Source: an uncultured virus (IMG/VR IMGVR_UViG_3300015245_000039) (taxonomy: Duplodnaviria > Heunggongvirae > Uroviricota > Caudoviricetes). From it: a stretch of DNA of 64,000 nucleotides. Below the pieces are notes generated by a model, which was not told the origin of the DNA, searched no databases, and worked only from the letters and a program-made list of their open reading frames with translations. Positions 1 to 64,000 of the stretch are shown here, piece by piece; the first letter of the stretch is position 1; each line of letters starts with the position of its first letter. The stretch lies in the IMG/VR virus record IMGVR_UViG_3300015245_000039, one strand, 5' to 3'. The position numbers were made by a program, and so were the translations under genes.

Positions 1-3000
1 ATGCTGACAGCCGAAGATACCAATGCCATCGAGGACTGGATCTCAAGGCTCGAGGCAGCTGCCCGTCAGATCAGTGACGCGGCTGGCGTAATCCATGAGT
101 CAGCTCGCAAGAGCGAAGAGGCGGCTATGACGTTCAGCCGTGCAACGAGGGAGATCCCCTCCTATATCAGGACTGGTCCGTAATGACGGTCCGTAATCTC
201 ATCCAGTACAAAGTAGTCGGTCGCGGGCAGTTCCCGGTCGACATGCTTCGTTATGACCGGGCAATGCCCAGGTCAGAGCGTGATGCAGGGATCATCGAGG
301 AGAGCCTCACTCGGCGCGGTCCTCAAGCCGAGCACGAAGTCAAGATCGAGGGTCTGAAAGAACCGACAGTCGACCGCTGGACCAGCTTCGGCTGGCAGGT
401 CGTCGGCCCGTTCAGTAAGCGGGCGATCTAATGCTAGACGTCGTGAAGTTCACCTGGCGGAATAGGTACGGCTACTGGATCCCGGTGGCCTGGACTATGA
501 CGCCAACTGACAGGGACGAGCCGGCAATCCGCGGCTACGCCAGCATCGGTCGGCCCGGCATGACAGAGCTTAAGGTGCTTGACCGGGCAACGATCCCGGA
601 AGAGCTCAGGATGAACGGTCGCTCTCGGTACTTGCTCTCGAGTGTGATACTGCACAACAGGGCGCAGGCTGACGAGTACACCGCTCAGCAGATGATCGAA
701 GCCATGACTGCGTGGACTGCGTAATGGACATCTACGTTGCAGTTCAGATGGACTGCTTCCGTCCGAACAACACCAAGGTGGTCGTGTCAGAGCGCGATCA
801 CCTGCTGGGCCTGTCATCTAGCTGGCTGGTATTCAAGGCCACCGATGACGGCGGCGAAGCGAGACTACTCCCAATCGACATCGACACCTTGGAGAGGACA
901 CCATGACTTTCATCCTCGTAGGTGAGCAGCAGATCGCAGCGTTCGCTCTAATGCAGGTTCGAGCGAAGCTGAAGCTCGAGGTCGAAAATCCGGCTGGACC
1001 GAAGTGGCGCGACTCACCTGCCCACTCGGCTCGGGCTATTCTCGTCGAAGCGGGCAGGCCAGATCCTGGCCGCACCAAGAAGAAGATCTATGCAGCGTAC
1101 TGCGCCTATCTCTCGGAGCAGGGGCTGTGAGCATCTTCGGTAAGGCCGCACGTGGAGGTCTGTGGGCGCTATTCCCGCCTGCAGGCCTCTGGGCCTCTGC
1201 TCACCACGGAATCAAGCAGCACGAGAAGAGACAGGCGAAGCTCATCGGCGAAGAGCTCAGGCGTCAGCCTACAGAGCTTGACCTCGAGCTCGAGCGCATC
1301 AAGAAGGAGATGGGCAAGTGACAATCATGTTCTACGAAGTCACCTGTACCGTCGAGGGCTGCTACGCCCACACGGATGGCTGTCTCGGCGGCGGATACAA
1401 GTTCCACGGAGCTCCCGTCGAAGAGATCAAGAAGGACTGGGAGCGACATCACCCCGAGCATCCGATCGAGGTCAAGGAGATTACCCTCGAGGAGTACAGC
1501 GGAAGGTGGCCGCTCCCCGGCTCTGATGAGGAAGCCATCTGATGGCCGCTAACTGGGGCATTCGCTACGTCATCGTGGGCGTCGGAACTCTTAAAGAGCG
1601 AGCTACCGACGTCGAAGCTGAGTGGCTACACAAGGTCGTCAGCGAGCGCATCAATCCTCTTGAAGCGAGGATGCTGAGCGAGCGAGTTAGCAACAAGCTG
1701 ACGATCGCACTACTGCAGGAGCAAGGAGCGCTCTGATGACTGACGAAGACCGGATAGCAGAGGACAAGTTCGACACTCTCGCCGAAGGCATCCAGCTCGA
1801 TGTCTTAGGTGACAATCCCGACGCTCCGACTGAGTACGATGTCTGGATCGAGCACCTGGTACTAGGCATCGATCGCTGGCCGTACGCAAAGAAGGTCAAG
1901 GTCGGCGTCATCGACATGGGCGAGTCATTCCAGGGCACCTACGTCTACGAAGACGGCAAGTGGGAGCCAGAGTCATCACTCGACCCTGCCGTCATGATCG
2001 ACCGAATCATCGAAGAGAGGGCAAGGGCATGACAATCACCAGTCCACACCCCAAGGAGCTGATCCTCGTGAGGAATCTCGAGGACAGAGATCGTGAGATC
2101 CTTGGGAACTACGAGTACGCGATCGATGAAGGGCTCAGCTACACCGATGCTGAGCACCGGCTCAGGTTCGCTCCGAGCGACTGTGTCTGCTTGGTGTACC
2201 TGGACCCCGAGCGGTTCAATCTGATCAGCTGGCGCGGCGAGTTCCCTGTCGAGGAGCTGACTGAACGAGTCAAAGAGGGCATGCGCCACTTCTACCTTGT
2301 CGAGTCGGGCACTGACATGGAGACCATGCTCTGCTGCAAGGATAGCTGGCCCGGAGAGGAGACTGACGATGGAAGGACAATCATCGGACGTCAGATCTTC
2401 GTCTATCTCACAGGCTGATGACTTCGATAGCTACACCGCCTGGCGCAACGGCCAGGTGCTTGAGCTCTCACCACTTCAGCTTGCCTGGAAGCTGGCGTTG
2501 GGCTGGGTGCAGATCCGGTTTGCCATCGACCCACTTGCGCCCTGGCGTGAGAAGGTGCGCTGGTCTTTCCGGGACAAGCATCCGCGCCTGCATATCTACC
2601 ACATCCAGTCAGAGAACGAGCACGGCACCAACGGGGACAGGATCCTGGCCGTCAACAGCGTGACACTGGACGACGGCACGGTTATCCTAGACCTGACTAC
2701 TCGCAAGTAGCTGACGCCCTGGCTAGATCCAGGGCGTGAACTACTAGGGGAGGACAGAGCGATGTGATCTAGCGGGTAGCCGTCGTCAGTGCTCGGCGAG
2801 ATAGGAGGCGACGGATCCCGGTGGACCAAATCGAGAGAGGAGGAAACATGGACGTCACCGTAAGCGACGTAATCGGTACAGCCCACTCAAACTCAGCTTT
2901 CGCGACCGCGAAGCTCGAGACGCTGACCCGCCCGAATCTGGACATGCCCAACTATCGGATGCGTGCCGGGCTCAGCGAGATCGAACACTTGTTGGCGAAG

Positions 3001-3748
3001 GCACTGAGCGACGTTCTACTCGCGCAACACATGCTCAGTGAAGACTGGGAAGACACAACCTATGTTGGAAGGAAGGTATGAAGGAGATCAAACTGAAGAC
3101 CCCAGAGGTCTTCAAGCTCGCGAACAGCGAGGCATACGGGTACTACATGCTTCGCTCAGCATACCCTGGCAAGGTCTTCGAGGTAGTAAGCCTCGATGAC
3201 TTGGCTGAGGAGCTCGGCATGAAGCATGGCCAAGCAGCAGCGTCCTGGGTCGTGTCTCCCGAGGACATGTCGAAGGAGACGTACGAACGGATCCAGCAGC
3301 AGTTGAAGGACAACGATCCTGAACTGCTCGACGCACTGCCCCACGCCGACTTCAGTGGAGAGATGGCTGACGGCATGACGCCGGAGAAGCTGCTGGCTGA
3401 GATCGGCGTAGAGGCAGAAGTGCTCGAGAACTACAGCGCCGACGAAGTTCGTTGGCTCAAGGATCGCATGGTTGACAGCTACACGCAAGTGTTCGATTTC
3501 GAGGTTCAACTCCAGCTCGAGCGCGAAGCTCGACTGTACCTGAGCACGGAGGAGGACTGATGAAGCTCGTACTCACAAGAACTCTCGATCTGACCGAGAA
3601 GACGATCGAAGAGGCCAAGGAAGACTCAATGTTCTATCGTTCGTTGGGTCACAAGACGACGATCGTGTCTGACGAGGCTGCTAAGGAGCTAACGCAGGAG
3701 CCTTGGCAAGACCTTACGAAGATTCGCTCTTGGAGCGATATCTCTTAG
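1..3748 (+). other. Cluster of tightly packed small hypothetical early ORFs (e.g. 1-183, 183-431, 431-724, 903-1130, 1318-1542, 1542-1736, 1736-2032, 2029-2418, 2369-2710, 2848-3081, 3078-3560, 3560-3748)
   Basis: Stop/start overlaps (TAATG, ATGA, TGATG) and GGAG-type RBSs; no recognisable families. Confidence 0.75.
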
Positions 3749-3767
3749 GTCGCGCACAGTCGCGAAA

Positions 3768-3804
3768 AAGTTCGAACCCTCGCGGGTATTCCATGCGGTA
3801 AACT
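3768..3804 (+). promoter_or_regulatory. Putative phage promoter copy 1 (AAGTTCGAA box, 22 nt from TTCGAA to TAAACT)
   Basis: Intergenic; same two boxes and spacing as 14027-14063 and 62553-62589. Confidence 0.65.
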
Positions 3805-3998
3805 TGTGGAAACCCGCCGAACCCTACAAGGATCTACAATGACAAAGTTCGATGCAGTAGCCACGATCCACATTCAGGTGGAAGCCGAGGATGAGGATGA
3901 GGCCAAGGAGAAGCTCCAGTCAACCCGTAACTGGGATGACTGGGACTACATCCAGGGGCCATCGGTCAGCCCGGTCAAGAGGAAGGGGATGCGCTTCA

Positions 3999-4229
3999 AT
4001 GCCTAGGAAGGAAGCGACCCAGCTCAGATGGAAGACAGTGGACTCGACCAACGTGGAGGCCGTCGCGTACGACAAGGATGGTCTCTACATCAAGTTCCAC
4101 CACGGCTCCATCTACCGCTATCCCGGCGTCTCACGCCAGCGAGCGGTAGCCTGTCGTTGCTCCGGTAGCGTCGGGCAGTACGTGAATCGCAAGATCATTC
4201 CCAACTACGAGGCGATTAAGATCGCTTAG
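3999..4229 (+). CDS. KTSC domain protein
   Basis: VDSTNVEAVAYD..LYIKFHHGSIYRYPGV..SVGQYVNRKI fits the KTSC pattern. Confidence 0.85.
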   Translation: MPRKEATQLRWKTVDSTNVEAVAYDKDGLYIKFHHGSIYRYPGVSRQRAVACRCSGSVGQYVNRKIIPNYEAIKIA

Positions 4230-4552
4230 GAGCAACATGATGATCGGAATAGGTATTCCCTTTGAGGCCATCGCGAATCCGCTGGTCTCAGCTACTGTTC
4301 ATCAGGTTGACGAACAGATGCGGGATGTGACTGAAGTCCTGATGACCGTCCGCAAGCTGATGAAGTTTCCAGATACCGAGGTCGACTGTGTCGATCTCGA
4401 GAAGCTCGAGGAAGTCATCAGCCGTCTGCTCGACGCGCAGTGGGCACTGATCGAATGCTGCCACGTGCCGGACAATGACGAGGAGTTCGAGCAGCACAAG
4501 GAGAAGACTCTCAAGTCATTCGGCAAGTGGCGCGAAGAGATCGGTTTGTAGC

Positions 4553-5551
4553 ATGACCGAGACCCTCGACAAGAAGATCAGTCAAGTCCAGAAGCTGCTG
4601 GCCAAGGCGATGTCTACCACGCCTGAGGAGGCCGAGCTGCTGCGGCAGAAGGCCCACGAACTGATGACGAACTATGCCATCGAACAGTGGGAGATCGAGA
4701 AGGCACAGCGCAGTGCCAGCGGCGGTCGTACGCCGATCAAGTCCAACATCGACTTCAGCTGGTACTGGGAGGTCTCGAACCAGGAGACGGCGCATGCTCT
4801 CTATCATGTGTTCATCGAGACCGCCCGGCACACCCGGATCGAACTCGCGTACCTGTACGTCGACTACAAGGAGAAGACCTACCCGATCGTCGGAATGCGT
4901 TCCGACATCGAGTATTTCAAGATCCTCTTCACCGACCTGTTCCGACAGGTCACCCAGACGATCGACCCCACGCCGCTGCCGGGCGAGAGCATGATCGAAG
5001 CTCTTGCACGCATGAAGGAGGCAGGGCTCAAGTGGGAGGTCATCTACAACAGGCTCGTCAGAGCCGAGTTGCAGCCTGATCTCGGTCGCTGGACCAAGAC
5101 AGTGGCGTCGAAGGTCAACTACGCAGGCAAGTACACGAAGTTCTGCGATGAGACCGACCGCGTCAGAATGCGCGTTGCGCCGACGGTCTGGAAGCGCAGT
5201 TTCCTGGCAGGCTTTTCATCTGCCCTGAGCCGGAAGCTGTGGCAGATTCGTGAGGGCACCGGGGAGAACACCGGCTCAAGAGAGCTCGCGCTGCGTGACT
5301 ACCGCGACGAGGTCAGGGAAGCCATGTACGAGTTCTATCCCGACCACAAGCCGAAGCCCGTCCCTGAGACTCCAGAGCACAACGGAGCGACACCCAAGAA
5401 GTCGAAGCGTCGGGCAGCCAAGCCGAAGATGGAGAACTACTCCTGGACGGCGGAGGAAGCTGGCATCAACGCCGGACTCAACGTCAGCATCATCTCTCAG
5501 GGCGAGTCCTCGACGAAGGGGATGCACATCAAGGGTGAGCTCGATGGCTGA
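4553..5551 (+). CDS. DUF2786-containing protein
   Basis: N-terminal KISQVQKLLAKA..TTPEEAELLRQKAHELMTNYAI; later RSFLAGF motif typical of this phage family. Confidence 0.8.
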   Translation: MTETLDKKISQVQKLLAKAMSTTPEEAELLRQKAHELMTNYAIEQWEIEKAQRSASGGRTPIKSNIDFSWYWEVSNQETAHALYHVFIETARHTRIELAYLYVDYKEKTYPIVGMRSDIEYFKILFTDLFRQVTQTIDPTPLPGESMIEALARMKEAGLKWEVIYNRLVRAELQPDLGRWTKTVASKVNYAGKYTKFCDETDRVRMRVAPTVWKRSFLAGFSSALSRKLWQIREGTGENTGSRELALRDYRDEVREAMYEFYPDHKPKPVPETPEHNGATPKKSKRRAAKPKMENYSWTAEEAGINAGLNVSIISQGESSTKGMHIKGELDG

Positions 5552-6800
5552 GAGCGAGTTCGAGATCAACATCCGCATCCGCGGCAAGGTGCACGACTCA
5601 GTGCGGGCAGAAGACCTGGAGTCAGTGGCGCAGCAGGCACAGCGTGCCGCGCAAGAGCTATGCCTGGCTGAGCGCTTCAAGGTTCTCAGCAGCTCATCCC
5701 ACAAGCGAGTCTGGAAGGAGGGCTGATGGAGCGCAAGCGTATCGCCATCAGCGTCCGCTCCGAGGGCCGGAACGGGTATCAGGTCGAGGCGAGGATCCCT
5801 GGAAGAACAGGCGTCCTGCCCCTGGCCGAGTTCCTGAAGGAGAATCGCGGCGAGGCTCACGCCTTCAAGAATGGCATCATCCGTGGGCTCGAGCTAGCCG
5901 CTGAGACCATTCCGTGGCTTATCCAGGCGGAGGGGAGAAGCCGTCAGTGATCTACGCTCTATGGATCGTGGTACTAACGTGCGTCGTCCTAGGGCTATTC
6001 GTCTTCTGCTGGGCAGTCAACGAGAAGCTGATAGATCGAAGAGCGAAGAAGTTCTTCGACACCTACGATCGGTGGAAGGACCATAGATGACTCCTGAAGA
6101 GATCATCGAGCAGAACTCAATCGACCAGGTGCAGCGAATCGAACGTGATCTGGTCAAGGATCTGTATGTGTTCCGCTTCGCGATGGCTCGAGGAACCAGA
6201 CCTGGCGCTCGCAAGTCAGCAGCCAACGCTGCGAAGCGCATCCTGAACTATCTTGAGAAGGAGTTCGGGGAATGACTAGAGCGCCAGCGAAGGCACCAAA
6301 CGTTCCCTGGCCCCCGGTCAAGGGAGATATCACTATCGCCGGCGATGTCGCAACAGGCAAGAAGGCGAAGTGCGCTAGGTGTCGTCACAACATCCTCGAA
6401 GTTGAGTCCAGGAACTGGCGTGGCGAGCTGACAGGCAACTTCCACTGGATCCACTACGAGCCACAGACGGCTTGCCTGGGAGCGAAGCGATGAGCTTCCA
6501 GCAGCACATGGGCTCGGCAGTGCCCGAAGAGTCTCACTCGCTGCTCAAGCTGTACAGCGTCGAGAAGCGAGACTTCGTGATGTTTGCAGTGACAGAGGCA
6601 GACGGCACTCGGACGATGGAGCAGTTCTCTCGTCTAGAGATCTTGTGCCCGAACTGCAGCGAAGTGTTCTGGGTCGACGAGGAGAACTGGGTCAGGACGG
6701 TCTACTCAGTCATCAAGAAGGACCTGGTGCTGGTAGGCCGATCTTGCCCGTACTGCTACAAGACGGCCCGCATCCCGCAAGAGTACAGGAAGGGTTGGTA

Positions 6801-7385
6801 GTGATAGACGTTGATGCAGAGCTCAATCGGCTTCGCAAGAATGCCTGGGAACACCCGCTTACACGCGCGACGGGCGCAGGAGAGAATCCAGAGCTGCACT
6901 TCGGTCGTGTGAGCGATCGAGCGTCGCTCGGCCTGACAATCAACAAGTGACTGGATGCTATGCAGGGCCGACCCGTGTGGTTGGCTAGTATCGCTTTCAG
7001 AGATCGCTTCGGCGACGTCATTCCTACAACGAGCTGGACAGACGAAATGCTTGCGTGGGCTGACGACGCTATCGACCGTTCCCTGAGTGATCTTGGCGAC
7101 GAGTCAAGAGAGGTTTCGTTCAGAATGATGGTAACACTCTGTAGACATCGTGGACTGAGCGACGCTGAGGAGGCAGCACTGCCGATCGACTTCAACCAAT
7201 TCCAGGCGACCGATACTGCCGGAACAGCCGTGGAGTTGCTCTGGGCGAGGGGTGTGAGTGGTGATGCTCATCGACCCTGTGAGCAACCAGGGAAGATCTT
7301 TGCCTTCGCATCTAGAACTGACATCTGGCTACCCGAGCCTTGTGGTCAGTGCGGTCCATGTAAAGCAAGAGAGGAGGCTAGTTGA
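6801..7385 (+). pseudogene. Hypothetical protein interrupted by one in-frame TGA (6948-6950): pseudogene or recoded gene
   Basis: GTG at 6801 with RBS; the frame stays open after the TGA to 7385; C-terminal PCGQCGPC. Confidence 0.5.
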
Positions 7386-8616
7386 ATGGACGTCATCTAC
7401 AAACTACCCAAGGGATTCGACCCTGGGCCGCCAGGACTCTACGAGGGAGTACCGCTCGTGGTCACATCAAGCAAGGTCGAGCACGGGAAGCTTGTCGTTC
7501 AGCTCGAGTTCATGCAGGCCGTACCAGAGCTCTTCCTGAGCTCAGTCTCGAGCGCGAATAGTGGCCAGCGTCTGGTTATCAAGGACCACCACAACGTAGA
7601 CGCCAGCGCGCAAGTCTCGTGCGTGCTCGACGGCAAGACACTCTACATGCGTGCGCTGAACCTGGACCGTCCTCCCCACGTCACCTTCGACTTCAGAGTG
7701 ATCACTGGACGATGAGCGACGAATTCAGGAAGGAGCTGCTCGGCTTCGCCAGGCTAACGCAGAGGGAGATGGACGACGCGGCTATGGCGAGCATGAACTA
7801 TCGCTTCAAGATCAGACGCGATCAATTGGAGGAACTCGGGCATCTCGACGACTTCACCAAGGACAACTGGGTGGGCGTCGCCCTCACCTATCCAGAGGCT
7901 GCGCAGCTGCGCGAGTTGCTGCGGATAGCCTGTCCCACGCACGCACCGATTCTAGTGTCGCTGCTCGAGGAGCTCGATGAGGGCTTCAAGCAAGTGACCA
8001 TCGTTCAGCCTATCAAGGGAGGAGAGGGGTGATGATGCTGGCCGCGATGCTGGCCGCGAGCGAGAAGAAGATCTTCGTAGGACTCGACGAAGACAACATG
8101 CGCAGGCTCGCGAATGACGAGCCCATCAGGAAGGAACTCGACGAGGTACCAGGTCTTGAAGGCTGGATTCTATACATCCTCGGGCCAGAGGACATGGCTC
8201 GATTTATCGCAAAATACCGAAGGGAGGGAGGTCATGAGACTACCTGATTTTCTCGGTGGGCACGAGGTTGTGCTCGAGACAGATGGAATGTCCGAGAATG
8301 AGGTACTCGTAGGTTGGATCGACGAGCACGGAACGATCATGAGCGAGAGCACTGGCCAGATCATCGGTGATCTTGTCTCTGTCAAGGATCACGAAATAAC
8401 AGCTCTTATCCTCAAGAAAGGAGTTCGGACATGAAACTCAGACATCTATACCGGACGCAGCGCCGCGCGAGAGCTGACCTTCGCGCTGTCAAGGGAGGCC
8501 CGCAAGCAGTCGGCGAGCTGCTGCTGTACCGCAAGGCATGGAAGATTGGTGGCAAGCTGTTCCGATGAGAATCGCTATTAGGCTCCAGATTTGCTAAAAA
8601 TCTGCAGCGAATCCAT

Positions 8617-10464
8617 ATGATCACAGCCGAACTCGACAAGGGCGGACGGCGGATTCTGATCCGGATGGAGTACAGCGCCGGCGATTTCCGCGCGGTCAAG
8701 CAGATCCCTGGCTCCTCGTGGCGTAAACGTGACGAGTGTTTCGCCGTGCCTGCAGACCTCGAGACTGGACGCAAGCTGCGCCAGCTATTCGGTAGTAGGC
8801 TCGAGGTTGGTCCCAGGCTGCTCGCATGGGGCACCAACGAGGCTAGGAAGGCACGCAATCTTTCCAAGATCAGCACGGCTGACGACTATCCACTCGAAGA
8901 CATGGAGCTGGTCGATGTGCTGCCCAAGCTGGCGGAGACACTCTGGGCACACCAGCGAGCCGACGCCGTGTTCATGAGCAAGACGTCCTGCATCAATGCG
9001 AACGAGCAGGGTACTGGCAAGACCCGCGACGTGATCGCAGCCGTGTACGAGGGCGGAATGCAGGATGGCTTCCACCTAGTGCTAGCTCCCGTCAAGAGCA
9101 TCGAGGCCACCTGGCTTGAAGAGCTCGAGCGCTGGATTCCTGACCACGTACCACTGCTCGCTTCCGAGGACCCGAAGCAGCGCGAGCAACACGTGGCTGA
9201 GGCGTTCGAGCTCTACGAAGCAGGTGATCCCTTCTGGCTCGTCATCAACAAGGAGATGATGCGCTACGAGGCTCTGTATGAGTACCGCTTCGACGATGAT
9301 CGCAACAAGGAGGTCCGTGAAGAGGTAGGCGTTGAGGAGAAGTACCCTGAGCTCTTCAGCATTCCCTGGACTACGCTGACCATCGACGAGTTCCACAAGG
9401 CAGGGCTCAGCAACCCGAAGACGCTGACGAGCAGAGCCATAGCTTCGCAGCGACCGGGTAGGCTCTGGCTGATGAGCGGGACGCCGATGCGTGGGCGTGA
9501 GATCAACCTGTGGGGAGCACTGCACCTACTAGCTCCGAAGAACTTCAACAGCAAGTGGCGCTGGTTCTATCAGTGGCTCGACGTCACTGAGGAGCGCATC
9601 GGAAGCAGGCAGGTGCGTCGTACCGTCGGCGAGCTGCAGGAAGGAAGGGACGATGCCTTCTATGAGATGCTCTCGCCGTACATGGTGCGTCGTCTTAAGG
9701 AGGAGGTCTTCCCTGAGCTGCCCCCGAAGGAGTACGAGGATGTCTGGTGCTACATGACTCCGAAGCAGGACGCTCAGTACACCGAGTTCGAGCACCAGGC
9801 TGAGATCATCATCGAAGAGCACCATCTGATCTCCACTGGCATGCTCGCTGAGTACTCGCGGCTCAAGATGTTCGCTACTGCTCGCTGCCAGATTGACCAG
9901 ACCACGGTCAAGAAGCGACGCACCGGCGAGCTGATCAGCACTCTCAAGATGATACCCACCACAGACTCGGGCAAGCTGCCGTACCTACTCGAGAAGCTAC
10001 AGGAGTGCGGCGTCGAGCCAGACCAGTACAACTTCAAGGCGCTCGTGGGCAGCCAGCATCGGGAGACTGTGATGATGGTCGCTCACTGGCTGATAGACCA
10101 CGGCTACCGAGTCAACACGATCATGGGCGGCACCGGCGACACTCGAGCGCTGATGCATGACTTCCAGCAGCTAGGGAAGCCAAGCACTCAGATCATCGTG
10201 GCGACGCTCGCCGCTGGCGGCGTGAGTCTGAATCTAGATGCCGCTGACTCCGTCCATATACTTGATGAGGACTGGGTGCCTGACACGATGGATCAGTTTG
10301 AAGACCGAGCACACCGGGGCAGCAGGATGCACCGAGTTCGCGTCTTCTATTACCGCAGTCGAGACACCATAGAGGAGGACATCAAAGAGCTGAACGATGA
10401 GAAGGGGTACAACAACTGGAACGTGCTTGATCTCCGCAGGAAGATGAGGAAGGAGAACACGTGA
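8617..10464 (+). CDS. SNF2-family helicase with N-terminal HARP-like domain
   Basis: EQGTGKT, DEFH, SGTP, SGKL, GGVSLNL, QFEDRAHR motifs; N-terminal VKQIPGSSW segment. Confidence 0.9.
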   Translation: MITAELDKGGRRILIRMEYSAGDFRAVKQIPGSSWRKRDECFAVPADLETGRKLRQLFGSRLEVGPRLLAWGTNEARKARNLSKISTADDYPLEDMELVDVLPKLAETLWAHQRADAVFMSKTSCINANEQGTGKTRDVIAAVYEGGMQDGFHLVLAPVKSIEATWLEELERWIPDHVPLLASEDPKQREQHVAEAFELYEAGDPFWLVINKEMMRYEALYEYRFDDDRNKEVREEVGVEEKYPELFSIPWTTLTIDEFHKAGLSNPKTLTSRAIASQRPGRLWLMSGTPMRGREINLWGALHLLAPKNFNSKWRWFYQWLDVTEERIGSRQVRRTVGELQEGRDDAFYEMLSPYMVRRLKEEVFPELPPKEYEDVWCYMTPKQDAQYTEFEHQAEIIIEEHHLISTGMLAEYSRLKMFATARCQIDQTTVKKRRTGELISTLKMIPTTDSGKLPYLLEKLQECGVEPDQYNFKALVGSQHRETVMMVAHWLIDHGYRVNTIMGGTGDTRALMHDFQQLGKPSTQIIVATLAAGGVSLNLDAADSVHILDEDWVPDTMDQFEDRAHRGSRMHRVRVFYYRSRDTIEEDIKELNDEKGYNNWNVLDLRRKMRKENT

Positions 10465-10611
10465 AAATAGTCATGGCACTGCTAGCGGTAGGCTTGGCCG
10501 TTCTGGCCGGTCTCGGGGGCTGGAGCGCAGTCTCCTGGGCCTTGTACGCGCTGGCCGCCACCGCCATAGTGACAGGGATCATCCAAGGAATCACGCTAGG
10601 AAGGAGGAAGT

Positions 10612-11127
10612 ATGCCAAAGGTCCACAAGAAGAAGAAGACAGCAAGGGGAACCAAGACATACAGGTGCGTCGCACCTGACTGTCGCTACGACGACCGGGA
10701 GATCAAGCCCGGCCAGAACTACTACGAGTGGACGAAGTACAAGCAACCCTCGCAGTACCAGCACGCCAAGTGTGGATATCCTCGGCGCAGCCAGCTCAGT
10801 GACTCCAAGATGGGCTCAGTCTGGGATGCAGTCGACGGTGCTGCCGTCGGCAACTGCGTGAGCGTCGAGGATATCGAAGCGGCACTCGAGGCAGTTGCGG
10901 CGACAGCTCGTGAAGTAGCGAGTGAGTATGAGGAGGCCGGCAACACGTCCAGTCCTTCGGCCGAGGCCTGCCAGACTATCAGCCAGGAACTGGACTCATG
11001 GGCTGATGACCTCGAGGGCTGGTCACCTGAGGACAAGGGAGACGAGGAGGATCCTGACGAGTGGTTCCAGGCTCAGCGCGACACTGCACAGGAGAAGCTC
11101 GACGAGCAGCCCGAGTACGGCGGCTAG
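10612..11127 (+). CDS. Hypothetical protein, basic Cys/His N-terminus and acidic helical C-terminus
   Basis: Strong RBS (AAGGAGGA); C-x4-C ... H-x2-C pattern. Confidence 0.6.
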   Translation: MPKVHKKKKTARGTKTYRCVAPDCRYDDREIKPGQNYYEWTKYKQPSQYQHAKCGYPRRSQLSDSKMGSVWDAVDGAAVGNCVSVEDIEAALEAVAATAREVASEYEEAGNTSSPSAEACQTISQELDSWADDLEGWSPEDKGDEEDPDEWFQAQRDTAQEKLDEQPEYGG

Positions 11128-12659
11128 ATAACAACAAGGAGACACTCATGAGAGTTCTGATTGACCACGGCGAGGGAGTATTCCCTCGCTACCACGAGAG
11201 TGAGGCGAAGTCGCTGATCATCAATGTCACTGGGGTCGAGGCTGGCGAGTACCAGCTCGAGCTCACAGCAGAGCAAACTGAAGCGACCATGGCACTGAAC
11301 ATCGTCCTTGAGTACCCCGACGGCGAGCGTCAGAAGTTCGAGAGCATCGTACTGGAGAGAGTCTGATGAAGATCGTCATTGGTCAGAAGGGAGCACACGG
11401 CCCAATCGTGGTCGACCAGAGCTGGTCCTCAGTTGACGATGAGACCCAGGTCGCGCTCAAGCGCGGCGAGGTAATCGGCTTCGGACTCGGCGCTGACGAG
11501 GATCCGCCCTGGTACATCGAGGTCGGGATCGACAAGGATACAGGCGAGTGCTACGTCGACGCCTCGTCTGACTCAATCGAGAGTACCGAGAGAGTCTGGT
11601 CATTCACCCCTGAGGAGTGGTGATGCAGGTAGAGATCAAAGGAGAAAAGATCAACGTCGTGACTCCTTCGGGTCGAAGGATTGAGAGTAAAGACGTCACG
11701 ATGGTGGGTGTCGACAGCATCTTCATCCCGCTTGACCCGTACGAACAAGAAGCACTCGAGATCAGATGGCTACCAGAGCCAGATCCCTGCGGCGAGATAC
11801 AAGTGATCCATCATGGGCTCGCAGGCCAGCCCGAGTGTGTCCATAGCGTCATCATCCCAGAACCATAGGAGGTACCTTGAGTCCGCGCCCACGCCCAGCG
11901 CAGAAGAAGTTCCTAACAGAGGAGGATCTGAGAGCTGCAGGGGTCGACAACCGTCAGGATGCTGATGATGCCGAGCTGATCGCCGAAGGAATAGAGAGGT
12001 TAGGCCAGGCGCTCTACTACACCTTCGCTGCCGCGCTGGAGCTAGCCGGAGGATTCACCCAGCCGACTAGTCGGAAACCAGGCGAACTACACGAGACTGC
12101 GATGATGCAGTGGCGCAAGTTCGCGCTATTCATGATCAAGGTCAGTCAGTGACGAGATTATTCAGTGCCGTCCAGCCAGGGGACACCTGCGAAGTCAGCA
12201 TGCCAGTCGAGTTCAAGCGATGGGGCAAGCAACGCAGAGTGTGGGTCAACGTCAACATCCATATCCTCCACAGTTCGGAAGAAGGCATCGACCTAGCCGT
12301 CACTGCCCCGGATGACGGCATACTCATCAACCTCGAGTCAGTGAGGCCAATCGAATGAGTGCATACGTTAAGCAGAATGAGCGAGGGACACCATTGCTCT
12401 ACTTCCCCGACGGCGACCAAGAGGATGGGGTCGGCTATCGGGAGGCGACAGTAGCTGAAGCGTCCTTCTACAGACAGCTCGAGGAGGCGAAGGCAGCCCT
12501 CGCCAGAGCCATCTTCGCCCTCGACCAGTACACGGTAAGTCCCGAGGACGCAGAGTCGATGCGTGCCTGGGTGAATGAGGGGATCAAGATCCCTAGCTTG
12601 CTCGAGTACCCTCAGCCAGCGCCGACTGTCAGCGGGACAGAGATCACCAAGCAATGGGG

Positions 12660-13196
12660 GTGATCTGCCTCTGGTGTCTAGACCCAGGTCAGCACTCCGG
12701 TGTTGTTTGGGGACGCGTCTGGGAGCAGGGGCTGATTGCGGACAGGCTCGCCCAGCGCTCTCACTGGGGCACGACCACTGTTACCGGCGGCGAGCTCGAG
12801 CAGACGAGGAAGCTCTGGGGTCTGTACCGCGACTTCAGATACGAGTGCCAGAAGGCAGGGCTGAAGGTCGAGATGGTGATTGAAGACTTCATCCTGACAC
12901 GGCTCAAGAGCTCAGACCGGAGCGGTATAAGCCCGGTCCGAGTGACGTCCATGTTCATGGGGTACCGCCACGGCCTGTCAGACGCGTACAATATGGCAGG
13001 CTTCGGACCTACTGAAGTGATCGAGCCTGTGTACCAGCAACCGTCAGATGCAATGACCTACGCGACCGACGAAAGGTTGAGGCGATGGGGACTATGGATC
13101 CCGGGCGCAGAAGCAGAGCACGAGCGGGAAGCGACGAAACACTTCTGCCTCAGAGTAGCGAACAGAGCAAAGATGGCCGCTGGTCAGCAAGTCTGA
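12660..13196 (+). CDS. RuvC-like Holliday junction resolvase
   Basis: LDPGQHSG, VIEDF, QQPSDAM, HEREATKH follow the actinophage RuvC-like pattern. Confidence 0.7.
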   Translation: MICLWCLDPGQHSGVVWGRVWEQGLIADRLAQRSHWGTTTVTGGELEQTRKLWGLYRDFRYECQKAGLKVEMVIEDFILTRLKSSDRSGISPVRVTSMFMGYRHGLSDAYNMAGFGPTEVIEPVYQQPSDAMTYATDERLRRWGLWIPGAEAEHEREATKHFCLRVANRAKMAAGQQV

Positions 13197-13365
13197 AAGA
13201 TGTACTAGCCACGCCGGGCAGAGCTATGTTTGTACCACCCAAGACTACAGAGGAGCAGATCCTTAAGCTAAGAGAGACCCACGGTATCGATGAGCGACGC
13301 GTGTTCTACTCATCTGTACTGCCCGAAGGTAAGGCATACATCCTCGACCCGACGCTGCTGTTCCC

Positions 13366-13854
13366 ATGATCATCGAGTTCAAGGGTAGCTGTGGCTTCCT
13401 CAGCAACTTCTATCCCTGCCCCATCACCTACGAGGGACTGACGTATCCAACATCGGAGCATGCATTCCAGGCTGCGAAGAGTCTCGACCGGGGCACCCGG
13501 CTGATGATCCTGGAGCTGCCCAACCCGCGCTCGGCGAAGTACGCTGGGCGACGCATCGAGCTGCGCGAGGACTGGGAGGATGTCAAGCTGGCGGTGATGA
13601 AGAAGATACTCCAGCTCAAGTTCAATCCAGAGAAGCGCCAGGAGATGGCTGCGCGACTACATGCAACCGGCTCCAAGCTGCTCTGCGAGGGGAACAACTG
13701 GGGCGACGACTACTGGGGAGCTATCTGGGTGCCCAAGAAAAGACCAGGATATCGAAACTGGGCTGGCGCTCCAGGTGGGCCAGTTCTGAGCGGACATAAC
13801 CATCTCGGCATCATTCTGATGGGCATTCGACCCTACATAGTGCTAGATGAATAA
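13366..13854 (+). CDS. NADAR (YbiA-like) family protein
   Basis: FLSNFY, YPTSEHAFQAAK, REDWEDVK, KF, EGN.WGD.YWG, G.NHLG.ILM motifs. Confidence 0.92.
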   Translation: MIIEFKGSCGFLSNFYPCPITYEGLTYPTSEHAFQAAKSLDRGTRLMILELPNPRSAKYAGRRIELREDWEDVKLAVMKKILQLKFNPEKRQEMAARLHATGSKLLCEGNNWGDDYWGAIWVPKKRPGYRNWAGAPGGPVLSGHNHLGIILMGIRPYIVLDE

Positions 13855-13860
13855 CTGCCA

Positions 13861-14007
13861 ACGCGCGCGCACATGCGACCCACCCACTATTTCGCGATGC
13901 TTCTCTGGAGCGCATGTATGCTCTCCTTAGCGCATATATGCGCTCGCGGGAGGGACGAGTACCTGTGCCTCGCGCGCTACGGACGTATGCGCATGTGGGA
14001 GACTACC
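13861..14007. other. Structured non-coding element A (RY-alternating palindromes)
   Basis: Perfect 16-bp palindrome AGCGCATATATGCGCT at 13929-13944; outer CACATGCG/CGCATGTG pair; motifs shared with 62295-62497. Confidence 0.55.
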
Positions 14008-14026
14008 CGTGTCGAGAAGAGTCGAA

Positions 14027-14063
14027 AAGTTAGACAGGCAAATGGGCTATCTTAGAGTAAACT
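14027..14063 (+). promoter_or_regulatory. Putative phage promoter copy 2 (AAGTTAGAC box, 22 nt to TAAACT)
   Basis: Upstream of the replication/recombination operon; same spacing as the other two copies. Confidence 0.65.
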
Positions 14064-14192
14064 ACCCGGCGGGGTGCGGTAGGGTGCGCCGTGCGCAGCC
14101 GGGGCTGGGTGGGGAGATCTTCGGTAGGGGATCAAACCACCCGCTCCAGGCCGGTTGCGCGGCGAGTTATAAGTCTACGAAACAGGGAGCCG

Positions 14193-15227
14193 ATGGCTGC
14201 GCAAGCCGAACCACCAGTCCAGGGGACACCATTCCTGTCGACGTCCGAGCGGGTGACGTTCCGGACGTGTCGATTCCGTTGGTACTACACCTACATGCTC
14301 AGACTCAAGCCGCGCACGGCGGCGACACCGTTGCGCTTCGGAGTTCTGCTGCATAAAGCACTCGAAGGGTACTACAAGCCAGGCGTCAAACGAGGGCCAC
14401 ATCCGTCCGGTCTCTTCGAGCAGGCGTACGAAGCCGAGCTCAAGGAACAAGTCAAGATGGGCTTCAAGGACGAGGAAGGTACTTGGTCAGACGCAGGCGA
14501 GCTCGGCGTCAGTATGTTGGACCACTACATCGACAACTACGGTGCAGACGATGAGTACGAGGTCCTCTCTACTGAGCATCGCTTTGAGCAGCCGATCAGC
14601 ACACCCGGTGGACACCGCGTAGGCATCTACGTCGGCGTCCTAGACCTATTGATGCGTCACCGTCCGAGCAAGCTGCTCGAGATATGGGACCACAAGGGAG
14701 TCAAGTCCATCGACACCGGGTATCTCACACTCGACAGCCAGAGCTCCGGCTATTGGACCTACGGCGTCGACTCTCTGTTGCGCAAGGGCATCCTCAAGGA
14801 CTTACGCTCGCTGCGCACCATCCGCTTCAACTTCCTCCGGAAAGCGAAGCCAGACGAGCGTGCGTGGGAGCACGGACCCGACGGTCAGAAGCTCTATCAG
14901 AACAAGGATGGAACCGTCAGCAAGGTCCAGCCATCGGCCTACTTCATTCGACACCCTTCCCCGCGTAGCGAGCGCGAGCGAGAGCTCGAGCGCCTGATGG
15001 TGGTGGGGGAGCTCAGGGACATTAGACTCGTCAGGGCTGGTAAGCTCGACATGTACAAGTCACCGTCGAAGTTCAACTGCATGTTCTGCGACGTCAGGGA
15101 CATCTGTGAGCTACACCAGAATGGAGGCGACTACGAAGAGATGGCTCGCCTCACCATGATCCCGAAAGGGACTTGGCAGCCTGAGGAGTACAAGAAGGAA
15201 GCTATCGAGTACGAACTAGAGCACTAG
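14193..15227 (+). CDS. PD-(D/E)XK (Cas4/RecB-like) exonuclease
   Basis: S.SE..TF.TC..RW, G..LH.ALE, G.LDLL, IWDHK, C-terminal C..C....C. Confidence 0.88.
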   Translation: MAAQAEPPVQGTPFLSTSERVTFRTCRFRWYYTYMLRLKPRTAATPLRFGVLLHKALEGYYKPGVKRGPHPSGLFEQAYEAELKEQVKMGFKDEEGTWSDAGELGVSMLDHYIDNYGADDEYEVLSTEHRFEQPISTPGGHRVGIYVGVLDLLMRHRPSKLLEIWDHKGVKSIDTGYLTLDSQSSGYWTYGVDSLLRKGILKDLRSLRTIRFNFLRKAKPDERAWEHGPDGQKLYQNKDGTVSKVQPSAYFIRHPSPRSERERELERLMVVGELRDIRLVRAGKLDMYKSPSKFNCMFCDVRDICELHQNGGDYEEMARLTMIPKGTWQPEEYKKEAIEYELEH

Positions 15228-15239
15228 GAGGGAGGGAGC

Positions 15240-16025
15240 ATAGCCAAACCGCCGGGAATCAGGCCGCTCAGCGATTCCAAGTACACATTCCTGATGCTGT
15301 ACGGGATGTTCAGCGTTGGGAAGACGGTGCTAGTGGGGACGACACCAGGTCGTACCTTGCTGATTCGGCCACCTACCGATCACACAGACTCAATCGTCAA
15401 TCCTCCGGACACGATCGAGCAATGGGTGATCAGGGACTGGGATGAGATGCGCGAGTGCGGAGACTTCCTCCGGCTCGAAGGAGGCCAGCACTACGACTGG
15501 GTCTGGCTCGACAGCATCTCACTCTGGCAAGACGTGGGCTTGGACGATATCTGGGATGCAGCCAAGTCTCACAATCCGAGTCGCGACAACAAGCACAGCG
15601 GCAAGGACAAGGGCGAGTTCGGTCGCAACATGGACCGGCTAAGCGAGTGGGTACGTCAGACCGTATCGCTCGACTCGTTTAACTTCGGCATCACTGCCCA
15701 TCCGACGGACAAGCTGAATGATCCGACGGGTGACCGTAAGATGATGCCGTGGATCCAAGGCAAGGGCATGTCGGTGGGGATCTGTGGGATGATGACGCTA
15801 GTAGCGTACTACGAGGTTCGCCGCGACGACAGCGGACCGTATCGTCTACTCCACACAGAGTCAACTGACGACTTCTATGCCAAGAACCAGTACGCGATAC
15901 CGGGATCGCCCTGGCTTCCCATCAAGAACCCGGACATGCCCTTCCTCGTGAACAAGATCAAAGAGGCCAAGGGCAATAAACCGTCAAGTTCGCCGCCGCG
16001 TCGGCGACGGAAGGGAGCAAAGTAG
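15240..16025 (+). CDS. AAA_24/Sak4-like ATPase (probable ATA start at 15240; first ATG at 15294)
   Basis: Walker A GMFSVGKT, Walker B WVWLDS, ITAH motif; lies between exonuclease and SSB. Confidence 0.85.
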   Translation: MAKPPGIRPLSDSKYTFLMLYGMFSVGKTVLVGTTPGRTLLIRPPTDHTDSIVNPPDTIEQWVIRDWDEMRECGDFLRLEGGQHYDWVWLDSISLWQDVGLDDIWDAAKSHNPSRDNKHSGKDKGEFGRNMDRLSEWVRQTVSLDSFNFGITAHPTDKLNDPTGDRKMMPWIQGKGMSVGICGMMTLVAYYEVRRDDSGPYRLLHTESTDDFYAKNQYAIPGSPWLPIKNPDMPFLVNKIKEAKGNKPSSSPPRRRRKGAK

Positions 16026-16843
16026 TGGCGAAGGTCAAGGTCAATGTCACCAACGTCGAGCCGAGCGAATACAAGCAACCGACTCCAGGCTTGTACACGG
16101 CGAAGATCGAGGAGGCAAACCTCCGCGACGAGGATGGCAAGAACGACATCGAGCTCGTGCTGGCCATTCAGGGCGGCGAGTTCGACAAGGCCAAGCTCTG
16201 GACGTACATCGGTCTGACCGATGCCAGTGCCTGGAAGATGCGCGAGCTGATCGACGCGCTCGGACTCCCTACCGAGATCGAGCTCGATACGAACAAGCAC
16301 CTGGTCAACAAGAAGCTCAAGGTGAAGGTCAACGGCGACCAGTGGCAGGGCGAGTACCGCGCACGTGTGGGCAGGCTCGCACCGCTCGATGCCACTGCTG
16401 TCGAGGATCCGGACGCTCCGGCGACCGAGGAGGCACCCGCAGCAGAGGCAGCTGACGCTGCCGAGGACTACAACACCTGGTCCATCGAGGACCTGGTATC
16501 AACCATCGCCGAGGATGCGGACCTGCTCGCTCACACGCCGGGCATCAACGAGGAGGGAGCTGTCGGCGAGGACGACAAGGACTGGCTCGTCGGCTTCCTC
16601 GAGGCAGCGGACGACAGCTCGGATGCACTCGACGCTTATCTCGCGGAGAGCCCGTGGGACGAGGACGCGTCGGCGAGTCAGACCGCCGAGAAGCCCGACT
16701 ACTCGACATGGTCGGTTGACGAGATCAAGGCCGAGATCGAGCGGCGGTCAATCGACGCGCCCAAGCGTGCGCCGAAGTCGAAGCTGATCGGTCTGCTCGA
16801 GACAGATGACGCGAGTGGAGACCCGTTCGAGGGAACGTCCTAG
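16025..16843 (+). CDS. DUF669-like ssDNA-binding protein with acidic tail and HeH/SAP-like C-terminal modules
   Basis: PGLYTAKIEE..WKMRELIDALG..YRARV; repeated DY.TWS..(D/E) modules; C-terminal DPF. Confidence 0.7.
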   Translation: MAKVKVNVTNVEPSEYKQPTPGLYTAKIEEANLRDEDGKNDIELVLAIQGGEFDKAKLWTYIGLTDASAWKMRELIDALGLPTEIELDTNKHLVNKKLKVKVNGDQWQGEYRARVGRLAPLDATAVEDPDAPATEEAPAAEAADAAEDYNTWSIEDLVSTIAEDADLLAHTPGINEEGAVGEDDKDWLVGFLEAADDSSDALDAYLAESPWDEDASASQTAEKPDYSTWSVDEIKAEIERRSIDAPKRAPKSKLIGLLETDDASGDPFEGTS

Positions 16844-16849
16844 CGCGAG

Positions 16850-17149
16850 ATGGTCGATGGCTGCTTCAAGACCGACGACATGGCACTCGCCGTCGTGCTC
16901 CGCTCGTGCGGCTACCGCAGCAAGCTCGAGTTCATGCTCGGTAGCAACCGGATGGCCCTGTGGGTTTTCGACGCCAGTGATGATCAGGCGACTGATGACC
17001 TGGAAGACATCGTGAGGGAGTACGCTGGTGGTGAGACGCTAGTCGAACCGAAGGGATTCCTGCAACTCACGAAGGAAGTACGTGAGGAGCTGTATTCCTT
17101 CCTCGGGACAAGGAGCGGTCGGAGAGTCTCAGACAAACTCGTGTCATAA
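16850..17149 (+). CDS. Hypothetical protein (DUF5659-like)
   Basis: FKTDDMALAVVL..G...WVF...Y..G...VEP pattern; sits before the primase. Confidence 0.45.
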   Translation: MVDGCFKTDDMALAVVLRSCGYRSKLEFMLGSNRMALWVFDASDDQATDDLEDIVREYAGGETLVEPKGFLQLTKEVREELYSFLGTRSGRRVSDKLVS

Positions 17150-19939
17150 GTGGCGACTCGCAAAGCACACCTGCGTCTTCTCGAGCCGTACCTGCTAGGG
17201 GAGCGCGCAAGGGAGAATGGTGAGTGGGACATGTTCTGTCCTCTGCATGAGGATGAGCGCCGTTCAGCGTCCTTGCAGGTGGAGTCGAGCGAGTGGTACT
17301 GCCAAACATGCGGGACTGGCGGCTCGGTGGTGGAGCTCATTCGTCAGAAGGATGACTGGGTTCCACCGCCGAATGTCGCCGCCGCCAACGGAGGACGGTA
17401 CAAGTCTCGTGGCAAGGAGCAACCCATCCCAAGCGAAGCTACCATACAAGGATGGACGAGTGCTCTACTCACCCTTGAGGACAGACTCGACTGGTTGATC
17501 GACAAGCGCATGCTCACCACTGACACCATCGTTCAATACGGCATCGGCTGGGACCGTGACTCACGTGCGTACACTATCCCCATCCGGGATGAGCACGGCG
17601 AGCTGGTGAACGTGCGCCACTACGATCCCAATCCCTCCAGCCAGCGCCGGAAGATCTGGGGGCTGACCGGCCACAACGAGGTACGACTGTATCCACCAGA
17701 GGCACTGGCCCACAAGGAAGTCTTCCTGTTCATGGGCGAGTGGGACATGTTCCTGGCTAGACAGAACTCTATCAACGCCTTCACTCGTACAGGCTCAGAG
17801 GGCGTCTGGCAGAACCAGTGGAGCAATCAGTTCCGTGGCAAGATCGTCTACATCGTCGCTGACCGCGACGACGACGGGTTGAAGGGAGCGCGGAAGGTTG
17901 CGCTGCTCCTCAGCAAGTACGCCGAGGCTGCGTACATCATCGAGCTGCCCTACCGTGTCGAGGCGAAGCACGGCAAGGACTACACTGACATGTGCATCGA
18001 GTTCGGCCCAGACAGATTTTGGGATCTCGTCCCGGACGACGAGACGGGCGAGCCGGACGCCATGCTGTCTCTGAATGGAGAAGGGCCAGAGCTGATCACA
18101 GTCCTGGATTCCTTCGATTCACGACGCGTCGGCGATCCGGCTCGCCTGTTAGTCACGATCAAGGGCAAGCAGGAGCCAGGGTACACCATCCCAAAGACCA
18201 TCGCGCTGAGCTGCACCCAGGACGCCGGGGACAAGTGCGTCCACTGCACGCTGAACGGAGCGCAGGGCCACGATGAGCTGCCCATCGAGGCTGACGACCC
18301 CATCGTGCTCGAACTCATCGACTCCAGCATCACCCATGTGCATGGGACGGTAGCGCGCAACTACGGGATCCCTGGCGGCAAGTGCAATCGCCTTCAAATC
18401 GAGGCCACTAGCTTCCAGTCAGTAGAGATCCTGCATGCCCGTCCGAGCATTGACCATGCCGACGGCTCGCGGGCAGGCGACTACAAGAACATCAAGATCA
18501 CGAGCGTCGGTCGCCACGACACTATGACGAACAACACTGTCGAAGCTCTTGGTGCGCTGTATCCGAATCCACTCAACCAGAAGAACGAGTGGCTAGCGCA
18601 CAGGATTGAGCGGCAGCAGACCAGCGTCGATAGATTCGACCTGACGCCTGAGGCGATCAAACTGATGAAGATCTTCCAGACCCAGGGCCGACCACTGCGC
18701 AAGGTAGCCGACATCTGCAAGGAGCTCTCGCTCAACGTCACCAAGATCTACGGACGCCCGGAGATGCACGCGCTTATGGATCTCACCTTCCACAGCGTCC
18801 TTAGCTGGCACTTCGACGGAGACCTACAGCACCGGGGCTGGCTCGAGGCGCTGGTACTGGGCGACACCCGTACAGGCAAGTCAGAGGCNNNNNNNNNNNN
18901 NNNNNNNNNNNNNNNNNNNNNNNNNNNNNNNNNNNNNNNNNNNNNNNNNNNNNNNNNNNNNNNNNNNNNNNNNNNNNNNNNNNNNNNNNNNNNNNNNNNN
19001 NNNNNNNNNNNNNNNNNNNNNNNNNNNNNNNNNNNNNNNNNNNNNNNNNNNNNNNNNNNNNNNNNNNNNNNNNNNNNNNNNNNNNNNNNNNNNNNNNNNN
19101 NNNNNNNNNNNNNNNNNNNNNNNNNNNNNNNNNNNNNNNNNNNNNNNNNNNNNNNNNNNNNNNNNNNNNNNNNNNNNNNNNNNNNNNNNNNNNNNNNNNN
19201 NNNNNNNNNNNNNNNNNNNNNNNNNNNNNNNNNNNNNNNNNNNNNNNNNNNNNNNNNNNNNNNNNNNNNNNNNNNNNNNNNNNNNNNNNNNNNNNNNNNN
19301 NNNNNNNNNNNNNNNNNNNNNNNNNNNNNNNNNNNNNNNNNNNNNNNNNNNNNNNNNNNNNNNNNNNNNNNNNNNNNNNNNNNNNNNNNNNNNNNNNNNN
19401 NNNNNNNNNNNNNNNNNNNNNNNNNNNNNNNNNNNNNNNNNNNNNNNNNNNNNNNNNNNNNNNNNNNNNNNNNNNNNNNNNNNNNNNNNNNNNNNNNNNN
19501 NNNNNNNNNNNNNNNNNNNNNNNNNNNNNNNNNNNNNNNNNNNNNNNNNNNNNNNNNNNNNNNNNNNNNNNNNNNNNNNNNNNNNNNNNNNNNNNNNNNN
19601 NNNNNNNNNNNNNNNATCGCATTCATGGACAGGGTCTACAACATGAAGCCGATGGGGTACGCCGAGCGCAGCAGGGAGATCATCGCTGACCGCGAGGAGG
19701 CTCGGAAGAACTACGATGACGTCAAGATCTACTTGCACGGTCGCCCTGGCCTTGCGAAGTTCCTGAAGGGTACGGGAAGCTTCCGCCGCCAGGACATCGA
19801 AGAGGTTCTGAACACCGACCGCAGTGATGCGAATAGTGTGGTGAACACTCTTCTCAACGCACGAATGGTGCGTAAGCAGGGAGCAGATGTCCGGGTGGAG
19901 CCTACGCTCCATGAACTACTCAGGGAGGTCAGAGGATGA
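17150..19939 (+). CDS. Primase-helicase: CHC2 zinc finger + TOPRIM + MCM-like helicase (centre unsequenced)
   Basis: CPLHED..SL..WYCQTC; DRDDDG and GKDYTD; C-x6-C-x2-C zinc site; Walker A GDTRTGKS just before the N run; the frame resumes after the gap. Confidence 0.85.
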   Translation: MATRKAHLRLLEPYLLGERARENGEWDMFCPLHEDERRSASLQVESSEWYCQTCGTGGSVVELIRQKDDWVPPPNVAAANGGRYKSRGKEQPIPSEATIQGWTSALLTLEDRLDWLIDKRMLTTDTIVQYGIGWDRDSRAYTIPIRDEHGELVNVRHYDPNPSSQRRKIWGLTGHNEVRLYPPEALAHKEVFLFMGEWDMFLARQNSINAFTRTGSEGVWQNQWSNQFRGKIVYIVADRDDDGLKGARKVALLLSKYAEAAYIIELPYRVEAKHGKDYTDMCIEFGPDRFWDLVPDDETGEPDAMLSLNGEGPELITVLDSFDSRRVGDPARLLVTIKGKQEPGYTIPKTIALSCTQDAGDKCVHCTLNGAQGHDELPIEADDPIVLELIDSSITHVHGTVARNYGIPGGKCNRLQIEATSFQSVEILHARPSIDHADGSRAGDYKNIKITSVGRHDTMTNNTVEALGALYPNPLNQKNEWLAHRIERQQTSVDRFDLTPEAIKLMKIFQTQGRPLRKVADICKELSLNVTKIYGRPEMHALMDLTFHSVLSWHFDGDLQHRGWLEALVLGDTRTGKSEXXXXXXXXXXXXXXXXXXXXXXXXXXXXXXXXXXXXXXXXXXXXXXXXXXXXXXXXXXXXXXXXXXXXXXXXXXXXXXXXXXXXXXXXXXXXXXXXXXXXXXXXXXXXXXXXXXXXXXXXXXXXXXXXXXXXXXXXXXXXXXXXXXXXXXXXXXXXXXXXXXXXXXXXXXXXXXXXXXXXXXXXXXXXXXXXXXXXXXXXXXXXXXXXXXXXXXXXXXXXXXXXXXXXXXXXXXXXXXXXXXXIAFMDRVYNMKPMGYAERSREIIADREEARKNYDDVKIYLHGRPGLAKFLKGTGSFRRQDIEEVLNTDRSDANSVVNTLLNARMVRKQGADVRVEPTLHELLREVRG
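18889..19615. other. Run of 727 N (unsequenced or masked)
   Basis: Seen directly in the sequence. Confidence 0.99.
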
Positions 19940-20486
19940 ACTCAGGTGGAGCTTACTACAACACGGCGGTCGAGCTCCGCAAGCAAGCGGACACCGCTCG
20001 CTCGAGCTATGCCGAGGCTCTGGCGAGCGCACACAACTGGGCGGGAGAGTACGCCGATGGTCTACATCCGGCGATGCTGATCGCGCAGGCCGTCGGGCTT
20101 GAGATTGCTGCAAGTATCTACTGTCTGGCTCAGTCCATCGAAGACACCCAGAAGGGGATGCTGTGACGGCGAACAGGGTCAAGATAGACGACGGATATCT
20201 GATGGGTCTGGGGATCATGCTAGCCTCAGCCGAAGCCGAGGTCGTCGAGGCTCAGTACGACGTCGATACTGGCAAGAAGATGGACGCTGACTTTCACAAG
20301 AAGGCTCTCGCAAGAGCGATCGACATCAGAGCAAAGCTCCAGGAAAGAATCGACCAGACATGGGGGAAGACTTGATCACCATCTTCATCATCGAGAACGA
20401 GCCGTGGGTACTCCTCACCATGATGGACGGTGACATGGAGAAGCTCGGTAGACGATTGGGCGAGTGGGCCTGGGTAGGGAGGGTCC

Positions 20487-20766
20487 TGTGATCAACGGGG
20501 AGTCAATCGCGACAGCCGAGAGGATGCTCAAGCTGGTGGCTGGAGTAGACGGTATCGACGTGCCGCGCCAGTTCCAGACTTACCAGGTCGACCGCATCGC
20601 ATACGAGAACTTCCACCAGGACATGATGTCGCTGATCATCAAACGAACTCAGGAGCAGCGGCAGCGCATTCCACGCGTCATGATCCCGACACTCAACACT
20701 GTCCTCGCGCATCACTTCCTGGTGGGAGTCGTATGCGGACGCAATGCGGCAGGAGTTCCAGAGTGA
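20487..20766 (+). CDS. Hypothetical protein upstream of the nucleotide cluster (start approximate)
   Basis: GTG after GGGAGGG; stop overlaps the next start. Confidence 0.5.
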
Positions 20767-21572
20767 AGGTCGCAATCCTGGGCTCAGGCATCAACGCACT
20801 GATCGCCGCCTGGGCAGCAGAACGCTCGGGACACGAGCCAGAGCTGATGGCGAATACCGCAACACACTCGGTGATCCCGGCTGACATGTTCCTGCTAGAG
20901 AAGATCCCTGACATCAACGCGCCGAGCTTCCAGCTCGAGGTCTACCTCAAGGGGAACAAGAAGGGATACGCCGAACGGGTCTATGGAGACCCCTCAGCGC
21001 CTTGCGCTCTCGACACCTTTCTTCCAGGGAGGTATGTGGTCTGGGGCATGCGCGAGACCTACGAGCAGCTCTGGCGTATGTACGGCTCTGAGATCAAGGA
21101 GCACGCACTCGAGCACTCAGACCTGGAGGCCATCGCACGCAGCTACGACCTAGCCCTCAGTACCATCCCGGCCAACGTGCTCTGCAGAGGAGATCACTCC
21201 TTCTATGGAGTCGACACCTATCACCTGAAGATTCCTGGTGATGACCGGGGATTCTTCCAGTCCTCCATGGTCTACAACGGAGAGCTCGAGGCTGACACAG
21301 CAGGTGCGAACTGGTACCGCTTCTCGTCCATCAGAGGAATCGATACCTGGGAGTACACACACGTCGTCCCGGGCAGAACAACCACAGGTATCAAGCCGAT
21401 CGAGACTAACTGCGACTGCTATGAGAGCATCGCCACGAGTAGGAGTGCACGTCCTGGGCAGCTGCACCGGATCGGAAGATTCGCTAAGTGGACCAGAGGA
21501 GTACTGGCGCATCACGCTTTCCAGGACACTGTCGCGCACATGGCCAACGAGGGAATGCTGAAGTCAATCTGA
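20763..21572 (+). CDS. FAD-dependent oxidoreductase (Rossmann; UDP-galactopyranose mutase/amine oxidase-like fold)
   Basis: N-terminal KVAILGSGINAL dinucleotide-binding motif, STIP, C-terminal IGRFAKW. Confidence 0.75.
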   Translation: MKVAILGSGINALIAAWAAERSGHEPELMANTATHSVIPADMFLLEKIPDINAPSFQLEVYLKGNKKGYAERVYGDPSAPCALDTFLPGRYVVWGMRETYEQLWRMYGSEIKEHALEHSDLEAIARSYDLALSTIPANVLCRGDHSFYGVDTYHLKIPGDDRGFFQSSMVYNGELEADTAGANWYRFSSIRGIDTWEYTHVVPGRTTTGIKPIETNCDCYESIATSRSARPGQLHRIGRFAKWTRGVLAHHAFQDTVAHMANEGMLKSI

Positions 21573-22168
21573 TGTACGGCGCACTCATGTACCTAGACCG
21601 CAAGATGAAGGAGGCAGCATACATGCACGGTCAGCTCGCATACATCGCAGCACCCATCTTCAACGACGACCAGCGTGCAGTAGTGGAGCAGCTCAAGGAA
21701 GCCCTCGAGTCAACCGGCTTCGAGATCTTCAGCCCGTACCACGCCAGCCAGAAGATCTTCAACGGGCGCAAGCCTGCCGACTGCACTCCCGAGGAGAGAG
21801 CGATGGTGCTGCGCGGGAACGTCAGCCATCTCCACTGTCACCTGCTGCTCGCGTGGGTCGGAGGGAATGAGGGTGGCTTCACCGACCCAGGGGTGGTATG
21901 GGAGATGGGCTATGCAGGGGCGCTGGCTGGGGCACCAGCGGCGTTCGGACGCGGTCCCGGCTACCCGTTCACCCTGGCCTACATCCACGACACTGACGAG
22001 CGCCAGGCGATGAACCTGATGCTCGCCGGTACCGTCGACGGTGTCGTCAAGGGTGGCCAGGAGCTCGCCGTCGCACTAGCCATGGGTGCTCGTCGCAACT
22101 GGGCTACCCTCTCATCTACGTTCACTCCTGATCGCCTGCTCGCGCAGGACAAGGAGCCGGTCGTATGA
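21572..22168 (+). CDS. Nucleoside 2-deoxyribosyltransferase / dNMP N-glycosidase family (alternative start 21623)
   Basis: YIAAPIFN, FEIFSPY, DPGVVWEMGYA with the family's catalytic Glu, MNLML. Confidence 0.85.
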   Translation: MYGALMYLDRKMKEAAYMHGQLAYIAAPIFNDDQRAVVEQLKEALESTGFEIFSPYHASQKIFNGRKPADCTPEERAMVLRGNVSHLHCHLLLAWVGGNEGGFTDPGVVWEMGYAGALAGAPAAFGRGPGYPFTLAYIHDTDERQAMNLMLAGTVDGVVKGGQELAVALAMGARRNWATLSSTFTPDRLLAQDKEPVV

Positions 22169-22395
22169 CTTTAGAGGAATACGTCACTCAGTGGAACTTC
22201 TCTTATTTCAGAGGGGACTGCGGGCATGAATGGGTCTCGCCTGGACATGGTTCCTGGGCGTGCCCTTACTGCGGACGTTACGATGGCAATGGACATCTTG
22301 TCATTCACGAAGAGATCGATTTACGGAAGTTGTCGACAGAAGTCATGCTCAAGTCAATCGCTGCCTACTACGAACTGGCGGGAGCGGGGGCATGA
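22165..22395 (+). CDS. Small zinc-ribbon protein
   Basis: CGH...CPYCG. Confidence 0.55.
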   Translation: MTLEEYVTQWNFSYFRGDCGHEWVSPGHGSWACPYCGRYDGNGHLVIHEEIDLRKLSTEVMLKSIAAYYELAGAGA

Positions 22396-23096
22396 ATCTC
22401 TTCGAAGCAGTCACCGGGAAGGTGACGAGGATGTCGAATGTCACCCGCTACTCCAGCTTCCCGACCATCCGCAAGGAGAACGTCGCTGAGCACTCCTGGT
22501 GGGTCGCATTCATCGGGTATCTGATCGCCGAGGACATGCGAATCGCCGGCTTCCAGATCGACCTGGCAGATGTACTGCGCAAGGCGATCGTCCACGATCT
22601 GAGCGAGTGCATGAGTGGCGACATCATTCGTTCGTACAAGCACACCAACACCAGGGTCCTCGACGCCATGGAGGAGGCCGACGAGGAACACATGGAGCTG
22701 ATGGTCAAGGAGTTCGGGTCTGTCGATGATGTGTGCTTCGACGACTGGATGACCTCCAAGAGCGACAAGATCGAGGGCGAGATCGTACGCTTCGCTGACA
22801 TGGCCACGGTCATCTTCTACTGTCGTACGGAGCGCCAGCTCGGGAACGCCGGTATCGATGTGGTTTTGAAGGAAGTCTACGAGAGCTGGTTCCACAAGTT
22901 CCATGATCATCCTGACCTCAAGGTCTACGCCGACCAGATGTTCCCGTACCGTCACTGGTCTGACCCGTACATGGGTCTCAATCTCAGATTCACCGAGCAC
23001 GTCAAGACGAGACCACTGCTGGGCGATCACAGCGAGGGTCCTGTCTCTCCGCTCGGTATCGATGGTGGCCCCATCAAGGGAGTGCCGTTGTCATGA
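22392..23096 (+). CDS. HD-domain 5'-deoxynucleotidase (YfbR/DatZ-like)
   Basis: R(Y)S..ENVAEHS, VHDLSE..SGDI, IVRFAD. Confidence 0.9.
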   Translation: MNLFEAVTGKVTRMSNVTRYSSFPTIRKENVAEHSWWVAFIGYLIAEDMRIAGFQIDLADVLRKAIVHDLSECMSGDIIRSYKHTNTRVLDAMEEADEEHMELMVKEFGSVDDVCFDDWMTSKSDKIEGEIVRFADMATVIFYCRTERQLGNAGIDVVLKEVYESWFHKFHDHPDLKVYADQMFPYRHWSDPYMGLNLRFTEHVKTRPLLGDHSEGPVSPLGIDGGPIKGVPLS

Positions 23097-23446
23097 AACC
23101 ATTCGCCACGCTCTTCAAAACCGAGACCCACATCGTGATGGTCGACGGTCGCGAGCAGTACAGCATACAGCTCTGGTTGAAGCCCAAAGACATCGAGCAA
23201 GTGCAGGTGATGCTCCAGGCTCTAACCAAGTTCGATAAGCGTAACCTCGGCTACAACGATCTCTGGCAGGAGGGTGGCATTCAAGACTCGGCTCACCACC
23301 TGAAGTCGAAGGCACTGCGGCTGATGTGGTCAGCCGACCCGACTTCTCAGGGGCAGCTCAGCGACGAGGACATGAAGGATGATGCCCTCGACGCCATCAA
23401 CTACGCTTCCTTCTTCCTACGCAACCTCGAGGCTGGGAGAAGATGA
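23093..23446 (+). CDS. DUF1599/MazG-like all-alpha nucleotide-modification-associated protein
   Basis: F.KRN..Y.D.W...G.......K..RL ... DDALDAINYA pattern. Confidence 0.6.
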   Translation: MKPFATLFKTETHIVMVDGREQYSIQLWLKPKDIEQVQVMLQALTKFDKRNLGYNDLWQEGGIQDSAHHLKSKALRLMWSADPTSQGQLSDEDMKDDALDAINYASFFLRNLEAGRR

Positions 23447-23627
23447 CCAAGCTTATCAGATCAGACTCGATCCTACTCGCGCTCCAGGAAGAAGGACTAC
23501 TCCCCAGCGAGTGCTATAGGATCACGATTGAGGATGATGTCAACCAGGGAGTGGTCGTAATCATGTTCAGCTGCTACATGACAGACGAGCGCTTGGCAGC
23601 AGTCTCAAAGGCGACAGGACACGACTA

Positions 23628-26600
23628 GTGCCAGGTCACGGCAACAGGCTCGAGCAATACTCAGTCCGCGACTTCAAGCGCAAAGTCGAGGGCGACGACT
23701 GCGATCACGAGGAACAGCCTGCCTGGATCCGTGCCAAGAAGAAGACATCGAAACTCCCGGTGATCAAGAGACCGATGCGGTTCAAGTCGCTTCACCACCA
23801 CTCCACCTTCAGCTTCCTTGACGGCTATCAGCTTCCAGCTGCCCATGCGCGGAGAGCTGCTGAGCTCGAGATGGGCAACATCGCTCTGACCGAGCACGGT
23901 AACGTCTCGTCGCATGTGCAGCTGGAGTCTGCTTGCCACGACAAGAAGGACAAGTTCGGTGACCCAAACCCGGCCTACGGGATCAAGCCGATCTTCGGGG
24001 TCGAGCTGTACTGCGGTCCCATAGACGAAGAGTCACGGCAGCAGACCAAGAACCATCTGACGGTACTGGCAGAGACCCAGGCCGGGTACACCAACATGCT
24101 CCAGCTCGTAGGCCGAACCTTCACGGAGGGATTCTACTACCATGAAACTTCCAGCTATCCAATGCTCAGAGAACATTCCAAAGGGCTGGTTGTTCTGTCC
24201 GGATGCCAAGGGTCTCTACTGTTTACATCTCTCCTCGGGGGTAAGGGTATTGATCGAGCTGACGCCGGATATCACCGAGCTGAGGATATCGCCCGATCCT
24301 TCCAGAGGAACCTGGGAGATAGTTACTATATCGAGGTTCAAGCTTTCCCAGAGCTAGAAGACACCTGCGCTGCTAATCCTCAGCTAGCCATGATCGCACG
24401 CAAGCTGAAGATTCCACTCGTGGCTACGCTCGACTGCCACTACACGCTGCCGGAGGAGAACGAGATCCAGAAGGTGCTACACAACATCAGAGGCGGCGGC
24501 AAGCAAACGCTCGAGGAGATGTCCAGGACGTGGGGCTACAAGGCCGAGCTCTGCCCACCCCTGACTGATGCGATCCTGATGAGGAAGCTGATGGCGACGG
24601 GGCTGACCAAGCAGGAGGCGATCAACTCAATCCTCACCACCGAGGAGATAGCCTCGCGCTGCAACGTAGAGATTCCTTCGCTGCCGATGCTGCGCTACGA
24701 GACGGATGATCCGGTCAAGCTCTGGCGGCAGTGGCTTGAGCAGGGCTGGGAGAAGCGTGGCTGCCAGCGCCTACCGCGTGGACAGCGGATGGAGTACCGT
24801 CGTAGGCTAGAGCGTGAGCGCAAGGTAATCGAGGACAAGGACTTCATCGACTACTTCCTGATCGTGGCGGATGCAGTCCAGTGGGTCAAGCGTCAGGACT
24901 ACACTGTAGGCCCAGCTCGTGGCTCGGCGGCAGGAAGCTTGGTGTGCTGGCTGCTCGAGATCACTGAGGTCAATCCCATGCGCTACCCAAACTTGATCTT
25001 CGAGAGGTTCATCGATGAAACCAGAGAAGACCTCCCTGACATTGATCTCGATTTCCCCTCAGAGGCCAGGAACCCCCTGGTTGACTATCTGGCTGCGAAG
25101 TATGGGCGGGAGTGCGTCAATAACATCGGAACCTTTAGCACCTGGAAGGCTCCTATGGCGCTTGACGACGCCGCGAGGGTCTACGGTGTCCCCAAGTACA
25201 AGGTCGAGTCGGTCAAGGATGTCCTGATCGAGCGGAGCTCAGGCGACCTACGCGCCAGCGCGACCATTGAGGACACGGTTGATCAGTTCGACATCGCCCG
25301 TTCTGTCTTCGAGGAGCACCCTGACCTGGGCATCGCCATGGAGCTCGAGGGGAACGTCAAGGGCATGGGTGTCCACGCAGCCGGCATCGTGATCAGCGCA
25401 GGCCCAGTCACCGACGTCTGTGCAGTGTACGAGCGCAGCGTCAAGGACAAGGTCTACAAGGTGGTGTCGCTCGACAAGTATTCGGCCGAGAAGAAGAACC
25501 TGCTCAAGATCGACATGCTGGGGCTCGCCAACATGAGCTTCATCGATGCGTGCCGGAAGGAGATCGGATGGTCACTCGCCGACCTGTACGACTACATCTA
25601 CGAGCACGACGATGACCCTGTCGTTATTGACGCATTCCGACGGAATGATGTGGTGGGCATCTTCCAGTTCGACGGCAGGGCTTGCCGCTACGTCTGCGGC
25701 GCTCTGGGTCCGGACACCTTCATGGAGATCTGTGACATCACTGCACTTGCTCGACCCGGCCCTCTTCATAATGGCGCTGCGAACGAGTACATCGAGATCA
25801 AGCACGGGAACAAGAAGCCCGAGCTCGTCCACCCCGCACTAGAGGACATTACCAAGAATACGTACTATCAGATTGTGTACCAGGAGCAGATTCTCCGCAT
25901 CGTTGTGGAGATCGGGCAGTTTGACTGGACCCACGCTGCTGAGATTAGACGCATCATCTCGCGCAAGCACGGCGAGCAGGCGTTCAACCGGAAGCGCGAC
26001 GAGTTCCTGGCCGGGGCCACCAAGCTCCACAAACGTAGCGACTGGCCGGAGATAGAGGAAGAGCTGGCGCTCCGTATCTGGGGAGACTGCATCACTGCTG
26101 GAGCCTACGCCTTCAACGCCTCTCACTCCATCAGCTACGGCACCATCGGCTTCTGGTCGCAGCGATTCAAGCAGTACGACCCCGAGCTCTACTACTACAT
26201 GGGTCTACGCCACATGTCTGACGCGAAGCACAACGACATGATCCGCGACGCGGTGCGACATGGAATCAAGGTACTGCCCCCGATACCTGGACGGAGCGGG
26301 AACACCTGGCGCAAGGATGCACCGAAGGCGATCAGGGCAGGCTACGAGCAGGTGAAGGGCATCGGAGACAAGCTCTCTGTGAGGATTCAGGAGTTCGCTG
26401 AGAAGACTCCTATTGAGACGTGGGACGATCTGATCAAGGTGCATGGTGTCGGTCCTAAGACCGTTGAAGCGATCAAGGCACTGCAGCATTCAGACGACCC
26501 ATTCGGGGCACTGTGGATTGATCGGGCACTCGCTGAAGTTAAGCGAGCCATTCGCGAGGGCGAGCTCGGTCAGGTGCCCTATCCCTCCCATACGTCACTG

Positions 26601-26969
26601 GACATTCCCTATGCAAGAGGCAAGGATATTCCAGTAGTGTGGCTCGGGTTGGTCCACAACCGGAACGTACGAGACATCTTCGAGTACAACCGGGCGAAGG
26701 GTGAGGAGATAGATCTTGAAGCCATGACCATCGGCGGCAAGCCTATCGAGCGTCCTGACCTAAACGAGTGGATGGTCATGGTGGGTGACGACGAGCATGA
26801 CCAGATGGGCCTTCGGGTGGATCGGTACAAGTACCCGAAGTTTCGGGCGGCGCTGTGGGGTATGCGTCTGGGCGCGGAGCTTCTCCTCGTCAAGGGGTAT
26901 AAACCGGGATTCCTGTCAACCCGACAGATCTGGGTGAATGATCTGTGGGTGATTGATCCGGAGATCTGA
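23628..26969 (+). CDS. dnaE: DNA polymerase III alpha subunit (C-family polymerase)
   Basis: PHP motifs HHHSTFSFLDG, TEHG, GVELY, LDCHY; GPARGSAAGS, PDIDLD, GVHAAG, KIDMLGL, YQEQI, YAFNASH. Confidence 0.97.
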   Translation: MPGHGNRLEQYSVRDFKRKVEGDDCDHEEQPAWIRAKKKTSKLPVIKRPMRFKSLHHHSTFSFLDGYQLPAAHARRAAELEMGNIALTEHGNVSSHVQLESACHDKKDKFGDPNPAYGIKPIFGVELYCGPIDEESRQQTKNHLTVLAETQAGYTNMLQLVGRTFTEGFYYHETSSYPMLREHSKGLVVLSGCQGSLLFTSLLGGKGIDRADAGYHRAEDIARSFQRNLGDSYYIEVQAFPELEDTCAANPQLAMIARKLKIPLVATLDCHYTLPEENEIQKVLHNIRGGGKQTLEEMSRTWGYKAELCPPLTDAILMRKLMATGLTKQEAINSILTTEEIASRCNVEIPSLPMLRYETDDPVKLWRQWLEQGWEKRGCQRLPRGQRMEYRRRLERERKVIEDKDFIDYFLIVADAVQWVKRQDYTVGPARGSAAGSLVCWLLEITEVNPMRYPNLIFERFIDETREDLPDIDLDFPSEARNPLVDYLAAKYGRECVNNIGTFSTWKAPMALDDAARVYGVPKYKVESVKDVLIERSSGDLRASATIEDTVDQFDIARSVFEEHPDLGIAMELEGNVKGMGVHAAGIVISAGPVTDVCAVYERSVKDKVYKVVSLDKYSAEKKNLLKIDMLGLANMSFIDACRKEIGWSLADLYDYIYEHDDDPVVIDAFRRNDVVGIFQFDGRACRYVCGALGPDTFMEICDITALARPGPLHNGAANEYIEIKHGNKKPELVHPALEDITKNTYYQIVYQEQILRIVVEIGQFDWTHAAEIRRIISRKHGEQAFNRKRDEFLAGATKLHKRSDWPEIEEELALRIWGDCITAGAYAFNASHSISYGTIGFWSQRFKQYDPELYYYMGLRHMSDAKHNDMIRDAVRHGIKVLPPIPGRSGNTWRKDAPKAIRAGYEQVKGIGDKLSVRIQEFAEKTPIETWDDLIKVHGVGPKTVEAIKALQHSDDPFGALWIDRALAEVKRAIREGELGQVPYPSHTSLDIPYARGKDIPVVWLGLVHNRNVRDIFEYNRAKGEEIDLEAMTIGGKPIERPDLNEWMVMVGDDEHDQMGLRVDRYKYPKFRAALWGMRLGAELLLVKGYKPGFLSTRQIWVNDLWVIDPEI

Positions 26970-26999
26970 TGCGCCGCGAACTCATCGGAAGGGAGACGG

Positions 27000-27533
27000 T
27001 TGCGGTATCCGCTAGTCATCCTGTTTGCATTCTTCGCCCTGATCGTGGCGGCGGACGCGAACGCTCATTTGATGGTGACCAAGAAGTGCACGACACTCTC
27101 GTGCATCAACGGACGCCAGCTACAGAACCTGAAGCACGCCCGGTACGTCTGCCATCATGGGGCGAACCAAACGAAGCGATGGAACTGCACAGCACTCAGA
27201 TGGCTCAAGCGCGAGTACGACGAGACAGAGGCGGTGTTGCACCCCAGGGTGACAGCGTCGTCGCACTACACCGGATGGTCGTGTATAACGAACGGTGCCT
27301 ATCCGGGTGCTCCACACGAGGGGAACGGCTACAACGGTTCGTATGTGGGACCACTCGGGATGACCACTCCCTGGGCAGGCCACTATCCGACCGGAAGCGA
27401 CTGGGTCCATACACCGCTGACAGTCGTATACGGGTATGCGGAGCAGGAGGGTGCAAGACATGGGTTCGCCGACTGGTGGATGCGCCAGCAGTGGCCCAGG
27501 ACTTATCCGCCCTGCTCGGGATTCTTCAACTAG
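27000..27533 (+). CDS. Secreted Rpf/lysozyme-like protein
   Basis: Signal peptide ending ANA; W.CI...HEG...Y.GPLGM...AE...WP.T..C resembles a divergent Rpf transglycosylase domain. Confidence 0.5.
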   Translation: MRYPLVILFAFFALIVAADANAHLMVTKKCTTLSCINGRQLQNLKHARYVCHHGANQTKRWNCTALRWLKREYDETEAVLHPRVTASSHYTGWSCITNGAYPGAPHEGNGYNGSYVGPLGMTTPWAGHYPTGSDWVHTPLTVVYGYAEQEGARHGFADWWMRQQWPRTYPPCSGFFN

Positions 27534-27540
27534 GAGGGCA

Positions 27541-27765
27541 ATGGACAATCAGCACAGGGAGATCAAAGGATACCGCGATCTTTCTCGAGATGAGATCGAT
27601 GCTATGAATGAGATCAAGGCTGTCGGGGAGGCTGTCGGTGTAGTCGTCGACAAGCTACGTGCAGCCGACGGGCTCGATCAACGCTGGGTCAGCATCGGAG
27701 CCACCGATCTACAGAAGGGCTTCATGGCACTCGTGAGAGCTGTCGCGCAGCCCACTACGTTCTAA
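27541..27765 (+). CDS. acb2: Anti-CBASS cyclic oligonucleotide sponge, Acb2 family
   Basis: MDNQHREIKGYRDLS.DEID.MNEIK ... RW.SIG.TDLQ.GFMAL.RAVAQP..F matches the Acb2 termini as I recall them; RBS AGGAGG. Confidence 0.88.
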   Translation: MDNQHREIKGYRDLSRDEIDAMNEIKAVGEAVGVVVDKLRAADGLDQRWVSIGATDLQKGFMALVRAVAQPTTF

Positions 27766-27775
27766 GGGAGGGAGC

Positions 27776-28807
27776 ATGTCGGATGAGATCGTAAAGTGGG
27801 GAGACAATGCTCAATACGTCTCCGCACCCATGAAGACCACGGGAGTGCAGGTCAGGCCAGAAGCTCACTTGCTCTGGGCTACACCTGATCCCCTCGGCGC
27901 CATCGCTGCAGCGGCGCGGATGTACAAGGGCATCCCCACTTACGATCTCTCCGAGATCACGGACTCGGAGCGTAAGCTGTACTGGGAGGAGACGTTCAAG
28001 TCACACCTTCGCGCTCCGCACGAATACGTTCAGTTCCACTTCTTCGTGGAGGGAGTTACCCGCTCCCACACCCATCAGATGGTTCGGCAACGGACCGCCA
28101 CCTTCTCTCAGGAGAGCCTCCGCTTCGCCGTCAAGGAGAATCTCGCACAGGAGACACCACTGCCTCCGAGTATCGCTGAGGGTACAGCAGCGGCGACTCA
28201 ATGGATCGCCTGTCTGGAGCGCATTCAGGCGGTGTACGACATGCTCGTCAACAGCGGTATCCCAGCTGAGGACGCTCGAGGCTTGCTGCCTCACGCCACC
28301 ACGACTCGGTTGCACTGGCGCACCGGACTCAACGACCTCCTGCACCACGCCGGCAATCGTCTCTGCACCCAGGCTCAGTTCGAGTGGCGCATCCTGATGG
28401 TCTCGATCATGAAGGCGATCAGGGAACACGGACGCAAGGCAGCAGGGTACAGAGCGTTCGTCGAGGGTAGTGCTGCTGCGATGGATCCTCCCTCCACAAG
28501 TATCGAGGATAGTTCTTGGCAGTGGGAGGAGATTGGTCGAGCTCAGCCTCATACCTTCGCGCCCATCTGCTACCAGACTGGCAAGTGCGAGTTCAAGGCC
28601 ATCTTCGATAGACCCTGCGCCATCCGTGACCGCGTCGATGCCTTTGCCGAACACGGGGTATCGAGCACCAAGTGGTCTGAGGGAGCTCACGTCAAGTATG
28701 TCGGAGAAGTTGTACCTGGTACGGGAGGGGAGCGCGTCGAAGGTGGACGTTGGATTCCAGGAATCAACTATGAGGAGTGGCTCATGAATCCGGATGCGGC
28801 TCGATGA
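27776..28807 (+). CDS. thyX: ThyX-family flavin-dependent thymidylate synthase homologue (non-canonical motifs)
   Basis: VEGVTR..THQMVRQRTATFSQESLRF, EDARGLLP, R.CTQAQFEWR; extra C-terminal C-x4-C-x9-C. Confidence 0.85.
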   Translation: MSDEIVKWGDNAQYVSAPMKTTGVQVRPEAHLLWATPDPLGAIAAAARMYKGIPTYDLSEITDSERKLYWEETFKSHLRAPHEYVQFHFFVEGVTRSHTHQMVRQRTATFSQESLRFAVKENLAQETPLPPSIAEGTAAATQWIACLERIQAVYDMLVNSGIPAEDARGLLPHATTTRLHWRTGLNDLLHHAGNRLCTQAQFEWRILMVSIMKAIREHGRKAAGYRAFVEGSAAAMDPPSTSIEDSSWQWEEIGRAQPHTFAPICYQTGKCEFKAIFDRPCAIRDRVDAFAEHGVSSTKWSEGAHVKYVGEVVPGTGGERVEGGRWIPGINYEEWLMNPDAAR

Positions 28808-29112
28808 TGCCTGAAGCGATTGTCGGCCACAAGGTCAGAGCGTTCTGCAACTCACTCACCGCGCTGCCCAGTCCTGTGGACGAAGCGCAGACCCAGAGTG
28901 GAATCATCGTCCCGCTCAGTCACCACGAGGAGTCACAGAACAAGATCTACAGGGGAGTAGTCACGACCAAGGGGTTGTCTCCTTGTGAGTCGTGGGATGA
29001 GCTGAAGACCGGCATGGTGATCTACTACCGTTCCTTCTACGAGATCGCTGACGTGCACATCGTATACCACGATGACATCATCGCATACGAGGAGGAGAAC
29101 TATGAAGGTTGA
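28804..29112 (+). CDS. GroES-like co-chaperonin
   Basis: TQSGIIVP mobile loop, RGVV..KG, LKTG..IY, DDIIA. Confidence 0.65.
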   Translation: MMPEAIVGHKVRAFCNSLTALPSPVDEAQTQSGIIVPLSHHEESQNKIYRGVVTTKGLSPCESWDELKTGMVIYYRSFYEIADVHIVYHDDIIAYEEENYEG

Positions 29113-29416
29113 GATTGCAGAGTTCGCAGAGAATGTAGAGCGTCTATGCGAACACTTGATCAACAAGTACACAGAGGAGAATGGCCGCGACGCGAGCGAC
29201 GATCTCGTAGCACTAGAGAAGATGCGTGAGGCGGCGGCTGCCATCTCAGCCAAGCCACCGTCTGCCCGTACTACCCTCAGCGGACTGGCAGCCGCGCTAG
29301 GGCCACTGTAATGGAACCGCGTAGGGCTTGCGCATGGCCCCGGACAGGGCATGGAAGCATAGAGGGTGGGGCCGGTTACCCCTGGCTACCCCTGCAAGCA
29401 TTCCAGGGGGCTGCAA

Positions 29417-29878
29417 ATGGGTGCTAGATATCTAGATCAGTACTTCGACCCGGCTCTTGAGGCTGATCCCGAGTACGACTGGGAGCAACTAATGGTTGAG
29501 CAGCGAGAGCGTCTTACGATCCAGTACCAGATGGCCGCAGTGGCTGAAGGATTCCCACGCAGGCTGAGTGAGGCTAACCGGGACGAGCTCGCTCTGGACA
29601 AGAAGAGATCACGACGCGTCAAGCACGTCATGTTCTCGTGCGCTGCCAGCTGGGGAGAACAAGAAGGGTTGATGCGAACACCGGCAGAAGAGGAGAGTAG
29701 GGCCGGAGCTCAGGTCAACTGGATCGACTGGTGGGCAGAGCAGCGCCGCTACCTCGAGCGTATGCGCAAGACAGTCGCCACACACGGCAAGCGCAACAGC
29801 AAGCAGAAGGAAGCGAAGAAGGCAGTCACCCGATTCTGTAACGAGATCGAGTGGCTCTCCTACGCGCTCAGAGACTGA
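29417..29878 (+). CDS. Hypothetical protein
   Basis: 153-aa ORF near the end of the + arm; no family recognised. Confidence 0.55.
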   Translation: MGARYLDQYFDPALEADPEYDWEQLMVEQRERLTIQYQMAAVAEGFPRRLSEANRDELALDKKRSRRVKHVMFSCAASWGEQEGLMRTPAEEESRAGAQVNWIDWWAEQRRYLERMRKTVATHGKRNSKQKEAKKAVTRFCNEIEWLSYALRD

Positions 29879-30055
29879 CTTGCCGCAAGGGGTCCCCGAG
29901 TCATTCATCCTCAAGGTTAAGATCGAGCTTGAGACTGCTCGGCTGAGAGCTGTAGAGTGGCTCACGGAGGAAGGGATTGCTGTAGCTCCGAGTAATCTTG
30001 AGCCTCTGTTCAGGGAGATACTACCTGAAGCAGAGAGTCCGCCAGCATCGTGAGG

Positions 30056-30409
30056 CTAATCGGCTTCGTCGTCTCCAGCGCGAAGCCTCCTTGGAATCTC
30101 AGCGGACTCATCCATTAGAGCAACGCCCCTGATGATCTCTCTCATGCTCTGGATCAGCTGCTCCTGCTCGGTGCAGACTGCCTTCAGGCGCTGACGGTCT
30201 ACTTCGAGTCTATCCAGCTCCTCTGCAAGATTGGAGTTGAGCTTCTCCATCATCTCCATCGTACCCTGAGCCTGGATTACTGCAGCGGAGTTGACGTCCG
30301 GGCGGAGCTTGTACAGCGCGACGACAGCACCTGCTAGTCCTGTGAGACCAGCGCCGCCGAGCAGTAGGTTGATAACGAGACTCGCATTAACGGCCGAAGT
30401 CAGTAGCAC
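30056..30409 (-). CDS. Membrane-anchored coiled-coil protein (possible lysis accessory)
   Basis: One TM segment followed by a heptad-rich region; last gene of the late arm. Confidence 0.6.
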   Translation of the reverse strand: MLLTSAVNASLVINLLLGGAGLTGLAGAVVALYKLRPDVNSAAVIQAQGTMEMMEKLNSNLAEELDRLEVDRQRLKAVCTEQEQLIQSMREIIRGVALMDESAEIPRRLRAGDDEAD

Positions 30410-30806
30410 TGCGCTTCTCCCGATCGATGAGGTACGCTTCCCACAGGATCCGAGCTCGCGTAGCGCAAGCTGCGGAGAGCGACAACAGAATCAGTCCGTT
30501 AGGGACCCCCGATAGCCCACGTGCGAACATGTTGGCAAACCCTGAGATTGTGAAGGCACCGATGAACAAGCTCATCCCTGCGAGCTCGCTCCTAATGCTG
30601 ATCCTCATGATTCCGTACGCTGTCATGACCCCTCCTGCCAGATAAAGAAACACCCAACCGTACTCAACGATCTGATATAGGTGTCCGACCGGAGCGTGCT
30701 CTGCCGTGGCAGGAGAGGCCAAGAACAGAAATGCTCCGAGGATTGATGCGATTCCCAACCAGAATGCAAAGACATTCTGCGCTATGTATCCCCGCGACTT
30801 AATCAT
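30387..30806 (-). CDS. Four-TM membrane protein
   Basis: Four hydrophobic segments; similar layout to the neighbouring gene. Confidence 0.7.
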   Translation of the reverse strand: MIKSRGYIAQNVFAFWLGIASILGAFLFLASPATAEHAPVGHLYQIVEYGWVFLYLAGGVMTAYGIMRISIRSELAGMSLFIGAFTISGFANMFARGLSGVPNGLILLSLSAACATRARILWEAYLIDREKRSATDFGR

Positions 30807-31208
30807 CTACATCTGATATGTGTACTTATCGACGTAGATTCTCTTGAGCATCAGAACCTTCAGTCCGCAGAAGAGTGCGAAAGTCCAGTAGGTGTACGAA
30901 CGAGGGTCGCTAGGGCTGTACAGGATCGCCGCGATGCCCTGCCCCAGCAGCGCCGTAGATAGGATGGCAAGTCCGAATCCACGTGCTCTTATATCCCGAT
31001 CGTAGATCCCGTAGAGGATGAGTGGGCTTGAGACGAGTTCTCCGGCTGCCCAGAGACTCGACCACCAGGAGAGGGTATGGCCCACGGGAGAATGGATGGC
31101 CGCGTAGCTTGGATCGATGGCCCAACTCAAACCGGCCAGGAACCAGACGATGGCAACTCCCATCTCGAATCCGTGGGTCAGACTGATATGCCACAGTCTG
31201 TGGCGCAT
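30807..31208 (-). CDS. Four-TM membrane protein
   Basis: Four hydrophobic segments; HSPVGH versus HAPVGH in the neighbouring gene. Confidence 0.7.
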   Translation of the reverse strand: MRHRLWHISLTHGFEMGVAIVWFLAGLSWAIDPSYAAIHSPVGHTLSWWSSLWAAGELVSSPLILYGIYDRDIRARGFGLAILSTALLGQGIAAILYSPSDPRSYTYWTFALFCGLKVLMLKRIYVDKYTYQM

Positions 31209-31218
31209 CAGCTTCCCC

Positions 31219-31539
31219 TCAGCTTTCTTCCTCACCAGGTACCTCCTCGGGGACGAACGGCTGCTCCTGAAGCGAGCCGTCCGGGTGTCGGAAGCCGACG
31301 TGCTCAGACGAGAGTTCCGTTGGCTCTGGTTCCGGAACCCATCCGCCTCCCTGTCCTGGACCCTTGTACGTTGCTTTGCCTCCCTCGACCCCAAAGGCGT
31401 CAAGGATATCGATGATCTGCGCATTATCTGTCTCCAGTGCTTCTGCGATGTCGGTGACCCCAGGTGCCGGATCTTTCCCCCGGCAGAAGTCCATGACACG
31501 TCCAGCAAGCTCGATCTGATCAGCTGTTGGCTCGTCCAT
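31219..31539 (-). CDS. Acidic hypothetical protein, HTH-like
   Basis: VTDIAEALE...IIDIL...GPGQGGGW; RBS GGAAGGGAG. Confidence 0.5.
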   Translation of the reverse strand: MDEPTADQIELAGRVMDFCRGKDPAPGVTDIAEALETDNAQIIDILDAFGVEGGKATYKGPGQGGGWVPEPEPTELSSEHVGFRHPDGSLQEQPFVPEEVPGEEES

Positions 31540-31831
31540 GGTGCTCCCTTCCTGTGTCTGTGATTGTCCAGCCCGAGTCGAGAAGAACAGGATTCCCATC
31601 ATCGTCGACATCATCGACCATGACCTCTTCACCTGTCTCAGGATTTTCTTGCATTCGTTGCACCACGACCTCTTCTTCACGAGCGTGGCCAGCCCCTGCT
31701 AGTCGATTGAGAGACTCGAGTGCCGTCGCCTCGTCAAGCCCCTCAAGAACGAATGCTGTCGCACCAGGATGAATCAGGTAATCGGGTGACTGGCCCTCCA
31801 GAACCTCGAGCACCTTTGCATCTACGTCCAT
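31520..31831 (-). CDS. Acidic hypothetical protein, winged-helix-like
   Basis: VLEVL...SLNRLAGAG...WTITDTG; RBS GGGAGGGAG. Confidence 0.5.
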   Translation of the reverse strand: MDVDAKVLEVLEGQSPDYLIHPGATAFVLEGLDEATALESLNRLAGAGHAREEEVVVQRMQENPETGEEVMVDDVDDDGNPVLLDSGWTITDTGREHHGRANS

Positions 31832-31840
31832 GCTCCCTCC

Positions 31841-33256
31841 CTACACGCGAATGTACTTGGCTTTGACAATGAACGGAACCATGTCGGTGAGCTGGAGCTC
31901 AGGCGACTGTGGTCCGACCGTACCGCCGCTCGTTCCAGGACTCTCAAGTGCGATAGTCTCTGCCGAATCCTGGATGTATCCGGCGTCCCAGGTTGGCGAC
32001 CCGCCGCCCGAGGGCAGCATTGAGAGTGTCTGGAACGTCCCGGGAGATCCTGATGTGAAGTACTCGAGATCCTTTGTCTCGCGATGGAGATTGTGTGAGT
32101 GGACACCGCCGCCGTGCTTGTGGTTCGCGACTGTTGGATTGACGACTGTGTGGTTGTGCTTCACTCGCCGAACCGACTGTCCCGCTCCATCGGTCTTGCC
32201 AACAGTGTCGACATCGGCGTGTCCTGATGGAGAGTTTCCGAAGGTAGTTCGGCCGCGTGAGTCAGGGATGTTGAAAGTCGTGGTTCCATTCCCGACTCCG
32301 TGTGAAGTTCCGAGATACGCGAACAGAGCTGCCCACGACGTCCGGCTGATGGCAGAGCCATCCTCGAATGCTAGCCCGGCGAAGCTGGTGTAGTGGGCGA
32401 GTGTGACTTCCTGTCCAGTGAGGTAACGGGGAGAGCGTGTCTTCTCCACCCAGCCACTGCTGCCGTACCACTGGAAGGTTATCGACTCGTAGGCCACCAA
32501 GGTGCAATGGATCCGATCCTGAAGGACGAGATTACCAACAGTGTCCCTGAAGGTGATCGGCCCTGCCCCCGAGGCGACCACGAGCGTGAGTTCCTGGCCG
32601 ATCGAAGGGCTTGTGAAGTTGATCGTGTCAACAGTTCCAGTTCCTGTCAGAGAGTGGAACTTGTTGGTGACCGCGATAGTCCCGGCTGCCGCGATATTTC
32701 CACCGGAGTCAGCCTGAGTCGTGGGTGCGGCCACCTGGACCCAAGCTGCTCCGGTGTTCCTGTACAACGTGCCCCCGTTGATGTCTGTCGCGAAGTAGAA
32801 GGTCCCAGCGAACTGAGATGCAGAGGAGGGGCGAGCCGCCAGCGTTCCAGCCTGGTTCGCCAGCGCAGTCGCAAACAGCTCAATCCAGCTCGAACCGTCA
32901 GAGCGATGCATCTTCCCGTTGTCGGTCGCGTAGTAGTAGTAGCCAGTATTCGCTGCACTCGGAGCTGGCTTGGCAGAGAATGCTCCGCTGAGCAAGATCG
33001 AAGTGGCGATCGTCGTGTTCGGTGTCGAGACCGGGACCCAGGCAGCCCCTGTGTCGTAGTAGAAGACACCAGCATCTGTCGCGTAGTAGTACCGATCAGT
33101 GATGCCGAATGCTGGCCGAGCCGCGAGCGTTCCCTTGGAGGACATCGCCGAACGCTCGATGCCCGCAACGATTGAATCCATGTCGCGAGGAATGTCGGCG
33201 GTGTCAGAACGATCGAGGTTCGGGAAGAGAATGCCAAATCTAGTGCTGGTCCGCAT
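31841..33256 (-). CDS. Tail fibre protein with tail-collar domain
   Basis: Three G...A.P...YYATD.G...W repeats; DGSAISRTSWAALF...G.G.GTTTFNIPD.RGR collar motif. Confidence 0.88.
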   Translation of the reverse strand: MRTSTRFGILFPNLDRSDTADIPRDMDSIVAGIERSAMSSKGTLAARPAFGITDRYYYATDAGVFYYDTGAAWVPVSTPNTTIATSILLSGAFSAKPAPSAANTGYYYYATDNGKMHRSDGSSWIELFATALANQAGTLAARPSSASQFAGTFYFATDINGGTLYRNTGAAWVQVAAPTTQADSGGNIAAAGTIAVTNKFHSLTGTGTVDTINFTSPSIGQELTLVVASGAGPITFRDTVGNLVLQDRIHCTLVAYESITFQWYGSSGWVEKTRSPRYLTGQEVTLAHYTSFAGLAFEDGSAISRTSWAALFAYLGTSHGVGNGTTTFNIPDSRGRTTFGNSPSGHADVDTVGKTDGAGQSVRRVKHNHTVVNPTVANHKHGGGVHSHNLHRETKDLEYFTSGSPGTFQTLSMLPSGGGSPTWDAGYIQDSAETIALESPGTSGGTVGPQSPELQLTDMVPFIVKAKYIRV

Positions 33257-33265
33257 GTTCCTCCC

Positions 33266-34522
33266 TCACTCTCCTGGCAGGTCTGTGGCGATGCCCTGGT
33301 AGGTCCCGTAGTAGGCCCAGATGGCATCGTAGGTTGCGTGGTTGGTTAGAAGCTGCTGATAGTCCTGCATGTCATGGACCGCGTAGGTGAGGGTGATTCC
33401 TCCAGGCTTCTGGGTGAGAATCGCAGCGAGTACCCTGTCGGCGTCAGGGGTGTCGATTGCATAGGTGTAGATGCTAAGCTTGTACGCTCCGCCCAAACGC
33501 TCCCGCAGGATCACTGTCTTCCCTCCTGTGAGCTGCGCCTTGACCGCCGCCTTGATCGCCGCTGGCGTACCGCGCTTCCAGGAAGGAGCCTGCTTGATGA
33601 TGTCGCGACGTCTCGCGGTGTACTGCTCTTCAGTCTCAGTAGCGATCACAGCATCGAGCAGCTCGCTCTGAGATCTGTGAGGTAGTCCCATCCAGTGAGC
33701 GAGCTTCCCTGGTGTCGGGGTGAACCCATCGAAGAAGACAGAGTTCTCAAGCGACAGCATCGCTCCATCAGCCCACATGTGATCGCCGGCAAGCAGTCCA
33801 GTTGTCTTGAGCCGAGGACGAACCGTGACCGCGCCAGCTGGAGCGACAGCGTTGTAGGTGTAGAGATGATCATCGTCGTTGGTGATGTTTCGGGCAGCTG
33901 GAGCTGATGTTGAGATCAAACCGCCACCCGCGTTGTACCACTCGAGTGCTGGCGTCTGAGTCCCGATGATCGCTAGGGGATTGCTCTCGCTAGCCTTGCG
34001 AGCCATCCCTGTGACTCTGAAGTAGTAGGTCTTTCCAGTCTCGACGATGATTCTGGTAGGGGTGTCATCGCGGTAGAAGTCAATACTGGTGTCCCCGGTT
34101 GAAGCGAGTGTGTTGTTGAACGAGGCGAGAGTTGCCAGCGGTTCAACTCCATCAGAGGCTAGAGTTCCCTGCTGAGCTCGAACTCCCCAGGTATCCTGCA
34201 CGGCTCCAGGGTTCGGGACCATGTTGGTGGCGATGTGGACGTAGTTGGTGATCAGCTCACCGATCGGTGGCAGCTCAGCACCCACGAACTGTGCCAGCCA
34301 GGGCAGCGCATAGGCCGGGACACGATCGGCGTCAAGTATGACTGACCAACCTGGCTCTCCATTGGGACCTTCCTGCACCAGATCATCCATGAGCTGATGT
34401 GGAGCACCCAGGGCACCAACAAGCTTCTTGAGCGTGAAGCCCTCGTTTGCGTCATCCTCGTGGAGAGGAGCTAGATCGTCGTAGAGACGCTGAGCGTAGC
34501 TCTCGAGTTCTACATCGCTCAT
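33266..34522 (-). CDS. Baseplate wedge protein (P2 gpI-like) with inserted carbohydrate-binding-like domain
   Basis: LPWLAQFVG ... KRGTPAAI ... QKPGG; insert N.VPNP..LEWYNAGG..AVAPAGA..FDG. Confidence 0.75.
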   Translation of the reverse strand: MSDVELESYAQRLYDDLAPLHEDDANEGFTLKKLVGALGAPHQLMDDLVQEGPNGEPGWSVILDADRVPAYALPWLAQFVGAELPPIGELITNYVHIATNMVPNPGAVQDTWGVRAQQGTLASDGVEPLATLASFNNTLASTGDTSIDFYRDDTPTRIIVETGKTYYFRVTGMARKASESNPLAIIGTQTPALEWYNAGGGLISTSAPAARNITNDDDHLYTYNAVAPAGAVTVRPRLKTTGLLAGDHMWADGAMLSLENSVFFDGFTPTPGKLAHWMGLPHRSQSELLDAVIATETEEQYTARRRDIIKQAPSWKRGTPAAIKAAVKAQLTGGKTVILRERLGGAYKLSIYTYAIDTPDADRVLAAILTQKPGGITLTYAVHDMQDYQQLLTNHATYDAIWAYYGTYQGIATDLPGE

Positions 34523-35715
34523 GGGATCACTATCGTCGGCGTCACCACTCCGACCTGTGTTAGTGGAGCTGCCCCGGTCAGGGCGATGTCGATCCTCGCG
34601 AAAGCAGCTACACCCTTGCGCATCGTGACATCGTCGACATGTGCTACACCGATCACATCGCGGATCAGCCAGATGATGTCGTTGTAGCGCACAGTCGATT
34701 TCGCCAACCATTCAGTCGTGATGCCAAAGTTCGTGCCGGCGTTCCCCTTACCCCAGTTGGCAGATGAGAGGTAGTTCGTGAGCGCCGCAAGCACACGAGT
34801 CTGAATGTCAGCAGAGATGAAGCCTGGCTCGGCGGTGACGGTATAGTTGATGTCGATTGGGGTGTAAGTCGGGTCGATGATGTTGACGATGAAGTTGACC
34901 TCGCGCACACCTTCGAGCTCGTTGTCAACTAGTGTCTTCTCAGGGCTGGTGCAGGCGGTGCCATCGTCATGGATGCAGGCAACTGAGACCATCCGGTCGT
35001 TGCCGTAGCTTCCTCCGCTGGCCGGATCGTACCCGTCGATGCCCAGCGCACGCCCGACGTTCGCACCCTCGGTGGTGCGCGCCATCGTGGCGAAGTCCTT
35101 GGCCAGGATCGGACGGGGAGCGATAATGCTCAAGCGGTCAGCGAGTCTATTCAGATAGTCGACCTCTCCCTCTGCGTCGACACCGCCACTAGTCGCTCCA
35201 GTCATCACGATCCCGACGACCCAGTCGAGTGGGTTGACGAGCTCGATGGGATGCCCGGCTACTCCGAGATCATTCGCTACCGACCCAATCTCGACGGCAA
35301 TGATCGTGACCGCTCCGGCAGCAGTGGCGACTGATCCAGGCGGGATCACCACATCGGTCAGGACCTCGAACTCGTGTAGTACATCTCCTCCCTCGCGGAA
35401 TGCCACGACAGTACCGGCGGGAATCGTGTAGCCCAGGTTGTTGATCGCTGTCCAGGTGGTCTGAGCCACAGCCTTGGTTGCTTGGACAGGATTGATGCTA
35501 ACGATCTTGCCGTAGGAGGCGAAGATGATTCGAGGGACTCTACTAGCCAGGTCTCTGTTCACTGCTGTCTGGCGAGAGTTTGCATCGATGACGATAGTCT
35601 CGAGGTTTGCCTCGGCAGGGACCCAACCTGGGATCTGATCCTGGAGATAGGCGTAGCTCTCTTCGGCCAGAGCCTCTGGATTCGTCTCGATTGGAACATC
35701 GAGATAGTCGGGCAC
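34519..35715 (-). CDS. Baseplate J-like protein
   Basis: TIPAGT, G...N, GGVDAE...Y..RL, IGVAHV motifs. Confidence 0.88.
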   Translation of the reverse strand: MPDYLDVPIETNPEALAEESYAYLQDQIPGWVPAEANLETIVIDANSRQTAVNRDLASRVPRIIFASYGKIVSINPVQATKAVAQTTWTAINNLGYTIPAGTVVAFREGGDVLHEFEVLTDVVIPPGSVATAAGAVTIIAVEIGSVANDLGVAGHPIELVNPLDWVVGIVMTGATSGGVDAEGEVDYLNRLADRLSIIAPRPILAKDFATMARTTEGANVGRALGIDGYDPASGGSYGNDRMVSVACIHDDGTACTSPEKTLVDNELEGVREVNFIVNIIDPTYTPIDINYTVTAEPGFISADIQTRVLAALTNYLSSANWGKGNAGTNFGITTEWLAKSTVRYNDIIWLIRDVIGVAHVDDVTMRKGVAAFARIDIALTGAAPLTQVGVVTPTIVIP

Positions 35716-36044
35716 TACGCCTCCTCTCTATTAGAGATTCTTGCGGTTACGCGCTCGATCAGCTCGTCGAATCGATCAGGCTCAGCAGCGATCACAGCGG
35801 TAGCCCTGGGCTCTGATGATCCGAGATCTGTCTTCAGCTGATTAACGTCGAACTTGGTGGTGAAGGTCTGGTCGCGCAGACCGAACTCTGGGTCCTCGAT
35901 GCGGTCGCCCTTGCGGTATGAGGCGATGACGCGACAACAGTCGAAGATCTCATCAGCAGAATCCTGCTCATTCGTCGCAGCCACCAGCACTCCTCGCTCG
36001 GTCTTGAACCGGAACGGGTAGGCGAAATGCGGAATGTCAGTCAC
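35715..36044 (-). CDS. Baseplate wedge gp25/W-like protein
   Basis: YPFRF..GDR..PEFG..EPR. Confidence 0.8.
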   Translation of the reverse strand: MTDIPHFAYPFRFKTERGVLVAATNEQDSADEIFDCCRVIASYRKGDRIEDPEFGLRDQTFTTKFDVNQLKTDLGSSEPRATAVIAAEPDRFDELIERVTARISNREEA

Positions 36045-36315
36045 CGAATGGCCACCATGCTACGACCCACCACTCCCCTCGATTGTCTCTCTGGACGAGA
36101 GCTCTGTCACCACGATCTGGCAGCGCTGTATCTGAACGGGCTTGCCAGCGGCATGGCCCAAAGCGTAGCGCGGGATCAAAGTCTGGTATAGTCACATACA
36201 CCTTCTCACTTAAGTCAGCAGGTGCTGTGGCGATGAAGGCGAACCAGTTGCCAGCAGGAGCACTCGAGGCTGAGCGACGACCTTCCTCTACGATGTCATC
36301 GTTGATCGCGGTCAT
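36037..36315 (-). CDS. Baseplate spike-associated OB-fold protein (gpV N-terminal-like)
   Basis: VYVTIP..GPC.W..LP.RGD.ALV; position in the baseplate module. Confidence 0.6.
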   Translation of the reverse strand: MTAINDDIVEEGRRSASSAPAGNWFAFIATAPADLSEKVYVTIPDFDPALRFGPCRWQARSDTALPDRGDRALVQRDNRGEWWVVAWWPFGD

Positions 36316-38813
36316 ACCGCTTCGCCCTTCAGGAACTTAACTGGGTCGACCATGTTGTCGTAGTTGTAGCCGCCAGCGTAGGTCTTCCAGACCTCGATGT
36401 GACAGTGTGTGCTATTAGGATTGTCATGCCAGGGAGCTACTGAAGCGACCACATGACCCTGCTTGACTCTGGCTCCTTGCTTGAACGCGAGCACTGGCCG
36501 AACATGTCTGAACACCCAGACGTAGCCGTTATCCTGCTGGAGCTTTACCTGGCCACCGAATACCTGCCCCGAATCAGAGCTCGTGTCAGGCTCGATGAGG
36601 ATCAGTGTACCGTCAATCGGAGCCACTACATTCGAGCCGGCTGGAGCAAACCAGTCCTTGCCAGCGTGGTGGCGAATACCAACGGAGTCAGGAGCTCCCT
36701 CGGCATCGACATAGGTGAACTCGCTCTTGGAGAGATTACCGTCGGTGGCCAGAGGAGCGACATACCCCTTGCCGATCTTCGCAGTATTCATCTTCTGGCC
36801 AGCGGACGCGCCCTGGTTGGATCCATCCTGGGGAAGCCCGATGTTGCTGAGATCAAGTCCCTGGCTCTGGACAGGCTCAGGCAGCGTCGGCATGGGCTTC
36901 TTGCAGGTGATAGTGATGATCGGGCTGAACAGGGAGCGAGAGATGTTCGTGATCAGCCAACGTCCTGTGATGACCGGACCCATCTCGAGGATGGCGATCA
37001 TGCTACCGGGCGGAGCGACCCAGCGATCTCCGAAGGCAGTGACGGTGACCTCGGCATTCCTCTCACCGATGTCGAAGCGGTAGTCAATCTTGATCACCGC
37101 ATCGTCGTACTCACCATTCAGAGTCATCAGCGGACGACTGCGGAACAGGTACGGCTCTGAGATGTAGTAGAAGCGACCCGAGACCATGAAGCGACGCCAT
37201 TGAACTTCATCAGCTAGACGCAGCGAGCAGTCCCAGGTATTCTCTTTCGTGACCTTGGTCTTGCCGCCGCTCTGGCTGAACTGACCACGAGTGAACTGGT
37301 AGTCGTTACCGGCTGCGCTCCCGAGGAAGATCGATCCGTCGCTGCTCACCAGCAGCTCGCTCAGGGCATCGTTGGTCTGAACTACTACATCCCCGTCCTT
37401 GCCCTTGATGCCGAATGATGTGACAGTGTGCTCAGCCTCCGTGCGGTAGAGCTCGTAACGCTCAGGGAAGGCAGAGATCTGTACAGCCTGGGCGAGCTCG
37501 CCGTATCCCAGGAATGGCTCGTCAGCGTCCTTCTTGATGGCCCGATCGAAGAAGGTGCCAGCGGCGTACTCTGGATTCGTGACCTGGGCATAGGTTCCCC
37601 AGCCCTGGCTCGGGCGCTGCTGGAACAGTCCTGCACTGTCAGCGTCGCCACCAGAGAGGTTGTGGGCAGTTGACTCGACGGTGATGGTCATGATCGCGGT
37701 GACCAGAACCTTCCGCCTTGCCTTCTTCTTGATGCCCACCTTGAGGACTCTGGTGATCATCTCCTTCTGGCCCTGGTCAGCCACAGCGTTCTTGACAGTG
37801 ACACGCTGACCGACTGGGAAGCCTACCGCACGATTCTTGTCGTCCTGGCTCTGCTGGCTTGACGCAGGAATCGCTCCGTCAGAGGAGCCTACGGTCTTGG
37901 CGTCCTCGAGCTCCGGGCAGTAGAAGTCGATGTTGAGTTCCTTGACTTCACGCACCATGTCACGAATGAACTTCGGACGAGTGGTCTGCCCCCATGCGGC
38001 GGTCTTCGGCTTGTTGTACTTCCGCAGGATGTAGACCTCACGATCCTCCCACTTCAGCGTAAGCTCGTCATCCTGCTTCTCGATCCCAACGAGCGCGAAC
38101 CATAGACCGTCGATGTTGGTGTAGACGTCCTTGGCGAGATACGGTGAGTTCTGAAGTGTGCGCTCGTAGTCAATCGCAGCGATCGTCAGGGTACTGGCCC
38201 CTTCAATCGTGCGCTCGACATCGGCTGCGGTGACAGCGTTGATGATCCACTCTGACTGGTAGCCAGCAAGATTCAGATTGAGCGTGTTGAGGTCTACGTC
38301 TCCGGTGACGGCCTCGAGCTGGCTGTTCTGCAGCTTCTTGACTCTGGCGGTCTCGTCGCTGTCCTTGGACTTCTTCTTGCTGTCGACTGTCTTCTTAGGC
38401 TTCCAGTCAGCATCGAAGATGATGGTGCCGTCACGGTCATCGATCAACTGATTTCCGTGCCACTTGAAAGGAGTTCCAGGCTTCGCGTACTGAGACTCAC
38501 CTGAGAAGGTTGTGTCGTATGGAGTCTTGTACGTGTCCGGGAAGTGATCACCAGCGGCGTGGACCGGGAGCACCGCAGTGCCACCATTCGCAAGCCAGTA
38601 TCCTCGCATGTCGTAATCGACGATGCTGGCGTTGACATCGAAGGGGATGTTGAAGTAGACGACCCAGCTCTTGAAGTTCGCTTCTTGGACAAGCGTGAGA
38701 GCTGTGACCCAACTACCAGCGACGGCCCAGGCCTGATTGTGTCGAAGAGCTGCGTCGTAATACTTCGGACCTTCGGCGGTGAAGATCGGGCGCTTGTTCT
38801 TTGTGGCCGTCAT
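36312..38813 (-). CDS. Baseplate hub protein with lysozyme-like and M23 peptidase domains
   Basis: VES...NL..GD.DSAGLFQQRPSQGWG; HAGKD..AP.G..V.APIDG ... HCHIEV (M23). Confidence 0.8.
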   Translation of the reverse strand: MTATKNKRPIFTAEGPKYYDAALRHNQAWAVAGSWVTALTLVQEANFKSWVVYFNIPFDVNASIVDYDMRGYWLANGGTAVLPVHAAGDHFPDTYKTPYDTTFSGESQYAKPGTPFKWHGNQLIDDRDGTIIFDADWKPKKTVDSKKKSKDSDETARVKKLQNSQLEAVTGDVDLNTLNLNLAGYQSEWIINAVTAADVERTIEGASTLTIAAIDYERTLQNSPYLAKDVYTNIDGLWFALVGIEKQDDELTLKWEDREVYILRKYNKPKTAAWGQTTRPKFIRDMVREVKELNIDFYCPELEDAKTVGSSDGAIPASSQQSQDDKNRAVGFPVGQRVTVKNAVADQGQKEMITRVLKVGIKKKARRKVLVTAIMTITVESTAHNLSGGDADSAGLFQQRPSQGWGTYAQVTNPEYAAGTFFDRAIKKDADEPFLGYGELAQAVQISAFPERYELYRTEAEHTVTSFGIKGKDGDVVVQTNDALSELLVSSDGSIFLGSAAGNDYQFTRGQFSQSGGKTKVTKENTWDCSLRLADEVQWRRFMVSGRFYYISEPYLFRSRPLMTLNGEYDDAVIKIDYRFDIGERNAEVTVTAFGDRWVAPPGSMIAILEMGPVITGRWLITNISRSLFSPIITITCKKPMPTLPEPVQSQGLDLSNIGLPQDGSNQGASAGQKMNTAKIGKGYVAPLATDGNLSKSEFTYVDAEGAPDSVGIRHHAGKDWFAPAGSNVVAPIDGTLILIEPDTSSDSGQVFGGQVKLQQDNGYVWVFRHVRPVLAFKQGARVKQGHVVASVAPWHDNPNSTHCHIEVWKTYAGGYNYDNMVDPVKFLKGEAV

Positions 38814-39535
38814 GCGATGATCAACTTCGTGTTGATCTTCAGCTTCTCAGACCCTCGCATGTTGTTGAGGTCGGCGAGCTTGTGCCACTTGCTGGCATCG
38901 CCATAGACTTCCTTGCGGGCAGCAACCTTCTGGAGAGTAGTATCCCCGGCCTTGGTCGTGTAGGTACGATGCTGAGGCTTCCCCTTGGCACGAGACTTGT
39001 CGGCTGTCTTCTTGGATGCCTTCTGCACTCGTAGGCGATCTTCACGAGCGTAGCGTAGGAGCGTCAGTGTCACATCCTGTCGAAGTCTATGACCTGAGCC
39101 GTCGCGCTCGATGTCCGAGCCCCAGTCGATGCCGCTGATCACCCAGCTCAGATCGTCATGAGGTACGGCAGCACCGTCGACGTCGATCTGAGGAGGCTCC
39201 TGCCCGTCTGCTGGAGGCATCGCCATTCGCTCGAGCTTGGTGACGTCAGCCTCGACAGACTCACCTGTCAAGAAGCCATCTAGCACCAGGTGCAGTTCAA
39301 GTGTGAATGGATTACGTCCATTCCAGAGTGTCACCCCAGTACGGCGCGGACGATCTACAACAGTCCAGCCGCCGTAGCCATCGGTCACTCTAGGGCTGTC
39401 AGCTCCGAGCAGCGCCACGACGCGCATCGGAGGGGCAGTGGTCTCAAGAGAGACACGAGCAGCTTCGGGCGCTGCCTTGGCTGGAGGCGTCGGCTTTGGA
39501 CGGCCAGCATTAGCTGCTGCGCGATCAAAACTCAC
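38810..39535 (-). CDS. LysM-containing tail tube initiator-like protein
   Basis: C-terminal YTTKAGD.TL.KVA...YGD...W..LADLN; position after the tape measure gene. Confidence 0.8.
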   Translation of the reverse strand: MSFDRAAANAGRPKPTPPAKAAPEAARVSLETTAPPMRVVALLGADSPRVTDGYGGWTVVDRPRRTGVTLWNGRNPFTLELHLVLDGFLTGESVEADVTKLERMAMPPADGQEPPQIDVDGAAVPHDDLSWVISGIDWGSDIERDGSGHRLRQDVTLTLLRYAREDRLRVQKASKKTADKSRAKGKPQHRTYTTKAGDTTLQKVAARKEVYGDASKWHKLADLNNMRGSEKLKINTKLIIA

Positions 39536-41697
39536 TTACGAGCTCTCCGCTCCAGCCGTACCTTAGCATTGGCTTCTGCAAGCACCCTGCGGTCTAGAAC
39601 CAGCTGAACGGGTACTGAGGCTACCAGCACCCCTTCCAGCGGGTCTACACCACGCCCGTCAAGCGGTACAACGCTCGCACCACGGCCCAGGTGCAGTAGC
39701 TCAGGTCCACGCTCACCTACCATCGACCATCCAGGCCAGGCAGCGCTTCCACCGCCAGCGAGGGCTGGGAAGATTGAACCGGGCATCCTGGTGCCTGACG
39801 ACGGAAAGAGCTTCTGCGTCGCTGGAAGATTGTTCTTAAAGTACTGATTCCCTGGAGAGTTCGGGTCGTTGAAGGAAGGCTTCGCAGTACCCTTGCCACC
39901 ACCGAAGATGCCCTTGACGCGCTGCCAAAGACGGTACAGCAACATCATCGCCTTGATCGCGACAAGGATCGGATTGAAGGCGTACAGCAGCGCCTTGGCG
40001 ATCATTGCCTTGTGATCCCAGATCCAGTTGGCCGTCCGATTCACCAGATTGTGGAACCACTTCCACTTGAAGTAGAGTCCTATGATGATGGCGACGAGCA
40101 GCACGATTCCTGCGACAATCCAGGCTATCGGACCCAGCGCTGCAATCCAGGTCGCGATGAAGTCGATCTTGAGGATGCGAAGCACGAGGCTCAAGCCACC
40201 TGCCTGGTACGCGAGCCAGAGCATCCTGATCCTGAGCATCCCCATCACTAGGGCTGCCCGGAAAGCAGCGATGCGGACCCGGATCATAATCCAGATCAGG
40301 TTGGCCCGGAACGCGACTGCCATGAAGCGAGAGGCCATGATGCTGGACCAGATCGCTGCCCTCAGGCCGCGCATCTGAATCTCGAGCAGGAACATCTGAA
40401 TGCGAAGGCGGAACAGCATGATATTCGTTCTGATCAGCCCGACTCTGAACAGGAGCATTCCCCAGCGCAGCTTGCTCATGAAGATGATTCCTGACACGAC
40501 ACCCTGAAGCCAGAGCCTCATCATGTTCAGTCGAGTGATGATCAGCCAGAACACGAGAACTCTCAGCGCGAAGCTCAGCAGCAGAGAATGATTAGCCAAG
40601 AAGTTCAGCAGCGGAGTCAACAACTTCATCGACGGCACTAGGACGAGATAGATCATGATGGCCGCGAGCTTGATCGCAGGCAGCACGTAGGCGACCCAGA
40701 TCCTGCCGAACGCTGCCAGGAAGTGCCCCGTCGTCATCAGAGTGTCCTTGAGCCTACCCTGCGCCCCAACGACTCTATCCAGGACATTCGCGAAGCTGCT
40801 GAAGCCACCCTGGTTCATCGCATCGCTCATCGCGATGATGTCCTTGATCAGTCCAGGGAAGTTCCGCTTGACTGCTTTGAACGGAGCCATCATCAACTCG
40901 CCGAACAGCCGCTGCATGTAGTCATGAAGAATGCTAGCCTGCCCCGAGACGGTGCCGGCGAGAGCCTGGGCTGCACCCTTGAAGCGAGGGTCGGTGTTGA
41001 TCCCCTTCATGATGGCCTCGATGGCCACGTCGCCTCTGAGTCCAAGTGACCCGATGCGCGAGAACTGTCGCTGGGTGATCCCGAGCTGCTGGTTGAGATA
41101 GCGGAATACTGGAACGCCAGCCTCTGTCAACTGACGAATCTCCTGGCCGCGCAGCACTCCTGCTGTGTGAATCTGGCCGAGCGCGAGCACGATACGGTCG
41201 ATCAGCTGAGTGTCGCCGCCCATGGCCGAGATCAAGTTGGAGGTTACTGCGAGGTAGCGGTTGGTCTGCTTGAGCGAGAAGCCCCAGGCGAGGAACTGCT
41301 TGGCTGCCTGCTGAACACTCTCGAAGGTGAATGGGGTCTTGGCAGCCAGGTTGAACAGGAAGCTAAGTTCCTTGTTCGCAGCGCTCGCTGATCCAAGTAG
41401 AGTCTTAAAGGCGATACGGCTCTTATCCATCAGTGAGTCGAACTTGAAACCGATGGTCGCCACGCCTATGGCCAGGCCAGCGAATGCTAGTGTGGCACCA
41501 TAGGCGAGACGACGCATCGTGAACAGAGCCTGGTTCATCAGCCACGACCGCTTATTCTGCTCGGCGGTGGCAGCGCTCAGACGCTTCATCCGCTGCTCGA
41601 GTGCTTCGACAGAACCCGCGGCCGCATTCGCCTCCGACTGGAAGCGACGGCGATCCTTCATGAAGATGCGGATTCCTACCCACTCGTCAGCAGACAT
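39532..41697 (-). CDS. Tape measure protein
   Basis: F.TLLGS...A..TPF, ALGQI...G.L.G.E.RQL.EAGVP; long hydrophobic region. Confidence 0.92.
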   Translation of the reverse strand: MSADEWVGIRIFMKDRRRFQSEANAAAGSVEALEQRMKRLSAATAEQNKRSWLMNQALFTMRRLAYGATLAFAGLAIGVATIGFKFDSLMDKSRIAFKTLLGSASAANKELSFLFNLAAKTPFTFESVQQAAKQFLAWGFSLKQTNRYLAVTSNLISAMGGDTQLIDRIVLALGQIHTAGVLRGQEIRQLTEAGVPVFRYLNQQLGITQRQFSRIGSLGLRGDVAIEAIMKGINTDPRFKGAAQALAGTVSGQASILHDYMQRLFGELMMAPFKAVKRNFPGLIKDIIAMSDAMNQGGFSSFANVLDRVVGAQGRLKDTLMTTGHFLAAFGRIWVAYVLPAIKLAAIMIYLVLVPSMKLLTPLLNFLANHSLLLSFALRVLVFWLIITRLNMMRLWLQGVVSGIIFMSKLRWGMLLFRVGLIRTNIMLFRLRIQMFLLEIQMRGLRAAIWSSIMASRFMAVAFRANLIWIMIRVRIAAFRAALVMGMLRIRMLWLAYQAGGLSLVLRILKIDFIATWIAALGPIAWIVAGIVLLVAIIIGLYFKWKWFHNLVNRTANWIWDHKAMIAKALLYAFNPILVAIKAMMLLYRLWQRVKGIFGGGKGTAKPSFNDPNSPGNQYFKNNLPATQKLFPSSGTRMPGSIFPALAGGGSAAWPGWSMVGERGPELLHLGRGASVVPLDGRGVDPLEGVLVASVPVQLVLDRRVLAEANAKVRLERRARK

Positions 41698-41904
41698 CTA
41701 GTCTCCAAACAGCTTCCCGACAGCATTGGCGATCAAGCGTGCACGGCTCTCGTCCAACTTCCTCTGGAGCTCGTGCGTGCGGCTGGCGACCGCCTGCATC
41801 ATCAGGACCTTGAAGGGATCCTCTGTGGTGAGGAACTCCATCGGGTCCATCCCTGCGATAGCGATGCCAGCCGCCACGTCGACCTCGTCCCCTAGGAGAA
41901 AGGG
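41698..41904 (-). CDS. Tail assembly chaperone -1 frameshift extension (GT)
   Basis: The -1 frame is open from the heptamer (41904-41898) to a TAG at 41700-41698 that abuts the tape measure ATG. Confidence 0.78.
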   Translation of the reverse strand, partial: PFLLGDEVDVAAGIAIAGMDPMEFLTTEDPFKVLMMQAVASRTHELQRKLDESRARLIANAVGKLFGD

Positions 41905-42437
41905 TCGCCAGCGAACTCCTCGTCAGCGTCACGCGTGGTGTTCTGGAACCAGCGGTTCAGCTTCATCACGTGTGCGGCGATCATGGAGTCGTTGTTCCCG
42001 AAGAGACCGAACACGACCCTACGGGCGGTGTCTGCCTCGTACTCGAGAAAGTCGGCGAGAGCCTTCTCGTACTTAAAGGCGAATCCCCTCCGATCCGGGT
42101 CGAAGGGGATGTATTGCCCATCGCGCTCCAAGAACAAACCGTCGCACGCCTGGATCATGGTGTCGACTGCCACGAACAGGCCACGGTCCACTCTGTCCTT
42201 GGTCTGACGCTTGACCTTCTCGACGATGCGCTCCTGGATCTTTCCATCGAGAAGGTGGTACTGAGCGCAGAGACCGATCTCTTCGTACCCCGGAATCGAG
42301 ACGTAGGTCTGGCGGTTCTCCTGGATCTCACGACGCCTTGCTCGCAGCTGGTCGAAGAGTGTCTTGGCTTCCTCTTCATCCAGCTCCGGCGGTTCGGGCT
42401 GCACAAGCCCCTCGAGCTGTTCGTCGTGTTCTTCCAT
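41892..42437 (-). CDS. Tail assembly chaperone (G)
   Basis: Between tube and tape measure genes; ends just after the slippery heptamer C CCT TTC. Confidence 0.8.
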   Translation of the reverse strand: MEEHDEQLEGLVQPEPPELDEEEAKTLFDQLRARRREIQENRQTYVSIPGYEEIGLCAQYHLLDGKIQERIVEKVKRQTKDRVDRGLFVAVDTMIQACDGLFLERDGQYIPFDPDRRGFAFKYEKALADFLEYEADTARRVVFGLFGNNDSMIAAHVMKLNRWFQNTTRDADEEFAGDPFS

Positions 42438-42464
42438 GCTCCCTCCCTTACGATCGGCGATTGA

Positions 42465-42911
42465 TTAGTGCGAGGTTGGAGGACCGTCCGGCGAAATGAC
42501 GAGCTCGACCATTGCCGGGTCAGTTGACTCCGAATCGTGATCAGGCGGGGTCGTCGTCTTGAGCAGGCCGACCCACACGATCGGTGCTCCGTAGACGTTC
42601 CCGTCGAGATCGAGGATGTGCTGGGAGACGGTGCAGCGAGCACGTCCTGCCCAGTCGAACAACCGACCGATCTCGCTGTGATCGCGCTCGTGGCGGTAGA
42701 GCCTCGAGACGGTCACATCCTCGATGGTCGGGCTACCTCCGAGCGAGACCTGCTTGCCCATCCCACCCGGCTTGTACTTGTAGATGTCGGTGTCCACCGC
42801 GCCACCGCTCTTCTTGTCCCACACACCGAAGTCGATCAGGTTGTTCGGTGCATCCGGATTCCGGATCTGGAGCGTGACGCGCTGGGTGTCTCTCCGAGTC
42901 GGGCCGGTCAT
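42465..42911 (-). CDS. Tail tube protein
   Basis: Directly after the sheath; YKPGGMG..SLGG..T..DVTVSR; 148 aa. Confidence 0.8.
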   Translation of the reverse strand: MTGPTRRDTQRVTLQIRNPDAPNNLIDFGVWDKKSGGAVDTDIYKYKPGGMGKQVSLGGSPTIEDVTVSRLYRHERDHSEIGRLFDWAGRARCTVSQHILDLDGNVYGAPIVWVGLLKTTTPPDHDSESTDPAMVELVISPDGPPTSH

Positions 42912-44392
42912 GCCACCGCCTCCGTGATCGCGCGCTTGACAAGGACGAGATCCACGAACTCGGCGAACGGCGAGTCCCTGTAGGAGATGATCGCGTGAAG
43001 TTCGCGGTTGGCGAGGGTTGTTGGAGTGTTGACCTGGTTGCCGACATCGCTACGCCATGCATCGGCTGGGCTCGGACCCCAGAGTGCCCCGCTGTTGAAG
43101 AAGCTCTGCATCATGCCGTCGAGTGCAGCCTTCAGATCGGCCTGGCTGTAGCCACGTCCGTCGATCTGCTTGAACAGGAAGGTCTCGAGGATCTCGAGCG
43201 CCTGTGCCTGAATCGCCATCCGCAGGCGAGCGTTGCCCAGGCTGATCCAGGCCGGAGTGGCCACTGCATCGACCAGAGTGCGCCATCCGTAGATGCGGAC
43301 GCCACCGTACACCGTGCGGATGACGTTGACGCCTGCGGAGTTGAGAGCATCCCTGGTCGCGTCGTCCCAGGCAGGCTGGGTGACTCCGAGCGCGTACTGA
43401 GACTCTCCCTGCTCTCCTGCTGCTGGAACGTTCGGGTTACCGCCGAGGTCGGTCCGCGCGATTGCCCCGGCTACGAGTGCCGAGGGAGGAACCGGGCGAA
43501 GCGTCCCAGAGGTCAGACCCGGAATGTTGATCCACGGCGAGAAGCTTCCGCCGTAGTCGCCATTCGAGCGAGCAGCCAGCGCCGAAGCCTCGAGCGTTGC
43601 TGCAGTCGCTGTGTCCGGGAGATCGAGCAGCGCCACTCTGTTCTTCGCTGCCGCGTGGGCAGTGAGCTGGACGTGCCCGGCGTCGGTTGTACGACCTGGA
43701 GCCGAGACCTGCCCTGGGCCGAGATCGATGCCGAAACGATTCAGCGCCGCGACCCACTCGTTGTCGGTGATGTTCGATCGGTCGTCAGTTCCTGTCGCGA
43801 GTGCCGCAGCCGCTGCCACCGCCGGAACGAGCGCAGTCGCTCCGAGCGTCAGACGGATGTAGCTCGAGAACTGTGACCAGGAGATCGCGGACTGCTGATC
43901 AGCGAGGTCCGGACTGGTCTCGAGCACTACGTTGCTCGCGTCACTGACCTGGATACGGAAGCCGCTGATCAGACCAGCGAGCACTGCGACCTTCAGGTTG
44001 TTCCCTGCAGCTCCAGGTCCGATCGCACTTGCCTTGAGCGAGACTCCTGCCCCGGCGTCGAGCAGGTTCTTGAACGCGATGACTGCATTCGGGCCGACCA
44101 CCCGGCTGATGAACGCGCTCGAGCCTCCCTCGTGGAAGTATTCCTCGAGAGCGTCGTACAGGAAGCCGTACGAAACTCTCGCCCCGTACACTCGCTGATA
44201 GTCGGCTAGCGACTGGATCAGCTGTGGATCAGTCGGACCCTGCTCGGTCTGGCCCACCACGAACCAGATCCCCGTGTCCGTCGGTGCCGAGCGAGGCGGC
44301 GGCGAAGTCTGCGTCCGCACGCGGGTCGCAGGCCGGAACGAGGAGATGGCCGAGGCGATGAGCAAACCGGCGAAGAGTGCTGCACCGATCAC
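42908..44392 (-). CDS. Contractile tail sheath protein
   Basis: G.TEQGP..P..I.S..DY...YG, YF.EGG, VPPS..VAG..ARTD, LNSAGVNVIR, YGWRTL, SPFAEFV. Confidence 0.93.
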   Translation of the reverse strand: MIGAALFAGLLIASAISSFRPATRVRTQTSPPPRSAPTDTGIWFVVGQTEQGPTDPQLIQSLADYQRVYGARVSYGFLYDALEEYFHEGGSSAFISRVVGPNAVIAFKNLLDAGAGVSLKASAIGPGAAGNNLKVAVLAGLISGFRIQVSDASNVVLETSPDLADQQSAISWSQFSSYIRLTLGATALVPAVAAAAALATGTDDRSNITDNEWVAALNRFGIDLGPGQVSAPGRTTDAGHVQLTAHAAAKNRVALLDLPDTATAATLEASALAARSNGDYGGSFSPWINIPGLTSGTLRPVPPSALVAGAIARTDLGGNPNVPAAGEQGESQYALGVTQPAWDDATRDALNSAGVNVIRTVYGGVRIYGWRTLVDAVATPAWISLGNARLRMAIQAQALEILETFLFKQIDGRGYSQADLKAALDGMMQSFFNSGALWGPSPADAWRSDVGNQVNTPTTLANRELHAIISYRDSPFAEFVDLVLVKRAITEAVA

Positions 44393-44565
44393 TTGTCCCC
44401 TCCTTCCTTCTCTGTACCCGTCTTGACGAAGACCTCTTCGTCGATCAGGCGCTTGTTGTGGAGCGACTTGAGATCGTCCTTGCTGAGCTCGACGGCTTCA
44501 CCGACGCCCACGACACGACCGTCGTCGAGGTCCTCGGCATGCGCTCCGACGTTTCTGTATTCCAC
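44389..44565 (-). CDS. Small virion-associated protein
   Basis: 58-aa ORF coupled to both neighbours by overlaps. Confidence 0.55.
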   Translation of the reverse strand: MEYRNVGAHAEDLDDGRVVGVGEAVELSKDDLKSLHNKRLIDEEVFVKTGTEKEGGDK

Positions 44566-45209
44566 TACTCCTCCTCCCTCGCGACGACCGAGATTGTTGA
44601 CTCCGGTAGATTGATGGTAGGCCACGAGCTACCGGGTTGATCTTCGACGTCGGCGGGTGCGTTAGGCCCACCATACCTGTTCACGACATCGTGCACCGTG
44701 ACGTGGTATTCCTGAGTACCGCTGAAGATCGTCCGCTCCGCCTCAGGGTAGATGTCATCGTAGTTCTCATCGAACCAAACATTCCCCATCCCGAAGCCTA
44801 CTGCGTTCGGATCGCCCCACTTCTTGAGGCTCTGCTTCTGAAGCATGATCAGTCGCATGGTCGGCATGTAGATGTTCTTTACGATGTCCTGCGCATCCTG
44901 GGGCAGTGCGGCCTCTACCACGAATCCCATGCCGACTCGCCAGGTTGCATACATTGTTCCATCACCTTGCTGGACTGGCTGACCTACCAGACCGTCGCTT
45001 ATGATGGCTATAAGCGGAGGTTGGTCCTCGGGGTTCTGATCGTTGAAGTCGTTGACGGTTTTCCAGGTGACTGGACGCGCGATCGAGCCGACGGGCAGGT
45101 TCAGCTCGAGCTCGCGGTTGCGCATGTAGACTTCCCACCAATAGCGTGCAGTGCCGAGTACGCGCTGCTCCACATCGGTTCCAGTGACTACTCCTCCGAA
45201 GATCGTCAT
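44565..45209 (-). CDS. Tail terminator/completion protein (putative)
   Basis: Position between neck and sheath genes. Confidence 0.55.
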   Translation of the reverse strand: MTIFGGVVTGTDVEQRVLGTARYWWEVYMRNRELELNLPVGSIARPVTWKTVNDFNDQNPEDQPPLIAIISDGLVGQPVQQGDGTMYATWRVGMGFVVEAALPQDAQDIVKNIYMPTMRLIMLQKQSLKKWGDPNAVGFGMGNVWFDENYDDIYPEAERTIFSGTQEYHVTVHDVVNRYGGPNAPADVEDQPGSSWPTINLPESTISVVAREEE

Positions 45210-45700
45210 GTGCGCTTCTTCGCCCGACCCTTCCATTCCTTCTTGAGATAGCGGTTGACTCTCATAGCGAACCGCTGGCGGTCTCCTCTGAGGAACTTGA
45301 TGATCACTCGCTGCGGCATGCCGTGCAGACCCTTCTGGTGCGAGCGAGCGTAGGGCAACTTGGAGCCGAAGATGATCGTGCCTTCTCTGGGGTTAATCTT
45401 CCTCAGCATGTTCGGATCACCCGAGTAGGTGAGAGAACGACGAAGATGACGCTGGAAATGCATGGTGCGAGGATCGCCACCCAGCTTTGCCTTCCGACGC
45501 GCCCAACGATAGGTGACAGGCTTCCACTGACCGCCGCCGCGACGTCCGCCGGAGTTGAAGATTTTCTCCTCGATCTCCATCATCTCGAAACTGATCTCCT
45601 CCAGCGGCTCGCGCAGACCCTCTACAGCATTCTTGCCGAGCTCTCGGAGATTCTGTGCGGCTTCCTGGAAGCCAATGCGCTGGGCGAAGATCTGCGCCAT
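45206..45700 (-). CDS. Virion morphogenesis protein (Mu gpG-like)
   Basis: F..GG..W.P....RK..LRRSL..GS.LPYA..HQ.G..MPQR. Confidence 0.8.
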   Translation of the reverse strand: MAQIFAQRIGFQEAAQNLRELGKNAVEGLREPLEEISFEMMEIEEKIFNSGGRRGGGQWKPVTYRWARRKAKLGGDPRTMHFQRHLRRSLTYSGDPNMLRKINPREGTIIFGSKLPYARSHQKGLHGMPQRVIIKFLRGDRQRFAMRVNRYLKKEWKGRAKKRT

Positions 45701-46746
45701 TACCAGCGATACTTCTTGACCCCGGTGAAGTTGGAGGACGGAATGGCTCGGTGAACACTCACCGTTCCGTCGACGGCCTCCTGGACAGCGATCACGAGCT
45801 TGCCCGGTGACTGCGGCGAACCTACCGCGTCGTCGTAGAGCTCCTTGTACTGCGCGTAGGGCGAGCGATTCGTAGCCACCTGCTCTGGGAAGTAGCTGAG
45901 CTCGACCATCATCGCTGCCTTCAGAGCCGCTGTTTCATTGGCCTCGCGCATGATGACGCCGGGGACCTCATCGCCGATCACCATGGCCAGATCCCCAGTC
46001 GCCTTACGAATCAGCGTCTGGACCTGTTGCCCGGTGGGGCGAGTCTCGGCGGTGAAGGTCCCCAGCTCCTGTGCTGTCCCGATCTGCTTGGTGCGCGCTC
46101 GAAGCAGCGCTGCAACGTCAGAGACAGTTGGCTGCCAGACCCATCCCTTGAAGACCTCGATCCTTGCTGCAGCGAGCCGATCACCGTCGTCCCAGAGTAC
46201 GACGTAGCTTCCACCCTCAGAGGGCGCAACGAGATCAAGAGCGTAGACGCCAGCGCCCGGAACGATCTCGATAGCGTTTGCGATGCGCTCGGTGAGCATC
46301 CTGCGCCCGACCGCGATCAGAGCTCCGAGGCTTGCCTCCGTCTCCCAGTCGACGAATGCGGTGAAGGACTCTCCGGCGGTGATGTCGTAGTTGACGTCCA
46401 GAGCCTCGATCGCTACATTCTTGGGTGTGAGCTGCCCGGTATCCCAGACGATCAGGTACTGGCCTGGCAGCGACGGAGCTACGAGCTGGTAGACGTATGT
46501 CCCCGAACCCGACGTGCTCTGCTGAATACCAGCCGTCTGGCGGGGCATCACGATAGCTCCGTGAGCTCCGATCACTCTGACGCCCATCGTCAGCAGATCA
46601 GGCGGGAACCCGATTGCGGTGATCTCGAACTGCTCCTCGGCGGCGACCTTGGTCGGAACCGGCGCGATGGGCAGGTCGGAGGGAACGATGTTGCCAATCG
46701 CCTCGCCCCACTTGCCGACGTCGCCCCACTTGGGTACGGAGCTCAT
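45700..46746 (-). CDS. Head-tail adaptor fused to two N-terminal beta-rich repeats
   Basis: C-terminal PTVSDVAALLRART..GTF...TRPT..ELSYFPEQ; repeats G.G.Y...LVAPS..G.Y...WD.G. Confidence 0.65.
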   Translation of the reverse strand: MSSVPKWGDVGKWGEAIGNIVPSDLPIAPVPTKVAAEEQFEITAIGFPPDLLTMGVRVIGAHGAIVMPRQTAGIQQSTSGSGTYVYQLVAPSLPGQYLIVWDTGQLTPKNVAIEALDVNYDITAGESFTAFVDWETEASLGALIAVGRRMLTERIANAIEIVPGAGVYALDLVAPSEGGSYVVLWDDGDRLAAARIEVFKGWVWQPTVSDVAALLRARTKQIGTAQELGTFTAETRPTGQQVQTLIRKATGDLAMVIGDEVPGVIMREANETAALKAAMMVELSYFPEQVATNRSPYAQYKELYDDAVGSPQSPGKLVIAVQEAVDGTVSVHRAIPSSNFTGVKKYRW

Positions 46747-47975
46747 GCTGTCCTCACCATCGACGCGCCGGTCAGGTAGAAGTTGAATGACGAAGACGAC
46801 GCATTCTTGGTCAGCACGATGAATCGCAGCTTGTGCATCGCGGTGCGAGTCACTGAGATTCCTGTGAATCCGACCGACTGGTTGTGGAGCAGTGAGGCGT
46901 TGTAACCGTCCTGAGTCCCGATGTCGGTGTAGGTCCCGGCAGAGGCTAGATCAAGCCGAGCAGTGACGATACCGGCATCAGAAGCCTTGGTGAAGTTGAA
47001 CGATAGGTTCCAGGTGCCGATCTTCAGGTACAGCGGATAGATGACTTCCTGGTTGACCGCTCCTGTTCCTGCCCGATAGCCGCCCATCCACGAAGAGGCA
47101 GAGAAGAGAAATGTCTGCCAGTTGGTGTTGGAGAATGGCGAAGTCAGAACCCCGACGATCGTGTGTAGCCAGACATCGGCGTCAACCCCGGCTGCTCCCT
47201 GGATTCCCTGAATTCCCTGGATTCCCTGGATTCCTTGAGCTCCAGTTGCACCTGTGGCTCCAGCTGCTCCAGCTGCGCCAGCGTCTCCCTGCGGACCCTT
47301 CAGATTCCCGATGATCGATCCCCAGGAGCCTGCTGTCTTTGGTCCGTAGACATCTCCGTTGGTGACGTTCAGATAGAAGTCGCCGTTAGCGCCAGTCCCG
47401 CCTCCGGGCACTCCAGCGCCCTCGTACCACTTCGCGCCTGCTGCTCCGGCGGCTCCGGCGTTGCCCTGGGCTCCAGCGTTACCCTGAGCTCCTTGCGGCC
47501 CTACGTCACCCTGGGGACCCTGTGGCCCAGCAGGACCCTGCGGTCCCGACCCAGCGGCCTGCCAGATCATTGCGCCCTGGGCATTACTCCAGGTCAGTAC
47601 CTGGCCGTTGAGAGGGCCAGTGCCATCGATGACATCGGCGAGGTCGCGCACTGCCAGAACATCGCTTCCGTTCTTCTTGTGCGACGCTGCGTGCGCTGTC
47701 GGTGTACGAGAGTTTGTCAGACGCGCATCGCCCTCACGTACGAATGTATTGAGCGGCTCCCAGATCATCGCCCCACCCTGGCGCGTCCAGACTCCGTCAC
47801 CCGGCGGAACGTCTACCAAGCCCTCGAAGGTGGGCGAGCCGGCAATCTCTGAGTGGGTGTGGGAGTTGAAGGCGTCTCTGAGCGCATGGAAGTTTGGCAT
47901 CACCGACTCTGCGGTGAAGTCCGTCTCGTGGTCTTCGATCGTGACCGGAAGGTCTACTTGAGGCTGAGCGGTCAT
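46743..47975 (-). CDS. Collagen-like fibre protein
   Basis: Two Gly-X-Y tracts flanking G.NGDFYLN..NGDVYGPK..W. Confidence 0.85.
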   Translation of the reverse strand: MTAQPQVDLPVTIEDHETDFTAESVMPNFHALRDAFNSHTHSEIAGSPTFEGLVDVPPGDGVWTRQGGAMIWEPLNTFVREGDARLTNSRTPTAHAASHKKNGSDVLAVRDLADVIDGTGPLNGQVLTWSNAQGAMIWQAAGSGPQGPAGPQGPQGDVGPQGAQGNAGAQGNAGAAGAAGAKWYEGAGVPGGGTGANGDFYLNVTNGDVYGPKTAGSWGSIIGNLKGPQGDAGAAGAAGATGATGAQGIQGIQGIQGIQGAAGVDADVWLHTIVGVLTSPFSNTNWQTFLFSASSWMGGYRAGTGAVNQEVIYPLYLKIGTWNLSFNFTKASDAGIVTARLDLASAGTYTDIGTQDGYNASLLHNQSVGFTGISVTRTAMHKLRFIVLTKNASSSSFNFYLTGASMVRTA

Positions 47976-48730
47976 GGCGACACGAACCTTACCTGGTAGT
48001 GGTAGTTCGCGATGCGCCACTTGCCTGCACCGCGAACTCCTGAGTTATTCTTCGCGTAGATGGTCGGGTAGAGGAACTGCTTGGTCGGCATCGTGGGTAC
48101 AGCGCTCGAGGACCCGTCGGCATTGGCCAGCAAGAACTCTACGTCTGCCCAGTCGTTCGCGTACCTCTTTGCGACTCCAGAGCCGTCAGACTGAAGCGGA
48201 TTGCCTCGACCGATATTCGGAGTGAGCGCCTGTCCGGTAGTGCCCACCTGCAGTCCATTCGGGCGCTGATAACCCGACGGCGGCCGCATCACGGTCTTGC
48301 CCGAGCCAAACGGCCAGATCTGCGGCTGCTCGCCCGAGAAGTCGTTCGCGAACTGGACCAGGTCTTCGGGGTCCCACTGGTAGTACCAAGGAGCGCACTG
48401 ACCGGGAACACCAGCCTGGTCAAGAATCCTGCCGTCAGAGCGATCCTGCATCTTGAAGCCGAGCGCGATGATCCGGCTAGCGTCATGGATCATGAACTCT
48501 CCCCAGCCACCCAGCTTGTCGTCTGAGTCAGTCAGGTATGACCAGTCGACCTCAGTCGTCCAGACAAACGAGACATCGACCCCTCTGATGATCGTGGTGG
48601 CGTCGCTGACCCAGCGACTACCGTCCCACATGCAGCCGAGCTCGGTATCGCCTGCCCTGATAAAGCGACACTCACCTGCACGACCAGCAGGCAGCGGAGC
48701 TGTATCGATGAGAGGAGGAGCGTTGTTCAC
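47972..48730 (-). CDS. Putative minor virion/fibre protein
   Basis: WDGSRWVS motif; located in the head-neck module. Confidence 0.5.
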   Translation of the reverse strand: MNNAPPLIDTAPLPAGRAGECRFIRAGDTELGCMWDGSRWVSDATTIIRGVDVSFVWTTEVDWSYLTDSDDKLGGWGEFMIHDASRIIALGFKMQDRSDGRILDQAGVPGQCAPWYYQWDPEDLVQFANDFSGEQPQIWPFGSGKTVMRPPSGYQRPNGLQVGTTGQALTPNIGRGNPLQSDGSGVAKRYANDWADVEFLLANADGSSSAVPTMPTKQFLYPTIYAKNNSGVRGAGKWRIANYHYQVRFVSP

Positions 48731-49548
48731 GACGAATACCTGACCTCGAGACCAATGTCGATGACAGCGCCGTACAGTGCTCCGCCGGACATCTTCCCGT
48801 AGAAGCGAGGGGTGAGATGATCCTTGGCAAGATCTGTTGACTCGAGCGGGGTGCCAGCAGCGCCCTTCTTCGAGACGGGCAGCCAGCCGACTGTCGACTT
48901 CATCGACGGGATGCTCTCGGCATTGCTCTGGATGACCTGCCCCTCGGCGATGGCTGATGCGCCATTCGATGAGAGCGGAGCCTGGTCGCCGCTGGAGAAG
49001 TTCCAGAAGAATGGAACGATGCTGAACACCAGCAGGTTCGCAAGGTTCCCGTAGCAGAGACAGTGCCAGCGATGCTCGACTTTGCACCCGGCGACCATGA
49101 ACTGTTTCGCGTTGAGCAACGCACGCTCAAGAATGCCTGCCGCGTAGACGGGAGGAACCGATGCTGCTGATCCGGAGACTGGCGTCGCGATATACGCCCA
49201 GTCGGCAGCGACATTCGTCCCCATGTACATCTGGTCGAGCTGCATCGCCAGGGTCTTGCCACGACCCTTCCACTGTCCAGCTGTCGCGTGCCAGATCAGA
49301 AGCTCGGTGTCAGTGATTCCTGCGGGCTTGAGCAGCCCCGGCTGACCGTCGTAGTCACCTGCCCCCAGCGCGGAGATGGTGGCACCGCTCTTGCCCGTCA
49401 GAGTCCCACCGCCACCTACGGGTCCTGAGAAGTCACGCCACTCGAAACGATTCTGAGCTGCGACCCAGACTGGAATCTGACCGTCAGTCGGGGTCCCGAA
49501 GACGTCGTCGAGGTCCTTGAGCTTCGTGACCGTCCGTGCTGCCGTCAT
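48727..49548 (-). CDS. Putative minor virion/fibre protein
   Basis: L.DL.DV..P.DGQ..VW motif shared with the collagen-like protein. Confidence 0.55.
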   Translation of the reverse strand: MTAARTVTKLKDLDDVFGTPTDGQIPVWVAAQNRFEWRDFSGPVGGGGTLTGKSGATISALGAGDYDGQPGLLKPAGITDTELLIWHATAGQWKGRGKTLAMQLDQMYMGTNVAADWAYIATPVSGSAASVPPVYAAGILERALLNAKQFMVAGCKVEHRWHCLCYGNLANLLVFSIVPFFWNFSSGDQAPLSSNGASAIAEGQVIQSNAESIPSMKSTVGWLPVSKKGAAGTPLESTDLAKDHLTPRFYGKMSGGALYGAVIDIGLEVRYSS

Positions 49549-49619
49549 AGTCCCTCCCTGATCAGGAGCGGGGAGACTGGGCCAACCGCCGTAGACCCAG
49601 CTCCCCGCACGCTGGATCG

Positions 49620-50054
49620 CTAGGCGTTTTCCCCGATGACCTTGGTGAGACCAGTGACGAGTCCCTTACGAGGATCGTTCGACGTCGCCATGTTCTCGGC
49701 GTCGAGGATCTTCTGGGCCTGATCCGGGTCATCGGATGCCAGCTCGAGCAGATCGTCGATCGTGGGCTCGTCCTCCTTGATCCAGGTGGCGAGCTCCTCG
49801 ACTGACATGTCGTCGACCGACTTCTCGACGACCTCACCGTCTTCGCCGACGGTGACTCCCTCCCGAGTCTGCTCCCCTTCCTTGTAGAAGACGCCGTGCC
49901 GCTCCGCACGCTCGCGGTCATACGGCGAGAGGTCTTCCGGGTTCAGCTCTTCATCGCGGACCGACACCCGAGGGATGAGGATCTTCTGATCCGGGTTGTA
50001 GGGATTCTGCTGGACGTCGTGCCAGATGAAGGCACGAACCTTGACTCTACTCAT
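49620..50054 (-). CDS. Acidic capsid-adjacent protein
   Basis: Follows the capsid gene; MSVEEL..W ... E....PRKGLV pattern. Confidence 0.55.
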   Translation of the reverse strand: MSRVKVRAFIWHDVQQNPYNPDQKILIPRVSVRDEELNPEDLSPYDRERAERHGVFYKEGEQTREGVTVGEDGEVVEKSVDDMSVEELATWIKEDEPTIDDLLELASDDPDQAQKILDAENMATSNDPRKGLVTGLTKVIGENA

Positions 50055-50069
50055 GTTCCTGCCTCCTTC

Positions 50070-51014
50070 CTAACCGGCGAGTCCGGTGATCTTGAAGACC
50101 CCGAACGGATTGGTGACGTACATGGCAGGCGAGACTGAGGTCTGCACCCAGGTCCGCTGACGCATCGTCGGAGCGCCCTCTTCGGCGGTCTCCGTGGCCA
50201 GCGGGAACTCGATGCGCATCTCGCCGACCATGCCCTGCGCGAGCGCATAGGCGACGCCTGCGGTGACGCGCGGAGAGACGTACACGTCGATGCCGGCAGC
50301 GTCCAGCATCTGCTGGAGGAACTGACCGTACACCGTTCCAAGCTGCAGCCATTGATCCGGATGCATGATCCAGAGATCGATGACCACGCCGAGCTCGTCC
50401 GTGTCGGCCAGTGCCTGGATGTGCATGATGTCGCGAGCAGGGTACGCCGAGGCGTTGGACGCCGACGAGCCTGCCGTGACGACAGCATTCCAGTTGTTGC
50501 CGACGACGGTCTGCCCCGAAGCGGTGATGGATGCCTCGAGGACCTCGATTGCCCGCTGGTTGATCTTGCGGACGATGGTGTTGCCGAGCTGACGCGTTCG
50601 CAGCGTGAACTGCGAGACGTTGTTGCGGAGGCGAGCTTCCTTCGTCATGAAGAACTTGCCGCCCCACTTCTCCGGCTCCGCGATCAGCGGTGCGATGCGG
50701 ACTCCGGTGACGAGTGGGAACTCGTCGCCCGGCCCGACCCGCTTGACATCGCGGTCCAGGTAGAGCTGGTTGGTGGTGATCTGGTCGTACACGATGGCGC
50801 CGCCTGAGACGCCTCCGGCCGACGAGTAGATGCGGTCGGCGATGAACCGCTGCAGCGTCAAGTCCATGACCATGGACGTGACACGCGTCGGCTGGTTGAG
50901 CGCGATGTCGACAGAGATCGTCGTCCCCGAGACAGTCGGCGGACCGAGTGGATGCTCGACCGCCTGCGAGTAGGAGAAGAACGACTTCGACTCGAACTCC
51001 AGCTTGTCTTCCAT
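50070..51014 (-). CDS. Major capsid protein
   Basis: 314 aa after protease and decoration genes; V.PG.EFP, KWGGKF..T.EA, strong GC3 codon bias. Confidence 0.85.
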   Translation of the reverse strand: MEDKLEFESKSFFSYSQAVEHPLGPPTVSGTTISVDIALNQPTRVTSMVMDLTLQRFIADRIYSSAGGVSGGAIVYDQITTNQLYLDRDVKRVGPGDEFPLVTGVRIAPLIAEPEKWGGKFFMTKEARLRNNVSQFTLRTRQLGNTIVRKINQRAIEVLEASITASGQTVVGNNWNAVVTAGSSASNASAYPARDIMHIQALADTDELGVVIDLWIMHPDQWLQLGTVYGQFLQQMLDAAGIDVYVSPRVTAGVAYALAQGMVGEMRIEFPLATETAEEGAPTMRQRTWVQTSVSPAMYVTNPFGVFKITGLAG

Positions 51015-51027
51015 CTTCCCTCCTCTC

Positions 51028-51462
51028 CTACGGCTTGACGTACTGGGCGGGACCGAGCAACTCGACAGCGGTGATGCCTGCTGAGCCCTTCGTCTCACGA
51101 CAGACCGCGACGACGACCTGTGTCGTCAACGCGACCTTGAGCGTCCCGTCGGCATTGACCGAGAGCTCGTCACCGAATGCGACAGCGGCGCTGACCTCTG
51201 CCGGAACGATCAGACCGCAGCCCCGGAGCATTCCGACCTTGCCGGCGGCAGCGACGTCACGGTTGGCGAGTCCGAAGACCCGGCCATTCGCTGTCGGGGC
51301 ACCGACGCGGATGTTGCCACCCAGACCGTCGGTGTCGAGGCCGGTCGAGAGCTTGCCCTGGTTCCCGGTCTGCTTGTACATCCGCTTCCCGATGACTGCG
51401 ATGTCGCAGTGACAGGTGACGGTCTGGCCCGGCTCGTAGATCGGGATCGCGTCATTCGCCAT
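51028..51462 (-). CDS. Head decoration/capsid cement protein (DUF2190-like)
   Basis: IP.YEPG..VT, FG.A..D.AA..KV, AV..GD...ADG. Confidence 0.75.
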   Translation of the reverse strand: MANDAIPIYEPGQTVTCHCDIAVIGKRMYKQTGNQGKLSTGLDTDGLGGNIRVGAPTANGRVFGLANRDVAAAGKVGMLRGCGLIVPAEVSAAVAFGDELSVNADGTLKVALTTQVVVAVCRETKGSAGITAVELLGPAQYVKP

Positions 51463-53034
51463 CTAGCTCACCGCCTCCGTGTAGACGCGACGACCGCCAC
51501 GAGCGGCTTCCGCCGCCAGCCGAGTCTTCCGCGCCGCGACCTCGGGGAACCACTCCTGCGGGTACGCCTCGCCTGTGGCGAAGTCGGTGCCGTCCCCGTT
51601 GCCACCGTGCCCGTTCTGCTGCCCGACTGGCACCAGGCCAGGGGCGAGTCCGCCCTTGTCGGGTTCGGCGGTCAGCAGGACCAGCGTGCCTTCGCGGTCG
51701 TTCTCGAGCATGGTCTTCCAGTGCGCGAGACGAGCCGGAGGGAACCTGCCCTCTCCGAGCGCCTTCGTGAGGACTGACGTGTCCTCCGCCGCGAGCTGTG
51801 TGGTGCGAGCTTCGCGACCCATCTTGGCGTCGTTCTGCATCTGCTTCCACTGCTCGGCGTCGACCTGCACCGTCCCGGACATCAGAGCTTCGGCGGCTGT
51901 TGAGCCTCCGCCGGTCCCGGGAGTCGTGACTGCGGGCTGTCCCTCGTCCGGGGTTGCCGCCACCTGGGTGGAACCACCCTTGGCACCGTCGCCCGTTCCC
52001 GGGTTCTCGGCTGCGGTGGACGTTGTGGCCGCGAGCGCGTCCTCAGCGAGCTTCGCGTTCACTTCCTCCTCGGTCGCGGTCTCCGGCAGGCCCAGCTTCT
52101 CGGCGAGCTCCTTGCGCTGCTCGTCGGTCATGCCGCCTCCTTCCGTTCCGTGGTTGCTGAGCTTGACCTCGCGTCCTGCCTCGGTCGCGCTCTTGTAGTG
52201 GGCCAGGACTTCGCGGCCCGAGTGCGAGAAGCCGGCAACGAATGCGTGAGCAGCCGCGACCTTCTCCTGTTTCTCGACGTACTCGATCTGGACCGGCTTG
52301 GGGTCCGAGAACTCGATCGAACTGTCACTGATCGAGAAATCGACGATGTAGAGGTTGCCCTCCCACTCGTCTTCGACGACAAGCTGGGTCGGATCAAGGA
52401 GGACTGCCTTCACCCACCAGGCGAAGTTCCCCTGCTCGTCCAACTTGTCGTAGTACGCACGACGGACGTCCTCGACGTTCACCGTCGCCTTGGTAACGCC
52501 CTCTGAGCGTCCCAAATGTCCTCCCTTCGCCATCGTAGCGACGGCAACGTCGAACTTGAGCTCCACCGTCTCTGGCTGGCTCTTCCCGTAATACAGTGGG
52601 AGATCGTCCAGAGTGGTGATGCCCGGCCATTCTACCCCGAGCAGCTGGACGGCACCGATGCATGCCTTGTGGTATCCACCTGTCGCGGTCTTGACTTCGT
52701 GGTACAACTCGACTGAGCGACCAGGCCACGCGGCTGGAAGAATGTCGGCAAGCCACGATGGCACGCCTTCGTAGTCGCAGTAGAGTGTCTGGTCCTCCTC
52801 GTTGAAGCGAACGTTCGTCGCACGCCCGAAACACGGCTCCGTGATCGCAGTGCCGTGAGTATCCTCGATCAGCGTCAGCTTGAGCTTCGCTGATGGTACT
52901 CCCGGGTCATCGTGCGCGGACGCGACCGAGAGCAGATCCTCCCGGGTGACAGTGACTGAGCCGGTCATCGCCGGCCAGTCCATGCCTACTTCGATCAGCG
53001 GTACATTCGGGATTGTGACGAGCGCTGGCTTCAT
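51463..53034 (-). CDS. Prohead protease/scaffold (Mu gpI-like)
   Basis: RSVE..LLG..PGI..L.DL protease region; LGLPETATEEEV and AL.EGRFPPA...W scaffold region. Confidence 0.8.
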   Translation of the reverse strand: MKPALVTIPNVPLIEVGMDWPAMTGSVTVTREDLLSVASAHDDPGVPSAKLKLTLIEDTHGTAITEPCFGRATNVRFNEEDQTLYCDYEGVPSWLADILPAAWPGRSVELYHEVKTATGGYHKACIGAVQLLGVEWPGITTLDDLPLYYGKSQPETVELKFDVAVATMAKGGHLGRSEGVTKATVNVEDVRRAYYDKLDEQGNFAWWVKAVLLDPTQLVVEDEWEGNLYIVDFSISDSSIEFSDPKPVQIEYVEKQEKVAAAHAFVAGFSHSGREVLAHYKSATEAGREVKLSNHGTEGGGMTDEQRKELAEKLGLPETATEEEVNAKLAEDALAATTSTAAENPGTGDGAKGGSTQVAATPDEGQPAVTTPGTGGGSTAAEALMSGTVQVDAEQWKQMQNDAKMGREARTTQLAAEDTSVLTKALGEGRFPPARLAHWKTMLENDREGTLVLLTAEPDKGGLAPGLVPVGQQNGHGGNGDGTDFATGEAYPQEWFPEVAARKTRLAAEAARGGRRVYTEAVS

Positions 53035-53214
53035 CTAGCTCGTGAGCCCCTTCTGTCCACCCACGACCTTCCCGCCCTTCGTGTTCGGGTTCTGTGTGTA
53101 CCCCGGCGACTCTGGGAAGTTCGGAATGATCTGAGGCGGATGGGAGGGGTCGGTCGGGAAGATCGTCTGGTTGACGCCTCCCGGACTTACGTTGGTGCCG
53201 CCTACCTTTGCCAT
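53035..53214 (-). CDS. Small Pro/Gly-rich protein (59 aa)
   Basis: ATG with RBS GGAAGGGAG; stop abuts the protease ATG. Confidence 0.6.
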   Translation of the reverse strand: MAKVGGTNVSPGGVNQTIFPTDPSHPPQIIPNFPESPGYTQNPNTKGGKVVGGQKGLTS

Positions 53215-53270
53215 CTGGCTCCCTTCCTGGCCTGCTGGCGCAGTACCATAGCTGGTTTACCGGCTAGACG

Positions 53271-54830
53271 CTATTTCCGCTTGAACAGGCGGCGCAGCGC
53301 TGCGGTGATGACATTGATCTCTTCGTCATCGGAATCAGGCGAGGACGCGGGGGAGGGAGCATCGCCTTCCCGCGCCCCGCCTGACCCGATTCCCGACGAG
53401 GCAGCTGTAGCTGTGGACGAGCTTTTGCCGCCCGTCGGATCTTGATTCGGCGGTGGATTGTTCTTGGCGTCGATCGAAGCCTGTTGGGCGTCGAGCGCCA
53501 ACTGATCTTCTGGACGAGGGGCTCCCTTCTTCGGGAGGTTGTACCGCTTACGCAGCGTCTCCTCGAGCTCGAGGTCAACGATTAGAGCCTTTGACGTGAT
53601 CAGCATGTTCAGATCAGCGACAGAGAGACTCTCGTCGGCATCCTTCTGGTAGGTGAGCAGTGGAACCGTGTCGATGTCGTCGTTGTAGTTCCAGTCCCAG
53701 TAGTCCTCGATGAAGTACGCCTGGAAGGTGTCACGGAACCACATCGCGATAGCTTCCTGCCCGAGGCTGAACAACTCGGTGAAGACGTTGCCCAGGCTGT
53801 ACGATCCGAGGCTGGTGCCGCCCTGCGCGAGCATTGCGACCATCATCAGGACCCTGCGCGCCATCGACTCGTCGTGGTAGCGAATCGAGTCGACAGGGCC
53901 GTGAGAGCGCGCATTCGGCTGCACCATCGCCCACTTCGTCCCCGGCGGCAGGGCAGCCCCTTCGGATTCGCCGACATGGAAGTTCTGGGCTACTTCGGCC
54001 AGAGCCTCGATATCCTGCTGCGTAGCGTCGTCTGCAGCGATCGGCATCGGGATTCCGCCGGCACGCTCGTGGTTGATGGCGTCGATGCGCATCAGGCGGT
54101 CCTTGATCAGCCAGTTCTTGTAGACGTCCCTGAACAGGCTTCTCCCGACCCAGTTCGCGCCCTCACCCTCCCAGATGTAGACTGTCAGGTTGTCGACCGG
54201 GATCGGCTTCGCATTGCGGTCGAACTGCTTAACAGCGATTAGTCCGCCGTCCGCCGCGACGTTGATCTCCTGGAGTGTAAGCGGCATGCGCTCATCCAGC
54301 TTCTTGACCGTCCAGAGCAGGTCGTTGTCGATGAAACCGACGTCCTCGAAGTACATGTGGCCGTAGATCAACGCCAGAAGAGCCTTGCGCATATGATCCT
54401 CGAAGCTGAAGCGATCACGCAACCTGCCCCGAGGTAGAGGCTCCTCGCCGACGATATCCAGGTTGAGATTGTTCGCCAGGCGCAGAATGCGGGCAGGATC
54501 GCAGCCGTTCGGGTCGATCATCCACTTGTAGCGGCGAATCGGCATGGTGATGCCGAAGTACAGGCTCGCGATCTGTGAATCGGTTCTCATCCGGTCGTAC
54601 AGCCGGATTGAGTTCGGCCAGATCAGCTCCGGGACGTACTCGTTGAGGTCGTAGAACTGATGCCAGCCTGGAACCCCGAATCCTGAGACGGTGCCGAAGC
54701 CCATCGGCGGACCAGAGGTTCCGAGCTGAACAGTCGGCGGAGCCCCTCCGATATCGGTGCGCTTGCGCGGTCGAACGAAGTTGACTCTGTTGTTCTCCCC
54801 GCTCAGGTCGGTGATGCCTTCTGCACTCAT
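53271..54830 (-). CDS. Portal protein (Mu gp29/DUF935-like)
   Basis: YDRMRTD.QI, AL.YGH..FE, G.SLFR..YK.W..K, ER.GG.P, I.YHD..M, GSY.LG. Confidence 0.88.
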   Translation of the reverse strand: MSAEGITDLSGENNRVNFVRPRKRTDIGGAPPTVQLGTSGPPMGFGTVSGFGVPGWHQFYDLNEYVPELIWPNSIRLYDRMRTDSQIASLYFGITMPIRRYKWMIDPNGCDPARILRLANNLNLDIVGEEPLPRGRLRDRFSFEDHMRKALLALIYGHMYFEDVGFIDNDLLWTVKKLDERMPLTLQEINVAADGGLIAVKQFDRNAKPIPVDNLTVYIWEGEGANWVGRSLFRDVYKNWLIKDRLMRIDAINHERAGGIPMPIAADDATQQDIEALAEVAQNFHVGESEGAALPPGTKWAMVQPNARSHGPVDSIRYHDESMARRVLMMVAMLAQGGTSLGSYSLGNVFTELFSLGQEAIAMWFRDTFQAYFIEDYWDWNYNDDIDTVPLLTYQKDADESLSVADLNMLITSKALIVDLELEETLRKRYNLPKKGAPRPEDQLALDAQQASIDAKNNPPPNQDPTGGKSSSTATAASSGIGSGGAREGDAPSPASSPDSDDEEINVITAALRRLFKRK

Positions 54831-55588
54831 GAGGCCACATCCGATAGGTCGGAGTTGAGCTGGCCCATCGCGAAGCCCTGCGGGGACTTGTTCTTGGTCA
54901 GCCAGGACTGCGAGATCAGGGCGTACCCTTCGTCGCAGTAACGGTGGAAGAAGGACCAGGTCATCTTCGTCCTGATCCCCCAGGTGATGCACTCGAGGTA
55001 GGAGGGGTCGTAAGCTACGACCTCGACGCAGTGTCCGCCCCAGGTTCCGGGGTTGCCGTCGGGCGTGTTGACGATATCCCAGAGCTTCTGGGTCTGAGCC
55101 GACTTGGGCAGCGCCAGCCCGATGTAAGCGCACCCGAACAGGTAGATGGCGTTCCTGACGTCGTCCATGTCCGTCAGGTTGATCTCCGCGAAGGCGTGGA
55201 GCTTGTGGCGAAAGATGCCCTTGTTGTGGACGTAGTTCAGGACGTCGAGCAGGTAGCGCCCGTTGTCCTCTGTGCCGGTGGCCCAGTACAGAGCCTCGAC
55301 CGCCCGGTTAGTCGGGGTGAACTTCTTACCGTGACCGATCGCCTCCCAGGTCTGCTCCGCGTGCCCGAGCGCGGCACATGAGCAGTCCCCGAGACGATCG
55401 TTCGCCATCATCCCCCAAGTGGTCCGTCCCAGAACCCGCTCGGTGGCTGTGGCGTAATCGACGCTGATCGGCGGCGGCTCGAGCTTGGTGGTGTAGCGAG
55501 CAAGTCTGAGTGTGCGTTCGTCATCTTTCTTCTCCAGTTTCCCGAGTTTGACGTGGCCACCAACGATGTCGACGTGAGTGGCCTCCAT
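54827..55588 (-). CDS. Papain-like cysteine peptidase
   Basis: ND.LGDC..AA (Cys), GGHCV (His), ITWG. Confidence 0.7.
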   Translation of the reverse strand: MEATHVDIVGGHVKLGKLEKKDDERTLRLARYTTKLEPPPISVDYATATERVLGRTTWGMMANDRLGDCSCAALGHAEQTWEAIGHGKKFTPTNRAVEALYWATGTEDNGRYLLDVLNYVHNKGIFRHKLHAFAEINLTDMDDVRNAIYLFGCAYIGLALPKSAQTQKLWDIVNTPDGNPGTWGGHCVEVVAYDPSYLECITWGIRTKMTWSFFHRYCDEGYALISQSWLTKNKSPQGFAMGQLNSDLSDVAS

Positions 55589-55722
55589 TACCAGTACCTG
55601 GTTTGACGCGATGTGACGAACAGCAGCGCCAGCCCAGTGAAGATCAGAGCCAGGGCGATGATGAAGTGTCCGAGCAACATGAAGATGACGCCCAGGACGA
55701 CGAGAAGACTGCCTGCTCCCAT
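55588..55722 (-). CDS. Small hydrophobic membrane protein (44 aa)
   Basis: MGAGSLLVVLGVIFMLLGHFIIALALIFTGLALLF; RBS AGGAGG. Confidence 0.55.
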   Translation of the reverse strand: MGAGSLLVVLGVIFMLLGHFIIALALIFTGLALLFVTSRQTRYW

Positions 55723-55723
55723 G

Positions 55724-55981
55724 CTAGACCTCCTTCTTGACCTTGAGGACACCCGGCAGCACTGCTCCCAGCTTGTGGCGATTGACCTTCTGTGCCCAGA
55801 GCACCTTTATAGTCGCTGCGGCCGCTGCCCCGAGCGAGGCGTAGACCTGGTGCCAAAGGTCCAGGTTGAACCCCTGCGCCAGCCAGTCGAGTAGGCCGAG
55901 CGAGATCTCGACCTCGATGAACGTGGAAGCGACACGCTCGACGAAGTCCTTGACCTTGTCGACCTGGACGATTTGTGTCAT
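55724..55981 (-). CDS. Holin (r1t-like)
   Basis: KDFVERVASTF followed by two hydrophobic segments; directly after the amidase. Confidence 0.7.
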   Translation of the reverse strand: MTQIVQVDKVKDFVERVASTFIEVEISLGLLDWLAQGFNLDLWHQVYASLGAAAAATIKVLWAQKVNRHKLGAVLPGVLKVKKEV

Positions 55982-56559
55982 CAGACTCCCTTCAGGAACT
56001 TTGTCGCCATCCGGCCTACTGTCGGGATCGTTCCGAGCAGGTTGCCTGGACAAGCGGTGTTGTAGAACTGCTGGTGTGGGTGAATCGGCAGGATGATCTT
56101 GCGATGCCAGCACCAGGAGACCCAGGCTATCGCTCGTGCACTCGCTTCGAGCTGAGCCTCAGTTGCATGCTCTCCGGGCAGGTGCTCATGCTCGATGCCG
56201 ACGGCACGGTTGTGCTCGGGGCAGTGAGCGCTCTCGACCATGTGCCCGTGCTGGATCGCAGTGACGGTGTACCAGCGCCCCTGGAGGATGTGTCCGGCCC
56301 TCGTGATCAGCAGGTTGTGCCCCGAATCGTTCCAGCCCCTGCCACCCTGCGAGACAGGCCGCATGTGGAAGTCCTGGATGTCGAGTACGAAGCGAATCGC
56401 CTCCTCGAGCGACTCATCCTTGGGATTGCTGATCTCACGATGATGACTGTCCGTGTGATGGAAGATGATCTCCAGCTGGGGGACAACGAGCACCGGCGGT
56501 GACTTCGGCGGCTTCGCGTGCCACTGGGGACAGGTGATGATCTTGATCGGAAATGACAC
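55981..56559 (-). CDS. Endolysin, N-acetylmuramoyl-L-alanine amidase (Amidase_2/PGRP-like)
   Basis: IFHHT, IQ.FHM..RGW.D.G, AHC..N..GIE, H...NTACPG. Confidence 0.9.
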   Translation of the reverse strand: MSFPIKIITCPQWHAKPPKSPPVLVVPQLEIIFHHTDSHHREISNPKDESLEEAIRFVLDIQDFHMRPVSQGGRGWNDSGHNLLITRAGHILQGRWYTVTAIQHGHMVESAHCPEHNRAVGIEHEHLPGEHATEAQLEASARAIAWVSWCWHRKIILPIHPHQQFYNTACPGNLLGTIPTVGRMATKFLKGV

Positions 56560-56571
56560 TGTGCTCCCTCC

Positions 56572-58164
56572 CTACATGTTCTTCAGGAGAAGGTCTCCTG
56601 TGATCGAACGACTCTCGCCGGGCCTGCGTCGGCGCTGGGCAGCGTGCGTCTCGGCGTCTCGCGTGGAGCCCCGCTTGACGAGACTCAGTACGGCGGCGTC
56701 GGCTCTGTCCGGTGATGGGAGTCCGCGCTTGCGCATATCCTCCTTCCCCTCGATGACAATCTGACCTATGTCATTCTCCCACCACTTAATCGACATCAGC
56801 TGGTTGTGCAGCAGCTCGTCCTCTGGATCGAGATCAATGATGCACTCGTCCAGCAGCGCTCTGAATGTCCAGTAGATCTCGGCGCGGCGATTACGGTACC
56901 TCTTGGGATTGCGAGCCTTTTCGGAACCGTAGATGGCCCTTACGTTGTACCCCTTCCGACGCAGGTTGTCAAATGGACCGCTGCCCACGCCGATGGCGTC
57001 GATGTTGACCGGGATGAGCTGGGCGTTCACTCCATGTCTCGCGAGCTCATCCTCAATCTTGTCAGTAGACTCTGCGGTGTCCATCTTGGCCCACCACTTA
57101 TGTAGTCTGATCTGGAAGCCCCGGTTCCGGTACATCATGCTCTTGTCCTCACCGTACCGGGCAATATCGACTCCGTACTGGCCCATCTCGAGGCCAGACT
57201 GAACTGTCATCTTCCCCTTGTCGATCATTCTAGGGGAGATCAGCGTATCGTCGGTGACCTCAGGGAACTCAGCCTCGATCTTGCCCTGCCAGTTGGGAGA
57301 GCCAACTCCCCAGTCGAGCGCGCGCGCGTGCACCCAGTTAGGGCTCAGCAGCTCGGCGGCCAGATCCTCGGGGATCTCCTCCTCGGGAATAGGTCTTACT
57401 CTCTCGAAGCTACGGCAGATCTCTGCGGTCATAGTCGGGACGCACCAGGCCGGGATCTCGATGACGTTCCATCCGCTGTTCGGCTTACAGACCTCGGCGA
57501 AGTACGACTCCGGGTTCTCCGGGTTCCCGATAGCGAGTACTCTGCTGTCGTCATTCGTCGTGATCGCTAGGATGGAGTCCCACAGAGTGCGCTCCACGCC
57601 GTTGGCCTCGTCAATCACTCCGAGCACGTACCTTGCATGGATGCCCTGCAGGGAGTCCTCGTCGTAGTCGGCTGGCTTGCGGCCCATGGCGATTAGTTCT
57701 TCAGTCGGGTCGCCGATCTTGTACTTAGCGCCTCGCGCTGCCATGTGCCACTGACAATCCCCGGTGATACGTCCGGGCAGCTTCCCCTTCGCGTGCACCC
57801 GCTTCAGGTAGCGCCAGAGGATGGCTTCAATCTGAGGCCAGCTGGGCGCGGTCGATAGGGCAAATGCGGAACCTAGTGCGTGCACCCTTGGGTCCAGCCA
57901 CCAGCCCATGATACGACTGGTTATGAAGCTCTTGCCGGCGGAGTGACAGCTCTTGACAGCCGTCTGCTTGTGATCCCGGACCGAGTGCATGATCTCGATC
58001 TGCTTCGACCACAGGAAGTCGTCCAGAATGTCCTTCGCCCAGAGCTCCGGCCGGTCACGCCACTTGCTTGATCTGGGGTACATGCGGTCGACTGCATGCT
58101 GCCCAGCTCCGCGTGGGAAGAAGACAGGCTTCGCCGGTTGCTGCGGGCGGGTCTTCTGGTTCAT
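56572..58164 (-). CDS. Terminase large subunit
   Basis: KSCHSAGKS, IDEA, IGNP, GVDIARYG.D, IDAIGVG, N.RAE, SPDRADA. Confidence 0.95.
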   Translation of the reverse strand: MNQKTRPQQPAKPVFFPRGAGQHAVDRMYPRSSKWRDRPELWAKDILDDFLWSKQIEIMHSVRDHKQTAVKSCHSAGKSFITSRIMGWWLDPRVHALGSAFALSTAPSWPQIEAILWRYLKRVHAKGKLPGRITGDCQWHMAARGAKYKIGDPTEELIAMGRKPADYDEDSLQGIHARYVLGVIDEANGVERTLWDSILAITTNDDSRVLAIGNPENPESYFAEVCKPNSGWNVIEIPAWCVPTMTAEICRSFERVRPIPEEEIPEDLAAELLSPNWVHARALDWGVGSPNWQGKIEAEFPEVTDDTLISPRMIDKGKMTVQSGLEMGQYGVDIARYGEDKSMMYRNRGFQIRLHKWWAKMDTAESTDKIEDELARHGVNAQLIPVNIDAIGVGSGPFDNLRRKGYNVRAIYGSEKARNPKRYRNRRAEIYWTFRALLDECIIDLDPEDELLHNQLMSIKWWENDIGQIVIEGKEDMRKRGLPSPDRADAAVLSLVKRGSTRDAETHAAQRRRRPGESRSITGDLLLKNM

Positions 58165-58499
58165 GCCTTCTTGTACCCCTGCAGCAGATCCTTCAGCGGA
58201 ACCCCGTCGACCCAAACGTCGGCGACGTAGCGGATGAAAGACGTAACGTCTTGGTTACGTCTCGTTTTGAACGTCTGGATCAGGACCTCCCTGGCATTCT
58301 TGAGCAGCGTCTCTGCGATGTCTCGGGCGGCGGGTCCCTCGGGCTGAGAGAGCTCCCAGGTGTCCAAGCCTTGTAGCCGGATCCACGCTTCCCTGGCGTC
58401 GCCCATGCCCTGGTCGATGAGCAGCCGATAGGTGTCACCGTCGTGGACTTCTTTCACTTCCAGGACCCTTCTCGCGTAGTTGATGACCGGCGGCGTCAT
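58161..58499 (-). CDS. Thermonuclease (SNase-like)
   Basis: VHDGDT, IRL.G.DT.EL, RYVADV. Confidence 0.8.
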   Translation of the reverse strand: MTPPVINYARRVLEVKEVHDGDTYRLLIDQGMGDAREAWIRLQGLDTWELSQPEGPAARDIAETLLKNAREVLIQTFKTRRNQDVTSFIRYVADVWVDGVPLKDLLQGYKKA

Positions 58500-58801
58500 C
58501 GCGGGTTGCTCGGTGTGATCGGGCCGACGGGGGACTGATCGTCCGGGTTGTGGGTCACGCGGTCTCGGTAAGAGCGCGTACCGGCGGGGAAGACAGCTAC
58601 CGGGGAATCGCGCCAGTTCAGTCGCTGACCCTCTGGGCCGAAGTCGGTCGCTCCGCAAGCAAGGCAGAAGCGTGCCTCGGGGTGCGGATCGCCCGTGCCC
58701 TGGTTCAACTGTTTCTGAATCGGCGTCCACTCGTGCTCGCCGTTCGTCTGGTCTACCGGGCAGGGCTCTGTGGGCTGCCCCTCCTGGAACTGTACGGTCA
58801 T
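58496..58801 (-). CDS. Small Cys/His hypothetical protein
   Basis: CP...HEW...CLACG. Confidence 0.5.
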   Translation of the reverse strand: MTVQFQEGQPTEPCPVDQTNGEHEWTPIQKQLNQGTGDPHPEARFCLACGATDFGPEGQRLNWRDSPVAVFPAGTRSYRDRVTHNPDDQSPVGPITPSNPR

Positions 58802-58871
58802 TGGCCGAACCCCCTGAAGATGCGTGCGAGGATAGGGTTGAGGATTCTCTGTAAAGTTCTACGCCACCAAC

Positions 58872-59108
58872 TCACGACTCCTCCTCTACCGGAGTTTCAG
58901 CTGCCCATGCCCCGCCAGCGGCGATCCATAACGCCAGCCAGCTGAGCAGGTTGACCCACCAGACGTGGTTGCGAAACAGGTAGGTGGCAGCGGCTCCTGG
59001 CCCGAATGCAGTGATCATGACCCAGAACCAGACCTTTCGTCTTACTTTGGCGGAGATTCCGCCGTCTGGAAGGTTCTTTATTGTGTTTACGAGGCTAGTT
59101 CGCGCCAT
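58872..59108 (-). CDS. Small two-TM membrane protein
   Basis: Two Trp-rich hydrophobic segments. Confidence 0.55.
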   Translation of the reverse strand: MARTSLVNTIKNLPDGGISAKVRRKVWFWVMITAFGPGAAATYLFRNHVWWVNLLSWLALWIAAGGAWAAETPVEEES

Positions 59109-59887
59109 TCCGCCTCGATTGCTTCCTCATTGGGCATTCCGAGCGTATCGAGAGCGAGTAGATGCTTTGGAACGATTTGTGCGGCCTGATCTCGTATCTG
59201 ATTCCGGAGATGCTGGTAGTGATGGTTCTTGTCGAACAGCGGGTTGTTGTAGATGAGATCGTTCATGATCCCCATGATCAGCGTGTACAGCATCTCGCCG
59301 TACATCTCAGCAACCCGTACTGCCCGATCGGCGATGCCTACATCGAGCGCCATCTTGCTGAACTTGGCCAGACGTTCCTGTGCTGCGTTGTACTCCTTGC
59401 CGGCCACGTCGAGCTGGCGTCCTAGTAGCTCGTTCGACTTGTCAATGAGAGCCTCGGCTGCATTCTTACCCTGTTCTCGGGCCTTGGCTTGCATATCCTG
59501 GATCTCTTGGCTCCAGAACAGCACGTCTCCAGCGGCCAGGCGAATCAGCCACATCAGGGCGTTGATCGGATCGATCTCGAACTCACGGCCCAGCGTTCTC
59601 TGGAGCTCGGTGGACCATGACTTCTTGAGATGACTGGGGACTGACCCGCCGTGGAGCTTGCAGGCACCCATTCCTGGATGAGGAGTTCCCCAGCCAGCGG
59701 CAAGATTACATTTTCCGCCTGACTTTTTCTTCGCGCCGCAGGTGGTGCCTCCACCCATCTTGAACTCACGAGCTTGTTTGCGGACGGTCTTACCTCCGGG
59801 GAGTGTGACGGTAGATCTTACTCTGCGGGTTGGATGTGGAATCTCACTATCTCCTGGATTTTGCTGGAGGATGGACGGGTGTCGCAC
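59087..59887 (-). CDS. Terminase small subunit (putative)
   Basis: CGAK..G..C...AGWGT.H.G.G.CKLHGG; first gene of the late arm. Confidence 0.7.
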   Translation of the reverse strand: MRHPSILQQNPGDSEIPHPTRRVRSTVTLPGGKTVRKQAREFKMGGGTTCGAKKKSGGKCNLAAGWGTPHPGMGACKLHGGSVPSHLKKSWSTELQRTLGREFEIDPINALMWLIRLAAGDVLFWSQEIQDMQAKAREQGKNAAEALIDKSNELLGRQLDVAGKEYNAAQERLAKFSKMALDVGIADRAVRVAEMYGEMLYTLIMGIMNDLIYNNPLFDKNHHYQHLRNQIRDQAAQIVPKHLLALDTLGMPNEEAIEAEWRELAS

Positions 59888-59889
59888 CG

Positions 59890-60390
59890 GGGAGTCCCTT
59901 GTCTTCCCGATTTTCGGGCCTACCCCTATCGATTGGAATCTATACTGGTTGGAATCGATATTTCCCCTTTGGCGCGTAGCGTAGCGGACAGATCCCTGGG
60001 TGCGGTACTACAACGGGGTTTCCACTCGCGTTTCCCCTGCTAATAGGCCCTTTTTACCCAACCCTACTTAGAACCTATACGGGTACTACTTTCGGCCGTA
60101 TTCTATCTAGGCTACGCGCTACCCCGGTTTTATCGACCGCGAACCGTACGGTTTCGAATCGATACTAGTACCCCTTTCAAGCCGCTACGTTTACTACGGA
60201 GAATACGCGCCAGGGGTAGTAGAGTCCCTGGTGCGGGGCGAGGGAAGCCCCGAACTTAGACCGAAGGGAGTCCGTACTACTTACGATCGATACATCCGCA
60301 GTACCACTCACAACCTATATTCAGGCGATCTACTGACCCCTGCGAGGAGGCCCGGTAACAGGCCGGGACCCCACCTCGAAAGGAGCAGTA
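59890..60390. promoter_or_regulatory. Divergent control region between late (-) and early (+) arms
   Basis: About 500 bp without a credible ORF, lower GC, several hairpins. Confidence 0.6.
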
Positions 60391-60392
60391 AG

Positions 60393-62278
60393 ATGATCCT
60401 CACCGACGCACAGGTCAAGGTTGCGGCGGACCACGTCTCATCCACGGGTAGCTCGCGCTACACAAAGGATCAGTACCTGGCCGTCATCACCAGGGTCGTG
60501 AAGTCCGGCAAGGGCGAAGGTCGCCTCGAGTCCGAGTTCCCCGGCGTGAAGCCTGCGAACGTCCACTACCAGCTGAAGCAGCTGCGGGGCGACACAAAGG
60601 TCCAGGTCGGCTGGGACAAGAAGAAGGACGGTCTCGGGGTCTTCGTTCTTCCGGCCTAAGTCGGAGGGAGCGGGAGTCCAACAACTCCCCCTCCTCGGAG
60701 TGGTCGGTAGTCGCCCACCCAGTCTAAGGAGTAGGACATGAAGCGCAAGCTGGCAGCAGCAGCAGCCGTCATCGCCATCCTCGGCGCAGGCGGACTGAAG
60801 ATGAAGTCAGATCACGATCATCTCGCCGATCTAAGCAAGAGCGAGAAGATCGAGATGTACTGCATGGACACGGACCACAACCACGGGTCGATGTTCAACT
60901 GCATCATGAAGCTCGAGGAAGGTCGCATGATCATGGCGACCGGCCACGGCTGGGAGAACTAGATCTCGGGGAGGGGAAGGCCGGACGGTCTCCCCTGACC
61001 AAGACCTAACCCAGAAAGGAGAAAACATGCTCACAGACGAACAGGTCCGCGAGGCTATCAGCCAGATGAAGTCACACTGCCGTCTCCTCGTGGAGGGATA
61101 CAAAGCTGGGACGAGGGAGTACGAGATGCTCTCAGCCCGCGGAGTGCTCTACACGCTAGGCTTCGATGAAGCAGCAGCAGATCAAGTCCTCGAAGCCATC
61201 GCAAAGGCAGGATTCGATTACTGCCTCGACTCAAAGATCGCATGCTCCAGCGGAGTGGGAGGAAGCAGCGAGAAGACCAGGCCGAGCCAAGATGTCTGCA
61301 TCTGGGGTGTCGATCAACTCGAATCGCGCCTCGCCTTCATCCGGTAATGGAGCTCAACGACGACGAGCTCGCCAGGGCCAAGAAGATCGCCAGAGCTAAC
61401 CCTGTAAGGCGAGGCACACACAAGCGCAGGGCGAAAGCTCTCGGCATGCACATGTCCACCTTCTGGCAGCAGAGTGATGCTGATCGGAAGATCCTGTACG
61501 AACTCAGCAAGAAGGGAAGGAGGCAGCAGTAGATGGTCGCATAAGCAAGATCTGATACAGCTCAGGTCTCTCGACGCCCTAACCACGGGACGAGAGGCCT
61601 AAGCTCTACCAGAGAGGAGGAGCAATGAAGGAGCAAGAGCCAATCAAGTGGCCATTCGTAAGGAGACGAGGCATCATTCTCTGCTTCAACTGCGGATCGG
61701 CTAGAGGCAACACCTACTGGGGATGTCCGGCATGCGCACCTAGCAAGCCCGATCTCATCCCCGGCTACAAGGATGGCCGTTTCTCCGATGAGATTCTAGC
61801 CAGAGATGACGAGTACAAGGAGTTCATCCGTCATCAGTGGCCCATCCGCCACAACCCGATGGCCAAGGAAGCGATCCGCTGGGCCATCAAGCGCATCCAC
61901 CTCAACACCGGACAGACCGATTGATGGTTGAAGCCCTCGCTAGCTCGGGGGCTTGAGTCATCGAAAGGAGGGAACATGTCAGCATCAAGCAGGATCAATG
62001 AGATCACGAAGGATCTCAAGGAACAGAACGAGAAGTACATCGACGAACTCAGGTCGGATAAGCCTGCAATGCTCCGTCAGCTCGAAGACGAGTTCATCAG
62101 CGTCTATCAGAGCTTGGCTCGCATCAAAGCAGTGGCTGAGTACATCGAGCGAGTCAACGACGACAGCGGCGATCGTGATCCAGCCGCTAATGCAGCTCAG
62201 GCCGTCTACATCGCGGTCTACCAAGCACAGTCGTACACGCATCGCGCTCAGTCCTTCTGGGAAGATCTTCTTCCCTGA
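60393..62278 (+). other. First early-gene cluster (60393-60659, 60738-60962, 61027-61347, 61347-61532, 61625-61924, 61976-62278)
   Basis: Most ORFs have a strong RBS preceded by a hairpin; no families recognised. Confidence 0.7.
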
Positions 62279-62294
62279 ATTCAAGAGCACTAAG

Positions 62295-62442
62295 GGCACT
62301 CGCCCGAGCGCATACGCACGGACGCATGACCACCCCACTAGCGTAAAGACACTCCCTCGAGCGCACGTATGCGAGCAGGGGAGAAGCTCCGCGTACTAGT
62401 GATTTGGCTAGCCATGCACACATGCGCTCACGGGCGAGTGCC
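62295..62442. ncRNA. Structured non-coding element B (about 148-nt rod-like nested inverted repeat)
   Basis: GGCACTCGCCCG/CGGGCGAGTGCC 12-bp closing stem, then AGCGCAT/ATGCGCT, GCATG/CATGC, CACTAG/CTAGTG and an apical hairpin. Transcription is not shown. Confidence 0.45.
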
Positions 62443-62552
62443 ATAAGACTTCCTGGGATAACCCAGATCAAGGCCGAACTAATCTCAACAGACTACCTCT
62501 CGCGCATGCGTGCGCTGCCAGGCGCATATAGGCGCGATCGGAAGTCCGGGAT

Positions 62553-62589
62553 AAGTTCGAATACGCGGGTGTCCGAAACCTAGTAGGCT
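62553..62589 (+). promoter_or_regulatory. Putative phage promoter copy 3 (AAGTTCGAA box, 22 nt to TAGGCT)
   Basis: Same boxes and spacing as copies 1 and 2. Confidence 0.65.
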
Positions 62590-62661
62590 TCCGTGTAGCG
62601 GCAAGTTCGCCGCGACCTACCACACAAAGACCTCAGGCATGGGAGGTCAGAAGGGAGCAAC

Positions 62662-63279
62662 ATGCCACGCACGCGCACTCGCCCCAAGACGGGCGCTGCC
62701 AAGAAGACCACAGCAGGACGTGGCTCTTCGAAGACCGCAGCGCCCGCCGCACCCCCGGCAGAGACCGGAGAGGACAAGGCGGCAGCATCCGAGGCCAAGC
62801 GCCAGGAGCGCGAGAACCTCGAAGCCGAGCAGACTCAGGAAGTCCTGAATCGGTTCGGCGAGCACCCGGCAGTCGGCGGAGGGCAGGGGGACGAGAGTCT
62901 CTCGACCGTCGCCAACAGCCTCAACATCACGTCCGGCAAGGCCGCGTTTCTGCTGATGAAGCACGCGGTCAAGGAGGGCAAGGTCCCGAGCATCAGCGGG
63001 AAGGACGACGAGACGCTGCTCAAGGCGATCAACACCGCACGTCTCGCGGCCGACCGCTTCAGCTCCTGGGGCTGGCTCGCTGCCCGCGCCGGGAAGTCCG
63101 AGGGCTTCATCAAGAACGGTCTCGAGGAGCTGGGGCTGTACACGCCTCGCGCCGAGAACATCGCCAGCAAGCGCAGCGAAGCGACCAAGGCCGAGAAGGC
63201 AGCGGCGGCACCTGCGGCGGCGACCACGAACGGCGAGACCAAGAAGTCTCCTCGCCGACGGCGCTCGGGAAACGCGTAA
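62662..63279 (+). CDS. Basic-tailed putative DNA-binding protein
   Basis: K/R/A/P-rich termini, two HTH-like segments (SLSTVANSLNITSGKA; SWGWLAARAGKSEGFIK), capsid-like codon bias. Confidence 0.6.
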   Translation: MPRTRTRPKTGAAKKTTAGRGSSKTAAPAAPPAETGEDKAAASEAKRQERENLEAEQTQEVLNRFGEHPAVGGGQGDESLSTVANSLNITSGKAAFLLMKHAVKEGKVPSISGKDDETLLKAINTARLAADRFSSWGWLAARAGKSEGFIKNGLEELGLYTPRAENIASKRSEATKAEKAAAAPAAATTNGETKKSPRRRRSGNA

Positions 63280-63356
63280 CCCTCGAGGACCTACACCCCG
63301 ACAGACTCCATAAGCTCATCAAGCCGGGCAGGAGACTCCTGATCTACTACCCGCAC

Positions 63357-63560
63357 ATGAACGGTGAGCCGATTGAAGTCATCGTCGTGGGGACGCCAGT
63401 CGTCATCCCTGCCGGTCCTAGGACCAAGAAGGTCAAGGATCGGTGGGGGCGACGCACTGTCGAGGTCGTTACGGGTTACGTGTCGCAGCCCTACATCCGC
63501 GTGTACACGGATCCCGGCGGCACCAGGATGCTCGAGGTTCACGAGTTCACGGTGAAGTAA
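63357..63560 (+). CDS. Hypothetical protein
   Basis: 67-aa ORF with weak RBS. Confidence 0.45.
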   Translation: MNGEPIEVIVVGTPVVIPAGPRTKKVKDRWGRRTVEVVTGYVSQPYIRVYTDPGGTRMLEVHEFTVK

Positions 63561-63717
63561 AGCTAGGCGCGGCCCCATTAGTGGAGCCGCTCCTGGCCTA
63601 GCCAGCTAGCCCGTGCAGGCGACAGAGCCGGTACATGGGTGAGCTGGCTAGGCTGGAGCGCATCCAGCACCCTACAAGCCCGCACAGCGCGGGGAACATA
63701 GAGGGAGGAAGTAAGGT

Positions 63718-63963
63718 ATGAGCAAAGGCTCGTACGACATCCCCAAGGCGTCAGAAGAAGGACGCCTGGTCCTGCGGAACTCGCACGGACCGTTGAGTGG
63801 AGGCACGCGTGTCACTCTTGCTGCCCCACGCAACCCGTCCAAGCACGTCTTCACCGTTCAGGCGGAGATTGGTGTGATGGACTGGAAGAAAGAGGTCAAG
63901 CGCGTCATCACACTCGTTGACGTGCACAAGGACGATCTCGTGATTCGTAGGAGGGCGTCGTAA
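63718..63963 (+). CDS. Hypothetical protein
   Basis: RBS GAGGGAGG; stop overlaps the ATG of ORF 1-183 across the circular junction. Confidence 0.7.
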   Translation: MSKGSYDIPKASEEGRLVLRNSHGPLSGGTRVTLAAPRNPSKHVFTVQAEIGVMDWKKEVKRVITLVDVHKDDLVIRRRAS

Positions 63964-64000
63964 TGCTGACAGCCGAAGATACCAATGCCATCGAGGACTG
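63963..64000 (+). repeat. Terminal direct repeat / circular overlap with bases 1-38
   Basis: 63963-64000 (atgctgacagccgaagataccaatgccatcgaggactg) is identical to 1-38. The TAA of ORF 63718-63963 overlaps the ATG of the first ORF. Confidence 0.97.

Follow-up and report, generated by a model that had tools for sequence, protein, structure and literature searches.

A cluster of genes at positions 20763..28807 of an uncultured virus genome, with dnaE in its middle, may direct the attachment of a C5 sugar-derived chain to a fraction of the phage thymidines, mainly at TC and TG, where it would block restriction. We give this reading a probability of about 0.4; that the phage DNA carries a modified thymidine of some kind is probable. 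On analogy with characterised phages the module looks like a variant of phage thymidine hypermodification.

Organisation of the locus

The window analysed is a stretch of 64,000 nucleotides. An ORF and profile check of it verified the six genes reported in the first-pass annotation and their order, with nucleotide and cofactor enzyme genes upstream of dnaE and a ThyX homologue downstream. All lie on the forward strand and most junctions in the run overlap, by ATGA or by 1 base. A flavoprotein with a small GR2-type fold nearest to UDP-galactopyranose mutase (UGM) (20763..21572; phrog_8720, E 2.9e-31) is followed by an NDT-family nucleoside 2'-deoxyribosyltransferase/hydrolase (21623..22168; PF05014, E 3.8e-12), a YfbR/DatZ-like HD 5'-deoxynucleotidase (22392..23096; PF12917, E 3.9e-23), a protein of the DUF1599 family (nucleotide modification associated domain 1; 23093..23446), the DnaE-type DNA polymerase III alpha with PHP and finger domains (23628..26969; PF07733, E 2.9e-69) and a deviant ThyX with a C-terminal Cys cluster (27776..28807; PF02511, E 1e-32). 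Overlooked in the first reading were two small ORFs, one of 76 aa with Cys/His pairs, a possible zinc ribbon for which no homologue was found (22165..22395), and one of 61 aa with no hits to the Pfam and PHROG families searched (23443..23628), together with a gene for an Acb2/Tad1-like anti-defence sponge protein (27541..27765; PF24729, E 1.2e-18). An ORF of 177 aa with a hydrophobic N-terminus (27000..27533; no family hit) lies outside the core and has homologues in 18 of 87 loci. The cluster is composed of two modules, a core of flavoprotein, DUF1599 protein, DnaE and ThyX that is common to the PBI1-like actinophages, and the NDT and HD genes of one subclade.

A Pfam scan of 94 window ORFs (26 plus 68, leaving out small ORFs and the masked part of the primase) returned no hit for DNA methyltransferase, PurZ, 7-deazaguanine or dCMP deaminase genes, in agreement with the first reading, and none for ThyA, a dNMP kinase or a recognised glycosyltransferase. 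The hallmarks of Z-DNA (PurZ) and of the hmdU/5-HMUDK pathway (a ThyA-type hydroxymethylase with a kinase) likewise gave no Pfam hit among these ORFs, and membership of either pathway was rejected. The tRNA search of the window found none, and the promoter and terminator scan stayed at chance level.

The ThyX-like protein

Foldseek matched the protein to the ThyX fold (E 1e-9), and it scored 73.6 bits against TIGR02170, under the 87.9-bit cut-off. Alignment to solved ThyX showed that His53, His79 and Tyr91 (T. maritima numbering) are replaced by Leu78, Gln105 and Phe117, respectively. In the family alignment the position of His53 is Leu in 66 of 67 proteins and Ile in the other, that of Tyr91 is Phe in all 67, and His is never found at position 79, the RHRx7S motif reading RQRx7S in the window; all three residues are present in the control, phage L5 ThyX. 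By contrast with these changes, and with the C-terminal Cys extension, the window protein has in common with T. maritima TM0449 the fold, Ser88 and Arg78/80/90/147/174, and these dUMP/FAD-binding residues are kept in 67/67 aligned proteins. According to the available part of one report, mutation of Tyr91 makes T. maritima ThyX 1000-fold slower and H53 stacks the folate (PMC11940539).

Such a flavoenzyme would still bind FAD and dUMP, without the folate-stacking His and the catalytic Tyr. A sugar aldehyde could be loaded on flavin N5 instead of the folate methylene and then be reductively coupled to dUMP; this role for ThyX is a possibility that we put at somewhat under even odds. The invariance of Ser88 and of all substrate arginines, and the failure to find a second thymidylate synthase in the window, would also suit an unusual but working dTMP synthase, accompanied by pool-cleaning hydrolases and salvage in a phage with canonical DNA. 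This is unlikely, in that the family has invariably lost two residues which the available text of the source describes as conserved and critical.

Comparison with phages carrying modified thymidine

In the Pbunaviruses F8 and 14-1, sugar derivatives of T with added masses of +120 and +148 are reported at TG, with T left canonical at three of every four positions in F8, in the available part of a preprint which also states that these phages were believed to be unmodified before measurement (bioRxiv 2025.03.31.646159). This history weakens any argument for canonical DNA from the 115 cultured relatives of the window that have been sequenced and annotated, for which no modification is reported in the literature searched. 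F8 and 14-1 resemble the window in having a deviant ThyX, a distant flavoprotein, a HAD protein fused to a weakly DUF1599-like domain, and DnaE. Their ThyX also lacks His53 and Tyr91 and matches the family profile at E 3e-36; the flavoprotein link is weak, at E 3e-7 in a 16-protein set and with nothing reaching 1e-3 when whole genomes were searched. They differ in having Ala for Tyr91 and Thr for His79, in lacking NDT and, as far as the preprint text goes, in being modified at TG only.

In SP-15-type phages T bears a pentyl-diol chain (PMC5977210, PMC12686479). SP-15, Carin-5 and YerA41, with dihydroxypentyluracil-type T (PMC5977210, PMC12686479), have a deviant Thy1-family protein, an NDT and an HD protein akin to that of the window. 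NDT is found in 5/5 SP-15-type phages and in several adjoins their deviant ThyX. The nearest named-phage matches of the window HD protein are SP-15-type phages, and 7 of the 10 phage records matched also carry the gp130-type ThyX. However, the ThyX of these phages belongs to a separate, longer family, their polymerase is PolA, the flavoprotein is absent (0/5), an SDR occurs in 3/5 and further glycosylation follows. The SP-15 gp130 profile matched no window ORF, and membership of the window ThyX in that type was rejected (hhalign probability 2%). A flavoprotein profile search of the five SP-15-type genomes was empty, while the same profile matched the control, PBI1.

Reductive coupling of dU to a dideoxypentose, a deoxypentose or a pentose gives masses of 330, 346 and 362, equal to those published, at least in the source text available, for SP-15 and Carin-5 (330 Da), YerA41 (346 Da) and F8 (362 Da) (PMC5977210, PMC12686479, bioRxiv 2025.03.31.646159). 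The values 362 and 390 are also those of the isomeric hmdU-tetritol ether and hmdU-pentoside, which suits a two-stage route. In this the ThyX variant would stop at 5-hydroxymethyl-dUMP or another one-carbon adduct, the flavoprotein or an optional glycosyltransferase would attach the sugar to TC/TG sites of the replicated DNA, and NDT and HD would only drain dTMP. Such a route would account for sequence-context specificity, as reported for F8 and as seen in the palindromes (below), finds a candidate in the TAGT-like transferase of 9 of 87 loci and needs no kinase for a bulky nucleotide. We nevertheless judge it doubtful: no glycosyltransferase was recognised among the window ORFs scanned, the canonical T reported at three quarters of F8 positions would require an added reduction step, the missing folate-stacking His speaks against a carbon from folate, and the route gives no account of why NDT accompanies three deviant ThyX families.

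A possible supply of the sugar donor

Under the sugar-aldehyde reading, the mutase-like flavoprotein would supply or reshape the sugar donor in most of the lineage. The window protein gave no Pfam hit, the GLF profile included. Its model (pLDDT 92.5) has a GR2-type flavoprotein fold, with UGM as the top Foldseek match (E 5e-10, TM 0.57) and, for the modelled fold, as the best VIA match (Z 14.4, rmsd 4.1, 256 aligned); the next were another UGM (Z 13.4) and protoporphyrinogen oxidase (Z 13.3), so the lead of UGM over other flavoproteins and monooxygenases is about 1 Z. Profile comparison to E. coli Glf weakly aligned GxQYLH of the family with GAHIFH of UGM (E 0.012). Compared with UGM, the window protein is about 100 residues shorter, has 10-18% identity and has lost the motif His. 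This flavin-side G..H motif is present in 0/5 members of the window's clade, the window reading ADMFLL, against 44/49 elsewhere. Its loss in the NDT-bearing clade suggests that the flavoprotein may there serve a new role, and not the tailoring of the side chain that had first been proposed.

The NDT probably starts at 21623, as indicated by a ribosome-binding site and by homologues, rather than at the alternative start, 21572. Its motif residues Tyr, Asn, Asp, Glu and Asn are present, and it matches the superfamily profile with the catalytic Tyr and Glu. The alignment, as distinct from a model, shows that it keeps the Asp/Asn 5'-OH pocket (DPG, NLML), which in dNMP N-glycosidases of the DNPH1/MilB/DmtZ type is replaced by small uncharged 5'-phosphate-pocket residues, in the text available (PMC12884076). 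The earlier assignment as a dNMP glycosidase is thus not supported, and from its sequence the enzyme looks to act on nucleosides rather than dNMPs. The Z-DNA helpers DatZ, DmtZ and MazZ, as far as that source describes them, are likewise HD, NDT-family and pyrophosphatase proteins beside a phage polymerase (PMC12884076), although no PurZ was recognised among the window ORFs scanned and the pocket of the window NDT is absent from DmtZ. In this subclade the two hydrolases could act in series, HD converting a dNMP to the nucleoside and NDT splitting the nucleoside into base and 2-deoxyribose, so that the pair would supply 2-deoxyribose and drain dTMP. With 2-deoxyribose as donor, the predicted product would be 5-(trihydroxypentyl)-dU, of 346 Da, or a near derivative.

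The DUF1599 gene had no hit by itself. Eleven of 53 family members match PF07659, which is also the first Atlas cluster (66%), and a solved-structure search with the family alignment gave nothing significant; the reported MazG-like protein is therefore present as a DUF1599 member, whereas no solved structure supports a MazG fold. It is a putative pyrophosphatase, which would trim dUTP or dTTP to the monophosphate. A 2013 computational paper reportedly named the Nmad domains and may already mention this module. The modified nucleotide would then be inserted by the phage DnaE. Two observations run against such a pool-level model: a bulky dNMP would need a kinase, none being found among the 94 ORFs, and modification tied to sequence context, such as TG in F8, is more readily explained by a step after replication.

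Palindrome statistics

Of the palindromes first described as common, CTCGAG (94 observed/81 expected), GAGCTC (79/79) and GTCGAC (41/43) are at par in the window, whereas CTAG is below expectation (112/153). The impression that palindromes are not avoided did not survive counting, ACCGGT (0/12), GGGCCC (0/6.7), GGCGCC (2/14.5), CCGCGG (4/14.9) and AATT (5/34) being strongly depleted. Palindromes with TC/TG reach 0.90 of expectation (697/775) and those without 0.51 (177/346), the grouping having been chosen after inspection of the window. The log2 ratio of spared to avoided is +0.81 for the window, with a median of +0.48 in 18 relatives and -0.05 in 8 controls. One relative (G027) gave -0.09, F8 and 14-1 are at about 0 on the combined statistic, and TG alone is nominally spared in 3/8 controls too. 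One of the eight controls, PG1, shows the same pattern at +0.88, above the window, as would be expected if DNA with an ordinary dTMP supply simply mirrored host restriction enzymes.

Within a palindrome every TC is also a GA and every TG also a CA, so the bias does not reveal which base is modified. Instead of T, the altered base might be C, or the A or G of GA/CA, or the enzymes might counter nucleotide-based defences, at which the neighbouring Acb2/Tad1 gene hints; the best PHROG of the HD protein is named dATP triphosphohydrolase, and the NDT-family DmtZ is reported, in the available text, to act on dAMP in Z phages (PMC12884076). We consider this improbable, given that no PurZ, adenine methyltransferase or deazaguanine gene was recognised among the 94 ORFs, and given the uracil-binding residues kept by ThyX and the modification of T in measured relatives.

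The proposal of a non-canonical thymidine thus has good circumstantial support from the invariant loss of His53 and Tyr91, Pbunavirus sugar-T, the shared NDT and HD and the palindrome bias.

Distribution among relatives

Among records picked by a ThyX scan of viral contigs, the flavoprotein occurs in 51/54, and in 31/31 near-complete viral genomes, and this part of the expected co-occurrence was confirmed. A mutase-like flavoprotein in all 31, and the SDR, methyltransferase and glycosyltransferase genes that some relatives add to the run, would serve no need in a phage that merely makes dTMP. NDT was above cut-off in only 2/54 records, and the idea that all five families generally travel together was not upheld. 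Co-occurrence is confined to one lineage and the NDT clade represents one event. One further genome (L205, 99% complete) has NDT and HD but no flavoprotein, and the deviant ThyX that stands with them is of a third family, distinct from both the window and gp130 types. An NDT tblastn search found no match among 50,697 phage records, and a single-sequence flavoprotein scan of viral contigs gave no confirmed relative.

The same flavoprotein, DUF1599-like, DnaE and ThyX-like families stand in similar order in the replication module of mycobacteriophage PBI1 (gp58-65), and the module recurs in Gordonia phages Sadboi and Terapin, Microbacterium phage Sparcetus, Arthrobacter phage Wollypog and Streptomyces phage PHTowN. 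These differ from the window in using a HAD nucleotidase, in some cases adding an SDR, methyltransferase or glycosyltransferase, and in lacking NDT (0/6). Annotations of PBI1-like phages give only oxidoreductase and ThyX-like, with no function in the literature searched. That literature, to which most subscription papers are external, contained neither a paper linking the ThyX/flavoprotein module with a modified base nor any measurement made on this phage or on actinophages related to it.

Implications

We tentatively suggest, as a conjecture with roughly a one-in-three feel to it, that ThyX-fold enzymes without a folate site are general reductive C5-alkylases joining sugar aldehydes to dUMP, so that one reaction would serve SP-15, Carin-5, YerA41 and F8. 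PBI1-like actinophages, for long regarded as free of modification, would carry a polyol-thymidine, and the NDT clade would be a hybrid in which donor supply was swapped from the mutase-like flavoprotein to deoxyribose freed by HD and NDT. Where SP-15 DNA obtains its C5 pentyl chain has been asked since the 1970s, and the genes responsible for sugar-T in Pbunaviruses are likewise sought; the cluster offers candidates for the enzymes and predicts a mass. If true, the ThyX family would contain a new carbon-carbon forming activity, and a large actinophage group, as well as therapy phages with a related core, would have unnoticed modifications in their DNA that determine the host defences facing them.

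Gene content and ThyX

The window derives from a contractile-tailed phage by its genes (sheath, baseplate J, Mu-like portal) and has a GC content of ~58%. The genes claimed by the first-pass annotation are present in a single tightly coupled plus-strand run between the primase and dnaE (23628-26969), with thyX (27776-28807) on the same strand 0.8 kb downstream of dnaE. Part of the primase/helicase gene (17150-19939) is N. Pfam-type family matches were obtained for NDT, a YfbR-like HD, DnaE, Thy1 and Acb2/Tad1; the flavoprotein (20763-21572) matched phrog_8720, and for the 117-aa protein (23093-23446) DUF1599 was matched by 11 of its 53 relatives. Of 94 window ORFs scanned, none matched a dNMP kinase, a glycosyltransferase, ThyA, PurZ, a deaminase or a methyltransferase; the last three had likewise gone unrecognised in the first-pass annotation. 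An Acb2/Tad1-like anti-defence gene (27541-27765; PF24729, E 1.2e-18) sits between dnaE and thyX, and a GroES-like ORF (28804-29112; phrog_3188, E 0.002), kept in the two closest relatives, overlaps the thyX stop. A NADAR-domain gene (13366-13854; PF08719, E 5e-21) may possibly serve in removal of ADP-ribose from DNA.

The ThyX fold was confirmed by structure comparison. In an alignment of 67 family members, numbered as in T. maritima, Arg78, Arg80, Ser88, Arg90, Arg147 and Arg174 are kept in all 67. At position 53, the T. maritima His gives way to Leu (66 members) or Ile (one); position 79 is never His, and position 91, Tyr in T. maritima, is Phe throughout; the L5 phage ThyX, taken for comparison, keeps His, RHR and Tyr. 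According to PMC11940539, Tyr91 is strictly conserved in ThyX, its mutation slows the enzyme 1000-fold, and His53 stacks folate. Retention of the arginines and Ser88 with loss of His53 and Tyr91 suggests that the window ThyX is likely still to bind FAD and dUMP, with folate not bound in the usual way.

The flavoprotein and the core module

With the flavoprotein model (pLDDT 92.5), Foldseek ranked UDP-galactopyranose mutase first, as did VIA-align (Z 14.4, rmsd 4.1, 256 aligned; other flavoproteins ~1 Z lower), and viral GLF clusters in Atlas lie at 0.91-0.92. Membership of the mutase family itself was not supported. Both the mutase and ThyX hold an aldehyde carbon on flavin N5, and the pairing of a mutase-like flavoprotein with ThyX is therefore chemically sensible.

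Among 50,697 phage records the flavoprotein was matched in 115, every one an actinophage, and ThyX, at a minimum query coverage of 80%, in 113; 661 representatives scored E ≤ 1e-30 against the family profile. In 87 ThyX loci (80 of 87 viral contigs found, six named phages and the window), taken with 10 kb flanks that are incomplete in many and with neighbours grouped by clustering, DnaE occurred in 77, the flavoprotein in 65, a DUF1599-like protein in 63, a HAD nucleotidase in 40, an SDR in 28, a methyltransferase in 16 and a TAGT-like transferase in nine. Co-occurrence of all five families had been proposed as a check. Whole-record searches of 54 records hand-picked from these loci upheld it for the flavoprotein (51/54, including 31/31 near-complete viral records) and not for NDT, above cut-off in two and weak in a third. 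Since the core genes co-occur in kin, co-function is not thereby proved. A housekeeping role with canonical T is an unlikely but real alternative. A literature search found no paper assigning a function to the ThyX/flavoprotein module.

NDT, HD and SP-15-type phages

The window NDT (ending at 22168) keeps Tyr and Glu in alignment, plus the Asp and Asn that are tied in the NDT family to 5'-OH nucleoside binding (PMC12884076). This favours action on nucleosides over the dNMP N-glycosidase role first assigned. Because these residues are retained, a series in which HD (22392-23096) would act first and NDT second appears likelier than that role.

Scans with the NDT alignment found 12 loci, ~8 of them distinct. 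The flavoprotein immediately precedes NDT in five distinct genomes, and HD is nearby in every locus save one incomplete at its edge. The five NDT-linked flavoproteins tested form a single clade (100/98), and none keeps the flavin-side G..H motif, vs 44/49 others; as a single event, this association is suggestive only. The same-lineage record L205 (7900-14500) has NDT, HD, DUF1599, DnaE and a different deviant ThyX, more degenerate still and without the RxR motif; no flavoprotein was found in this 99% complete record. L208 (3800-8500), a DnaE phage, combines HD and NDT with an SP-15 gp130-type ThyX (E 5e-49).

HD matched ten phage records, seven of which also have this gp130-type ThyX, a family separate from that of the window. 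Of five such phages tested, all have NDT, three an SDR and none the flavoprotein. The gp130 family, seen at SP-15 gp127-130 (L007 38729-41910) and in L088-L093, resembles two ThyX halves in tandem. Together with NDT and SDR, gp130 is a candidate dihydroxypentyluracil synthase.

Predicted masses and palindromes

T in SP-15 bears a dihydroxypentyl chain made before replication, and ribose label incorporation was described in a report cited by the same source (PMC5977210). Linkers on T of 88 Da in Carin-5 and 104 Da in YerA41 are reported (PMC12686479), and in F8 and 14-1 nucleosides of 362 and 390 Da replace ~1/4 of T, at TG (bioRxiv 2025.03.31.646159). F8 gp59, in which His53 and Tyr91 are again missing, matches the window ThyX profile at E 3e-36; gp65 and gp57 match the flavoprotein and DUF1599 profiles, respectively, only weakly. 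Coupling of an aldehyde to dU with loss of O computes to 330 (dideoxypentose), 346 (2-deoxypentose), 362 (pentose) and 390 (oxohexose). Ethers of hmdU also compute to 362 and 390. That ThyX itself couples the sugar aldehyde is our leading, if tentative, reading. A two-stage route, in which a one-carbon adduct is followed by sugar addition on DNA, is an unlikely but real alternative. Both readings partly assume a kinase, but no dNMP kinase was matched in the 94 window ORFs scanned.

The earlier impression, by eye, that palindromes look common did not survive counting: many are avoided. Observed/expected counts are 697/775 for those with TC or TG, 177/346 for the remainder and 70/150 for those without T, and a codon-shuffle null gives the same result; this grouping was picked after the window was inspected. 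The median log2 ratio was +0.48 in 18 relatives (at most the first 60 kb each) and -0.05 in eight control phages without the flavoprotein (rank test p 0.002, uncorrected for kinship or host), with control PG1 (+0.88) and relative G027 (-0.09) as exceptions; TG taken alone is nominally spared in 3/8 controls. Mycobacteriophage PG1 (L178-L180) spares palindromes with TG, and its avoidance of T-less ones is as strong as that in the window. F8 and 14-1 spare TG (0.97) and not TC (0.65-0.67), and T-less 4-mers are nearly absent from SP-15 (0.00-0.20), as expected from their known modification. TC and GA are indistinguishable in such counts, so the altered base is not named by them; alteration of a base other than T is judged quite improbable. 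AATT (5 vs 34 expected) and non-palindromic CACCTC/GAGGTG (2 vs 30) are likely host restriction sites. AGCT is entirely absent in records G012 (L132-L134) and G021 (L138-L140), and CGCG stands at 0.07-0.18 in G003, G008 and G012.

All routes together, we put the probability that this phage carries modified T at roughly 0.7, the missing kinase and the sequence-context specificity being the main points least accounted for. The contribution of the window is that its NDT and HD swap would tie the core module to SP-15-type chemistry, with a specific mass prediction.
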